The notes: generated from the sequence alone by a model not told the origin. Shown: positions 1-42,027, counted from the first letter of the stretch. The stretch: 42,027 bases of DNA from Clostridia bacterium (GCA_017547545.1 JAFYPJ010000106.1:1-42027); one strand, 5' to 3'. Numbers and translations are program-made.

Positions 1-2
1 AA

Positions 3-518
3 ATGCTTAGTAAATATTTTGTTCCTGATGTTTTTTTTGATAATATTTATCAGATTACCCCCCAATATTTAAAAAATGAAGGCATAGAAGCCCTTATACT
101 TGATATAGACAACACTCTTGTTACATACAGCGATCCCAAGCCCACAAAGTCTCTTCTTGATTGGTTTGAAAAAATGAAGGAGGCAGGGATATCCATTGCT
201 CTGGTTTCAAACAATCACAAAAAAAGAGTTCGCATTTTTAATGAGGAACTTGGATTTTTTGCCGCAGGAATGGGGAACAAGCCCTTCTGCAAGCATATCC
301 GCCGCGCAATGGCACATATGAATGCCACACCGGACAAAACCGCCCTTGTGGGAGATCAGATACTTACCGATATACTCGCGGGTAAAAGAGCAAAGCTTCG
401 CAGAGCCTACCTTGTTCGCCCGATAAATGACAAAACAGGCCTTTTCACCCGTACAAAAAGAGCTATTGAAAAGCCTTATATTAAAAAGTACGAAAATATC
501 CAAAAAGGAGAAAAATAA
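3..518 (+). CDS. yqeG: YqeG-family HAD IIIA phosphatase
   Basis: HAD motif I ILDIDNTL, VSNN, KP and GDQILTDILAG; size and N-terminal F.PD match YqeG. Start lies at the window edge. Confidence 0.88.
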   Translation: MLSKYFVPDVFFDNIYQITPQYLKNEGIEALILDIDNTLVTYSDPKPTKSLLDWFEKMKEAGISIALVSNNHKKRVRIFNEELGFFAAGMGNKPFCKHIRRAMAHMNATPDKTALVGDQILTDILAGKRAKLRRAYLVRPINDKTGLFTRTKRAIEKPYIKKYENIQKGEK

Positions 519-1375
519 TGGAAAGAGCCCTTTTTGGCCCTGCCGGAAATTGTGACCGTTTCTATGCAGAGGGAAACAAGCACACCCTTGAAGCAATGAA
601 ATGGCTTTTCGAAAACAGAATAGATGCTTACGAATATCAGTGCGGCAACGGTATCCGCACCAAGCTTGAAACCTTTGAAAAATTGGGCAAGGAAGCGAAG
701 AAGTACAATATTTCTCTTTCGCTCCATGCCCCTTATTATATTTCGCTCTCAGGTGTAGAGGAGGATAAGCGTCTTAAAAGCCTTGACTATATAAAGGCAA
801 GTGTTAATGCTGCCAATGCACTTGGTGCAGACCGCGTGGTTATACATACGGGAAGTGCTGCAAAAATTTCAAGAAACGAGGCCCTTGCTTTAGCCAAAGA
901 TACTATGGCGCGTACCCTTGACATGCTTGGAGATACAAAAGTTAAGCTCTGCCTTGAAACAATGGGTAAAAAGAACCAGCTCGGTACTCTTGATGAGGTT
1001 ATAGAGCTTTGCAGTATAGATAAAAGACTTTGTCCCTGTGTAGATTTCGGGCATCTTAATGCAAGAGATGTTGGCGGTATTTTTGTAACAAGCGATGACT
1101 ATCGCAGAGTTTTTGATCTGATAGGAGAAAAATTAGGAGATGAAAAGGCAAAAAATCTCCATTGCCATTTTTCAAAGATTGAGTACACCTCCCAGGGAGA
1201 AAAGAAGCACCTTACCTTTGAGGATAACACCTTCGGTCCCGATTTTGAGCCTCTGTGTGAAGCAATTGCAAAGGAAAAGCTTTGTCCCCGTATAATATGT
1301 GAGTCTGCGGGTACTCAGGCAGACGATGCACTTGACATGAAGGCTTGCTATGAAAACTGTTTGGAGTTACTATGA
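518..1375 (+). CDS. Endonuclease IV-like TIM-barrel protein (AP endonuclease family 2)
   Basis: Zn-ligand motifs HAPYYI, VIHTG, LETMGK, DFGH, HCHF, KKH, CES; SD AAGGAG; start overlaps the yqeG stop (TAATG). Confidence 0.85.
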   Translation: MERALFGPAGNCDRFYAEGNKHTLEAMKWLFENRIDAYEYQCGNGIRTKLETFEKLGKEAKKYNISLSLHAPYYISLSGVEEDKRLKSLDYIKASVNAANALGADRVVIHTGSAAKISRNEALALAKDTMARTLDMLGDTKVKLCLETMGKKNQLGTLDEVIELCSIDKRLCPCVDFGHLNARDVGGIFVTSDDYRRVFDLIGEKLGDEKAKNLHCHFSKIEYTSQGEKKHLTFEDNTFGPDFEPLCEAIAKEKLCPRIICESAGTQADDALDMKACYENCLELL

Positions 1376-2439
1376 ACCGTATTGAAAAATTAAGAAAGAA
1401 ATTCCCCGAAAATACCGATGCTATCCTCGTAACAGACCAAAAAAACATCCGTTATCTCTGCGGATTTGATTATACCGACGGTTGCCTTTTGATCTCACAG
1501 AGCAAAGCAATTCTGTTTTGTGATTTCAGATATATAGAGGCTGCAAAAATGAATGCCGATCCTGATTTTGAGATAGTTATGTTCAGCGGCAAGAGAAGCG
1601 ATTGGTTAGGCTGTGCAATAAAGGAACAAAGCATTAAAGAATTGGGTTACGAAGACCGTAATCTTACGGTATTTGAATATGAACGATTAAAAAATGACCT
1701 TCCCGAAGTAACACTTTATAAAACAGGTTCGGCAATTATCAACCTTCGCGAATATAAAGATGCCGAAGAAATGGAAAATATCATTTGCGCTCAGAGAATA
1801 GCAGAAAAGGCATTTGATCATATCATTGAATTCATAACACCCGAAAAAACCGAACGCGAAATTGCCCTTGAACTTGATTTTGAAATGAGAAGACTTGGGG
1901 CTGACGGTAGTTCCTTTGAAACCATCGCCGTATCAGGCAGTGCATCTTCTATGCCCCACGGTGTACCGAGAAACTGTAAATTGGAAAAAGGCTTTTTAAC
2001 CATGGATTTCGGTGCAGTATGTAAAGGTTACTGTTCGGATATGACAAGAACGGTTTGTATCGGCAGGGCAGACGATGAGATGAAGCGTGTTTACAATACC
2101 GTTCTGGAGGCTCAGTTAAGAGCAATAAATGGAATAAAACACGGTATACTCTGTTGCGATGCCGATGCCCTTGCAAGAGATCATATATATGAAATGGGTT
2201 ATAAAGGCTGCTTTGGTCACAGTCTTGGCCACGGGGTTGGAATGGATATTCACGAAGCTCCTTCCCTTTCTCCCTTGAATAAAGAGAAAAAATTAGACAC
2301 AGGTCATGTGGTTACATGCGAACCCGGTATATATTTAGAGGGTAAATATGGGGTAAGAATTGAGGATATGCTGCTCTTTTACCCCGAAACTGTGGTCAAT
2401 ATCACAAAAAGTTCTAAAGATTTGATAGAAATTTATTAA
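1372..2439 (+). CDS. Xaa-Pro aminopeptidase (M24B, YqhT/PepP-like)
   Basis: MDFGA, YCSDMTRT, HSLGHGVGMDIHE, CEPGIY and GVRIED metal-binding motifs; usual position upstream of efp. Confidence 0.93.
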   Translation: MNRIEKLRKKFPENTDAILVTDQKNIRYLCGFDYTDGCLLISQSKAILFCDFRYIEAAKMNADPDFEIVMFSGKRSDWLGCAIKEQSIKELGYEDRNLTVFEYERLKNDLPEVTLYKTGSAIINLREYKDAEEMENIICAQRIAEKAFDHIIEFITPEKTEREIALELDFEMRRLGADGSSFETIAVSGSASSMPHGVPRNCKLEKGFLTMDFGAVCKGYCSDMTRTVCIGRADDEMKRVYNTVLEAQLRAINGIKHGILCCDADALARDHIYEMGYKGCFGHSLGHGVGMDIHEAPSLSPLNKEKKLDTGHVVTCEPGIYLEGKYGVRIEDMLLFYPETVVNITKSSKDLIEIY

Positions 2440-2445
2440 AAACCC

Positions 2446-2474
2446 TTGAAATATAACGCGTAATAATGTAAAAT
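2446..2474 (+). promoter_or_regulatory. sigma-A promoter of efp
   Basis: TTGAAA (2446-2451), 17 bp spacer, TAAAAT (2469-2474); SD GGAGG upstream of ATG 2515. Confidence 0.65.
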
Positions 2475-2514
2475 AAAGAAAATATGTTTAAAAACAATTT
2501 GGAGGTTATATACT

Positions 2515-3072
2515 ATGGTAACAGCTGGTGATTTCAGAAACGGCTTAACATTTGAAATGGAAGGTAATGTGCTTCAGGTAGTTGAATTCCAGCACGTAAA
2601 ACCCGGTAAGGGTGCGGCTTTCGTTCGTACAAAGTGTAAGAATGTTAAAACAGGTTCAGTTGTAGAGCGTACATTCAGCCCTACAGACAAGTTTGAAAAT
2701 GCTCAGGTAGAGAGAAGAGAGATGCAGTATCTCTACAATGACGGTGATCTTTACTACTTTATGGATATGGAAAGCTATGAGCAGCTCCCTATCGGTAAGG
2801 ACAAGCTTGACGATAATTTCAGATTCGTTAAGGAAGAGATGATGTGTAAGATCGTTTCCTATAAGGGCGATATCTTTGCTGTTGAACCCCCCATGTTCGT
2901 TGAACTTGAAGTAACCGATACAGAACCCGGCTTCAAGGGCGATACAGCTCAAGGTGCAACCAAGCCTGCTACTCTCGAAACAGGCGCAACCATCAAAGTT
3001 CCCTTGTTCATTGATATCGGCAACGTTCTCCGTATCGACACCCGTACAGGTGAATATCTCGAAAGAGCATAA
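2515..3072 (+). CDS. efp: Elongation factor P
   Basis: [23 protein letters not shown] and [12 protein letters not shown] signatures; 185 aa. Confidence 0.98.
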
Positions 3073-3184
3073 GCAGAACCAATCTGCGTAAATGCATGGG
3101 TGTAAAGTTTGATTTAATTCTTTCTTTTGCCCCCAAATAATAGCATAGTCTATTATCTAACAGTTATAAAATTCTAAGGAGGTA

Positions 3185-3538
3185 ATGAAAATGAACATTA
3201 CTGAAAAAGCAGCTTATTTAAAGGGACTTGCAGAAGGTATCAATCTTGATCCCGCTAAGCCCGAAACAAAGCTTATCAACGCTCTTATTGATTGTGTAAA
3301 CGAGCTTGCTCTTTATGTTACAGATCTTGAAGAGGATGTTGACACACTTGAAGCTTACATCGAAGAGATCGACGAAGATCTCGGTGATGTTGAAGAATAC
3401 ATCTACGGTCCCGATGATTGCGATTGCGAAGATTGGGAAGATTGGGATTGTGATTGTGACTGTGATTGTGAATGCGACTGTGATTGCGATGACGAATGTG
3501 ATTGTGACTGCGGTTGTGAAGCAGAAGATGCTGAATAA
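3185..3538 (+). CDS. CD1247 N-terminal domain protein with Cys/Asp-rich tail
   Basis: N-terminal EKAAYLKGLAEG and YIEEIDEDLGDVEE resemble the Clostridial family found after efp; SD AAGGAGG (true start may be ATG 3191). Confidence 0.8.
   Translation: MKMNITEKAAYLKGLAEGINLDPAKPETKLINALIDCVNELALYVTDLEEDVDTLEAYIEEIDEDLGDVEEYIYGPDDCDCEDWEDWDCDCDCDCECDCDCDDECDCDCGCEAEDAE
3413..3520 (+). repeat. Degenerate hexamer repeat (GAY/GAA-TGY)n encoding (Asp/Glu-Cys)n
   Basis: gattgtgattgtgactgtgattgtgaatgcgactgtgattgc read directly; third codon positions vary. Confidence 0.85.
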
Positions 3539-3617
3539 TCACTAAAGCAAGTGCCCCTTGGCAAAAGCCGGTTTCAAAGTGTATTTAACACATGAAACAC
3601 AACAATTTCTTCAATAT

Positions 3618-3657
3618 AAAAAGACTATGAACTCAAATTGAGGACATAGTCTTTTTT
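3618..3657 (+). terminator. Intrinsic terminator (possibly bidirectional)
   Basis: AAAAAGACTATG...CATAGTCTTTTTT inverted repeat with A/T tails. Confidence 0.75.
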
Positions 3658-3674
3658 ATATACATTTTTAATTT

Positions 3675-3710
3675 AAAAAGGCCTTCCGAATCGGAAAGCC
3701 TTTTGTTTTT
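3675..3710. terminator. Bidirectional terminator, probably ends the RNase P RNA transcript
   Basis: AAAAAGGCCTTCCGA-A-TCGGAAAGCCTTTT immediately 3' of rnpB on the minus strand. Confidence 0.75.
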
Positions 3711-3717
3711 ATATTAT

Positions 3718-4065
3718 GACTAAGCAATAAGCCGGGTTCTGTCGTGTACGGTCATCTATCTTGTCTTTGCGTTACCGCAAAGCTCTGTGCCACCCATGGG
3801 ATTCTGCCGGACAGACATCAGAATTATCTGCTCCCACAAACGGTGTTGCTTCGGATAGGGTTTACATTTGCACAAAGTTGCCAGTGTGCCGGTGAGCTCT
3901 TACCTCGCCTTTCCATCCTTACCGTAAAAACGGCGGTTTATTTCTGTTGCACTTTCCCTGAGGTTGCCCTCGGCGGACGTTATCCGTTATCCTGTCCTGT
4001 GAAGCCCGGACTTTCCTCACGGTACTACCTTTCGGCATGATACCGCGCGACCGTATAGCTTAGTC
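3718..4065 (-). ncRNA. rnpB: RNase P RNA (bacterial, type A-like)
   Basis: Minus strand contains GAGGAAAGTCCGGGC, AGTGCAACAGAAA, AAGGCGAGGTAAGAGCTCACC, AAACCC and ACAGAACCCGGCTTA; the ends pair as P1 (GACTAAGC / GCTTAGTC). Confidence 0.96.
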
Positions 4066-4070
4066 AATGT

Positions 4071-4099
4071 ATTTTATCATATATGTTCTGTTTTGTCAA
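4071..4099 (-). promoter_or_regulatory. sigma-A promoter of rnpB
   Basis: Minus strand TTGACA (4099-4094), 17 bp spacer, TG-n-TAAAAT (-10 at 4076-4071), placing the start near 4065. Confidence 0.85.
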
Positions 4100-4100
4100 A

Positions 4101-5063
4101 TTACTGCTCATATACATCTACAAGCAGCGCCTGAATACAATATCTGTCTGTTTGTATTCCGTTGGTACATGTTGAAAGAGTTATCATTCGGCTGTTTTCA
4201 TTAAACTCTATACCGTCACGAACATATAACGAATCAGATCTCATTTTATTGGCAAAATTTATAAAATCCTGTTCGGTGGGGAAACCCGTTTCTACATAAC
4301 CGGAACGATAATCGGTTTTATATACCGCAAAGATCCTATAGGTATAAATTCCGTTTTCGGTATACAGATATACATATTCATTGGTATCAAAAAAATCCTT
4401 GTCAAGAAATTTAATGATCTCGCTGAACATCATATTGTTCTGCATATTATGACCGTATAAAACCGTATGGAAATTTCTCAATACATCTCTGTCACAATGA
4501 TAATCCGCATAGATCGAGCCTGCCTGCATATAACCGTGGGTATACTCATGGTTGAGATAGTAAGAATTGTCACTTCCCTGCAATACCGGATAATTGATGT
4601 TTTCCGTTCCGGGAACCATTATCCAACCGTAAATATCGGGGTTTATCTCTTTCAACGAAAGAATCTTTGTTTTCATTCTTACAAACATCTGATTATACAC
4701 AGCCGTACCCGATCCTTTGGGACCGTTAACCGTACCAAAGGAATCAAGCAATGATATCTTGGCGGTTGCACTGACAACGGAGCCTTCTCCGTCATCAAGA
4801 TACGCATACATATCCGAATAAAAGTTTTCCGCCTGCTTATATCCAACAAGAGTTTTAACTATGGATATAACGCTGATAACAGCAACAAGAGCAAAGAAAC
4901 TCATCATGGCATATCTGATGATCTTATGCCTTTTTTCTTCTCTGCGGCTTTGAAGCCATTCTTCCGTTACCTCGCAGATATCATCGTCAGTTACGGTTTT
5001 AAGTAACTCTGCAAAAGAATTGCAGGAGGCAATCTCTGCCGCTGTATTTTCATTATCGGGCAT
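4101..5063 (-). CDS. srtB: Class B sortase
   Basis: N-terminal TM, NPDIYGWI, YPVLQ, LYGHNM, TLSTC and downstream Arg; start moved to ATG 5063 after SD GGGAGG. Confidence 0.9.
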   Translation of the reverse strand: MPDNENTAAEIASCNSFAELLKTVTDDDICEVTEEWLQSRREEKRHKIIRYAMMSFFALVAVISVISIVKTLVGYKQAENFYSDMYAYLDDGEGSVVSATAKISLLDSFGTVNGPKGSGTAVYNQMFVRMKTKILSLKEINPDIYGWIMVPGTENINYPVLQGSDNSYYLNHEYTHGYMQAGSIYADYHCDRDVLRNFHTVLYGHNMQNNMMFSEIIKFLDKDFFDTNEYVYLYTENGIYTYRIFAVYKTDYRSGYVETGFPTEQDFINFANKMRSDSLYVRDGIEFNENSRMITLSTCTNGIQTDRYCIQALLVDVYEQ

Positions 5064-5093
5064 AAAGTTGCCTCCCTTCATTTTAAAATTTTC

Positions 5094-6740
5094 TTACTTG
5101 ATTTCTATTACAGAAGCATCCCACATTTCAGGAGCCTGATAACCGAGAAGATTAACTGTGGTTGCCGCAACATTTGAAAGACCGTAACTTCCGTCCTTTA
5201 CAACTGTATACTTATCTGCATAGAAGTTATCATAGATAATACAGGGAACGGGATTAAGGGTGTGGCTTGTTTTTGCCTTGGGTGTACCGTCCTTGTTAAG
5301 CTTTGCACCCTTTGTTTTCTTATCTATTTCATACATTTCATCTGCATTACCGTGGTCTGCCGTGATAATAGCAACGCCTTCAAGCTTATCAATAACCGCA
5401 AGAAGTCTTGCCAACTGAAGGTCAAGAGCTTCAACACTCACTTCTGTTGCAAGCATGCTGCCTGTATGTCCCACCATATCGCCGTTGGGGTAATTGCAAC
5501 GCAAATACTTGTATTCACCGCTTTCAAGCATTTCAATAAGCTTATCGGTGATCTCGGCACATTTCATCCAAGGTCTCTGCTCAAAAGGAACAACATCGGA
5601 GGGGATCTCGATATATGTTTCAAGCTCCTCGCTGAACTTACCGCTCTTGTTACCGTTCCAGAAGTAGGTAACATGGCCGTATTTCTGGGTTTCGGAAATT
5701 GCCAACTGCTTTATACCTGTATCTGCAAGGTATTCACCCATTGTATTTGTAATTTCGGGAGGATTTACAAGGTAACGGGAAGGAATATGAAGGTCACCGT
5801 CATATTCAAGCATTCCCGCATACATGATCTTGGGGAAACGTACACGGTCAAACTTATCAAAGCTTTCGGATTCAAAAGCAACACTTATTTCAATTGAACG
5901 GTCACCTCGGAAATTAAAGAAAATCACACTGTCATTATCTTCAATAGTACCAACAGGTTTGCCGTTATGCGCAATAACAAAGGGATCAAGATCCTGGTCT
6001 ATTGCACCTGTGTTTGCGCGGATAGCTTCAATAGCCTCATGAGCGGATGCATACTGCGCACCTTCGCCGAGCACATGGGTTTTCCAACCTGCTTCAACCA
6101 TAGACCAGTTAGCTTCATAACGGTCCATTGTAATCTTCATGCGTCCGCCGCCTGAAGCGATCATTACATCAAAGCTTTCATCACGCAATGTATCAAGATA
6201 TGCTTCAAAGGGATCAACATATTCAAGAGCAGAGGTTTCACCAACATCACGGCCGTCAAGAAGAATATGAACTCTCACCTTTCCAACTCCGCATTTCTTT
6301 GCCTTTGCAAGCATAGCCTTTAAATGATCTATATGCGAATGAACATTACCGTCCGAGAAAAGTCCCATGAAGTGGAGAGTGGAATCATTAGTCTTTACAT
6401 TGTCTGTAAGCGCACACCATGTTTCGCTTGTAAACATTTTACCGTTTTCGATAGATTCGGAAACAAGCTTTGCACCCTGGCTGAATACCTGGCCTGAACC
6501 GAGAGCATTATGACCAACCTCGCTGTTACCCATATCCTCATCGGAAGGAAGACCAACCGCAGTACCGTGAGCCTTTAAGCTTACCATAGGGTACTTTTCC
6601 ATAAGCATATCAAGAGTAGGAGTTGTAGCAACCTTGATAGCGTTTCCTGCTTCATTTTCTGTAAGACCTATACCGTCCATAACAATGGTAACAACAGGTC
6701 CCTTAACACCGTCAAATCCGGAAATTTTATTAAGCTTCAT
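5094..6740 (-). CDS. gpmI: 2,3-bisphosphoglycerate-independent phosphoglycerate mutase
   Basis: MDGIG, MGNSEVGH, SDGNVHSH, LDGRD, NGDMVGHTG, TADHGNAD motifs. Confidence 0.97.
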   Translation of the reverse strand: MKLNKISGFDGVKGPVVTIVMDGIGLTENEAGNAIKVATTPTLDMLMEKYPMVSLKAHGTAVGLPSDEDMGNSEVGHNALGSGQVFSQGAKLVSESIENGKMFTSETWCALTDNVKTNDSTLHFMGLFSDGNVHSHIDHLKAMLAKAKKCGVGKVRVHILLDGRDVGETSALEYVDPFEAYLDTLRDESFDVMIASGGGRMKITMDRYEANWSMVEAGWKTHVLGEGAQYASAHEAIEAIRANTGAIDQDLDPFVIAHNGKPVGTIEDNDSVIFFNFRGDRSIEISVAFESESFDKFDRVRFPKIMYAGMLEYDGDLHIPSRYLVNPPEITNTMGEYLADTGIKQLAISETQKYGHVTYFWNGNKSGKFSEELETYIEIPSDVVPFEQRPWMKCAEITDKLIEMLESGEYKYLRCNYPNGDMVGHTGSMLATEVSVEALDLQLARLLAVIDKLEGVAIITADHGNADEMYEIDKKTKGAKLNKDGTPKAKTSHTLNPVPCIIYDNFYADKYTVVKDGSYGLSNVAATTVNLLGYQAPEMWDASVIEIK

Positions 6741-6832
6741 ACATTTTCCTCCGAAAAATCTTTCGTTATTTTGTTTAATGAAATTATTTTACTCCAAAAA
6801 TATGAATAAACAATGATATGATAATAAAATAC

Positions 6833-6861
6833 TTGAAAAAACTTGCCGGAAATGATATAAT
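6833..6861 (+). promoter_or_regulatory. sigma-A promoter of radC
   Basis: TTGAAA, 17 bp spacer, TG-n-TATAAT. Confidence 0.75.
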
Positions 6862-6906
6862 GATATAGATATTCAATCAAATTCTATCTGTCGGAGCTCC
6901 AACACC

Positions 6907-7599
6907 ATGAGCAATAACAATTTACACAACAAACACAGAGAAAGAATGAAAGAACTGTTTACAGAAAACGGTTTAGACTCTTTCAGCGATCATGAGGTTC
7001 TTGAATTTCTTCTGTATTTTTCAATTCCCCGCCATAATACAAACGAAACAGCGCACATGCTTTTAAATCGTTACGGCTCGCTTTCTGCGGTGCTTGATGC
7101 GAAATATTCGGATCTTGTAAAACAACCCGGTGTAGGACCGCATTCTGCCGTGCTTTTCAACTTTATCCCTCAACTTGCAAAAAGATATACCCTGGATAAA
7201 TACAACAAAAAGAGGGCTTTTAAAAGTATAGATGAAATATGTGAATTTGTTATAAATCATTTTATAGACCAAACAAGGGAGCATGTAGAGTTGTTTATGT
7301 TTGATTCTTCAACAAAATTGCTCTGCCACAAAACTCTGCAAAACGGCACACCGAACGCGGCATTTCTTAACATTCAGATCATTGCCGATAATATATACGC
7401 GTATAATGCAACAAATTTTCTTATCGCTCACAACCATCCTTCCGGCTCCCTTGAACCCTCGGATTTTGATCTGTGTGTTACAAGAACAATCCACAATACC
7501 TTCCGTCCCCTGAACAAGCATCTTATAGACCACATAATAGTGGCAGGAGGCGAATACAAGAAATTACTTGAAACAGCGCTTTCTTTAGACAATGCCTGA
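6907..7599 (+). CDS. radC: RadC family (JAB/MPN domain, UPF0758) protein
   Basis: HRERM, DHEVLEFLL..IPR, HhH motif PGVGP, HNHPSG..EPS..D and LIDHII. Confidence 0.93.
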   Translation: MSNNNLHNKHRERMKELFTENGLDSFSDHEVLEFLLYFSIPRHNTNETAHMLLNRYGSLSAVLDAKYSDLVKQPGVGPHSAVLFNFIPQLAKRYTLDKYNKKRAFKSIDEICEFVINHFIDQTREHVELFMFDSSTKLLCHKTLQNGTPNAAFLNIQIIADNIYAYNATNFLIAHNHPSGSLEPSDFDLCVTRTIHNTFRPLNKHLIDHIIVAGGEYKKLLETALSLDNA

Positions 7600-7607
7600 G
7601 TTTTTCG

Positions 7608-7636
7608 TTGACAAATCTATAATAATATAGTAAAAT
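7608..7636 (+). promoter_or_regulatory. sigma-A promoter of the yicC-remA-gmk-rpoZ-priA operon
   Basis: TTGACA, 17 bp spacer, TAAAAT. Confidence 0.75.
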
Positions 7637-7670
7637 ATAATGTAATGCTAAATTCAACGAGGTACAGTTT

Positions 7671-8558
7671 ATGATAAAAAGCATGACCGCCTACGGCAGA
7701 GCAACTGCTCAAACAAGCGGTAAAAATATAACCGTGGATATCAAATCGGTTAACAACAGATTTTTTGATTGCAGTATAAGAATTTCAAGAAGGTATTCTC
7801 ACCTTGAAGAAAAGGTTCGCGCTTATATACAGAAAAATGCCACTTCCAGAGGAAAGGTTGATGTGCATATTTCCGTAGAGCTTCTTGAAAGCGAAGGAAT
7901 CGAAATGCACCTTGATCCTGCATATGCAGAAAGCTATTACAAGGCGCTTTGCGAATTAAGAGACACTTTTTCCTTAAAGGACGATATTTCCACTATGGCA
8001 ATGGCACAAAACCGTGATATTTTCACAGTAGTGCGTCCCGAGGAGGATACCGAAAAGGATTGGAACGAGCTTTCTCCCGTTTTGGATGCCGCTATAGCGG
8101 AATATAACGATATGAGAAGCAAGGAAGGACAGCGGATTTCAGAGGATCTTATGGCTAAAAAGAGCCGCCTTGCAGAATTGGCAAAGCAGATAGAAGCTCT
8201 TAGTGAACAGGGTGTTGAAAAATACCGCACCCGCCTTGAAGCAAAGTTAAGAGCCACTCTTGAAACAATGGCCGTTGAACCGGACGAGCAGCGTATACTT
8301 ACAGAATGCGCAATATTTGCAGACAAGATAGCGATAGATGAAGAATTGGTTCGTCTTGCAAGCCATTTCAAGGCTTTTGACGAAATGCTTTTATCAAACG
8401 AACCCCTTGCGAAAAGAATAGACTTTTTACTTCAGGAAATGAACCGAGAGGTAAACACCACCGGCAGCAAATGCAATGATGCAGAAATTGCCCACCTTGT
8501 TGTTGAAATGAAGGCTATTCTTGAAAAGATAAGAGAACAGATACAGAATATAGAGTAA
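7671..8558 (+). CDS. yicC: YicC/YloC family endoribonuclease
   Basis: MIKSMTAYGR, KSVNNRF, RGKVD, EELVRLASH, DFLLQEMNREVNTTGSK, EKIREQIQNIE. Confidence 0.95.
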   Translation: MIKSMTAYGRATAQTSGKNITVDIKSVNNRFFDCSIRISRRYSHLEEKVRAYIQKNATSRGKVDVHISVELLESEGIEMHLDPAYAESYYKALCELRDTFSLKDDISTMAMAQNRDIFTVVRPEEDTEKDWNELSPVLDAAIAEYNDMRSKEGQRISEDLMAKKSRLAELAKQIEALSEQGVEKYRTRLEAKLRATLETMAVEPDEQRILTECAIFADKIAIDEELVRLASHFKAFDEMLLSNEPLAKRIDFLLQEMNREVNTTGSKCNDAEIAHLVVEMKAILEKIREQIQNIE

Positions 8559-8562
8559 TATT

Positions 8563-8829
8563 ATGAAGCTTATAAATATCGGCTACGGCAATCTCCTGGT
8601 GCGGGAAAGAATAGTATCGGTGGTTTCACCCGATGCCGCACCTATAAAAAGAATGATAATCGACGCAAAGGAAAGCGGCAGGGCAATTGATGCCTCCTGC
8701 GGCAAGAAAACAAAATCGGTAATTATAACAGATAGCGACCATGTTGTTCTTTGTGCCCTTGAAATGGAAAAAATCCTGAACCGTTTCAACAATATAATCA
8801 ATGAAAAAGAAGATGACGAGGAAGACTGA
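8563..8829 (+). CDS. remA: RemA/DUF370 family protein
   Basis: MKLINIGYGN, AAPIKR, IDASCGKKTKSVIITDSDHVVL; conserved position between yloC and gmk. Confidence 0.93.
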   Translation: MKLINIGYGNLLVRERIVSVVSPDAAPIKRMIIDAKESGRAIDASCGKKTKSVIITDSDHVVLCALEMEKILNRFNNIINEKEDDEED

Positions 8830-8830
8830 T

Positions 8831-9442
8831 ATGGAAAACAACAGAGGTATTCTTATAGTTGTTTCAGGACCCGCAGGTTCGGGCAAAGGAACCGTACTGA
8901 ACGCGGTTTTTGAGAAATCAGACAATTTTACCTATTCTGTTTCCGCAACCACCCGTGAGCCGCGTCCCGGAGAAAAAGACGGAGTTCACTATCATTTTAT
9001 AACAAAAGAGCACTTTGAAGAGCTTATTGCAAATGATACCGTGGTGGAACATACTTTTTATTGCGGAAATTATTACGGAACATTGCGTACCGTTATAGAA
9101 AAGGATCTTTGCAACGGTAAGAATGTTATTCTTGAAATAGAGGTTGACGGGGCTATGCAGATAAAAAACAAATTCCCCGAAGCATTGCTCATTCTTGTAG
9201 TACCGCCGAATTACGAGGTTCTCGAAAAAAGACTCAGAGGAAGAGGTACCAATACCGAAGAGGATATCGCAAACCGTCTTGAGCGTTCAAAGGAAGAGCT
9301 TAAATTCTTTAATGAATACGATTATCTTCTGATAAATGAGGATATAGATGAGGTTTCGGACAATATCATTTCAATAATAAAAACACAAAAGCTTTCCACA
9401 AAATACAACAAAGATTTTTATAACAAGTTTTTTAATATATAA
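8831..9442 (+). CDS. gmk: Guanylate kinase
   Basis: P-loop SGPAGSGKGT, SATTREPRPGEKDGVHYHF, NYYGT; start moved to ATG 8831. Confidence 0.96.
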   Translation: MENNRGILIVVSGPAGSGKGTVLNAVFEKSDNFTYSVSATTREPRPGEKDGVHYHFITKEHFEELIANDTVVEHTFYCGNYYGTLRTVIEKDLCNGKNVILEIEVDGAMQIKNKFPEALLILVVPPNYEVLEKRLRGRGTNTEEDIANRLERSKEELKFFNEYDYLLINEDIDEVSDNIISIIKTQKLSTKYNKDFYNKFFNI

Positions 9443-9458
9443 AGAGAGGTAAATAAAA

Positions 9459-9743
9459 ATGATCTATCCCACACCCGAACAGCTTTCAGGCGAAGGAAAA
9501 TACAACAGATATACCCTTGTTATTGCTGCTGCAAAGTGCGCAAGAGCAATAACCAACGAGTATGTTGAACAGCGTGCCGTAGCAGAAAAGCTCCTGGCAA
9601 ACAAGGAAACAGACAAATCCATCGCTTCAATGATCAAAAAAGAGATACGCGACGAAAAGGCTGTTACCACAGCGGTTAACCGTTTAAAGGACGGAACCTA
9701 TGTGATCGCAGAGGACACCGTTCCCGAAAACACAACTATGTAA
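9459..9743 (+). CDS. rpoZ: RNA polymerase omega subunit
   Basis: MIYP, NRYTLVIAAAKCAR, KAVTTAV; directly after gmk. Confidence 0.85.
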   Translation: MIYPTPEQLSGEGKYNRYTLVIAAAKCARAITNEYVEQRAVAEKLLANKETDKSIASMIKKEIRDEKAVTTAVNRLKDGTYVIAEDTVPENTTM

Positions 9744-9804
9744 TCAAGTATTGAATTTCAGCCTGCAAATTCTATAGACACTAAATTCAAACGGAGGTAA
9801 CGGT

Positions 9805-12267
9805 ATGTCCGAATATATATGCGCACGCGTTCAAATATTAGACCTGCCATATCAGATAGACCGTGCCTACGATTATTTCATCCCCAAGGACCTGCGCGGA
9901 GAAATCTGCGCAGGCATTTTTGCAGCAGTTCCTTTCGGTGGTTCAAACAAGGCGCAAAATGCTTTGGTAACAGAACTAAAAAATGAAAGCGATTATAATA
10001 TTTCAGAGCTTAAGCCTATACGCTCTCTGATGACAGAGGCTCCCGTTCTTAATAACGAACAGCTTAAACTGGTAGAATTTTTGAAGGATCGCTGTTTTTG
10101 TACCACGGGTGATGCCGTAAGAGCAATACTTCCCGCTGCTGCATTTTCTAAAATTGCTTTTTATTATATTTTGGGTGATATAATCCCCGATCCGGATGCT
10201 CTCAATTCAAAGCAGCTGCTTGTTTATAATGAAATCAAAACATATGCAAGAATAACGGAGGGAGAGCTTTCAAAAAACCTTGAGTTTTCCGTTGAAGAAA
10301 GTCTTCTTGCTTTAATCAAAAACAAATATGTTAAAAGAGATTTTGAGTATAAGGAGAACAAGAGTAATAAATACCTTAATTATCTTACCGTTACTCCTTT
10401 TGCAGACGATTACATAAGCGGCACAAAGAAATTAAAAAGTGAAAAGATGACCGATATTCTGCGTTTTATTTGCGAATGCGGCAGAGCAACCGATATATAT
10501 GTAAAGCAGGAGTTGGATGCCACAACTCAACAAATAAAAAGCCTTGAAAAAAAACAGCTTATAAAGACAGAAAAGGTAGATCTTTACAGAAACCCCTACG
10601 AGTTTCCCGAAAACGATAACCCCTGCAAAAAAACAATTCTTAACGAAGAACAAAGTGCTGCACACAAAAAGCTTTGCGATATGCTTGATTCCTCAAAGCC
10701 CTGTGCCGCCCTTTTACACGGAGTTACCGGAAGCGGAAAAACAAGTGTTATAAAAGCGGTAACAGACAAGGTTCTGGAAATGGGCAGGCAGGTTATCATC
10801 CTTGTACCTGAAATTTCCCTTACCCCTCAAACTCTCTCGGTATTCGGCGCATATTACGGAGATAACATTGCAGTTATGCACTCTTCCCTTTCCAGAGGGG
10901 AGCGTTACGATGCCTACCGCCGCATGCAGGAGGGATTGGTGAATGTGTGTATCGGCACAAGAAGTGCTGTATTTGCCCCCTTTTCAAATCTTGGACTGAT
11001 AGTAATAGACGAGGAACAGGAACACACCTATAAATCAGAAAACAATCCCAAATATGCCGCAATAGATGTAGCAAGATTCAGGTGCGGATATCATAATTCC
11101 ATGATGCTGCTTTCCTCCGCAACCCCTTCTGTGGGAAGCTACTATAAGGCAGAAAAAGGAGATTACACTTTAATAGAATTAAACAACCGCTACGGAAATG
11201 CTACCCTTCCGGAAGCTCATATTGTTGATATGAGAGAAGAATTCAGTAAGGGTTCCCTTTCCGCTATAGGCTCCCGCTTAAAAAATGAAATTTCCGAGGA
11301 GACCGGAAAGGGTAATCAGGCAGTTATTTTTCTGAACCGAAGGGGATACAGCAATTATGCAAGCTGCCCTCAGTGCGGTGAGGTTATTATGTGTCCTCAT
11401 TGTTCGGTATCGCTCACACGGCATAATTACAAAAGCTCTTCAAAGTTAGTGTGTCATTACTGCGGATACTCGGTGAAAATCCCCCCAAAATGCCCTTCCT
11501 GCGGCGGGGAACATCTTACCTTTATGGGGTACGGTACACAAAAGGTGGAGGAAGAGCTTCAAACACTTTTTCCGGATAAGGAAGTGTTAAGAATGGATGC
11601 CGACACCACCGGAACAAAATCCTCTTATGAAGAAATGCTTAATTCATTCCGAAATCATAACGGTGATATTCTTTTGGGAACGCAGATGGTAACAAAAGGA
11701 CATGATTTTCCCGATGTTACGCTTTCGGGAGTTTTGCTTGCGGATATGTCTTTGTATCTTGATGATTTCCGCGCAGGCGAACGAACCTTTTCCATAATCA
11801 CTCAAGTGGTTGGAAGAGCAGGAAGAGCAAACAAAAGCGGAAAAGCAATTATACAAACCTTTAATCCCGAACACCCCACCCTCAGATTGGCGGCCGATCA
11901 GGATTACAAAAGCTTCTATAAAAACGAAATAGCCTTGCGCCGTACTCTTGTTTTCCCACCCTTCTGTGATATTTTTCTTATAACAGTAACCAGCGGTTTT
12001 GAGGATGAATGTATAAAGATATGTAAAAATCTTTTGGTAAGGCTCAAAGAACTATTATCGCAAAATCCCACGGTAAAGCTTCAAATATTCGGTCCTTTTG
12101 AGGCACCTATATATAAAGTGAACGAAAAATTCCGTTGGAGATTCGTTCTGAAAGGAATTTCAAATAAACCAACAAGAGCCATGCTTGCTTTTGTTATCAA
12201 AGAGATCCTTTCAAAATCCTGTGGCAGGTTTTCAATTTCAACAGATGTAAATCCAAATAATTTATAA
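9805..12267 (+). CDS. priA: Primosomal protein N' (replication restart helicase)
   Basis: LHGVTGSGKT, LVPEISLTPQ, IDEEQE, SATPS, four CxxC, GTQMVTKG, QVVGRAGR. Confidence 0.97.
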   Translation: MSEYICARVQILDLPYQIDRAYDYFIPKDLRGEICAGIFAAVPFGGSNKAQNALVTELKNESDYNISELKPIRSLMTEAPVLNNEQLKLVEFLKDRCFCTTGDAVRAILPAAAFSKIAFYYILGDIIPDPDALNSKQLLVYNEIKTYARITEGELSKNLEFSVEESLLALIKNKYVKRDFEYKENKSNKYLNYLTVTPFADDYISGTKKLKSEKMTDILRFICECGRATDIYVKQELDATTQQIKSLEKKQLIKTEKVDLYRNPYEFPENDNPCKKTILNEEQSAAHKKLCDMLDSSKPCAALLHGVTGSGKTSVIKAVTDKVLEMGRQVIILVPEISLTPQTLSVFGAYYGDNIAVMHSSLSRGERYDAYRRMQEGLVNVCIGTRSAVFAPFSNLGLIVIDEEQEHTYKSENNPKYAAIDVARFRCGYHNSMMLLSSATPSVGSYYKAEKGDYTLIELNNRYGNATLPEAHIVDMREEFSKGSLSAIGSRLKNEISEETGKGNQAVIFLNRRGYSNYASCPQCGEVIMCPHCSVSLTRHNYKSSSKLVCHYCGYSVKIPPKCPSCGGEHLTFMGYGTQKVEEELQTLFPDKEVLRMDADTTGTKSSYEEMLNSFRNHNGDILLGTQMVTKGHDFPDVTLSGVLLADMSLYLDDFRAGERTFSIITQVVGRAGRANKSGKAIIQTFNPEHPTLRLAADQDYKSFYKNEIALRRTLVFPPFCDIFLITVTSGFEDECIKICKNLLVRLKELLSQNPTVKLQIFGPFEAPIYKVNEKFRWRFVLKGISNKPTRAMLAFVIKEILSKSCGRFSISTDVNPNNL

Positions 12268-12276
12268 GGATATGAT

Positions 12277-13503
12277 ATGACAGAAAAAATAGCAATAATC
12301 GGCGCGGGAGCTGCAGGAATGTTAGCGGCAGGCCGCCTAAGAGAATACGGTTACAGCGTAACGGTATTTGAAAAAAACGATAAGCCGGGACGAAAATTAG
12401 CCATTACGGGTAAAGGAAGGTGCAATCTTACCAACAATTGCACCCCCGATGAATTTCTTACAAACATAGTTAAAAACCCCCGTTTTATGATGAGCTCATT
12501 ATACTCATTCACACCCTATGATACAATGGAGCTTTTTGAAGCTCTTGGAGTGCCTCTGAAAACAGAACGGGGTAACAGAGTTTTTCCCGTAAGTGACAAA
12601 GCCTATGACATTGTAGATGCTTTGAAAAAATATATGGGGGTAAAGCCCGTAAATGAAAGAGTTACAGAGCTTATTTTTGAAAACGGTAAGATAAGCGGTG
12701 TTAAAACCGAAAGAAAAAGCTACTCCTTTGACAAAGTAATTGTTGCAACAGGAGGCGCATCCTATCCGCTTACCGGTTCAACAGGTGACGGCTATACTCT
12801 TGCAAAACAAGCAGGGCACAGCGTAACCGAGCTTATACCCTCTCTTATACCCATAGTAACAGAAGAAAAAGAGCCTTCCGAAATGATGGGACTTTCACTA
12901 CGCAATGTAAGACTTGATATCTATGATACACAGAAGAAAAAAACCGTTTTTTCGGAGCAGGGAGAAATGCTTTTCACCCATTTCGGTATAAGCGGCCCCC
13001 TTGTTCTTTCCGCATCTTCAAATATGCATGACATCCAAAAGGGTAAGTATGAGATCCATATTGATCTGAAGCCTGCCCTTGACGAAAAAACACTTGATGC
13101 AAGAATTTTAAATGACTTTAAAAAATATCAGAACAAAGATTTTATAAATTCATTATCAGACCTTCTTCCCCAAAAAATGATACCCGTTTTTGTTAAAACG
13201 GTTGCCATTCCCGAAAACAAAAAAGTGAATTCTATCACTAAGGAAGAAAGAAAAAGAATAGTTGGAACTTTAAAAAAACTCACTTATACCGCGAAGGGCT
13301 TCAGACCGATTTCCGAAGCAATAATTACTTCAGGCGGTGTAAATGTTAAAGAAATAAATCCAAAAACAATGGAGTCAAAGCTTGTTGAGGGACTTTTCTT
13401 TGCAGGAGAAGTACTTGATGTGGATGCTTACACAGGCGGCTTTAATCTTCAGATAGCATTTTCTACCGGTTACGCATCTGCAAATGCGATAATAAATTCT
13501 TAA
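12277..13503 (+). CDS. HI0933/BaiN/RdsA family FAD-dependent oxidoreductase
   Basis: GAGAAG, GKGRCNLTN, ATGGASYP.TGSTGDG, FTHFGISGP, TGGFNLQIAFSTG. Confidence 0.93.
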   Translation: MTEKIAIIGAGAAGMLAAGRLREYGYSVTVFEKNDKPGRKLAITGKGRCNLTNNCTPDEFLTNIVKNPRFMMSSLYSFTPYDTMELFEALGVPLKTERGNRVFPVSDKAYDIVDALKKYMGVKPVNERVTELIFENGKISGVKTERKSYSFDKVIVATGGASYPLTGSTGDGYTLAKQAGHSVTELIPSLIPIVTEEKEPSEMMGLSLRNVRLDIYDTQKKKTVFSEQGEMLFTHFGISGPLVLSASSNMHDIQKGKYEIHIDLKPALDEKTLDARILNDFKKYQNKDFINSLSDLLPQKMIPVFVKTVAIPENKKVNSITKEERKRIVGTLKKLTYTAKGFRPISEAIITSGGVNVKEINPKTMESKLVEGLFFAGEVLDVDAYTGGFNLQIAFSTGYASANAIINS

Positions 13504-13519
13504 ATATACGGAGGCTTAT

Positions 13520-14194
13520 ATGATAAATATAGCGATAGACGGCCCTTCAGGTGCCGGTAAAAGCACCATTGCCAAAGCAGTTGCAAAGAAAAAAGGGTAT
13601 ATTTATGTAGACACGGGAGCGCTTTACCGTTCTATAGGACTTTATGTATACCGTCTTGGTATCTCAAAGGAGGATAAGGAAGCAATAAAATCGGTGTTGC
13701 CTCAAATTTCTCTTGAGCTTGGGTATGTTGAAGGTGTTCAGCGTGTATATCTTAATAAAGAGGATGTAAGTGAAGAAATCCGTATGCCCGAAATTTCAAT
13801 GTATGCATCCGCTGTTTCCGCAATTCAGGAGGTTAGAGACTTTTTGCTTGAGCTTCAGCGCGATATGGCAAAAAAGCATGATGTTATAATGGACGGACGG
13901 GATATAGGTACCGTGATCCTCCCTGATGCTACAGTAAAGGTGTTTATGACAGCTACCGATGAAGGTAGAGCAAAAAGAAGATACAAGGAACTTTGTGAAA
14001 AGGGTGTGGAAACCACCTTTGAGGAGGTTCTTTCGGATATGATAAAACGAGATAAGGCCGATTCCACCCGTGAAATAGCTCCCGCTGTTCCCGCCGCAGA
14101 TGCAGTATTTTTTGACAACACCGAATTCGGAATTGAAGAAAGCGTTGATGAAATAATAAAAATAATAGACAACGCTATTGCAAAAAGAGGTTGA
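13520..14194 (+). CDS. cmk: Cytidylate kinase
   Basis: IAIDGPSGAGKST, DTGALYR, MDGRDIGT. Confidence 0.97.
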   Translation: MINIAIDGPSGAGKSTIAKAVAKKKGYIYVDTGALYRSIGLYVYRLGISKEDKEAIKSVLPQISLELGYVEGVQRVYLNKEDVSEEIRMPEISMYASAVSAIQEVRDFLLELQRDMAKKHDVIMDGRDIGTVILPDATVKVFMTATDEGRAKRRYKELCEKGVETTFEEVLSDMIKRDKADSTREIAPAVPAADAVFFDNTEFGIEESVDEIIKIIDNAIAKRG

Positions 14195-14196
14195 AA

Positions 14197-14817
14197 ATGA
14201 GCTTACATTCATTTCTTCGCACATTGTTTGCACCCCTAATGCGAGTTGTATTCCGTATACACACCCACGGTGCAGAAAACATACCCTCAGAAGGTGCTCT
14301 TATGGTTTGTTCAAACCATATTTGTGCTGCCGATGTTATATTTATTTCGGCTTCGGTCAAAAAAAGAGAGATCCGTTACATGGCAAAGGCAGAGGTTTTC
14401 AGAATACCCGTTTTAAAACACTTCCTTACCGCTATGGGAGCTTTTCCTATCAAAAGAGGCGAGGGTGATGTAGGGGCTATCAAAAAAACAATAAAGCTGC
14501 TGCGCAACGGAGAAACGGTGGGAATATTCCCTCAGGGGACAAGATGCGCCGGAAGGCATCCGAGAGAATCTGAGGTCAAGCCGGGTGCAGGTATGATAGC
14601 ATGGCGTGCACATTCGGATGTGCTTCCCGTTGCTATAATTACCAAAAACTACAAATTTGCTTTGTTTCGCCGTATAGATGTTATAATAGGCAAGCCTGTT
14701 TCTTATAATGACCTTGGATTTGAAAAGGGAAATCATGAAGAGCAGGTTGCGGCTACCAATATAATTTTTGATGAAATTTTAAAACTTCACGATAAAGGAG
14801 TACCCCCAAAATGTTAG
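14197..14817 (+). CDS. plsC: 1-acyl-sn-glycerol-3-phosphate acyltransferase
   Basis: NHICAAD (HxxxxD), MAKAE, IFPQGTR; ATG 14197 preferred over TTG 14191 on SD spacing. Confidence 0.9.
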   Translation: MSLHSFLRTLFAPLMRVVFRIHTHGAENIPSEGALMVCSNHICAADVIFISASVKKREIRYMAKAEVFRIPVLKHFLTAMGAFPIKRGEGDVGAIKKTIKLLRNGETVGIFPQGTRCAGRHPRESEVKPGAGMIAWRAHSDVLPVAIITKNYKFALFRRIDVIIGKPVSYNDLGFEKGNHEEQVAATNIIFDEILKLHDKGVPPKC

Positions 14818-16811
14818 TAGAAGTTGCCTCTCTTGCAGGCTTTTGCTTTGGTGTGGAAAGGGCGGTAGAATCGGTTGAAAAGCTTTTGGCCGAGAACAAC
14901 GCAAAGATCTATACTCTTGGAAAACTTATCCACAATCCTACTATAGTATCTTCCTTTGAAAAGCAGGGAGTTGAAATAATTGAAGCTTCGGATATAGACA
15001 GGGTGTTTGAGCAAACAAATAAAAACAATCCCTGTGTTATAGTTATCCGTGCTCACGGGGCAATCAAAGAGATAAGTGACAAGCTTACTGCATATGCAGC
15101 ACAAAATCCCTATTTCAAGATCTGCGATATGACATGTCCCCATGTTAAAAAAATACACAAGATAGCAGAACAACATTCTAAGGATGCCGACCTGACTCTG
15201 ATTTTCGGAAACATAGGACACCCCGAAGTACAGGGAATTTGTTCCTATGTTGAGGGTGATTATCTCGTTTTTGAGAAATCGGAAGACCTCGATTATGGCA
15301 AAATGACCAATAAAAAGCTGTTATGTGTGTCTCAAACGACACAAAAATTATCGGAATGGGAAAAAAGTCAAAAAAATCTCAAAAAGGTCTGTACAAATCC
15401 ATTTATTTTTGATACAATATGTAGTGTTACCGAAAATCGGCAGGAAGAAGTTGATGCTCTCTCAAAAAGAGTAGACTTGATGTTGGTTATTGGCGGGAAG
15501 GACAGCTCTAATACAAATAAGCTGTATGAAATTGCCCGTAAAAATCAGCCGAATACTTTTTTTGTAGAAGATGCCAACGATATTCCCGATATCAGGTTAA
15601 CTCCCCACGCTAAGGTGGGAATAGCTGCAGGAGCTTCTACTCCCGGCAGCATAATTAAGGAGGTAAAGAAGAAAATGAGTGTAAAAGAACTCACAACCGG
15701 CGAAAACTTCGCAGAATTACTTGATGCATCATTCAAAACTTTAAATACAGGAGATACCGTTACCGGAACAGTATTGTCAGTTACTGACGCTGAAGTTCAT
15801 GTAGACCTTGGTGCTAAGGTTACAGGAATTATCACATCTAACGACATTATCGACCCCATGGTTAAGCTTTCCGACCTTTACAAGGTTGGCGATACCGTAA
15901 CAGCTGTTGCAGTTCGCGTAAGTGACGTTGACGGTGTGGCAACATTAAGCCGCCGCCGTATTGAAGCTTCTGAAAAGTGGGAAAGCATTGTTGCAGCTTA
16001 CAACGAAGGTACTATCCTTGAGGGTAAGATTACAGAGATCGTTCGCGGCGGCGCAATCATCATTCTCAATTCCGTTAAGGTATTTATCCCCGCATCCCAG
16101 TCCGGTCTTGGAAAGGACGCTGATTTAAGCGTACTTCAGGGTACCGTACATAAGGTTAAGATCATTGACATCAACGAACAGAGAAAGCGTGCAGTTGCTT
16201 CTATCCGCGTTGTTGTTCGTGAAGAAAAGAAAGCTGCTGAAGCAGAGTTCTGGGCAACCCTTGAAAAGGATAAGAAGTTTACAGGTAAGGTTAAGTCCCT
16301 TACAAGCTACGGTGCTTTTGTAAATCTTGGTCCTGTTGACGGTATGGTTCACTTAACAGAGCTTTCCTGGAAGCGTATCAAGAATCCCGCAGAAGTTGTT
16401 TCTGTTGGCGATACTCTTGATGTATTTGTTCTTGATTTTGATGTTGAAAAGAAGAGAATTTCTCTTGGTCACAAAACCGAAGAAACAAATCCTTGGACTC
16501 TCTTCACCAATCAGTATTCTGTAGGTGATGTAGCAGCTGTTAAGATAGTTAGCATGATGCCCTTCGGTGCATTTGCTGAAGTTATCCCCGGCGCAGATGG
16601 TCTTATTCACATTTCTCAGATCGCAAACAAGAAGATCGGTAAGCCTGCTGATGTTCTTGAAATCGGCCAGGTAGTTGATGCTAAGATCACTGAGATCGAC
16701 GAAGAAAATCACAAGATCAGCCTTTCTATGAGAGCTCTCCTTGAAGAAGAGGAAGAAATTGAAGTAGAAGTTGTTGAAGAAGCAGAAGCGGTTGAAGAAG
16801 ACGCTGAATAA
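14811..16811 (+). CDS. ispH: Bifunctional 4-hydroxy-3-methylbut-2-enyl diphosphate reductase / 30S ribosomal protein S1 (IspH-RpsA fusion)
   Basis: IspH motifs GFCFGV, IHNP, RAHG, TCPHV, HPEV, DTIC, SSNT, AGASTP (aa 1-288), followed by four S1 repeats and an acidic tail. Confidence 0.95.
   Translation: MLVEVASLAGFCFGVERAVESVEKLLAENNAKIYTLGKLIHNPTIVSSFEKQGVEIIEASDIDRVFEQTNKNNPCVIVIRAHGAIKEISDKLTAYAAQNPYFKICDMTCPHVKKIHKIAEQHSKDADLTLIFGNIGHPEVQGICSYVEGDYLVFEKSEDLDYGKMTNKKLLCVSQTTQKLSEWEKSQKNLKKVCTNPFIFDTICSVTENRQEEVDALSKRVDLMLVIGGKDSSNTNKLYEIARKNQPNTFFVEDANDIPDIRLTPHAKVGIAAGASTPGSIIKEVKKKMSVKELTTGENFAELLDASFKTLNTGDTVTGTVLSVTDAEVHVDLGAKVTGIITSNDIIDPMVKLSDLYKVGDTVTAVAVRVSDVDGVATLSRRRIEASEKWESIVAAYNEGTILEGKITEIVRGGAIIILNSVKVFIPASQSGLGKDADLSVLQGTVHKVKIIDINEQRKRAVASIRVVVREEKKAAEAEFWATLEKDKKFTGKVKSLTSYGAFVNLGPVDGMVHLTELSWKRIKNPAEVVSVGDTLDVFVLDFDVEKKRISLGHKTEETNPWTLFTNQYSVGDVAAVKIVSMMPFGAFAEVIPGADGLIHISQIANKKIGKPADVLEIGQVVDAKITEIDEENHKISLSMRALLEEEEEIEVEVVEEAEAVEEDAE
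15361..15418 (+). promoter_or_regulatory. Putative internal sigma-A promoter inside ispH driving the S1 moiety
   Basis: A-tracts 15361-15385, TGTACA (15390-15395), 17 bp spacer, TG-n-TACAAT (15410-15418). Confidence 0.55.
15657..15677 (+). promoter_or_regulatory. Internal Shine-Dalgarno and in-frame ATG (Met289) at the IspH/S1 boundary
   Basis: AAGGAGGT at 15657-15664; ATG at 15675 is in frame (864 nt from 14811). Confidence 0.65.
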
Positions 16812-16824
16812 ACATTAAGTTTTT

Positions 16825-16854
16825 ATCCCACCGCTTCGGCGGTGGGATTATTTT
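16825..16854 (+). terminator. Intrinsic terminator
   Basis: ATCCCACCGC-TTCG-GCGGTGGGAT followed by TATTTT. Confidence 0.85.
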
Positions 16855-16888
16855 AAAAATTCCAGAAAATACGGAGTATAATATTATT

Positions 16889-18058
16889 ATGGAAAAGGTT
16901 TTAAGATTTGGTGTAGTTGGTGTTGGTAATATGGGTTGTTCCCATGTTCTCTACCTTAACGAAGGAAAGGTTATCGGTGCTACAATTACCGCAGCCTGCG
17001 ATATCAAGCAGGACAGACTTGATTGGGTAAGAGATGAGGTTAATCCCGACATCAAGCTTTACACAGATTATAAGGAAATGATTGATTCCGGTGAGATTGA
17101 TGCTATCATTATTGCTACTCCTCACTACTTGCATCCCGTTATCGGTATTTATGCATTTGAAAAGGGACTCCATGTAATGAGTGAAAAGCCCATCGGTGTT
17201 TATACCAAGCATGCAAAAGACTTTATTGATGCTGCAAAGAAATCCGGCAAGGTATTCGGACTTATGTTCAATTGCCGTCCTGAACCCTACTATAAGAAGA
17301 TAAGAGAAATGGTAAAAAGCGGTGAGCTGGGCGATATTAAGAGAAGTATCTGGATAATTACCAACTGGTACCGTACACAGGACTATTACAACAGCGGCGG
17401 ATGGAGAGCTACATATTCCGGTGAAGGCGGCGGTGTTCTTATTAACCAGTGTCCTCATCAGCTCGACCTTTGGCAGTGGATCATGGGTATGCCCACTCGT
17501 GTTCGTGCATTTGCTTCCTTTGGTAAGTACCATGATATAGAGGTTGAAGACGAGGTTACTGCATATACCGAATATGCAGACGGTTCCACAGGTGTATTTA
17601 TTACTACAACAGGCGAATATCCCGGAACAAACCGTCTTGAAATTACCGGTACAAAGGGTAAGTTGGTTTACGAATTCGGCAAGCTTACATTCTACCGCCT
17701 CGGTATGGATGAAAGAGAATACTGCTTCAAGGCAGATGACAGCTTTGGCGCACTTGAATGTACCGAAGAAGAGGTTATCGCTACAGGCTTTACCAAGGGC
17801 CACCGTACAGTAACACAGAACTTTGTTGACCATATACTTAACGGAACAGAGCTCCTTGCTCCCGGCGAAGAGGGTATCAACAGCTTAACACTTTCCAATG
17901 CAATGGTTCTTTCCCAGTGGACCGACAATTGGGTTGAAATCCCCAATGACGGCGAACTCTATTGGGAGATCCTTCAGGACAGAATTGCTAATTCTAAGGA
18001 AAAGAAGGTTGTTAATGAAAAGGTTTCAGACCTTTCCAACACATTCAATATGAAATAA
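16889..18058 (+). CDS. Gfo/Idh/MocA family NAD(P)-dependent oxidoreductase
   Basis: GVVGVGNMG, ATPHYLH, SEKP, GGGVLINQCPHQLD. Confidence 0.92.
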   Translation: MEKVLRFGVVGVGNMGCSHVLYLNEGKVIGATITAACDIKQDRLDWVRDEVNPDIKLYTDYKEMIDSGEIDAIIIATPHYLHPVIGIYAFEKGLHVMSEKPIGVYTKHAKDFIDAAKKSGKVFGLMFNCRPEPYYKKIREMVKSGELGDIKRSIWIITNWYRTQDYYNSGGWRATYSGEGGGVLINQCPHQLDLWQWIMGMPTRVRAFASFGKYHDIEVEDEVTAYTEYADGSTGVFITTTGEYPGTNRLEITGTKGKLVYEFGKLTFYRLGMDEREYCFKADDSFGALECTEEEVIATGFTKGHRTVTQNFVDHILNGTELLAPGEEGINSLTLSNAMVLSQWTDNWVEIPNDGELYWEILQDRIANSKEKKVVNEKVSDLSNTFNMK

Positions 18059-18091
18059 ATGGTGGTTTTTTAAAACCACCATTTATTTTTT
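18053..18091 (+). terminator. Intrinsic terminator
   Basis: AAATAAATGGTGGTTTT / AAAACCACCATTTATTT inverted repeat followed by a T tract. Confidence 0.8.
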
Positions 18092-18100
18092 CTCAAACTC

Positions 18101-18129
18101 TTGATTATAAAATATATTTATGATATAAT
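18101..18129 (+). promoter_or_regulatory. sigma-A promoter of argS-yebC
   Basis: TTGATT, 17 bp spacer, TG-n-TATAAT. Confidence 0.75.
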
Positions 18130-18174
18130 GGTATCTGTATTATTATGTGTAAATTATATACAGGAGAATATAGA

Positions 18175-19896
18175 ATGAGCATTATTGATTTAAGGCAAAT
18201 TCTTGCAGTAGCCATTAAAGCGGGGGTTGATTCGATCAATCCCGAAACAGCTCTGACTGCAGATGAAATTGCCGAAATGTTTGAATATCCCCCGGACGAT
18301 AAGATGGGCGATATTGCATTGCCTTGCTTTAAATTCAGCAAGACCTTGAGAAAAGCTCCCCCTGTTATAGCTTCCGAGCTTTCCGCTTCCCTTAACGGTG
18401 CGGAATTTGTAGAAGAGGCACAGGTTGCGGGCGGATATCTTAATATATTTATAGACAGAGATGCATTTACAAAAGCGCAGACAGAGGAAGTTATTGCAAA
18501 GGGCGAAAAATACGGTAGACTTACCATAGGAGAAGGAAAAACCATGGTTATAGACTATTCCTCTCCCAATGTTGCAAAGCCCTTCCATATCGGTCATCTC
18601 GGAACCACCGTTATCGGTCATTCTATTAAAATGCTCCACGAGTTTGCAGGTTACAAATGTGTAGGTGTAAATCACCTTGGAGACTGGGGAACTCAGTTCG
18701 GTAAACTTATTGTTGCTTACCGTAAATGGGGAAACCGCGAGGAAATTGAAAACGGCGGAATTGATGCCCTTGTGGCTCTTTATGTAAAATTCCATAACGA
18801 AGCAGAAAATGATCCTTCTCTGGAAGATCAGGCAAGAGCTGAATTTACCGCTCTTGAATCCGGAAAAGAAGAAAATCTTGAGCTTTGGAAGTGGTTTATC
18901 GATATCAGCATCGAGGAATACAAAAAGACCTATGCGCAGCTTGGCATTGAATTTGACAGCTATGCAGGTGAAAGCTTCTACTATGACAAATGCGGTCCCG
19001 TTCTTGAAAAGCTGGATGCCGCAGGCATCACAAAGATAGATCAGGGTGCAACAATAGTTGATCTTTCTGAATTCAATATGCCTCCCTGCCTCGTTTTAAA
19101 GAGCGACGGATCAACGATATACGCAACCCGTGATATCGCCGCTGCCCTTTACCGCAAGGAAACCTACGATTTTGATAAATGTATTTATGTTACCTCCGCA
19201 GGTCAAAGCTTACACTTTGCGCAATGGTTCAAGGTTGTAGAGCTCATGGGCTACGAATGGTACAACAAGCTTTCTCATGTTCCCTACGGTACTGTTTCAA
19301 TAGACGGAGCAAAGCTTGCAACCCGTACCGGTAATGTAGTTCTTTTAAAGGACCTCTTCGCTCAGGCAACAGAGAAGGTTCTTGGAATCATGAATGAAAA
19401 GAACCCCGATCTGGCAAACAAAGAAGCTACAGCAGAGGCTGTTGGTGTTGGCGCTATAGTATTCCACTATCTTTCCAACAACCGTATCAAGGATATCAAC
19501 TTCAAGTTGGATGATGTTCTTAAATTTGACGGTAATACAGGTCCTTATGCACAGTACACCTATGCGCGTTCTTCAAGTCTTCTTGAAAAGGCAGGCGGTG
19601 TTCCCGAAAATGCAGATTTTAAAAACTGTACCGAGGAAGAATTCCAGCTTGCAAAAACCTTATCCAAGTTCCCCGAAGCAGTTGCGGCGGCTCTTGATTC
19701 AGGTGAACCTATGATGATCACAAGATATATTCTTGATGTATGTACAGCATTCAACCGTTTCTATCATGAATGCCAGATCCTTTCTTGTAATGAAGAAAAT
19801 ATCCGCGCGCGTCGTATCGCTCTTACCTCTGCGGTACATACCGTACTCGGAAGTGCATTCGGTTTGATCTGTATGAAAAAGACCGAAAAAATATAA
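18175..19896 (+). CDS. argS: Arginine--tRNA ligase
   Basis: DYSSPNVAKPFHIGHL, NHLGDWGTQFG, KLATRTG, GNTGPYAQY; start ATG 18175 after SD AGGAG. Confidence 0.97.
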   Translation: MSIIDLRQILAVAIKAGVDSINPETALTADEIAEMFEYPPDDKMGDIALPCFKFSKTLRKAPPVIASELSASLNGAEFVEEAQVAGGYLNIFIDRDAFTKAQTEEVIAKGEKYGRLTIGEGKTMVIDYSSPNVAKPFHIGHLGTTVIGHSIKMLHEFAGYKCVGVNHLGDWGTQFGKLIVAYRKWGNREEIENGGIDALVALYVKFHNEAENDPSLEDQARAEFTALESGKEENLELWKWFIDISIEEYKKTYAQLGIEFDSYAGESFYYDKCGPVLEKLDAAGITKIDQGATIVDLSEFNMPPCLVLKSDGSTIYATRDIAAALYRKETYDFDKCIYVTSAGQSLHFAQWFKVVELMGYEWYNKLSHVPYGTVSIDGAKLATRTGNVVLLKDLFAQATEKVLGIMNEKNPDLANKEATAEAVGVGAIVFHYLSNNRIKDINFKLDDVLKFDGNTGPYAQYTYARSSSLLEKAGGVPENADFKNCTEEEFQLAKTLSKFPEAVAAALDSGEPMMITRYILDVCTAFNRFYHECQILSCNEENIRARRIALTSAVHTVLGSAFGLICMKKTEKI

Positions 19897-19960
19897 TCTG
19901 TAAGCCAAAAACTGCTTTTAATATAAAAGATAAAATAAAAAATTAAGGAGATATATAACC

Positions 19961-20689
19961 ATGTCCGGACATTCCAAATGGAGTAATATTAAACATAAGA
20001 AAGAAAAAAGTGACGCTGCCAAGGCGAAGGTGTTTACCAAGGTAGGTAAGGAAATTGCCGTAGCAGTTAAGGCGGGCGGTCCCGATCCTGTTTCAAACTC
20101 AAAGTTAAAGGAGCTTATTGCTAAAGCTAAATCTTTAAATGTACCCAATGATAATATTGACAGAATCATCAAAAAATCCTCCGGTGCCGATGCTGTTGAT
20201 TATGAAGAGATCACTTACGAAGGCTACGGCCCCAACGGTATCGCAGTTATCGTTGAAGCAACTACCGATAACCGTAACCGTACCGGCGGTAATGTAAGAC
20301 ATTTCTTTGACAAGTACGGCGGAAACCTCGGTCAGAGCGGATGTGTATCCTTTATGTTTGAAGATAAGGGTGTTATCATTGTTGAAAAGGAAAGCGGCGC
20401 CGACGAGGACAAGCTTATGGAGGACTCTCTTGAAGCAGGTGCTGAAGATTTCATTGCAGATGAAGATGTATTCGAGATCTACACCGTTCCCGCAGATCTT
20501 ATGGCAGTTAAGGAAGATCTTGAAGCAAAGGGTTACACAATTGCTTCCGCTGAAAAGGATAAAATTCCTTCAAACTATGTAACTTTAACAGATGAAGACG
20601 ATATCAAGAAGATGAACCTTCTTATCGAGCATCTTGAAGAGGATGACGATATCTCTGAAATCTATCACAACTGGGAAATCAGCGAATAA
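19961..20689 (+). CDS. yebC: YebC/PmpR (TACO1) family protein
   Basis: MSGHSKWSNIKHKK, YEGYGPNG, TDNRNRT. Confidence 0.95.
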   Translation: MSGHSKWSNIKHKKEKSDAAKAKVFTKVGKEIAVAVKAGGPDPVSNSKLKELIAKAKSLNVPNDNIDRIIKKSSGADAVDYEEITYEGYGPNGIAVIVEATTDNRNRTGGNVRHFFDKYGGNLGQSGCVSFMFEDKGVIIVEKESGADEDKLMEDSLEAGAEDFIADEDVFEIYTVPADLMAVKEDLEAKGYTIASAEKDKIPSNYVTLTDEDDIKKMNLLIEHLEEDDDISEIYHNWEISE

Positions 20690-20727
20690 TCGGCAAATTA
20701 CCGAAATAATCAATAAATTAAAAATAC

Positions 20728-20754
20728 CGGGGGAGAATTATTTCTCCCCCGTTT
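20728..20754 (+). terminator. Hairpin/weak terminator after yebC
   Basis: CGGGGGAGAA-TTAT-TTCTCCCCCG with only a TTT tail. Confidence 0.6.
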
Positions 20755-20765
20755 CAGGATATTTT

Positions 20766-21428
20766 ATGAATAATAAAGTTTGTTATATCATTGGTGCCTG
20801 TGATTTTTCCGAAAGCATTTCTCCTTTTGATGGTGATTATGTTATAGCCGCTGACGGCGGCTATAAAAGTCTTTTGGAAAATGGAATCAAACCAAACGCG
20901 GTAATGGGCGATTTTGATTCATTGGGATATATACCAAAACATGAAAACTTAATAAAGCATCCCACCGAAAAGGATGATACCGATACTGCTCTTGCATTGA
21001 ATTACGGGTTTTCATTGGGTTATCGCAAATTTCTCATTTTTGGCGGCATCGGCGGCAGATTGGATCATACCCTTGCCAACATGCAAACAATTTTGGGAAT
21101 GAAACGCAGGGGATGTGAATGTTATCTTGTTGGTAACGGAACCGTTATTACAGCTATTGAAAACGAAAGCTTTACTTTTTCGGGAAATGAAAAGGGTTAC
21201 CTTTCACTTTTTGCCGCTAATGGCATTGCGCAGGGAGTTACATTGGTAAACTTAAAATATCCCCTTGACAATGCAACTCTTTACCCCGATATTACCCTTG
21301 CTGTAAGTAACGAATTTATCACAGAAAAGGCAACAGTTACTACAAAGGGAGCATTGTATATGCTTTGGTACGAGGATTTTAAAGATAAGGAGGGCAGTAT
21401 TTATGAAAATAAGCGGTGCAATATTTGA
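20766..21428 (+). CDS. thiN: Thiamine diphosphokinase
   Basis: IAADGG, GDFDS, EKDDTD, GGRLDH, LKYPL, VSNE; start moved to ATG 20766. Confidence 0.93.
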   Translation: MNNKVCYIIGACDFSESISPFDGDYVIAADGGYKSLLENGIKPNAVMGDFDSLGYIPKHENLIKHPTEKDDTDTALALNYGFSLGYRKFLIFGGIGGRLDHTLANMQTILGMKRRGCECYLVGNGTVITAIENESFTFSGNEKGYLSLFAANGIAQGVTLVNLKYPLDNATLYPDITLAVSNEFITEKATVTTKGALYMLWYEDFKDKEGSIYENKRCNI

Positions 21429-22050
21429 TATGGACGGTACACTTATTGATTCCATGCCGTTATGGAATAATCTTGTTCGGGACTTTCTTATGGATCACGG
21501 AATTGAAGAATCAAAAGAACTTCACGAAAAAATGATGACCATGACTCTGGATACCTCAACACAGTATATCCATGACAATCTTCTTGGTGACCTTTCGGTA
21601 GAAGAATTAAAAAAGCAAATAGAAGAAAAGGTATGGACTGCCTACAGCGAAACCATACCCGTAAAACACGGAGTTAAGCCCTTCCTTTTCGCTTTACGCA
21701 ATAAGGGTGTAAGAATGTGTATTGCTACCTCAAGCCCCAGAATATTGGCAGAGGTGGTTTTAAAAAGACTTAATCTGATACATTATTTTTGCTTTATCTT
21801 TACCTGCGATGAATTGAAAACCACAAAAAACTCGCCCGATATCTATCTCCGTGCCCACGATATCCTCGGTACTCCAAAAGAAACTACATATGTTTTTGAA
21901 GATGCAATACACGCTGTTAAAACAGCAAAATCCGCAGGATTCAAGGTGGTAGGTGTAGAAGATAACAGTATGACCGAATTCAGAAACGAAATAAAGGAAA
22001 TCTGCGATATATATGTAAAGGATTACGATGATTTCCGCGGTCAGGTATAA
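21403..22050 (+). CDS. HAD family phosphatase (IA)
   Basis: IFDMDGTLIDSM, ATSS, K..PDIY, VFEDA. Confidence 0.9.
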   Translation: MKISGAIFDMDGTLIDSMPLWNNLVRDFLMDHGIEESKELHEKMMTMTLDTSTQYIHDNLLGDLSVEELKKQIEEKVWTAYSETIPVKHGVKPFLFALRNKGVRMCIATSSPRILAEVVLKRLNLIHYFCFIFTCDELKTTKNSPDIYLRAHDILGTPKETTYVFEDAIHAVKTAKSAGFKVVGVEDNSMTEFRNEIKEICDIYVKDYDDFRGQV

Positions 22051-22064
22051 TTATTGAATAAAAC

Positions 22065-22092
22065 AAAAACAGGATTTTCATCCTGTTTTTTT
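22065..22092. terminator. Bidirectional terminator between the HAD gene and the atp operon
   Basis: AAAAACAGGAT-TTTC-ATCCTGTTTTTTT. Confidence 0.85.
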
Positions 22093-22180
22093 AATATATA
22101 GAAATTTCTCCACCTCGTGAGACTAAATAATCACTTAATTACAATAGTCAAGGCGGAATTCGGTGCGCCCGGCGGCGCCT

Positions 22181-22593
22181 TTATTTGTTTGTATATTCTC
22201 TTTTAACCCTTAATCGGTTAATAGCTCTTGCCATTCTCACCTGAGCTGCATAATAATCCTGAATACTTCTCTTTTGGAGAATTTCTTCTTCGGCTTCCTC
22301 TGCGGCTCGGCGCACAATATTTTCATCTATTTCCTCAGGATACTCCGCTGTATCCACAAGCAAAAGCACATGGTTATTTTCCACCTTTGCAATTCCCTGC
22401 GAAACTGCGGCAATTATTCTTTCGCCCGAGGGAACAGTGAATTTAAGTGTACCGGGAACAATGGCGCATATAACATTGCTATGCTTTGCCTGAATTCCGT
22501 ACTGCCCCTGTGTTGTGGGTATAACAAGAGAGGTGCAATCCCCTTCATAAAAGGGTTTATCCGAAGCAAGAACCTCTAATTTGAAGCTGTTCA

Positions 22594-22594
<1 letters not shown>
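22181..22594 (-). CDS. atpC: F-type ATP synthase epsilon subunit
   Basis: IPTTQGQYGIQAKH, GIAKV, AE.PEEID, RAINRLRV; last gene of the operon. Confidence 0.93.
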
Positions 22595-24901
<2,307 letters not shown>

Positions 24902-24902
<1 letters not shown>

Positions 24903-26626
24903 TATCCTCGCTCCTGCAAATATTTCTTAGCTATCTTGATAATTTCCTCTTTATCCTCATCCAAAAGAATTCCTGTATCTTCAAGACGGGTTGTAATATC
25001 AAAATGACTTTCTTCAAATAATGCCAACAGCTCCAAGATAACATCTTTCACCTGATCCTCTGGAACATCCTGTAATGTATGACTTAAAACTACTATAAGA
25101 ATAATAACCTGCTCATACTGCTTATAAGGCTTGTACTGATCCTGCTTGAGCATCTGCATAAGTCCCTGACCGTAGGTGAGCTGGCGTTTGGTGGCTTCAT
25201 CAAGATCACTTGCGAACTGGGTAAACACTTCCATTTCCCTGTACTGTGCAAGGTCAAGACGAATTGCACCCGCCGCCTTTTTCATTGCCTTTGTTTGCGC
25301 ATCACCGCCAACACGGGATACAGAAAGACCAACATTAACCGCAGGACGCTGACCCGCAAAAAAGAGATCACTTTCGAGGAAGATCTGACCGTCGGTTATA
25401 GAAATTATATTTGTAGGAATATATGCGGAAACATCTCCCGCCTGAGTTTCAACTATGGGAAGCGCAGTCATACTGCCTCCCCCTCTTTTTTCATTAAGAT
25501 GTGCGCTTCTCTCCAATAATCTTGAATGGAGATAGAAAACATCACCCGGATAAGCCTCTCTGCCCGGTGCTCTTTCAAGCAAAAGGCTCAGAGAACGGTA
25601 TGCAATAGCATGCTTTGAAAGATCATCGTAAACTATAAGCACATCCTTGCCCTTTTCCATGAAGTATTCACCCAAAGCACAACCTGCATAGGGTGCAATA
25701 TACTGCAAGGGTGCCGGATCTGAGGCGGATGCGTTAACAACAACGGTATAGTCCATTGCTCCGTGATTACGGAAATTCTGTACCAGCTGTGCTACAGAGC
25801 TTGCCTTTTGACCTATGGTAACATAAATGCAGATTACATCCTTGCCTTTCTGATTCAGAACTGTATCAATTGCAATAGCACTTTTACCCGTTTGACGGTC
25901 TCCGATTATCAGCTCACGCTGCCCCCTGCCTATAGGAAACATGGAATCTATTGCAAGAATACCAGTTTCAAGCGGAGTATCAACAGACTGACGGTCTATT
26001 ATACCGGGAGCGGGATTTTCCAAGGAACGGTATTCTTCATAGTATATCTTTCCCTTGCCGTCTATAGCTTTACCAAGAGCATTTACAACTCTGCCAAGGT
26101 ACTCATCGCCAACACCTATACCTGCAACCTTACCTGTTCTTCTTACAATACTGCCTTCAACTATTTCAGAATCATCTCCGAACAGCATACAGCCTATTTC
26201 ATTGGGACGAAGCTCCTGAGCCATTCCCCGTATACCGGATGAAAATACAAGTATCTCACCGTAGCAAACATTATCAAGTCCCGATACGGTGGCAATACCA
26301 TCTCCAACGGTAATAACTCTTCCCTCTTCATAGGCAACTGCATCAGGATTCCACTTTTCCATGGCATCCTTTAAAAGAGGTATAATGTTATCTTCTTTAA
26401 ATTTAAGCTTATGAAGTGCATCCTTTAACTGAAGTAATCTACCCTCGTTACTCCAATCATACACCTCGCTTCCAACCTTGAGCCTGAAGCTTCCTTCGGA
26501 AAGGTCGGTCTGTTTCCAGATTATAGAATAACTTTCCCCGTATTTCTTTTCAAGGAATTCCACAAAGCGTTTTTCCTGAATTTTGCTTGGGGGAGTATTG
26601 GAGTAAAGCAACGCTTTATTACTCAT
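24902..26626 (-). CDS. atpA: F-type ATP synthase alpha subunit with N-terminal delta(C-terminal domain)-like extension
   Basis: [37 protein letters not shown]; start ATG 26626 (SD GGGTGA, overlapping the atpF end) gives 574 aa, about 70 aa longer at the N-terminus than usual. Confidence 0.93.
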
Positions 26627-27107
26627 TTGCATCACCCTTTTCAGCCTTATCGAGAAATTCATCAAAAGCCTTTGAGGTGCTGTGCTCCGAAACAAGCTTT
26701 TCCGCCGCACTTGAAACCATATTGGTTATTTCGCTGTGTACGGTTTTGAGCATTTTTTCGTGTTCCGCCTCTGTGTTTTTATGGGCAGCTTCAATTATCT
26801 TTTTAGCTTCTCCCTGCGCTTCCTTAATCTTTTCTCCGGTAAGCTTTTCTATTTCATCATGAGCCTGTTTCTTTTCTTCGGCAATTTCTTCGTCAGCCTG
26901 TGCAAGCTTTTCGTTATATTCAGCCTTATATTTTTCTGCCTCTTCAAGAGTCTTGTTCGCCTTATCGTCAAGCTCCTTATAATAAGCGGTACGCTCATCC
27001 ATAAACTTTTTTACGGGTTTGTAAAGAAGAAAATAGAGTATGGCAAACAAAAGAACAAAGTTCAGTAAGTGAAGCAGGATCTGTTGCCAATCAATATTAA
27101 GGGGCAT
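26619..27107 (-). CDS. atpF: F-type ATP synthase b subunit
   Basis: N-terminal TM ([24 protein letters not shown]) followed by a charged coiled coil. Confidence 0.93.
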
Positions 27108-27125
27108 TTACTACACCCGCCTTTC

Positions 27126-27491
27126 TTAAAGTACAAAGATTATGAGAATTGCAATAACAAGGGCATAAATGATTGCGGTTTCAACAAAAACCAACCCCAA
27201 CATAAGTGTTGTTCTTATTTTACCCTCTGCTTCGGGCTGGCGCGCAATACCGTCTACAGATTTGGTGATAGCCATACCCATAGCAAAAGCACCAACAGCC
27301 GCTGCCAAGCCAACTACTATTGCAGCAGCCCACGCCTTTGCGTTTATAACACCGCCATCGGTTTCTTCTACGGCACCTTCCTCTGCAACTGCTTCGGCTG
27401 CGGGAACTTCCTCGGAAGCAAATACGGGCATTGCCAGGCAAAACATCATCATTACTAAAACTAAAGCAATACAAATACCTTTGATTTTCAT
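27126..27491 (-). CDS. atpE: F-type ATP synthase c subunit with N-terminal signal peptide
   Basis: ARQPE loop and FVETAIIY; start ATG 27491 after SD GGAGG; N-terminal K-rich/hydrophobic segment ending AMPVFA. Confidence 0.92.
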
Positions 27492-27514
27492 TTTTACATC
27501 CTCCAAATGTTTTT

Positions 27515-28339
27515 TTATCTTTTATCTTTTTTTGTTTTTTCGTGTGCGGGTTCGGATACCTCACCGTAGAACAATGCAGTAAGCATTGTTAAAACATATG
27601 CCTGTATAAGAGCATGAAGCAAGGTGAAAAGAACCGCTACAAGTATGGGCAAACCATAACTCAATGCTATAAAATGATAAACAAGCTCGGTTACAAGGGC
27701 ACCGCTGAGCAATGCGCCGAATATACGGAAGCTCATTGAAACGGGAAGTGAAAAGTCCTTGAGAGCCTGTCCCACACCCTTCAGTCTGTTTTCGGCAAAT
27801 CCGCCCGAAAGAATAACTGAGTATGAAAGAAAGCCCATCATAATAGCACCGTTTATATCCGCCAACGGCGCAGGTAATGACATTGATGTACCGTGAGTTG
27901 TTACAACCTGAACTCCGAATAACTCAAATATTGTTCCAACGAAGATATAAGCTCCTGCGGTGAAAAGATATGCACCGAGGAATTTATTCCTGTGCGGACT
28001 GTTCGACTTTGCAAGAGAATCAAACAAACCGACCGCTGTTTCCAAAATCAATTGGAATTTACCCGGTACCCTTTTAAATCGGGGAATCACAAATATTCTT
28101 ACCGCAAGGCAGAACACTAAAAATACACCTGTTACGGTAAAAGCCGATATAAGTCCGGGATTCACTTCCATTAGTCCGAAAAGGCTTATTTTATTTGTTT
28201 CATGAAGCACCGCATCCTTCATAAGCTCCCCTATTGAGCCGTGATGACCGGGAGATTTTACCACAACGGTGCCAAACATAAGTACTGCAGCCAATACAGC
28301 GAATATCGCAACAGCAATTATCCGTTTCTTTTTATCCAT
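27515..28339 (-). CDS. atpB: F-type ATP synthase a subunit
   Basis: [22 protein letters not shown] (essential Arg), LIQAYV.TML. Confidence 0.92.
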
Positions 28340-28450
28340 CTTTTCTCCAATCTGTATTTTAACTATTATTATACAAAATTACCTAATAGTAGAGTATATC
28401 ACAATATTATTAAAAAATCAAACATTTTTTATACTATATTTATGTATATT

Positions 28451-28482
28451 TTAAAGCACCGTTCGTTTGAACGGTGCTTTAA
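28451..28482. terminator. Terminator upstream of the atp promoter region
   Basis: TTAAAGCACCGTTC-GTTT-GAACGGTGCTTTAA. Confidence 0.8.
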
Positions 28483-28890
28483 TTATTGCTTTTTCGTTTT
28501 TTTATATGCTTTTAACCCTTTTGGCTTTTTTGCTTTTTTTCTTATACTCAGAACCGGTGCAGCAATACAGAGTCCTATAGACGAAACATAAGGTAACCAT
28601 AAACGGGAAAATGAGCCGTTTTTTAGTATAAGAGATACCCCGTAAGATATAAGTAAAAATATTCCTGCAAAAATAAGACTGTATACAAGGGGTTTACTTT
28701 CGGCATTGCGCCCTATTACAAAACAAGGTATAAAAGCAGAAACCAGGAATGTTATCCTTGCATACAATTGAAGATTTTTGGTACTGTCTTCACTTTTTGA
28801 TGCAATAAAAGCAAAAACAAAAAGAAGCACCGCCATAGTAATAATACAAATGAGCAGTGCTTTTAAAAGCAACTTGAAATTATTGTTCAT
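28483..28890 (-). CDS. TIGR04086/YrzE-like (DUF3792) membrane protein
   Basis: Four hydrophobic segments and a Lys-rich tail; follows yajC as in other Bacillota; start ATG 28890 after GGAG. Confidence 0.6.
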   Translation of the reverse strand: MNNNFKLLLKALLICIITMAVLLFVFAFIASKSEDSTKNLQLYARITFLVSAFIPCFVIGRNAESKPLVYSLIFAGIFLLISYGVSLILKNGSFSRLWLPYVSSIGLCIAAPVLSIRKKAKKPKGLKAYKKTKKQ

Positions 28891-28941
28891 ATCATCTGCT
28901 CCCGAAATATTGTAATACAATATATTCAAAGCAGAACAATT

Positions 28942-29229
28942 TTATGCCTCTTCTTTTTCGCTTGCCTTAACATCCACACGGCTAACGGCAGAACGGAGAA
29001 TTCTGATCTTTGTTCTGTCCTTACCTGTTTCTATCATAACAGTTTCGTCCTTAATGGAAATTACCTCACCGATAATACCACCGATAGTAGTGATCTCATC
29101 GCCTACTTCAAGACCGTCACGCATTGCCTTTGTTTCCTTTTCCTGCTTCTTCTGAGGTCTTATGAGAAGAAAATAGAATATCGGAATTATAGCAACCATT
29201 GCAACTATTGAAATAATATTGTTACCCAT
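28942..29229 (-). CDS. yajC: Preprotein translocase subunit YajC
   Basis: FYFLLIRPQKK, GDEITTIGGIIG. Confidence 0.95.
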   Translation of the reverse strand: MGNNIISIVAMVAIIPIFYFLLIRPQKKQEKETKAMRDGLEVGDEITTIGGIIGEVISIKDETVMIETGKDRTKIRILRSAVSRVDVKASEKEEA

Positions 29230-29290
29230 GAATTATACCTCCTGAAAAATCAATTTAACTTATTATACTACACTTACATAGCTTGTGTGT

Positions 29291-29890
29291 TTAAATATTT
29301 GTAAACTTTTGCATAGCTTCCTTCGGAGAATAGTCCTTTGAAAGAATTGCGCAAACTCCAATATCACAAAAGTTATTTTTCACAAACATACTTTGACGGG
29401 CAACCCCTTCAAAGCTCATGCCGCATTTTTCCATAACACGGCGGCTTCTTTCATTGCCTATCATATATCGCGCTTCTATACGGTTAAGCCCCATTCGGTC
29501 AAATCCAAGCCTCAAAACAGCTTCAAGCGCCTCGCAAGCTATTGATTTACCCCAATATTCGGGGTTAAGTACATATCCAACCTCGCCCTTAAAGTTAGCA
29601 TTATCGAGATTTGCAAATCCGCAGGTTCCTATAAACTTGCCGTTAGATTTCAGCACAACACCAAAATCGTAAAAATCTCCCCTTTTATAGGCCGTCTCAA
29701 CTTGCTTTAAATAGTTTTTTGTGAAATCTATACTGTCATGCGGAGCCCATAAAAGATATTCTGTTACCTTGTCAAGGCAGGCATATTCATACATATCCGC
29801 TGCATCCGAAACTTTCATACAGCGAAGTACCAACCGCTCTGTTTCTATTCTGGGAGAACGGTCAAAAAGTTTTGTAAATATATTCATCAT
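29291..29890 (-). CDS. RimJ/RimL family GNAT N-acetyltransferase
   Basis: IETERLVLR, EVGYVLNPEYWGK, N..SRRVMEKCGM.FEG. Confidence 0.9.
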   Translation of the reverse strand: MMNIFTKLFDRSPRIETERLVLRCMKVSDAADMYEYACLDKVTEYLLWAPHDSIDFTKNYLKQVETAYKRGDFYDFGVVLKSNGKFIGTCGFANLDNANFKGEVGYVLNPEYWGKSIACEALEAVLRLGFDRMGLNRIEARYMIGNERSRRVMEKCGMSFEGVARQSMFVKNNFCDIGVCAILSKDYSPKEAMQKFTNI

Positions 29891-29984
29891 GCGATCCTTT
29901 GTATAATATAAGTGTCGGTACTTACAATTATAACCCTAAATCTTTCCTTTTACAATAGCAAGTTATAAAAAATTTAATTATATA

Positions 29985-30013
29985 TTGATTTACGCTTAAT
30001 TAAGTGATATTAT
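29985..30013 (+). promoter_or_regulatory. sigma-A promoter of proC
   Basis: TTGATT, 17 bp spacer, TG-n-TATTAT. Confidence 0.55.
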
Positions 30014-30042
30014 AATAATATATATGAATTCAGGAGTAGATT

Positions 30043-30831
30043 ATGAAAAAAACACTTTCTTTTATAGGTTGCGGAAATATGGCAGGCGCAATAATAGACG
30101 GAGCAGCCACCTATGATATATGCCTTTATGACAAAGACCGTTCAAAATACGAAAGATTTAAGGAAAAAAACTATATCTGCGCTTCAACTATCGAAGAGGC
30201 AGTTATAGCAGGAGATTATATTTTTCTTTGTGTTAAGCCTCAGAATAAAGACGAGATTCTCCCGGAAATTGCAAAATGCAATCTTGAGGGTAAAATTATA
30301 GTTTCTATTATGGCGGGAGTTAAGATATCAACAATTACAAAGTATATCGGTAATAATATTCCCGTAATCCGTCTTATGCCCAACACTCCCCTTATGTTAG
30401 GGAAGGGTGTTACTTCCCTTACCAGAAACGATAAGGTAAGTGACAGAAAATTTTCGGATATATGCCGTCTTTTCTCGGAAATGGGCGAAATAATGATAGT
30501 AACCGAGGATAAAATAGACGCGGTTATAGCTGCCACCGGCTCTGCACCCGCATATGTTTATCTATTTATAAAATCCATTGCAGATGAGGCAAGAGAAGAG
30601 GGACTTGAAATAAAAAATCTTGATGCAATAATCGCCCGCATGGTTATCGGCTCATGCCACATGGTGCTTGAAAGCGGAAAAACCCCGGATGAGCTTATCA
30701 GAATGGTATGCAGTCCCAACGGTACAACAGAACGCGCAATGAAGGTTTTTGAAGAAGAAAATTTCTCACAAATCATTTCAAAGGCAATGCAAAAATGTGC
30801 GCAGCGTGCAAAAGAGCTTTCTGAAGAGTAA
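30043..30831 (+). CDS. proC: Pyrroline-5-carboxylate reductase
   Basis: FIGCGNMA, CVKPQ, RLMPNTP, GSAPAY, VCSPNGTT. Confidence 0.95.
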   Translation: MKKTLSFIGCGNMAGAIIDGAATYDICLYDKDRSKYERFKEKNYICASTIEEAVIAGDYIFLCVKPQNKDEILPEIAKCNLEGKIIVSIMAGVKISTITKYIGNNIPVIRLMPNTPLMLGKGVTSLTRNDKVSDRKFSDICRLFSEMGEIMIVTEDKIDAVIAATGSAPAYVYLFIKSIADEAREEGLEIKNLDAIIARMVIGSCHMVLESGKTPDELIRMVCSPNGTTERAMKVFEEENFSQIISKAMQKCAQRAKELSEE

Positions 30832-30893
30832 TAAAATCCAACACCTCGGCATACCTTTAAACATAACCATTTGTTTAAAGGCAGGGACAAGAT

Positions 30894-31463
30894 ATGGGTT
30901 TTACAGAGGAACAAAAAAGATACAGAAATGATTTTATAATGCTGACGCTGTTGGCTGTTTTTGGAATAATGATTGGTATTTTTCTTTATGAATATACCGA
31001 TTTCTTTAAATCTCTTAACAAAGAACAACTCTCAACATTTACCGATAAATACGAATTTTCTGCTCTTATATCCTTATTTTCTTCCGAACTGAAATTTATA
31101 ATTCCTGTTTTTATCTCTGGTTTTACGCTTTTTGGCCCTCTTGTTTCCTTTGGAGTATTACTGTACAAGGGGTTTATTTGCGGCTTTTCAATGCTCTACT
31201 TCGGTATGTGTTATCAAAACGGAAATATAACCGAAAAAGAATTCCGACTATACACGCTTATCTTTATACTTTCACTTTTAATATATATAATTTTGGGTGC
31301 AAAGTCAATGGCATTCAGCGGAACCTTAAAATATGCTTCTCCCGATATCAAAATGATATTAAAGCAGGATTTTGCTCAAAAATATATCCTCACATTTCTT
31401 GTTTTATCAGCATTTACACTTATTCTTTTAATACTGAAATATTCAGTACCCTATTTCAAATAA
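30894..31463 (+). CDS. Membrane protein, SpoIIM-like
   Basis: About five TM segments with a SGFTLFGP....LLYKGFICGFS pattern reminiscent of SpoIIM. Confidence 0.5.
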   Translation: MGFTEEQKRYRNDFIMLTLLAVFGIMIGIFLYEYTDFFKSLNKEQLSTFTDKYEFSALISLFSSELKFIIPVFISGFTLFGPLVSFGVLLYKGFICGFSMLYFGMCYQNGNITEKEFRLYTLIFILSLLIYIILGAKSMAFSGTLKYASPDIKMILKQDFAQKYILTFLVLSAFTLILLILKYSVPYFK

Positions 31464-31475
31464 AGGACTTAAAAA

Positions 31476-32411
31476 ATGGACTACGAAAACAAATCTCCCA
31501 AAAAGAAAAAATTCTCACTTTATAATATTTTCAACCCTCAAGGAAACGGACAGGGTATTGAAAAAATACCTGAAGGTCCTGATAATATAGGAAAGTGCTT
31601 TAAGCTTATAGGAAGGCATATAACAAATTTGTTTTATCTTAACCTGATGCTTATTTTCGGGAATTTCCCGATATTTTCTTTTCTTTTAGCATACAATATG
31701 ATGATACCTACCACAGCTGCTTCTTCCGCCCTTTACGGTCCGGTGAACGGCATTGCGCAGTTTACAGGCTCAAATCCTTTTATAAACGCACTGCTTTCAA
31801 TACATGGATTTCAGGTTGCCACTAACGCTCCCACAACTCTCTATTATGTATTTCTTGCGCTTACATGCTTGGTAGTATTCACCTTTGGTCCCGTAAATAC
31901 AGGTGTAACCTATATCATGCGCGCGATGATCAGAGGTCAGCATTTTTCACTTATAAGAGATTTCTTCGGTGCCATAAAAAAGAATTGGAAACAGGCTTTG
32001 ATTATGGGTATCCTTGATTGTGCCCTTATTGCCCTGTTGGTTTACGATATATATTTCTTCTATCTCAATCATTCTGCACTTATGTATGTAAACCTTCTTC
32101 TTCTCTGCTTCTATTTTATAATGAGATATTATATTTATCTCCTTCTTATAACCTTTGATCTGAGTATATGGAAAATAATAAAAAATTCACTCATTTTCAT
32201 CATGCTTAATTTCAAGAGAAATCTTATCGCATTTTCAGGAACAGCAGCAGCTTGTATACTTGAATATCTGGTACTTTCTGTTTTTGTTCCCTTGGGAATT
32301 ATTTTCCCATTTGTTTTACTGTTTTCGGTTCCTATGTTTTTCGGAGCCTTTGCTGCATATACAAAAATAAAAGAAATAATGATAGATCCTCAAGTACAAG
32401 AGACCGCTTAA
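31476..32411 (+). CDS. YesL/DUF624 family membrane protein
   Basis: LFYLNL, FGP..TGVTYIMR.M.RG, DFF.A.KKNWKQ, IIKNSLIF. Confidence 0.75.
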   Translation: MDYENKSPKKKKFSLYNIFNPQGNGQGIEKIPEGPDNIGKCFKLIGRHITNLFYLNLMLIFGNFPIFSFLLAYNMMIPTTAASSALYGPVNGIAQFTGSNPFINALLSIHGFQVATNAPTTLYYVFLALTCLVVFTFGPVNTGVTYIMRAMIRGQHFSLIRDFFGAIKKNWKQALIMGILDCALIALLVYDIYFFYLNHSALMYVNLLLLCFYFIMRYYIYLLLITFDLSIWKIIKNSLIFIMLNFKRNLIAFSGTAAACILEYLVLSVFVPLGIIFPFVLLFSVPMFFGAFAAYTKIKEIMIDPQVQETA

Positions 32412-32422
32412 TGCGGTCTCTT
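32398..32422. terminator. Bidirectional hairpin between convergent genes
   Basis: AAGAGACCGC-TTAAT-GCGGTCTCTT. Confidence 0.65.
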
Positions 32423-32427
32423 ACTAT

Positions 32428-33087
32428 TTACGATGCCAAATCAAACTTTTTCATTTCGGAAACCGTAACAAACCGATACCCCATCTCCTTTAATTTGGGT
32501 ATAAGAATATCAATTGCCTTCGGGGTGGACGATGTTCCCGATACAAAATCATGAAACAGCACCACCGAACCGTCTTTGGCGTTTTTCAATACATTCTCCA
32601 CAATATTTTCAACCGATGCATGAGCCCAATCCTTTGTATCAATATCCCATAAAACAGGTGTATAGCCTAATTCTTTTATCACCTTTACATTTTCTTCTGA
32701 AAGCACGCCTTCAGGAGGTCGAAAAAACTTTGGGTAATCATCGCTGTTGTAAATAAGCGATTCGCATTTCAAAATTTCTTTGGTTAATTCATTCTCGTCA
32801 AGCTCTTTCATGTGACGATGGGAAAAGGTATGGTTTGCCACCTGGTGCCCCTCTCTGTGTTCTCTTTCTGCAATTTCGGGAAAGCGTTCAATATTCGAAC
32901 CAACCGTAAAAAAGGTAGCCTTAACATTATACTTATTAAGAATATCAAGTATTTCCGCTGTATATTTATAATGAGGACCGTCATCAAAAGTAAAGGCTAT
33001 TTGTTTTTGGTGAGCGTGAATATTTGTAGGCAAAAAAGCTAATATTACACACAAAATGGGAATAACTTTACTTTTTGCAAAGCTCAT
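32428..33087 (-). CDS. Secreted polysaccharide (peptidoglycan) deacetylase, NodB domain
   Basis: Signal peptide, TFDDGP, NHTFSH, FRPPEG, DTKDW, LFHD. Confidence 0.9.
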   Translation of the reverse strand: MSFAKSKVIPILCVILAFLPTNIHAHQKQIAFTFDDGPHYKYTAEILDILNKYNVKATFFTVGSNIERFPEIAEREHREGHQVANHTFSHRHMKELDENELTKEILKCESLIYNSDDYPKFFRPPEGVLSEENVKVIKELGYTPVLWDIDTKDWAHASVENIVENVLKNAKDGSVVLFHDFVSGTSSTPKAIDILIPKLKEMGYRFVTVSEMKKFDLAS

Positions 33088-33844
33088 TCAGATCACCAAA
33101 CCTATAACCGAGTTCTTTCCATTTGATTATCAAAGTTTCCAATATTTCTGCATTTGTAGCTGATGTTGGATGGAGTAGCAGTACCATGCCGTTATGCGTA
33201 TTGGAAAGCAGTTTATTTATAGCCTCCTTGGGATCGGGTTGGGCATTGTTATCCCAATCTGCATAGGCAAGACTCCAGAAAACCGTACTATATCCCAATT
33301 TATTGGCAAAATACATGTTTTCTTCGCTGAACTTGCCTTCGGGCGGACGATAAAATTTTTCCATTTCTTTTCCCGTATATTCTTTATAAACATTTTCTAA
33401 TGCAACAAGTTCATTTTTAAAGCTTTCTATATTGCAGATTGCCGTCATATCCTTGTGAGAAGCCGTATGATTACATACAAGATGCCCTTCCTTTGCCATT
33501 CGGCAAACAAGCTCTGTATCCCGTTTAATTAAATTTTCAAGAACAAAGAATGCACCTTTTACATCCTGCTTTTTCAAGATGTCAAGAATCTTTTCTATAT
33601 TTCCGTTTTCATAGCCTGCGTCAAAAGTAAGATATATAACCTTATCCTTTTCCGTAGCGTTTTTATCCAGATAGTAGCCGTTATATTTTTCAATAAAAGC
33701 CAATTGCGGTTCTATTTTGGGTGCAAGATTTCCCGAACGCATACAATACCAGCCGTGCGGCTGCCTTGAATAACCAAAAGCTCCTATTGATACCGAAACT
33801 ATCAAAACAACACAAAGAATTACGGATATTATTGCCTTTTTCAA
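33068..33844 (-). CDS. pdaA: PdaA-like spore cortex muramic delta-lactam de-N-acetylase
   Basis: YLTFDAGYENG, NHTASH, YRPPEG.FSE, FWSLAYADW, LLLH..S.TNA; TTG start at 33844 after SD GGAGGTG. Confidence 0.8.
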   Translation of the reverse strand: MKKAIISVILCVVLIVSVSIGAFGYSRQPHGWYCMRSGNLAPKIEPQLAFIEKYNGYYLDKNATEKDKVIYLTFDAGYENGNIEKILDILKKQDVKGAFFVLENLIKRDTELVCRMAKEGHLVCNHTASHKDMTAICNIESFKNELVALENVYKEYTGKEMEKFYRPPEGKFSEENMYFANKLGYSTVFWSLAYADWDNNAQPDPKEAINKLLSNTHNGMVLLLHPTSATNAEILETLIIKWKELGYRFGDLNELCKK

Positions 33845-33861
33845 TATTTTCACCTCCAATT

Positions 33862-33891
33862 TAATTTTGCGTAAATTGAAGAATAATAAAC
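33862..33891 (-). promoter_or_regulatory. Putative forespore (sigma-F/G type) promoter of pdaA
   Basis: Minus strand GTTTA, 15 bp spacer, CGCAAAATTA. Confidence 0.45.
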
Positions 33892-33959
33892 TCTGTAATT
33901 ATTGCAATTTTAGTTGTCTTATGTTACAATTACTATATAATTATTTTAAAGAGGTAAGT

Positions 33960-34697
33960 ATGCCGAGATTTTTTGTTGATAAAAATAATATTACCGATAA
34001 TCAAATAAAGATTACAGGGGTTGATGTTAATCACATAAAGAATGTACTTCGCATGAAACCCGGTGAAGAGATTTTTGTTTGTAACGGAGAAGGTACCGAT
34101 TATACCTGCGTTATTTCTTCCCTTGAGCGTGAGGAAATAGCTCTTGATATATTAAGCTCATCTCCTTCTGATACCGAATTAAACCAGAAGCTCTACCTGT
34201 TTCAGGGACTTCCCAAATCGGATAAAATGGAGCTGATAATTCAAAAGGCTGTTGAGCTTGGAGTTTATGAAATAATTCCCGTTCAAACAATGCGCGCAAT
34301 AGTAAAAATTGATGCAAAAAAAGAGGATAAAAAAATTGCCCGTTGGCAGCAGATCTCCGAGGCTGCAGCGAAACAAAGCGGCAGAGGAATCATTCCCCGT
34401 ATACACCACCCCATGAATTTTAAGGATGCTCTTTTATATGCAACCACCCTTGAAGCGGCAATAATACCTTACGAAAATGCCAAGGGAATGGAAAACACAA
34501 AAGAAATCATTTCATCCTTTAAGGATAAAGCATCGGTTGGCATATTTATCGGGCCGGAGGGCGGATTTGACGAAAGTGAAATTGAGCTTGCTGTTTCCAA
34601 AAATATTATACCTGTTACCTTGGGGAAAAGAATATTGCGTACCGAAACGGCAGGACTTACAATTCTGTCCGTACTTATGTTTCAAGCAGAAAAATAA
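33960..34697 (+). CDS. rsmE: 16S rRNA (uracil1498-N3)-methyltransferase
   Basis: MPRFF, HIKNVLRM, QKAVELGV, EAAAKQSGR, IGPEGGF, LGKRILRTETAG; start ATG 33960 after GAGGT. Confidence 0.96.
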   Translation: MPRFFVDKNNITDNQIKITGVDVNHIKNVLRMKPGEEIFVCNGEGTDYTCVISSLEREEIALDILSSSPSDTELNQKLYLFQGLPKSDKMELIIQKAVELGVYEIIPVQTMRAIVKIDAKKEDKKIARWQQISEAAAKQSGRGIIPRIHHPMNFKDALLYATTLEAAIIPYENAKGMENTKEIISSFKDKASVGIFIGPEGGFDESEIELAVSKNIIPVTLGKRILRTETAGLTILSVLMFQAEK

Positions 34698-34723
34698 AAG
34701 CAGTCGTTTATGACTGCTTTTAA
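34695..34723. terminator. Bidirectional terminator
   Basis: TAAAAGCAGTCG-TTTA-TGACTGCTTTTA between convergent genes. Confidence 0.8.
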
Positions 34724-34935
34724 TATTTATCACTTTCTATATATTCCTCTCTCTGTCTGAAAAGAAGAGAAATACACCAAAGGGCAGCAAGACCTACCAC
34801 CGAATAAATAATACGGCTTAAAAGCTCCATTTGTCCTCCGAATATCCAAGCTACAATATCAAAACCGAACAAACCGATACTTCCCCAGTTCAAACCGCCG
34901 ATAATAGCAAGGATAAGTGCGATTCTATCAAGCAT
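34720..34935 (-). CDS. DUF378 (YuzA-like) small membrane protein
   Basis: IIGGLNWG.IGLFGFDIVA, SRIIY.VVGLAALW; SD AAGGAG. Confidence 0.9.
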   Translation of the reverse strand: MLDRIALILAIIGGLNWGSIGLFGFDIVAWIFGGQMELLSRIIYSVVGLAALWCISLLFRQREEYIESDKY

Positions 34936-34966
34936 AGTAAAACTCCTTTGTAATTTATTACGCTTG

Positions 34967-34996
34967 TAGTTTGCACATAATTTTCAGTTTTTATTC
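34967..34996 (-). promoter_or_regulatory. Putative sigma-G promoter of the DUF378 gene
   Basis: Minus strand GAATA, 18 bp spacer, CAAACTA. Confidence 0.5.
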
Positions 34997-35923
34997 ATTG
35001 ATTTTCGAGTTAATGTATATGTTACCATTTGTAACACTTCCCTTTATTTCATCCGGCAAAGACAAAAGCTCCTCTTGTTCGGATTCGTTTTCATCCGTTG
35101 TTGCTTCGGGATCACTTTCCTCTGTTTTGTCATTTAAGGTTTCAGGATAAATAATTCCTTCCACAGAATCACCCTGTTCACTTTCGTCAAGATATACAGC
35201 TCCCGATTTACAGCTGACATAATACTGACTGCGTTCACCGTCATTAAAGGTTACATTTCCAAATTCAACACTGAAATCTGTTTTTCTAAGAGATGAACTT
35301 AAAATTTCAAGATTTCCTTTTTTAACCTCGATCGTAGTTTCAAGCATTGTTTTAACAGAATCTATTTTAAGATCTCCGTTATTTACATCAAAATCGTAAA
35401 GACAATCGGAATTTATATTCTTAATAGAAACATTACCGTTTTCAAGCTTGACACTTATCTCACTCAGTGTTATATCATCGGAAATATAAATGTTTACTGC
35501 AGAATTAACCTTATCATATTTATTCAAAAAGAAATAACTTCTCAGGCCGCAGAAGCCGGAACCGTTCTTACGGAATTTTACCAATGAAGTAATATCAAAA
35601 GGATTGATCGTCTTTAAGGTCATTTTATATCCCGAAACGGTATAATCATAAACCGCAGGATTGATATTTACAAATTCAACATAGGATTCCTTGGCTCCGG
35701 ATATAATATTAACATCGATATCTTTCATATTGATGCCAAGACTTGTAATACCGTAATCAGCCAATTCATCAGAGGTTATGGCATTACCCTGTGCATCAAC
35801 GGTATCGCTTAAAAGATTAAGGTTACTTTTAGAAGCAAGGGAATTGCACACAATACAGGTTACAATACCGCCAACAATAAGTATGGCCGCTATGATAAGA
35901 AATATAATAGATTTTGCTTTCAT
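34991..35923 (-). CDS. DUF4097 beta-strand repeat membrane-anchored protein
   Basis: N-terminal TM followed by repeated NGNVSI/NGDLKI/KGNLEI/FGNVTF/NGNIYI; ATG 35923 overlaps the upstream stop. Confidence 0.75.
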   Translation of the reverse strand: MKAKSIIFLIIAAILIVGGIVTCIVCNSLASKSNLNLLSDTVDAQGNAITSDELADYGITSLGINMKDIDVNIISGAKESYVEFVNINPAVYDYTVSGYKMTLKTINPFDITSLVKFRKNGSGFCGLRSYFFLNKYDKVNSAVNIYISDDITLSEISVKLENGNVSIKNINSDCLYDFDVNNGDLKIDSVKTMLETTIEVKKGNLEILSSSLRKTDFSVEFGNVTFNDGERSQYYVSCKSGAVYLDESEQGDSVEGIIYPETLNDKTEESDPEATTDENESEQEELLSLPDEIKGSVTNGNIYINSKINE

Positions 35924-37146
35924 TATCTGCCACACTCCTTTTTAGCAATATAGAAAAGATCAAGCAATTTTTCTATAACAAATTTTGCAAGCCTTGTAAT
36001 ACACTTGTATAAGAAAGGTGCAAATCTTATAGCAATGTTATACAAAAGAACCGAAACAAGTATAGTTATACCGCCAATAGCCACTCCAAGACCTATTTCA
36101 AAGGCGCCCAAAACAGGAACTGTAAGGGTTTCGGTTATACCGTAAATTATACCAATAAGCGAAAGTGCCGTTCCGATTGCAACACATGATATCATAGCCG
36201 CAGCAAAAGCAATTATTATTCCGGTAACCGCAACATAGGCAATTCCAAAAAGCACTGCTATTGAAAGAAGAAGCGGAAGGGTTATGGGCAATGTTAAAAT
36301 AAACAAGGTCCAGAACAAAGGAGTACCTTTAACTTTCTCTCTTTTTTTCTTGCGTTTTGTTTTCTTTAACTCATATGAATCGCCATTATCATCTATTGTT
36401 ACCAGTTCTGCTTCTTCAACCAAAAATTCATCCACATCACTTATGGTATATGGCTTGTCATTAACTTCAGAATTTTTAATTGCTTCAGTCTCTTCATAGG
36501 CAATATCAGGGCGTTCCATGGGATCAACTATTTCAATTACAGGATCATTTTCTTTTTGATCAACCAAAACAGCTTCTTCGGGCTCTGACTTCTCTTGAAC
36601 AACCGATTCATCCGCAATATTCACAATGATCTCATCCTGTTCAGCTATCGCGCGTTCGATAGCTAAGCGTTTCAATTCTTCGTATGTCTCCTTGTCCTTG
36701 CGTTCTTCCTCGGCTTCCATCGCCAAAATTTCAAGAACATCCTTGGATTCCTCTGCCACAGGCTCAGGCGCCGGATCTTCTTTTGGAATCTCGCTCACAC
36801 AAGCTTCTTCTGCCTTTATCTCTTCTTCGGCCTGTACAGCTTCTTCAACTGCTTCAGACTCCGGTTCCTGTGTTACAAAAGAAGGCTCGACAGACTCGGT
36901 GCTATCCTCAGATACCCACACTTCCTCCTTTTGAACCTTTGCAAGATCGCCGTAATTACGCTTTATTACGGTTATGGCAATAGACTCAATATCTTCTTCT
37001 GTAGGGTTTTCGCTTTCAAAATCCTCATCACTTACAGTAGCAAGAAATTTTTCCATATCCTGAACATGCTTTTTTATATCCTCGGCTGTGATGGGATATT
37101 CCGAAAGCTTTTGTTCCAGGATATTCAAAAATATTTGCTTATCCAT
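35923..37146 (-). CDS. DUF1700/HAAS-like membrane protein with long acidic cytoplasmic insert
   Basis: MDKQIFLNILEQKL N-terminus and C-terminal TM block LPITLPLL...GIIYG; paired with DUF4097. Confidence 0.65.
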   Translation of the reverse strand: MDKQIFLNILEQKLSEYPITAEDIKKHVQDMEKFLATVSDEDFESENPTEEDIESIAITVIKRNYGDLAKVQKEEVWVSEDSTESVEPSFVTQEPESEAVEEAVQAEEEIKAEEACVSEIPKEDPAPEPVAEESKDVLEILAMEAEEERKDKETYEELKRLAIERAIAEQDEIIVNIADESVVQEKSEPEEAVLVDQKENDPVIEIVDPMERPDIAYEETEAIKNSEVNDKPYTISDVDEFLVEEAELVTIDDNGDSYELKKTKRKKKREKVKGTPLFWTLFILTLPITLPLLLSIAVLFGIAYVAVTGIIIAFAAAMISCVAIGTALSLIGIIYGITETLTVPVLGAFEIGLGVAIGGITILVSVLLYNIAIRFAPFLYKCITRLAKFVIEKLLDLFYIAKKECGR

Positions 37147-37192
37147 CTTAGATTCTCCTTAAATAAATTCTTAAAAGCCCTTTATTTTTGTG

Positions 37193-37232
37193 TTATATTA
37201 TAGTATAATATAGTTATTATATTATAGTATAA
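37193..37232. repeat. Two exact 16-bp near-palindromic direct repeats TTATATTATAGTATAA in a divergent promoter region
   Basis: Copies at 37193-37208 and 37217-37232. Confidence 0.8.
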
Positions 37233-37255
37233 CATATGGAGTAAAAAATTTCAAT

Positions 37256-38386
37256 ATGAGAATGAGAAAAAAAAAGAACTCGGTTTCACGAATATCCGAG
37301 TGTAATGAGCTTTTACTAAACTCAAGAGAAGAGATAGAGAGCTTCCCCGTAACGGTTGAAATAGGCTGCGGAAAGGGAAAATTTATAGTTGAAACGGCAA
37401 AAAGAAATCCTTCGGTCAATTATATTGCAATTGAAAAAATATCCGATGTTGCTCTTCTTGCCATGGAAAAGGTAAGAGATGCAGGTTTAACAAATGTAAA
37501 ATTCATAATCGGTGATGCCAAAACCCTTCCTGAATTTTTCCGCAAAAACGAGCTTGAACGCATTTATCTTAACTTCAGTGATCCTTGGCCCAAGTCCGGT
37601 CATACAAGACGCCGTCTTACATACCGCGGTTTTCTTGAAATGTATAAAGAGCTTCTCTGCCCCACGGGTGAGATCGTATTCAAAACAGATAACCGCCCTT
37701 TATTTGACTTTTCTCTTGAAGAGTTCAGATATATGGGTTTTGATCTTGAAGACCTTACCTATGATCTTCATGCAAGCGAGTATGCAGAGGATAATATAGT
37801 AACCGAATATGAGGCAAACTTCTCAGCAAAAGGCTTCACCATAAACAGAGTTCGTGCTAAAATGAATTCTGTTACCAATCTTGAAATAAGAAAGGCGGAA
37901 GCTTGCGAGCTTGACCGTATAATGGAAATAGTGGCTCAGGCGCAAGAGTATATGAAGGAAGCAGGCTTTTGCCAATGGGATAACGGCTATCCTTCACGGG
38001 AGCTTATAGAAAAGGATATAAAGGACGAAAACAGATATGTTGTTTGCCATAATAATACCATAATGGCAAGTGCAGGTTTATTTATGGGCGAAGAGCCGGA
38101 CTATAAAGAAATTTATGAAGGCGAATGGTTAAATTCTTCACCGTATATTTCTATCCATCGTATTTGTGTTGATAACAAATTTAAGGGTATGGGTTTAGGC
38201 GGTGCTGTTGTACGCCATTGTGAAGATATTGCAAGAAAAAATAATATCCGTAACATCCGTTGCGATACCCACGAAGAAAATCTTTCAATGCGCCGCATGC
38301 TTGAAAAGAACGGTTTTGTGTACTGCGGAATTATTCATCTGGCAGACGGTTCCCCCAGAGTTGCATACCAAAAGAAAATGAAATAA
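37256..38386 (+). CDS. trmB: tRNA (guanine46-N7)-methyltransferase fused to a C-terminal GNAT acetyltransferase
   Basis: MRMRKK, EIGCGKG, LNFSDPWPK..H..RRLT, FKTDN, TEYE (aa 1-200); then QWDNGYP, IHRICV...KGMGLG, DTHEEN..M..MLEKNGF.YCG. Confidence 0.92.
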   Translation: MRMRKKKNSVSRISECNELLLNSREEIESFPVTVEIGCGKGKFIVETAKRNPSVNYIAIEKISDVALLAMEKVRDAGLTNVKFIIGDAKTLPEFFRKNELERIYLNFSDPWPKSGHTRRRLTYRGFLEMYKELLCPTGEIVFKTDNRPLFDFSLEEFRYMGFDLEDLTYDLHASEYAEDNIVTEYEANFSAKGFTINRVRAKMNSVTNLEIRKAEACELDRIMEIVAQAQEYMKEAGFCQWDNGYPSRELIEKDIKDENRYVVCHNNTIMASAGLFMGEEPDYKEIYEGEWLNSSPYISIHRICVDNKFKGMGLGGAVVRHCEDIARKNNIRNIRCDTHEENLSMRRMLEKNGFVYCGIIHLADGSPRVAYQKKMK

Positions 38387-38443
38387 CCGCACATAGACGG
38401 ATATTTGCTTCACACTGCAAATGAATATATTCTATATACTAAT

Positions 38444-38482
38444 AAAAGCTACGGGATCTTTTCCCGTAGCTTGTTATTTTTT
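38444..38482. terminator. Bidirectional terminator
   Basis: AAAAGCTACGGGA-TCTTT-TCCCGTAGCTT-GTTATTTTTT. Confidence 0.85.
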
Positions 38483-38550
38483 GTCCGCCCCAAAGGGCGG
38501 TATTTCAGCACCCCCGTTGGGTACCGCGCTGTCTGAATTGCTTCAACACT
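38444..38550 (-). ncRNA. Candidate structured small RNA (unassigned)
   Basis: GC-rich island with two hairpins, a TATAAT upstream and a terminator downstream on the minus strand; no family recognised. Confidence 0.3.
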
Positions 38551-38630
38551 TTAATTATATTCACCCAATGTGACGAAAAAATGATTATTATATGTTTCTT
38601 TTGAAATTTTATAATTTATTCTTTTATTTC

Positions 38631-38659
38631 TTGATAAATAGCTTGATTTGTAGTATAAT
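38631..38659 (+). promoter_or_regulatory. sigma-A promoter of pcrA
   Basis: TTGATA, 17 bp spacer, TATAAT; SD GGAGG before the TTG start. Confidence 0.75.
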
Positions 38660-38687
38660 TAAATAAGCATTTTGCGGAGGTTTTAAA

Positions 38688-41093
38688 TTGAACACACAAA
38701 AATACTATGAAATAAAAGAAAAATGTTTTGATAAAATATATTCTTTTCTTAACGATCGCCAAAAAGAAGCCTTAAAAACCGTAAACGGGCCGCTTTTGGT
38801 GGTTGCAGGTGCAGGAAGCGGTAAAACTACGGTTCTTGTTAACAGAATTGCAGGAATCATCCGTTACGGAACAGCATATCAAAGCACCAATATTCCCTAC
38901 GGTATCGCCGACCAGGATATTATTGAGATGGAAAATGCTCTTTCCATGGAAGTAGAGGATTTGGCTCAATATATGACCAAGTACGCGGAAAACCCCTGCC
39001 CCGCCTGGGCAATCATGTGTATAACCTTTACCAACAAGGCTGCAAATGAAATGAAAGAACGACTTTCTCTTGTTATAGGTGAAGAAGCGCAGGAAATATG
39101 GGCAGGAACATTCCATAATATCTGCATGAGGATCTTAAGAAAAAATCCTGCACAGGCAGGTCTTGCACCCGGATTTACAATTTACGATACCGATGATACA
39201 AAAAAGCTTATCAATTCCATTGTTAAGGATTTTAACCTTGATGACAAAAGATATGCGGCAAAAACGGTTATAAATAAGATCAGCCGTGCAAAGGAAAGCA
39301 TGCTTACTCCCGATGACTATGAAAAGGAATTCGGTAAAGAATTTTTTGAAAAAAATATTTCCCGTATCTACCGTGAATATCAAAAGCGCATGCATGATGC
39401 CAATGCCGTGGACTTTGACGATATTATAGTTCGTACGGTAAATCTGCTAAACACAAATGAAGAAATAAGAAATTACTATCAGCGCAGATTCAAGTACATT
39501 TGTATAGACGAGTATCAGGATACAAATAAGGCGCAATTCCTTTTAGCGCTTGCTCTCTGCGGAAAATACAGAAATATCATGGTTGTTGGTGATGATGATC
39601 AGAGTATCTACCGTTTCAGAGGTGCAACCATTGAAAATATCCTTAATTTCGACAAGCATTTTACAGAAGCCAAGATCGTAAAATTGGAACAAAATTACCG
39701 TTCCACCAAAAACATAATAGAAACCGCAAATCATCTTATTTCCAATAACAGAGGCAGAAGAGAAAAGAATCTCTGGACTGCTGCCGAGGAAGGTGAAAAG
39801 GTTAAAGTTAAGCAACTTAACGATCAAACAGAAGAAGCAAGATATATAGCAGATTCAATACTTGATCATACAGTAAAATACGGCAGCCGCTTCAGCGACC
39901 ATGCAATACTGTACCGAGTAAATGCTCAATCCAACGGACTTGAAAATGTATTTGCAAAAAGTGGTATTCCCTACCGTATTTTAGGAGGCACCAGGTTCTA
40001 TGAACGAAAGGAAATAAAGGATATTATTGCCTACCTTTGCCTTGTTTGCAGTACCGGTGATAATTTAAGATTAAAGCGAATAATCAACGAGCCTAAAAGA
40101 AAGATCGGCGATACTACTGTTGATGCGGTTGAGCGCCTTGCACAAATGGAAGGGGTATCAATGTTTGAGATCCTTGAAAATGCCAATAATTATACCGCAC
40201 TTTCCAGAGTTGCCGATAAGCTGAAATCTTTTGCTAAGCTTATTAACGATTTAAGAGAGATAGAAAAAACCGAAACCCTTTCCTCCCTTGTTGAAAAAAC
40301 CATTGATATGAGTACATACCGTTCAATGCTTATATCCCAGGGGCAGGCGGCAGAAGACAGACTGCAAAATGTTGAAGAACTTATCTCAAATGCTGTAGCA
40401 TTTGAAGAAAGTCACGAAGAAGCAACGCTGGCACAATTTCTTGAAGAAGCCGCGCTGGTTGCCGATATAGACAATTATGACGACACAGCCGACGCGGTAG
40501 TTATGATGACCATACATTCGGCAAAAGGTCTTGAATTCAACAATGTTTATCTTCCGGGACTTGAAGAAGGCTTATTCCCCTCATTCCAATCAATAGGTGA
40601 ACAGGCCGAGCTGGAAGAGGAGCGCCGCCTTTGCTATGTTGCCATTACAAGAGCAAAAAAAGAGCTTTGCGCAACCTATGTAAAGAACCGACTTATGTTT
40701 GGTCACACACAATATAATCCTCCATCACGGTTTTTAGGTGAATTACCCAAGGCTACCGTGGAACATATTCCCTTACCCAAAAGAGATACTTCATCTTTTT
40801 CTTCCTATAGCGGTGGATATTCTTCGGGGTATAAGAGCAGCTTTAATAGTACATCTCCCTTTGCAAAACCAAAGCCAAAGTCTGTGTCCTATGCATCAAA
40901 TCCCTTTGCCAAGCCTACACCCGCCTCAAGTGTAAAGCTTTCACCGGGAGACGAGGTGTCTCATATCAAATACGGAAAGGGTATGGTACTTTCGGTCACC
41001 GATATGTCCGGTGATTATCTCTACGAGGTGGCTTTTGACAATTTCGGAACAAAGAAAATGATGGCAAGCTTTGCCAAATTAAAACGATTATAA
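38688..41093 (+). CDS. pcrA: ATP-dependent DNA helicase PcrA/UvrD
   Basis: AGAGSGKT, ITFTNKAA, DEYQDTN, VGDDDQSIY.FRGA, QNYRST, MTIHSAKGLEF, EERRLCYVAITRA and a C-terminal Tudor-like domain. Confidence 0.96.
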   Translation: MNTQKYYEIKEKCFDKIYSFLNDRQKEALKTVNGPLLVVAGAGSGKTTVLVNRIAGIIRYGTAYQSTNIPYGIADQDIIEMENALSMEVEDLAQYMTKYAENPCPAWAIMCITFTNKAANEMKERLSLVIGEEAQEIWAGTFHNICMRILRKNPAQAGLAPGFTIYDTDDTKKLINSIVKDFNLDDKRYAAKTVINKISRAKESMLTPDDYEKEFGKEFFEKNISRIYREYQKRMHDANAVDFDDIIVRTVNLLNTNEEIRNYYQRRFKYICIDEYQDTNKAQFLLALALCGKYRNIMVVGDDDQSIYRFRGATIENILNFDKHFTEAKIVKLEQNYRSTKNIIETANHLISNNRGRREKNLWTAAEEGEKVKVKQLNDQTEEARYIADSILDHTVKYGSRFSDHAILYRVNAQSNGLENVFAKSGIPYRILGGTRFYERKEIKDIIAYLCLVCSTGDNLRLKRIINEPKRKIGDTTVDAVERLAQMEGVSMFEILENANNYTALSRVADKLKSFAKLINDLREIEKTETLSSLVEKTIDMSTYRSMLISQGQAAEDRLQNVEELISNAVAFEESHEEATLAQFLEEAALVADIDNYDDTADAVVMMTIHSAKGLEFNNVYLPGLEEGLFPSFQSIGEQAELEEERRLCYVAITRAKKELCATYVKNRLMFGHTQYNPPSRFLGELPKATVEHIPLPKRDTSSFSSYSGGYSSGYKSSFNSTSPFAKPKPKSVSYASNPFAKPTPASSVKLSPGDEVSHIKYGKGMVLSVTDMSGDYLYEVAFDNFGTKKMMASFAKLKRL

Positions 41094-41110
41094 ATTAAAG
41101 GAGAAATATT

Positions 41111-41449
41111 ATGGATTGTTTATTCTGTGCAATTATTGAGGGAACTATTCCCTCTAAAAAAGCTTATGAGGATGATAAAATGCTTGCATTTTATGATATA
41201 AATCCCCAGGCACCCGTTCATATACTTGTAATTCCCAAAAAGCATATAGCCTCTGTTGATGAAGTGAATTCGGAAAACAGCGATATTATTGCTGCAATAT
41301 TTGAAAAAATACCTGAAATTGCAAAAACAGCAGGAATAACAAACGGTTACCGCGTTGTTTCAAACTGCGGAGATGATGCCTGCCAAACCGTAAAGCACCT
41401 TCACTTCCACATTCTTGGCGGCAAACCTTTGGCAGGAGAAATGGCATAA
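41111..41449 (+). CDS. hinT: Histidine triad nucleotide-binding protein
   Basis: DCLFC, DINPQAPVH, HLHFHILGG. Confidence 0.95.
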   Translation: MDCLFCAIIEGTIPSKKAYEDDKMLAFYDINPQAPVHILVIPKKHIASVDEVNSENSDIIAAIFEKIPEIAKTAGITNGYRVVSNCGDDACQTVKHLHFHILGGKPLAGEMA

Positions 41450-41457
41450 GCAGCTAT

Positions 41458-41490
41458 AAAAAATAAGTGCAATTACTGCACTTATTTTTT
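41458..41490. terminator. Bidirectional terminator
   Basis: AAAAAATAAGTGCA-ATTAC-TGCACTTATTTTTT. Confidence 0.8.
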
Positions 41491-41808
41491 ATTTATAAGC
41501 TTAACTATAAATACAATAAATACAACCAGTAATGCTATAGCAACCAAAATGCCTATAACAAATGCTGCAACTACACAAATACCAAGAAATACATATCCAA
41601 GTCCGGTTCCGCCTGTTTCGGGTAACACAGTACCGCCCTGTTCAACTGTACCGTCATAATAATAGTCCGGATAGTCAATTTGTGAAACAGAATCCGCCTT
41701 CTCCATGCTATCCGTAACACATATTTCACTTGCATTTGCATAAACAGAAAAAATTGAAAGCATAATTAAGAAAACAGCAAATATACTTAACATTTTAGAA
41801 CTCTTCAT
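41482..41808 (-). CDS. Small secreted protein with LPETG sorting signal
   Basis: SD GAGGT, signal peptide ending ANA, LPETGG, long hydrophobic stretch, KK tail; 108 aa. Confidence 0.7.
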   Translation of the reverse strand: MKSSKMLSIFAVFLIMLSIFSVYANASEICVTDSMEKADSVSQIDYPDYYYDGTVEQGGTVLPETGGTGLGYVFLGICVVAAFVIGILVAIALLVVFIVFIVKLINKK

Positions 41809-41830
41809 ATCATATACCTCGTAACTAAGC

Positions 41831-41860
41831 AAAAATGCAGTTTTGGGAAACTGCATTTTT
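41831..41860 (-). terminator. Terminator of the upstream minus-strand gene
   Basis: AAAAATGCAGTTT-TGGG-AAACTGCATTTTT. Confidence 0.75.
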
Positions 41861-41913
41861 GTTATATATAGAATTTTTAATTTGTGTATAAAAACATCAG
41901 TTTTTTCAACACA

Positions 41914-42027
41914 TTATTTCTTCTTTTTCTTGAGAACAACAAGTACCACAACAACTGCAGCAGCTACAACTACAACACCTGCAACGATACCGATAATAAG
42001 ACCTATTGAACCGCCCTTATTATTGTT
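41914..42027 (-). CDS. C-terminal fragment of a membrane-anchored surface protein (runs off the window)
   Basis: Translated by hand, absent from the ORF track: NNNKGGSIGLIIGIVAGVVVVAAAVVVVLVVLKKKKK*. Confidence 0.75.
   Translation of the reverse strand, partial: NNNKGGSIGLIIGIVAGVVVVAAAVVVVLVVLKKKKK

Follow-up and report, generated by a model that had tools for sequence, protein, structure and literature searches.

A natural fusion of the delta C-terminal domain to ATP synthase subunit alpha in a Clostridia lineage, with a possible multi-stator assembly

The alpha subunit encoded in the F-type ATP synthase operon of a Clostridia bacterium (GCA_017547545.1, JAFYPJ010000106.1) begins with the C-terminal, b-binding domain of subunit delta/OSCP (deltaC, aa 1-73), which is followed by a short linker and a complete F1 alpha and appears to replace atpH, making it a natural deltaDeltaN-alpha fusion. 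That this fused architecture is real and serves as a stator attachment we regard as nearly certain. The best overall explanation, to which we assign a probability of roughly 0.6, is a natural fusion acting as the stator link, with a likely assembly of several stators.

Both the architecture and its multi-stalk interpretation are already in print and no new question is opened by this locus. New here is a clade of F-ATPases, delineated by sequence, that lack the delta N-domain within one Oscillospiraceae-level family and in which deltaC occurs as a stand-alone gene, as deltaC-alpha and as b'-deltaC-alpha. Also new is that, in a gut anaerobe with Rnf genes, the fused enzyme is the sole rotary ATPase found. 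The window, i.e. the whole stretch of DNA analyzed, comprises 42,027 nucleotides.

The atp operon and the fused alpha gene

The window includes an entire F-type atp operon, whose genes run a, c, b, alpha, gamma, beta, epsilon (Table 1). No gene lies between atpF and the alpha gene and no atpH is present in the operon. The DUF3792 gene is kept upstream of atpB at the orthologous locus of a congeneric genome (L027) with 51% identity, and 14 orthologues of b conserve a C-terminal motif around F151. Outside the operon the window consists of chromosomal housekeeping genes, such as those for EF-P, PriA, guanylate and cytidylate kinases, ArgRS, a PcrA/UvrD helicase and others, and therefore the operon is not located on an obvious mobile element.

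Table 1. Position of the atp genes in the window and of the parts of the fused alpha subunit
Feature	Position	Strand	Remarks
DUF3792 membrane protein, atpI position upstream of atpB	28483-28929	minus	Pfam PF12670, E 3.3e-12
atpB, a subunit, 274 aa	27515-28339	minus	Pfam ATP-synt_A, E 1.5e-16
atpE, c subunit	27126-27506	minus	Pfam ATP-synt_C, aa 60-122
atpF, single b subunit, 162 aa	26619-27107	minus	Pfam ATP-synt_B, E 8.7e-23; stop codon lies inside the beginning of the fused alpha gene
atpA, fused alpha gene	24902-26626	minus	574 aa, ATG 26626, stop 24902-24904
deltaC domain, aa 1-76	26399..26626	minus	b-binding C-terminal domain of delta/OSCP; four-stranded, with two helices
Short KLKFKED-region linker plus N-terminal helix of alpha, aa 77-100	26327..26398	minus	holds Met89 (26360-26362)
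F1 alpha core, aa 101-574	24905..26326	minus	beta-barrel, nucleotide-binding and C-terminal domains
atpG, gamma	23994-24902	minus	Pfam ATP-synt, E 3e-90
atpD, beta	22594-23997	minus	Pfam ATP-synt_ab, E 3.1e-75
atpC, epsilon with C-terminal helical domain	22181-22594	minus	Pfam ATP-synt_DE_N and ATP-synt_DE

At its N-terminus the c subunit has a signal-peptide-like extension, and it also contains an acidic linker; its likely start is the ATG of MKIKG at 27491. By eye, its ion site consists of E-T with a Y five residues on, and it is devoid of the Gln in helix 1 that we take to be the mark of Na+ binders.

Operons of N-ATPases have the order beta-epsilon-Q-R-a-c-b-alpha-gamma, with a b subunit that bears a delta-like segment. 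An assignment to this group was rejected because the order differs here and b is an ordinary protein without an OSCP match. A fusion of b, deltaC and alpha was rejected for this window as well, since b is a separate open reading frame that ends in TAA.

The fused gene had been described in the first-pass annotation as an alpha that starts about 70 aa early and whose extension runs into a normal alpha N-terminal helix. Both statements proved correct. In alignments of the whole protein to solved alpha chains, residue 4 of these chains falls opposite residue 77 of the window protein, which leaves an extension of about 73 residues in frame with alpha, and the two peptides quoted in the annotation are found at aa 41-67 (27 aa) and aa 78-89 (12 aa). 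The start codon lies inside the end of atpF (...AATGAGTAA) with AAAGGG 8 nt upstream, and the Met that it encodes is the only one kept in the start region of the orthologue L027, which reads VAQM instead of VMQM. The identity of the F1 alpha itself is evident from its three Pfam domains (ATP-synt_ab_N, PF02874, aa 101-165; ATP-synt_ab, PF00006, aa 222-437, E 4.1e-82; ATP-synt_ab_C, PF00306, aa 444-568), the adjoining gamma and beta genes and matches to solved alpha chains with an E value of 1.7e-194. At the junction, residues I81, I82, P83, L84, W92 and P94 are invariant across 12 homologues, and AlphaFold2 (aa 1-100) predicts the alpha N-terminal helix at 81-91 with low confidence.

It had also been suggested that an internal start at Met89 could supply short alpha copies, in which case only some of the alpha subunits would carry deltaC. 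An AAGGA motif is indeed found 4 nt before ATG 26362, as would fit such mixed alpha subunits. However, the corresponding position is occupied by Met in 1 of 12 homologues and by V, I or L in the rest, and initiation at this site would leave alpha without the greater part of its conserved N-terminal helix (I81-L84). The internal start was rejected because the Met is not conserved, and a mixture of long and short alpha subunits appears very improbable.

Identity, conservation and phylogeny of the extension

Profile searches, the predicted fold and the position in the operon identify residues 1-73 as the b-binding C-terminal domain of delta/OSCP. The OSCP profile of Pfam (PF00213) matches aa 5-71 with its positions 105-172 of 172 (E 0.012). 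For the window sequence alone this score is weak (16.1 bits, under the curated cut-off of 22.3), and relatives of the protein reach 23.8-48.4 bits, above the Pfam cut-off. An alignment of 15 homologous N-termini from the window and the genomes of relatives (A2) was used to search the PDB by profile. Among the distinct sequences matched at E<=1, 29 of 30 were delta, OSCP or b-delta chains, each of them matched in its C-terminal domain; one of these 29 is deposited as 'Multifunctional fusion protein' and was matched where b-delta chains are. The best match was 9jc1_I (E 4.9e-13, query 8-104 to chain 4-102), and delta of PS3 (6n2y_I, residues 106-175) and delta of E. coli (residues 104-176) were matched with E values of 3.4e-10 and 1.4e-09, respectively. 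Such agreement lies well outside what chance would produce.

The AlphaFold2 model of aa 1-100 has a mean pLDDT of 78.7, with values of 87-93 over aa 1-60, and its deltaC part consists of the elements E3-9, H15-29, E33-39, E47-51, E54-57 and H60-73. When this model was used in a Foldseek search, ranks 1-40 were all ATP synthase delta, OSCP or b-delta chains, six of them at E<=0.001, and the first unrelated match appeared at rank 41 with a probability of 0.44. A full-length model built from a 12-sequence alignment (A1) was poor (mean pLDDT 49.8, pTM 0.36) and was kept out of the fold search; its deltaC part, at a pLDDT of 81-90, repeats the first model. The delta/OSCP identity proposed in the first-pass annotation was thus recovered by Pfam, PDB profile search, predicted fold and Foldseek alike. 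The proposed loss of the delta N-domain was also confirmed, as the OSCP match covers the C-terminal third only. The N-terminal helical bundle of delta is absent from the protein, which begins at OSCP profile position ~102-105, right where atpF ends.

The extension is conserved and, judged by substitution rates, appears to be under purifying selection. Eleven database homologues of 571-581 aa share 49-84% identity with it over aa 1-95, and 17 positions of the extension are invariant in the homologue alignment (L7, Y8, S9, P13, Q17, F21, L25, Y29, W37, F47, L49, D57, W58, G62, R63, Q66 and K68). In a comparison with the orthologue L027, aa 1-78 have a dN/dS of 0.04 and the alpha core one of 0.047, ratios that are rough as dS is saturated. 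The low ratio supports a real coding sequence and hence translation of the extension, on which the first-pass interpretation had been made to depend. In a search of sequencing runs for this stretch, no RNA run was listed and the single run that contains it may be the source sample.

Among longer proteins, the A2 profile matched 237 clusters at E<=1e-5 (8000 scored candidates). Among the 120 clusters listed, 118 are 580-605 aa long and all 120 carry a precomputed PF00213 match. A phmmer search of 50% representatives yielded 186 clusters at E<=0.001, with an N-terminal match in 148 of the 150 listed; these are mostly contig-end fragments, so that their lengths say little on architecture. In a phylum-wide survey with A2, 311 of 401 genomes were matched, mostly through canonical deltas read through the stop into alpha, and uninterrupted frames of at least 590 aa, judged by frame length alone, occurred in 12 of the 150 matches listed, besides the assembly of the window (G000). 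A related-locus scan with the single protein found the contig of the congener as its sole locus and no breadth across named organisms. The fused clade is large and conserved, yet its named members in the databases, which derive from Clostridia or Eubacteriales MAGs, are labelled simply 'F0F1 ATP synthase subunit alpha'.

These data also bear on the trivial explanation that a truncated remnant of atpH was joined to atpA through faulty assembly or the loss of a stop codon, i.e. that the extension is an artefact or part of a decaying gene and functionless. The genome is a fragmented MAG of 147 contigs, which would make such an error conceivable, but the same in-frame fusion is found in 15 other inspected genomes of the family as well as in the 237 database clusters, and neither the dN/dS of 0.04 nor the many invariant residues would be expected of it. 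An assembly artefact was rejected on the grounds of this conservation and selection, and the probability left to a functionless remnant is negligible.

For the family survey, 121 genomes of the GTDB family, including that of the window, were searched with PF00213 and 31 loci were then inspected. A full-length delta was found in 38 of the 121 genomes, a deltaC-alpha fusion with an alpha of 574-620 aa in 16, a stand-alone deltaC gene with a frame of 77-134 aa (e.g. proteins of 72 and 79 aa matching OSCP profile positions 103-171) in nine and an alpha of 736-791 aa in seven; a full-length delta together with one of the short forms was present in five. The other 56 genomes had no credible OSCP match. 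The alphas of 736-791 aa start with a b-type membrane helix and stalk segment (ATP-synt_B, aa 3-93), followed by deltaC and then alpha, and the ATP-synt_B match was above the cut-off in two of the three that were tested. A separate gene for a b subunit of 138 aa lies beside them.

A quick maximum-likelihood tree was generated from 43 alpha cores, with the beta subunit of the window as outgroup; the branch to this outgroup is very long and the rooting is uncertain. The operons that lack a delta N-domain contribute 31 alphas, all of which group in a single clade (SH-aLRT 100) that is separate from 11 of the 12 canonical alphas. Within it, the alpha of the window is placed in a clade of 14 fused forms (SH-aLRT 95), and the b'-deltaC-alpha forms make up another, distinct clade (SH-aLRT 100). 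A single fused form, L028, is nested among operons with stand-alone deltaC, from which we infer that, subject to the uncertain root, fusion to alpha probably arose at least twice after loss of the delta N-domain.

Known counterparts and the number of stalks

A fusion of the same design has been engineered. In the deltaDeltaN-alpha protein of PS3 (PDB 9JC1), as described by Ueno et al. (Nat Commun 2025, PMC12229609), residues 2-104 of delta are deleted and residues 105-178 are joined via a short linker to an alpha without its Met. The window protein likewise combines deltaC alone with a short linker and a Met-less alpha, in the absence of a separate delta, and is 574 aa long as compared with 580 aa for each of the three fusion chains of the entry. 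Chain 9jc1_I, titled 'ATP synthase delta subunit, ATP synthase subunit alpha' in the PDB, is collinear with the window protein (query 4-558 to chain 5-563), whereas the others among the 60 alpha chains listed start at query residue 72 or later. With deltaC in frame with the alpha N-terminus via a short linker, no N-domain and no separate delta found, the window protein has the gene-level features of the deltaDeltaN-alpha class. It differs from 9JC1 in being natural, in the sequence of its deltaC (20% identity in the Foldseek alignment) and in its linker, which is the native KLKFKED region instead of GSGGS; in addition, epsilon in the window keeps its C-terminal domain and c has the signal-peptide-like extension.

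Natural fusions have been described too, and the question in the first-pass annotation whether this architecture had been reported is answered by two sources. The Discussion of PMC12229609 notes a natural fusion without the N-domain in the operon of Acidaminococcus fermentans and in UniProt G4Q3K6 and A0A1I2C5T3, and a 2026 preprint (bioRxiv 10.64898/2026.10.01.756066) reports delta-alpha fusions that keep just the C-terminal part of delta, along with short deltas in several phyla including its 'Bacilliota'. Compared by description, these share with the window the gene architecture and the proposed multi-stalk, low-pmf meaning; the lineage differs from that of the Acidaminococcus fermentans fusion, being an Oscillospiraceae-level family of Clostridia. 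A literature search, with subscription-only papers and supplements outside its reach, returned no purified or experimentally studied natural fusion enzyme.

Two further systems are related by their deltaC. The F1Fo of Chloroflexus aurantiacus (PDB 9ITJ) is described as a natural enzyme with two stalks, two a-subunits and a short delta that stands alone (PNAS 2025, PMC12002316). The deltaC fold is alike, with a four-stranded sheet and two helices, and this delta is the second-best PDB profile match (E 3e-10). However, according to the same source it is a separate protein of 157 aa whose four-helix N-domain dimerises and thereby sets the stalk number at two (PMC12002316), whereas the window enzyme is devoid of an N-domain and has a covalent link to alpha. 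In mycobacterial AtpH (PDB 7JG5 chain d) and in the b subunit of N-ATPases stator parts are fused as well and the deltaC is homologous (E 6.5e-07), but there delta is joined to b, whereas in the window it is joined to alpha and b remains a separate protein of 162 aa.

In solved structures, two alpha N-termini are bound by the delta N-domain, which is located on the three-fold axis of alpha3beta3, and the C-domain binds the third alpha N-terminus together with the C-termini of b2. The axial N-domain would normally limit the enzyme to one stalk. As it is missing here and every alpha carries deltaC, each alpha3beta3 would offer three equivalent, covalently attached docking sites for b2, so that the three b-binding domains per F1 predicted by the first-pass annotation are borne out as a consequence of the fusion. 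The native enzyme would then assemble two or three b2-a stators, with every a-subunit running on the same c-ring. Ions per turn would equal c-ring size times the number of a-subunits, and with more ions per turn a lower ion-motive force would be needed for ATP synthesis.

The engineered PS3 fusion is reported to behave in this manner. Cryo-EM revealed as many as three b2 stalks, two on average, with one a-subunit per stalk, and by SDS-PAGE the mean content of a was 2.2 times and that of b 1.8 times the wild-type content; the H+/ATP ratio was 5.8 and ATP was made even at a pmf insufficient for the wild type (PMC12229609). Multi-stalk assembly has its costs, as pumping was poorer in the engineered enzyme and some stalks came off while it was being prepared (PMC12229609). 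The possibility of several peripheral stalks, which had been raised in the first-pass annotation, thus holds for the engineered protein, and by analogy to it we lean slightly towards more than one stalk in the native enzyme in vivo. Taken as a whole, the earlier interpretation stands with regard to the fusion and the three docking sites, its internal start does not, and its multiple stalks may apply by analogy.

The main rival explanation is that the enzyme has one stalk and two idle deltaC domains. The fusion would then merely tether deltaC in replacement of the N-domain, with one b2-a stator being assembled owing to a limited supply of a and b or to an ordered assembly, and the ion/ATP ratio would be ordinary. 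The single b gene with its stop overlapping the alpha start fits this explanation and counts against three stalks: if translation is coupled near 1:1, b would presumably fall short of the 2:1 ratio of b to alpha that three stalks need. Single-stalk particles are also described as common in the engineered enzyme (PMC12229609), and the relatives with stand-alone deltaC indicate that the fusion itself is dispensable within the clade. On the other hand, the engineered equivalent averaged two stalks without other changes (PMC12229609) and nothing in the window breaks the three-fold symmetry. In the b'-deltaC-alpha relatives three anchors would be tied to each F1, and an enzyme with a b-like anchor on every alpha would hardly leave two membrane helices unused. 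We therefore consider a single-stalk enzyme unlikely, although it is the strongest alternative to multi-stator assembly.

A complex of deltaC-alpha (aa 1-100) with two copies of b (aa 95-162) was predicted with a score of 0.48, the best of three controls scoring 0.00. The mark applied to such predictions is reached by 58 of 80 solved complexes and by 2 of 110 mismatched pairs; at scores of 0.60 or less it was reached by 7 of the 80 solved complexes and by both of the passing mismatches. At least 76% of contacts are shared between the runs, and the partner pLDDT is at least 57. Because delta-b complexes have already been solved, the pass may reflect structures already familiar to the predictor, and the prediction lends weak support to a binding of b2 by deltaC.

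The ratio of ions per ATP has long been held to depend on the size of the c-ring alone. The engineering work and the Chloroflexus structure, as presented in 2025, established stator number as a second variable (PMC12229609, PMC12002316), of which natural deltaDeltaN-alpha fusions are the predicted natural users. If the multi-stator interpretation is true, the window enzyme would be a natural counterpart of the enzyme engineered in 2025, and the clade without the N-domain would represent widespread, unrecognised low-voltage ATP synthases in anaerobes. For the strong form of this proposal, in which the sole ATP synthase of a gut Oscillospiraceae lineage would be an obligate multi-stator F-type machine with an ion/ATP ratio of two to three times c/3 and the clade a widespread low-voltage class, we see even odds. 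A high ratio would suit ATP synthesis from a small gradient built by Rnf or, equally, cheap ion pumping by a fermenter, and would be of relevance for models of energy conservation near the thermodynamic limit. The lineage is a sensible place to seek the first structure of a native multi-stalk F-ATPase.

ATPase complement of the lineage

The absence of a separate atpH, on which the first-pass interpretation also depended, extends from the operon to the genome. In an OSCP search of the assembly of the window (80.3% complete, 147 contigs) the fused protein was the sole match, an absence that for an 80%-complete assembly leans partly on the congener G098. That genome is 97% complete and contains one OSCP match, the fused one, and a single alpha/beta pair, its alpha being 91% identical to that of the window.

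An intact delta does occur in two relatives, G090 and G024, which possess a fused operon plus a separate canonical operon with its own full-length delta and an ordinary alpha. From these genomes it appears that the fused and canonical types can coexist as distinct enzymes. In the assembly of the window, matches to ATP-synt_ab were restricted to the alpha and beta described here, which constitute the sole rotary ATPase found. Rnf genes are present in the same assembly as two Rnf-Nqr family matches side by side, and the nearest named record to the lineage is a MAG labelled Oscillospiraceae bacterium.

Triple fusions and stand-alone forms of the delta C-terminal domain

In seven genomes of the family, a single protein of 736–791 aa begins with a membrane helix and a stalk segment resembling those of b, continues with the C-terminal part of delta and ends with alpha (b'-deltaC-alpha), and its Pfam domains are ATP-synt_B (over the cut-off in two of the three proteins tested), OSCP at positions 97–172 and the alpha domains. 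The gene is accompanied by a separate b gene (138 aa) and a plain c gene (76 aa). Every alpha would be anchored in the membrane individually, an argument in favour of three stalks.

In nine further genomes a gene for the delta C-terminal domain only (deltaC, 72–134 aa) stands alone between b and an alpha of ordinary length. Such a protein has neither the N-domain nor a covalent link for holding F1.

Positions of the genes and loci discussed (L, atp loci of related genomes; G, genomes of the family)
Feature	Location	Strand	Remark
Triple fusion	L014:2107-4317	-	
Triple fusion	L015:2312-4687	-	
Triple fusion	L016:2959-5187	+	
Triple fusion	L017:2660-4879	+	
Triple fusion	L018:2116-4332	-	
Triple fusion	L019:2899-5139	+	
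Triple fusion	L031		gene cut by contig end
Stand-alone deltaC	L020 (G072), L021 (G035), L022 (G113), L023 (G091)		
Stand-alone deltaC	L024:2990-3229	-	
Stand-alone deltaC	L038:5505-5723	-	
Stand-alone deltaC	L039-L041		
Extended c	window 27126-27506	-	
Extended c	L026, L027, L029, L030, L032-L037, L042, L020, L021		
DUF3792 protein	window 28483-28929	-	
IspH/LytB-S1	window 14811-16808	+	
Two adjoining ORFs	window 34994-37146	-	

F-ATPase types within one genus

The window's genome, its congener G098 and G002, one of the seven triple-fusion genomes, belong to one GTDB genus and differ in their F-ATPase types, which suggests operon replacement between close relatives. The deltaC-alpha enzyme is the only rotary ATPase found in the first two, and G002 contains the b'-deltaC-alpha type together with a V/A-type pair.

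The c subunit and other genes of the window

Comparison of the c subunits revealed an N-terminal extension of 45–110 aa in operons of the window type, composed of a part resembling a signal peptide (its hydrophobic stretch ends in ...PVFA/SE or ...AFA) and an acidic low-complexity linker, after which comes the usual hairpin; in the same comparison, the triple-fusion operons and the atp loci L025 and L028 lacked the extension. The ion site of c reads VETAIIY.

The place usually held by atpI is occupied by a DUF3792 (PF12670) membrane protein, kept at the same place in the congener with 51% identity. Elsewhere in the window, two adjoining ORFs of 314 and 407 aa gave no Pfam match at E<=1e-5. In another ORF, of 666 aa, IspH/LytB is fused to four S1 RNA-binding domains, an arrangement already annotated in Clostridia.
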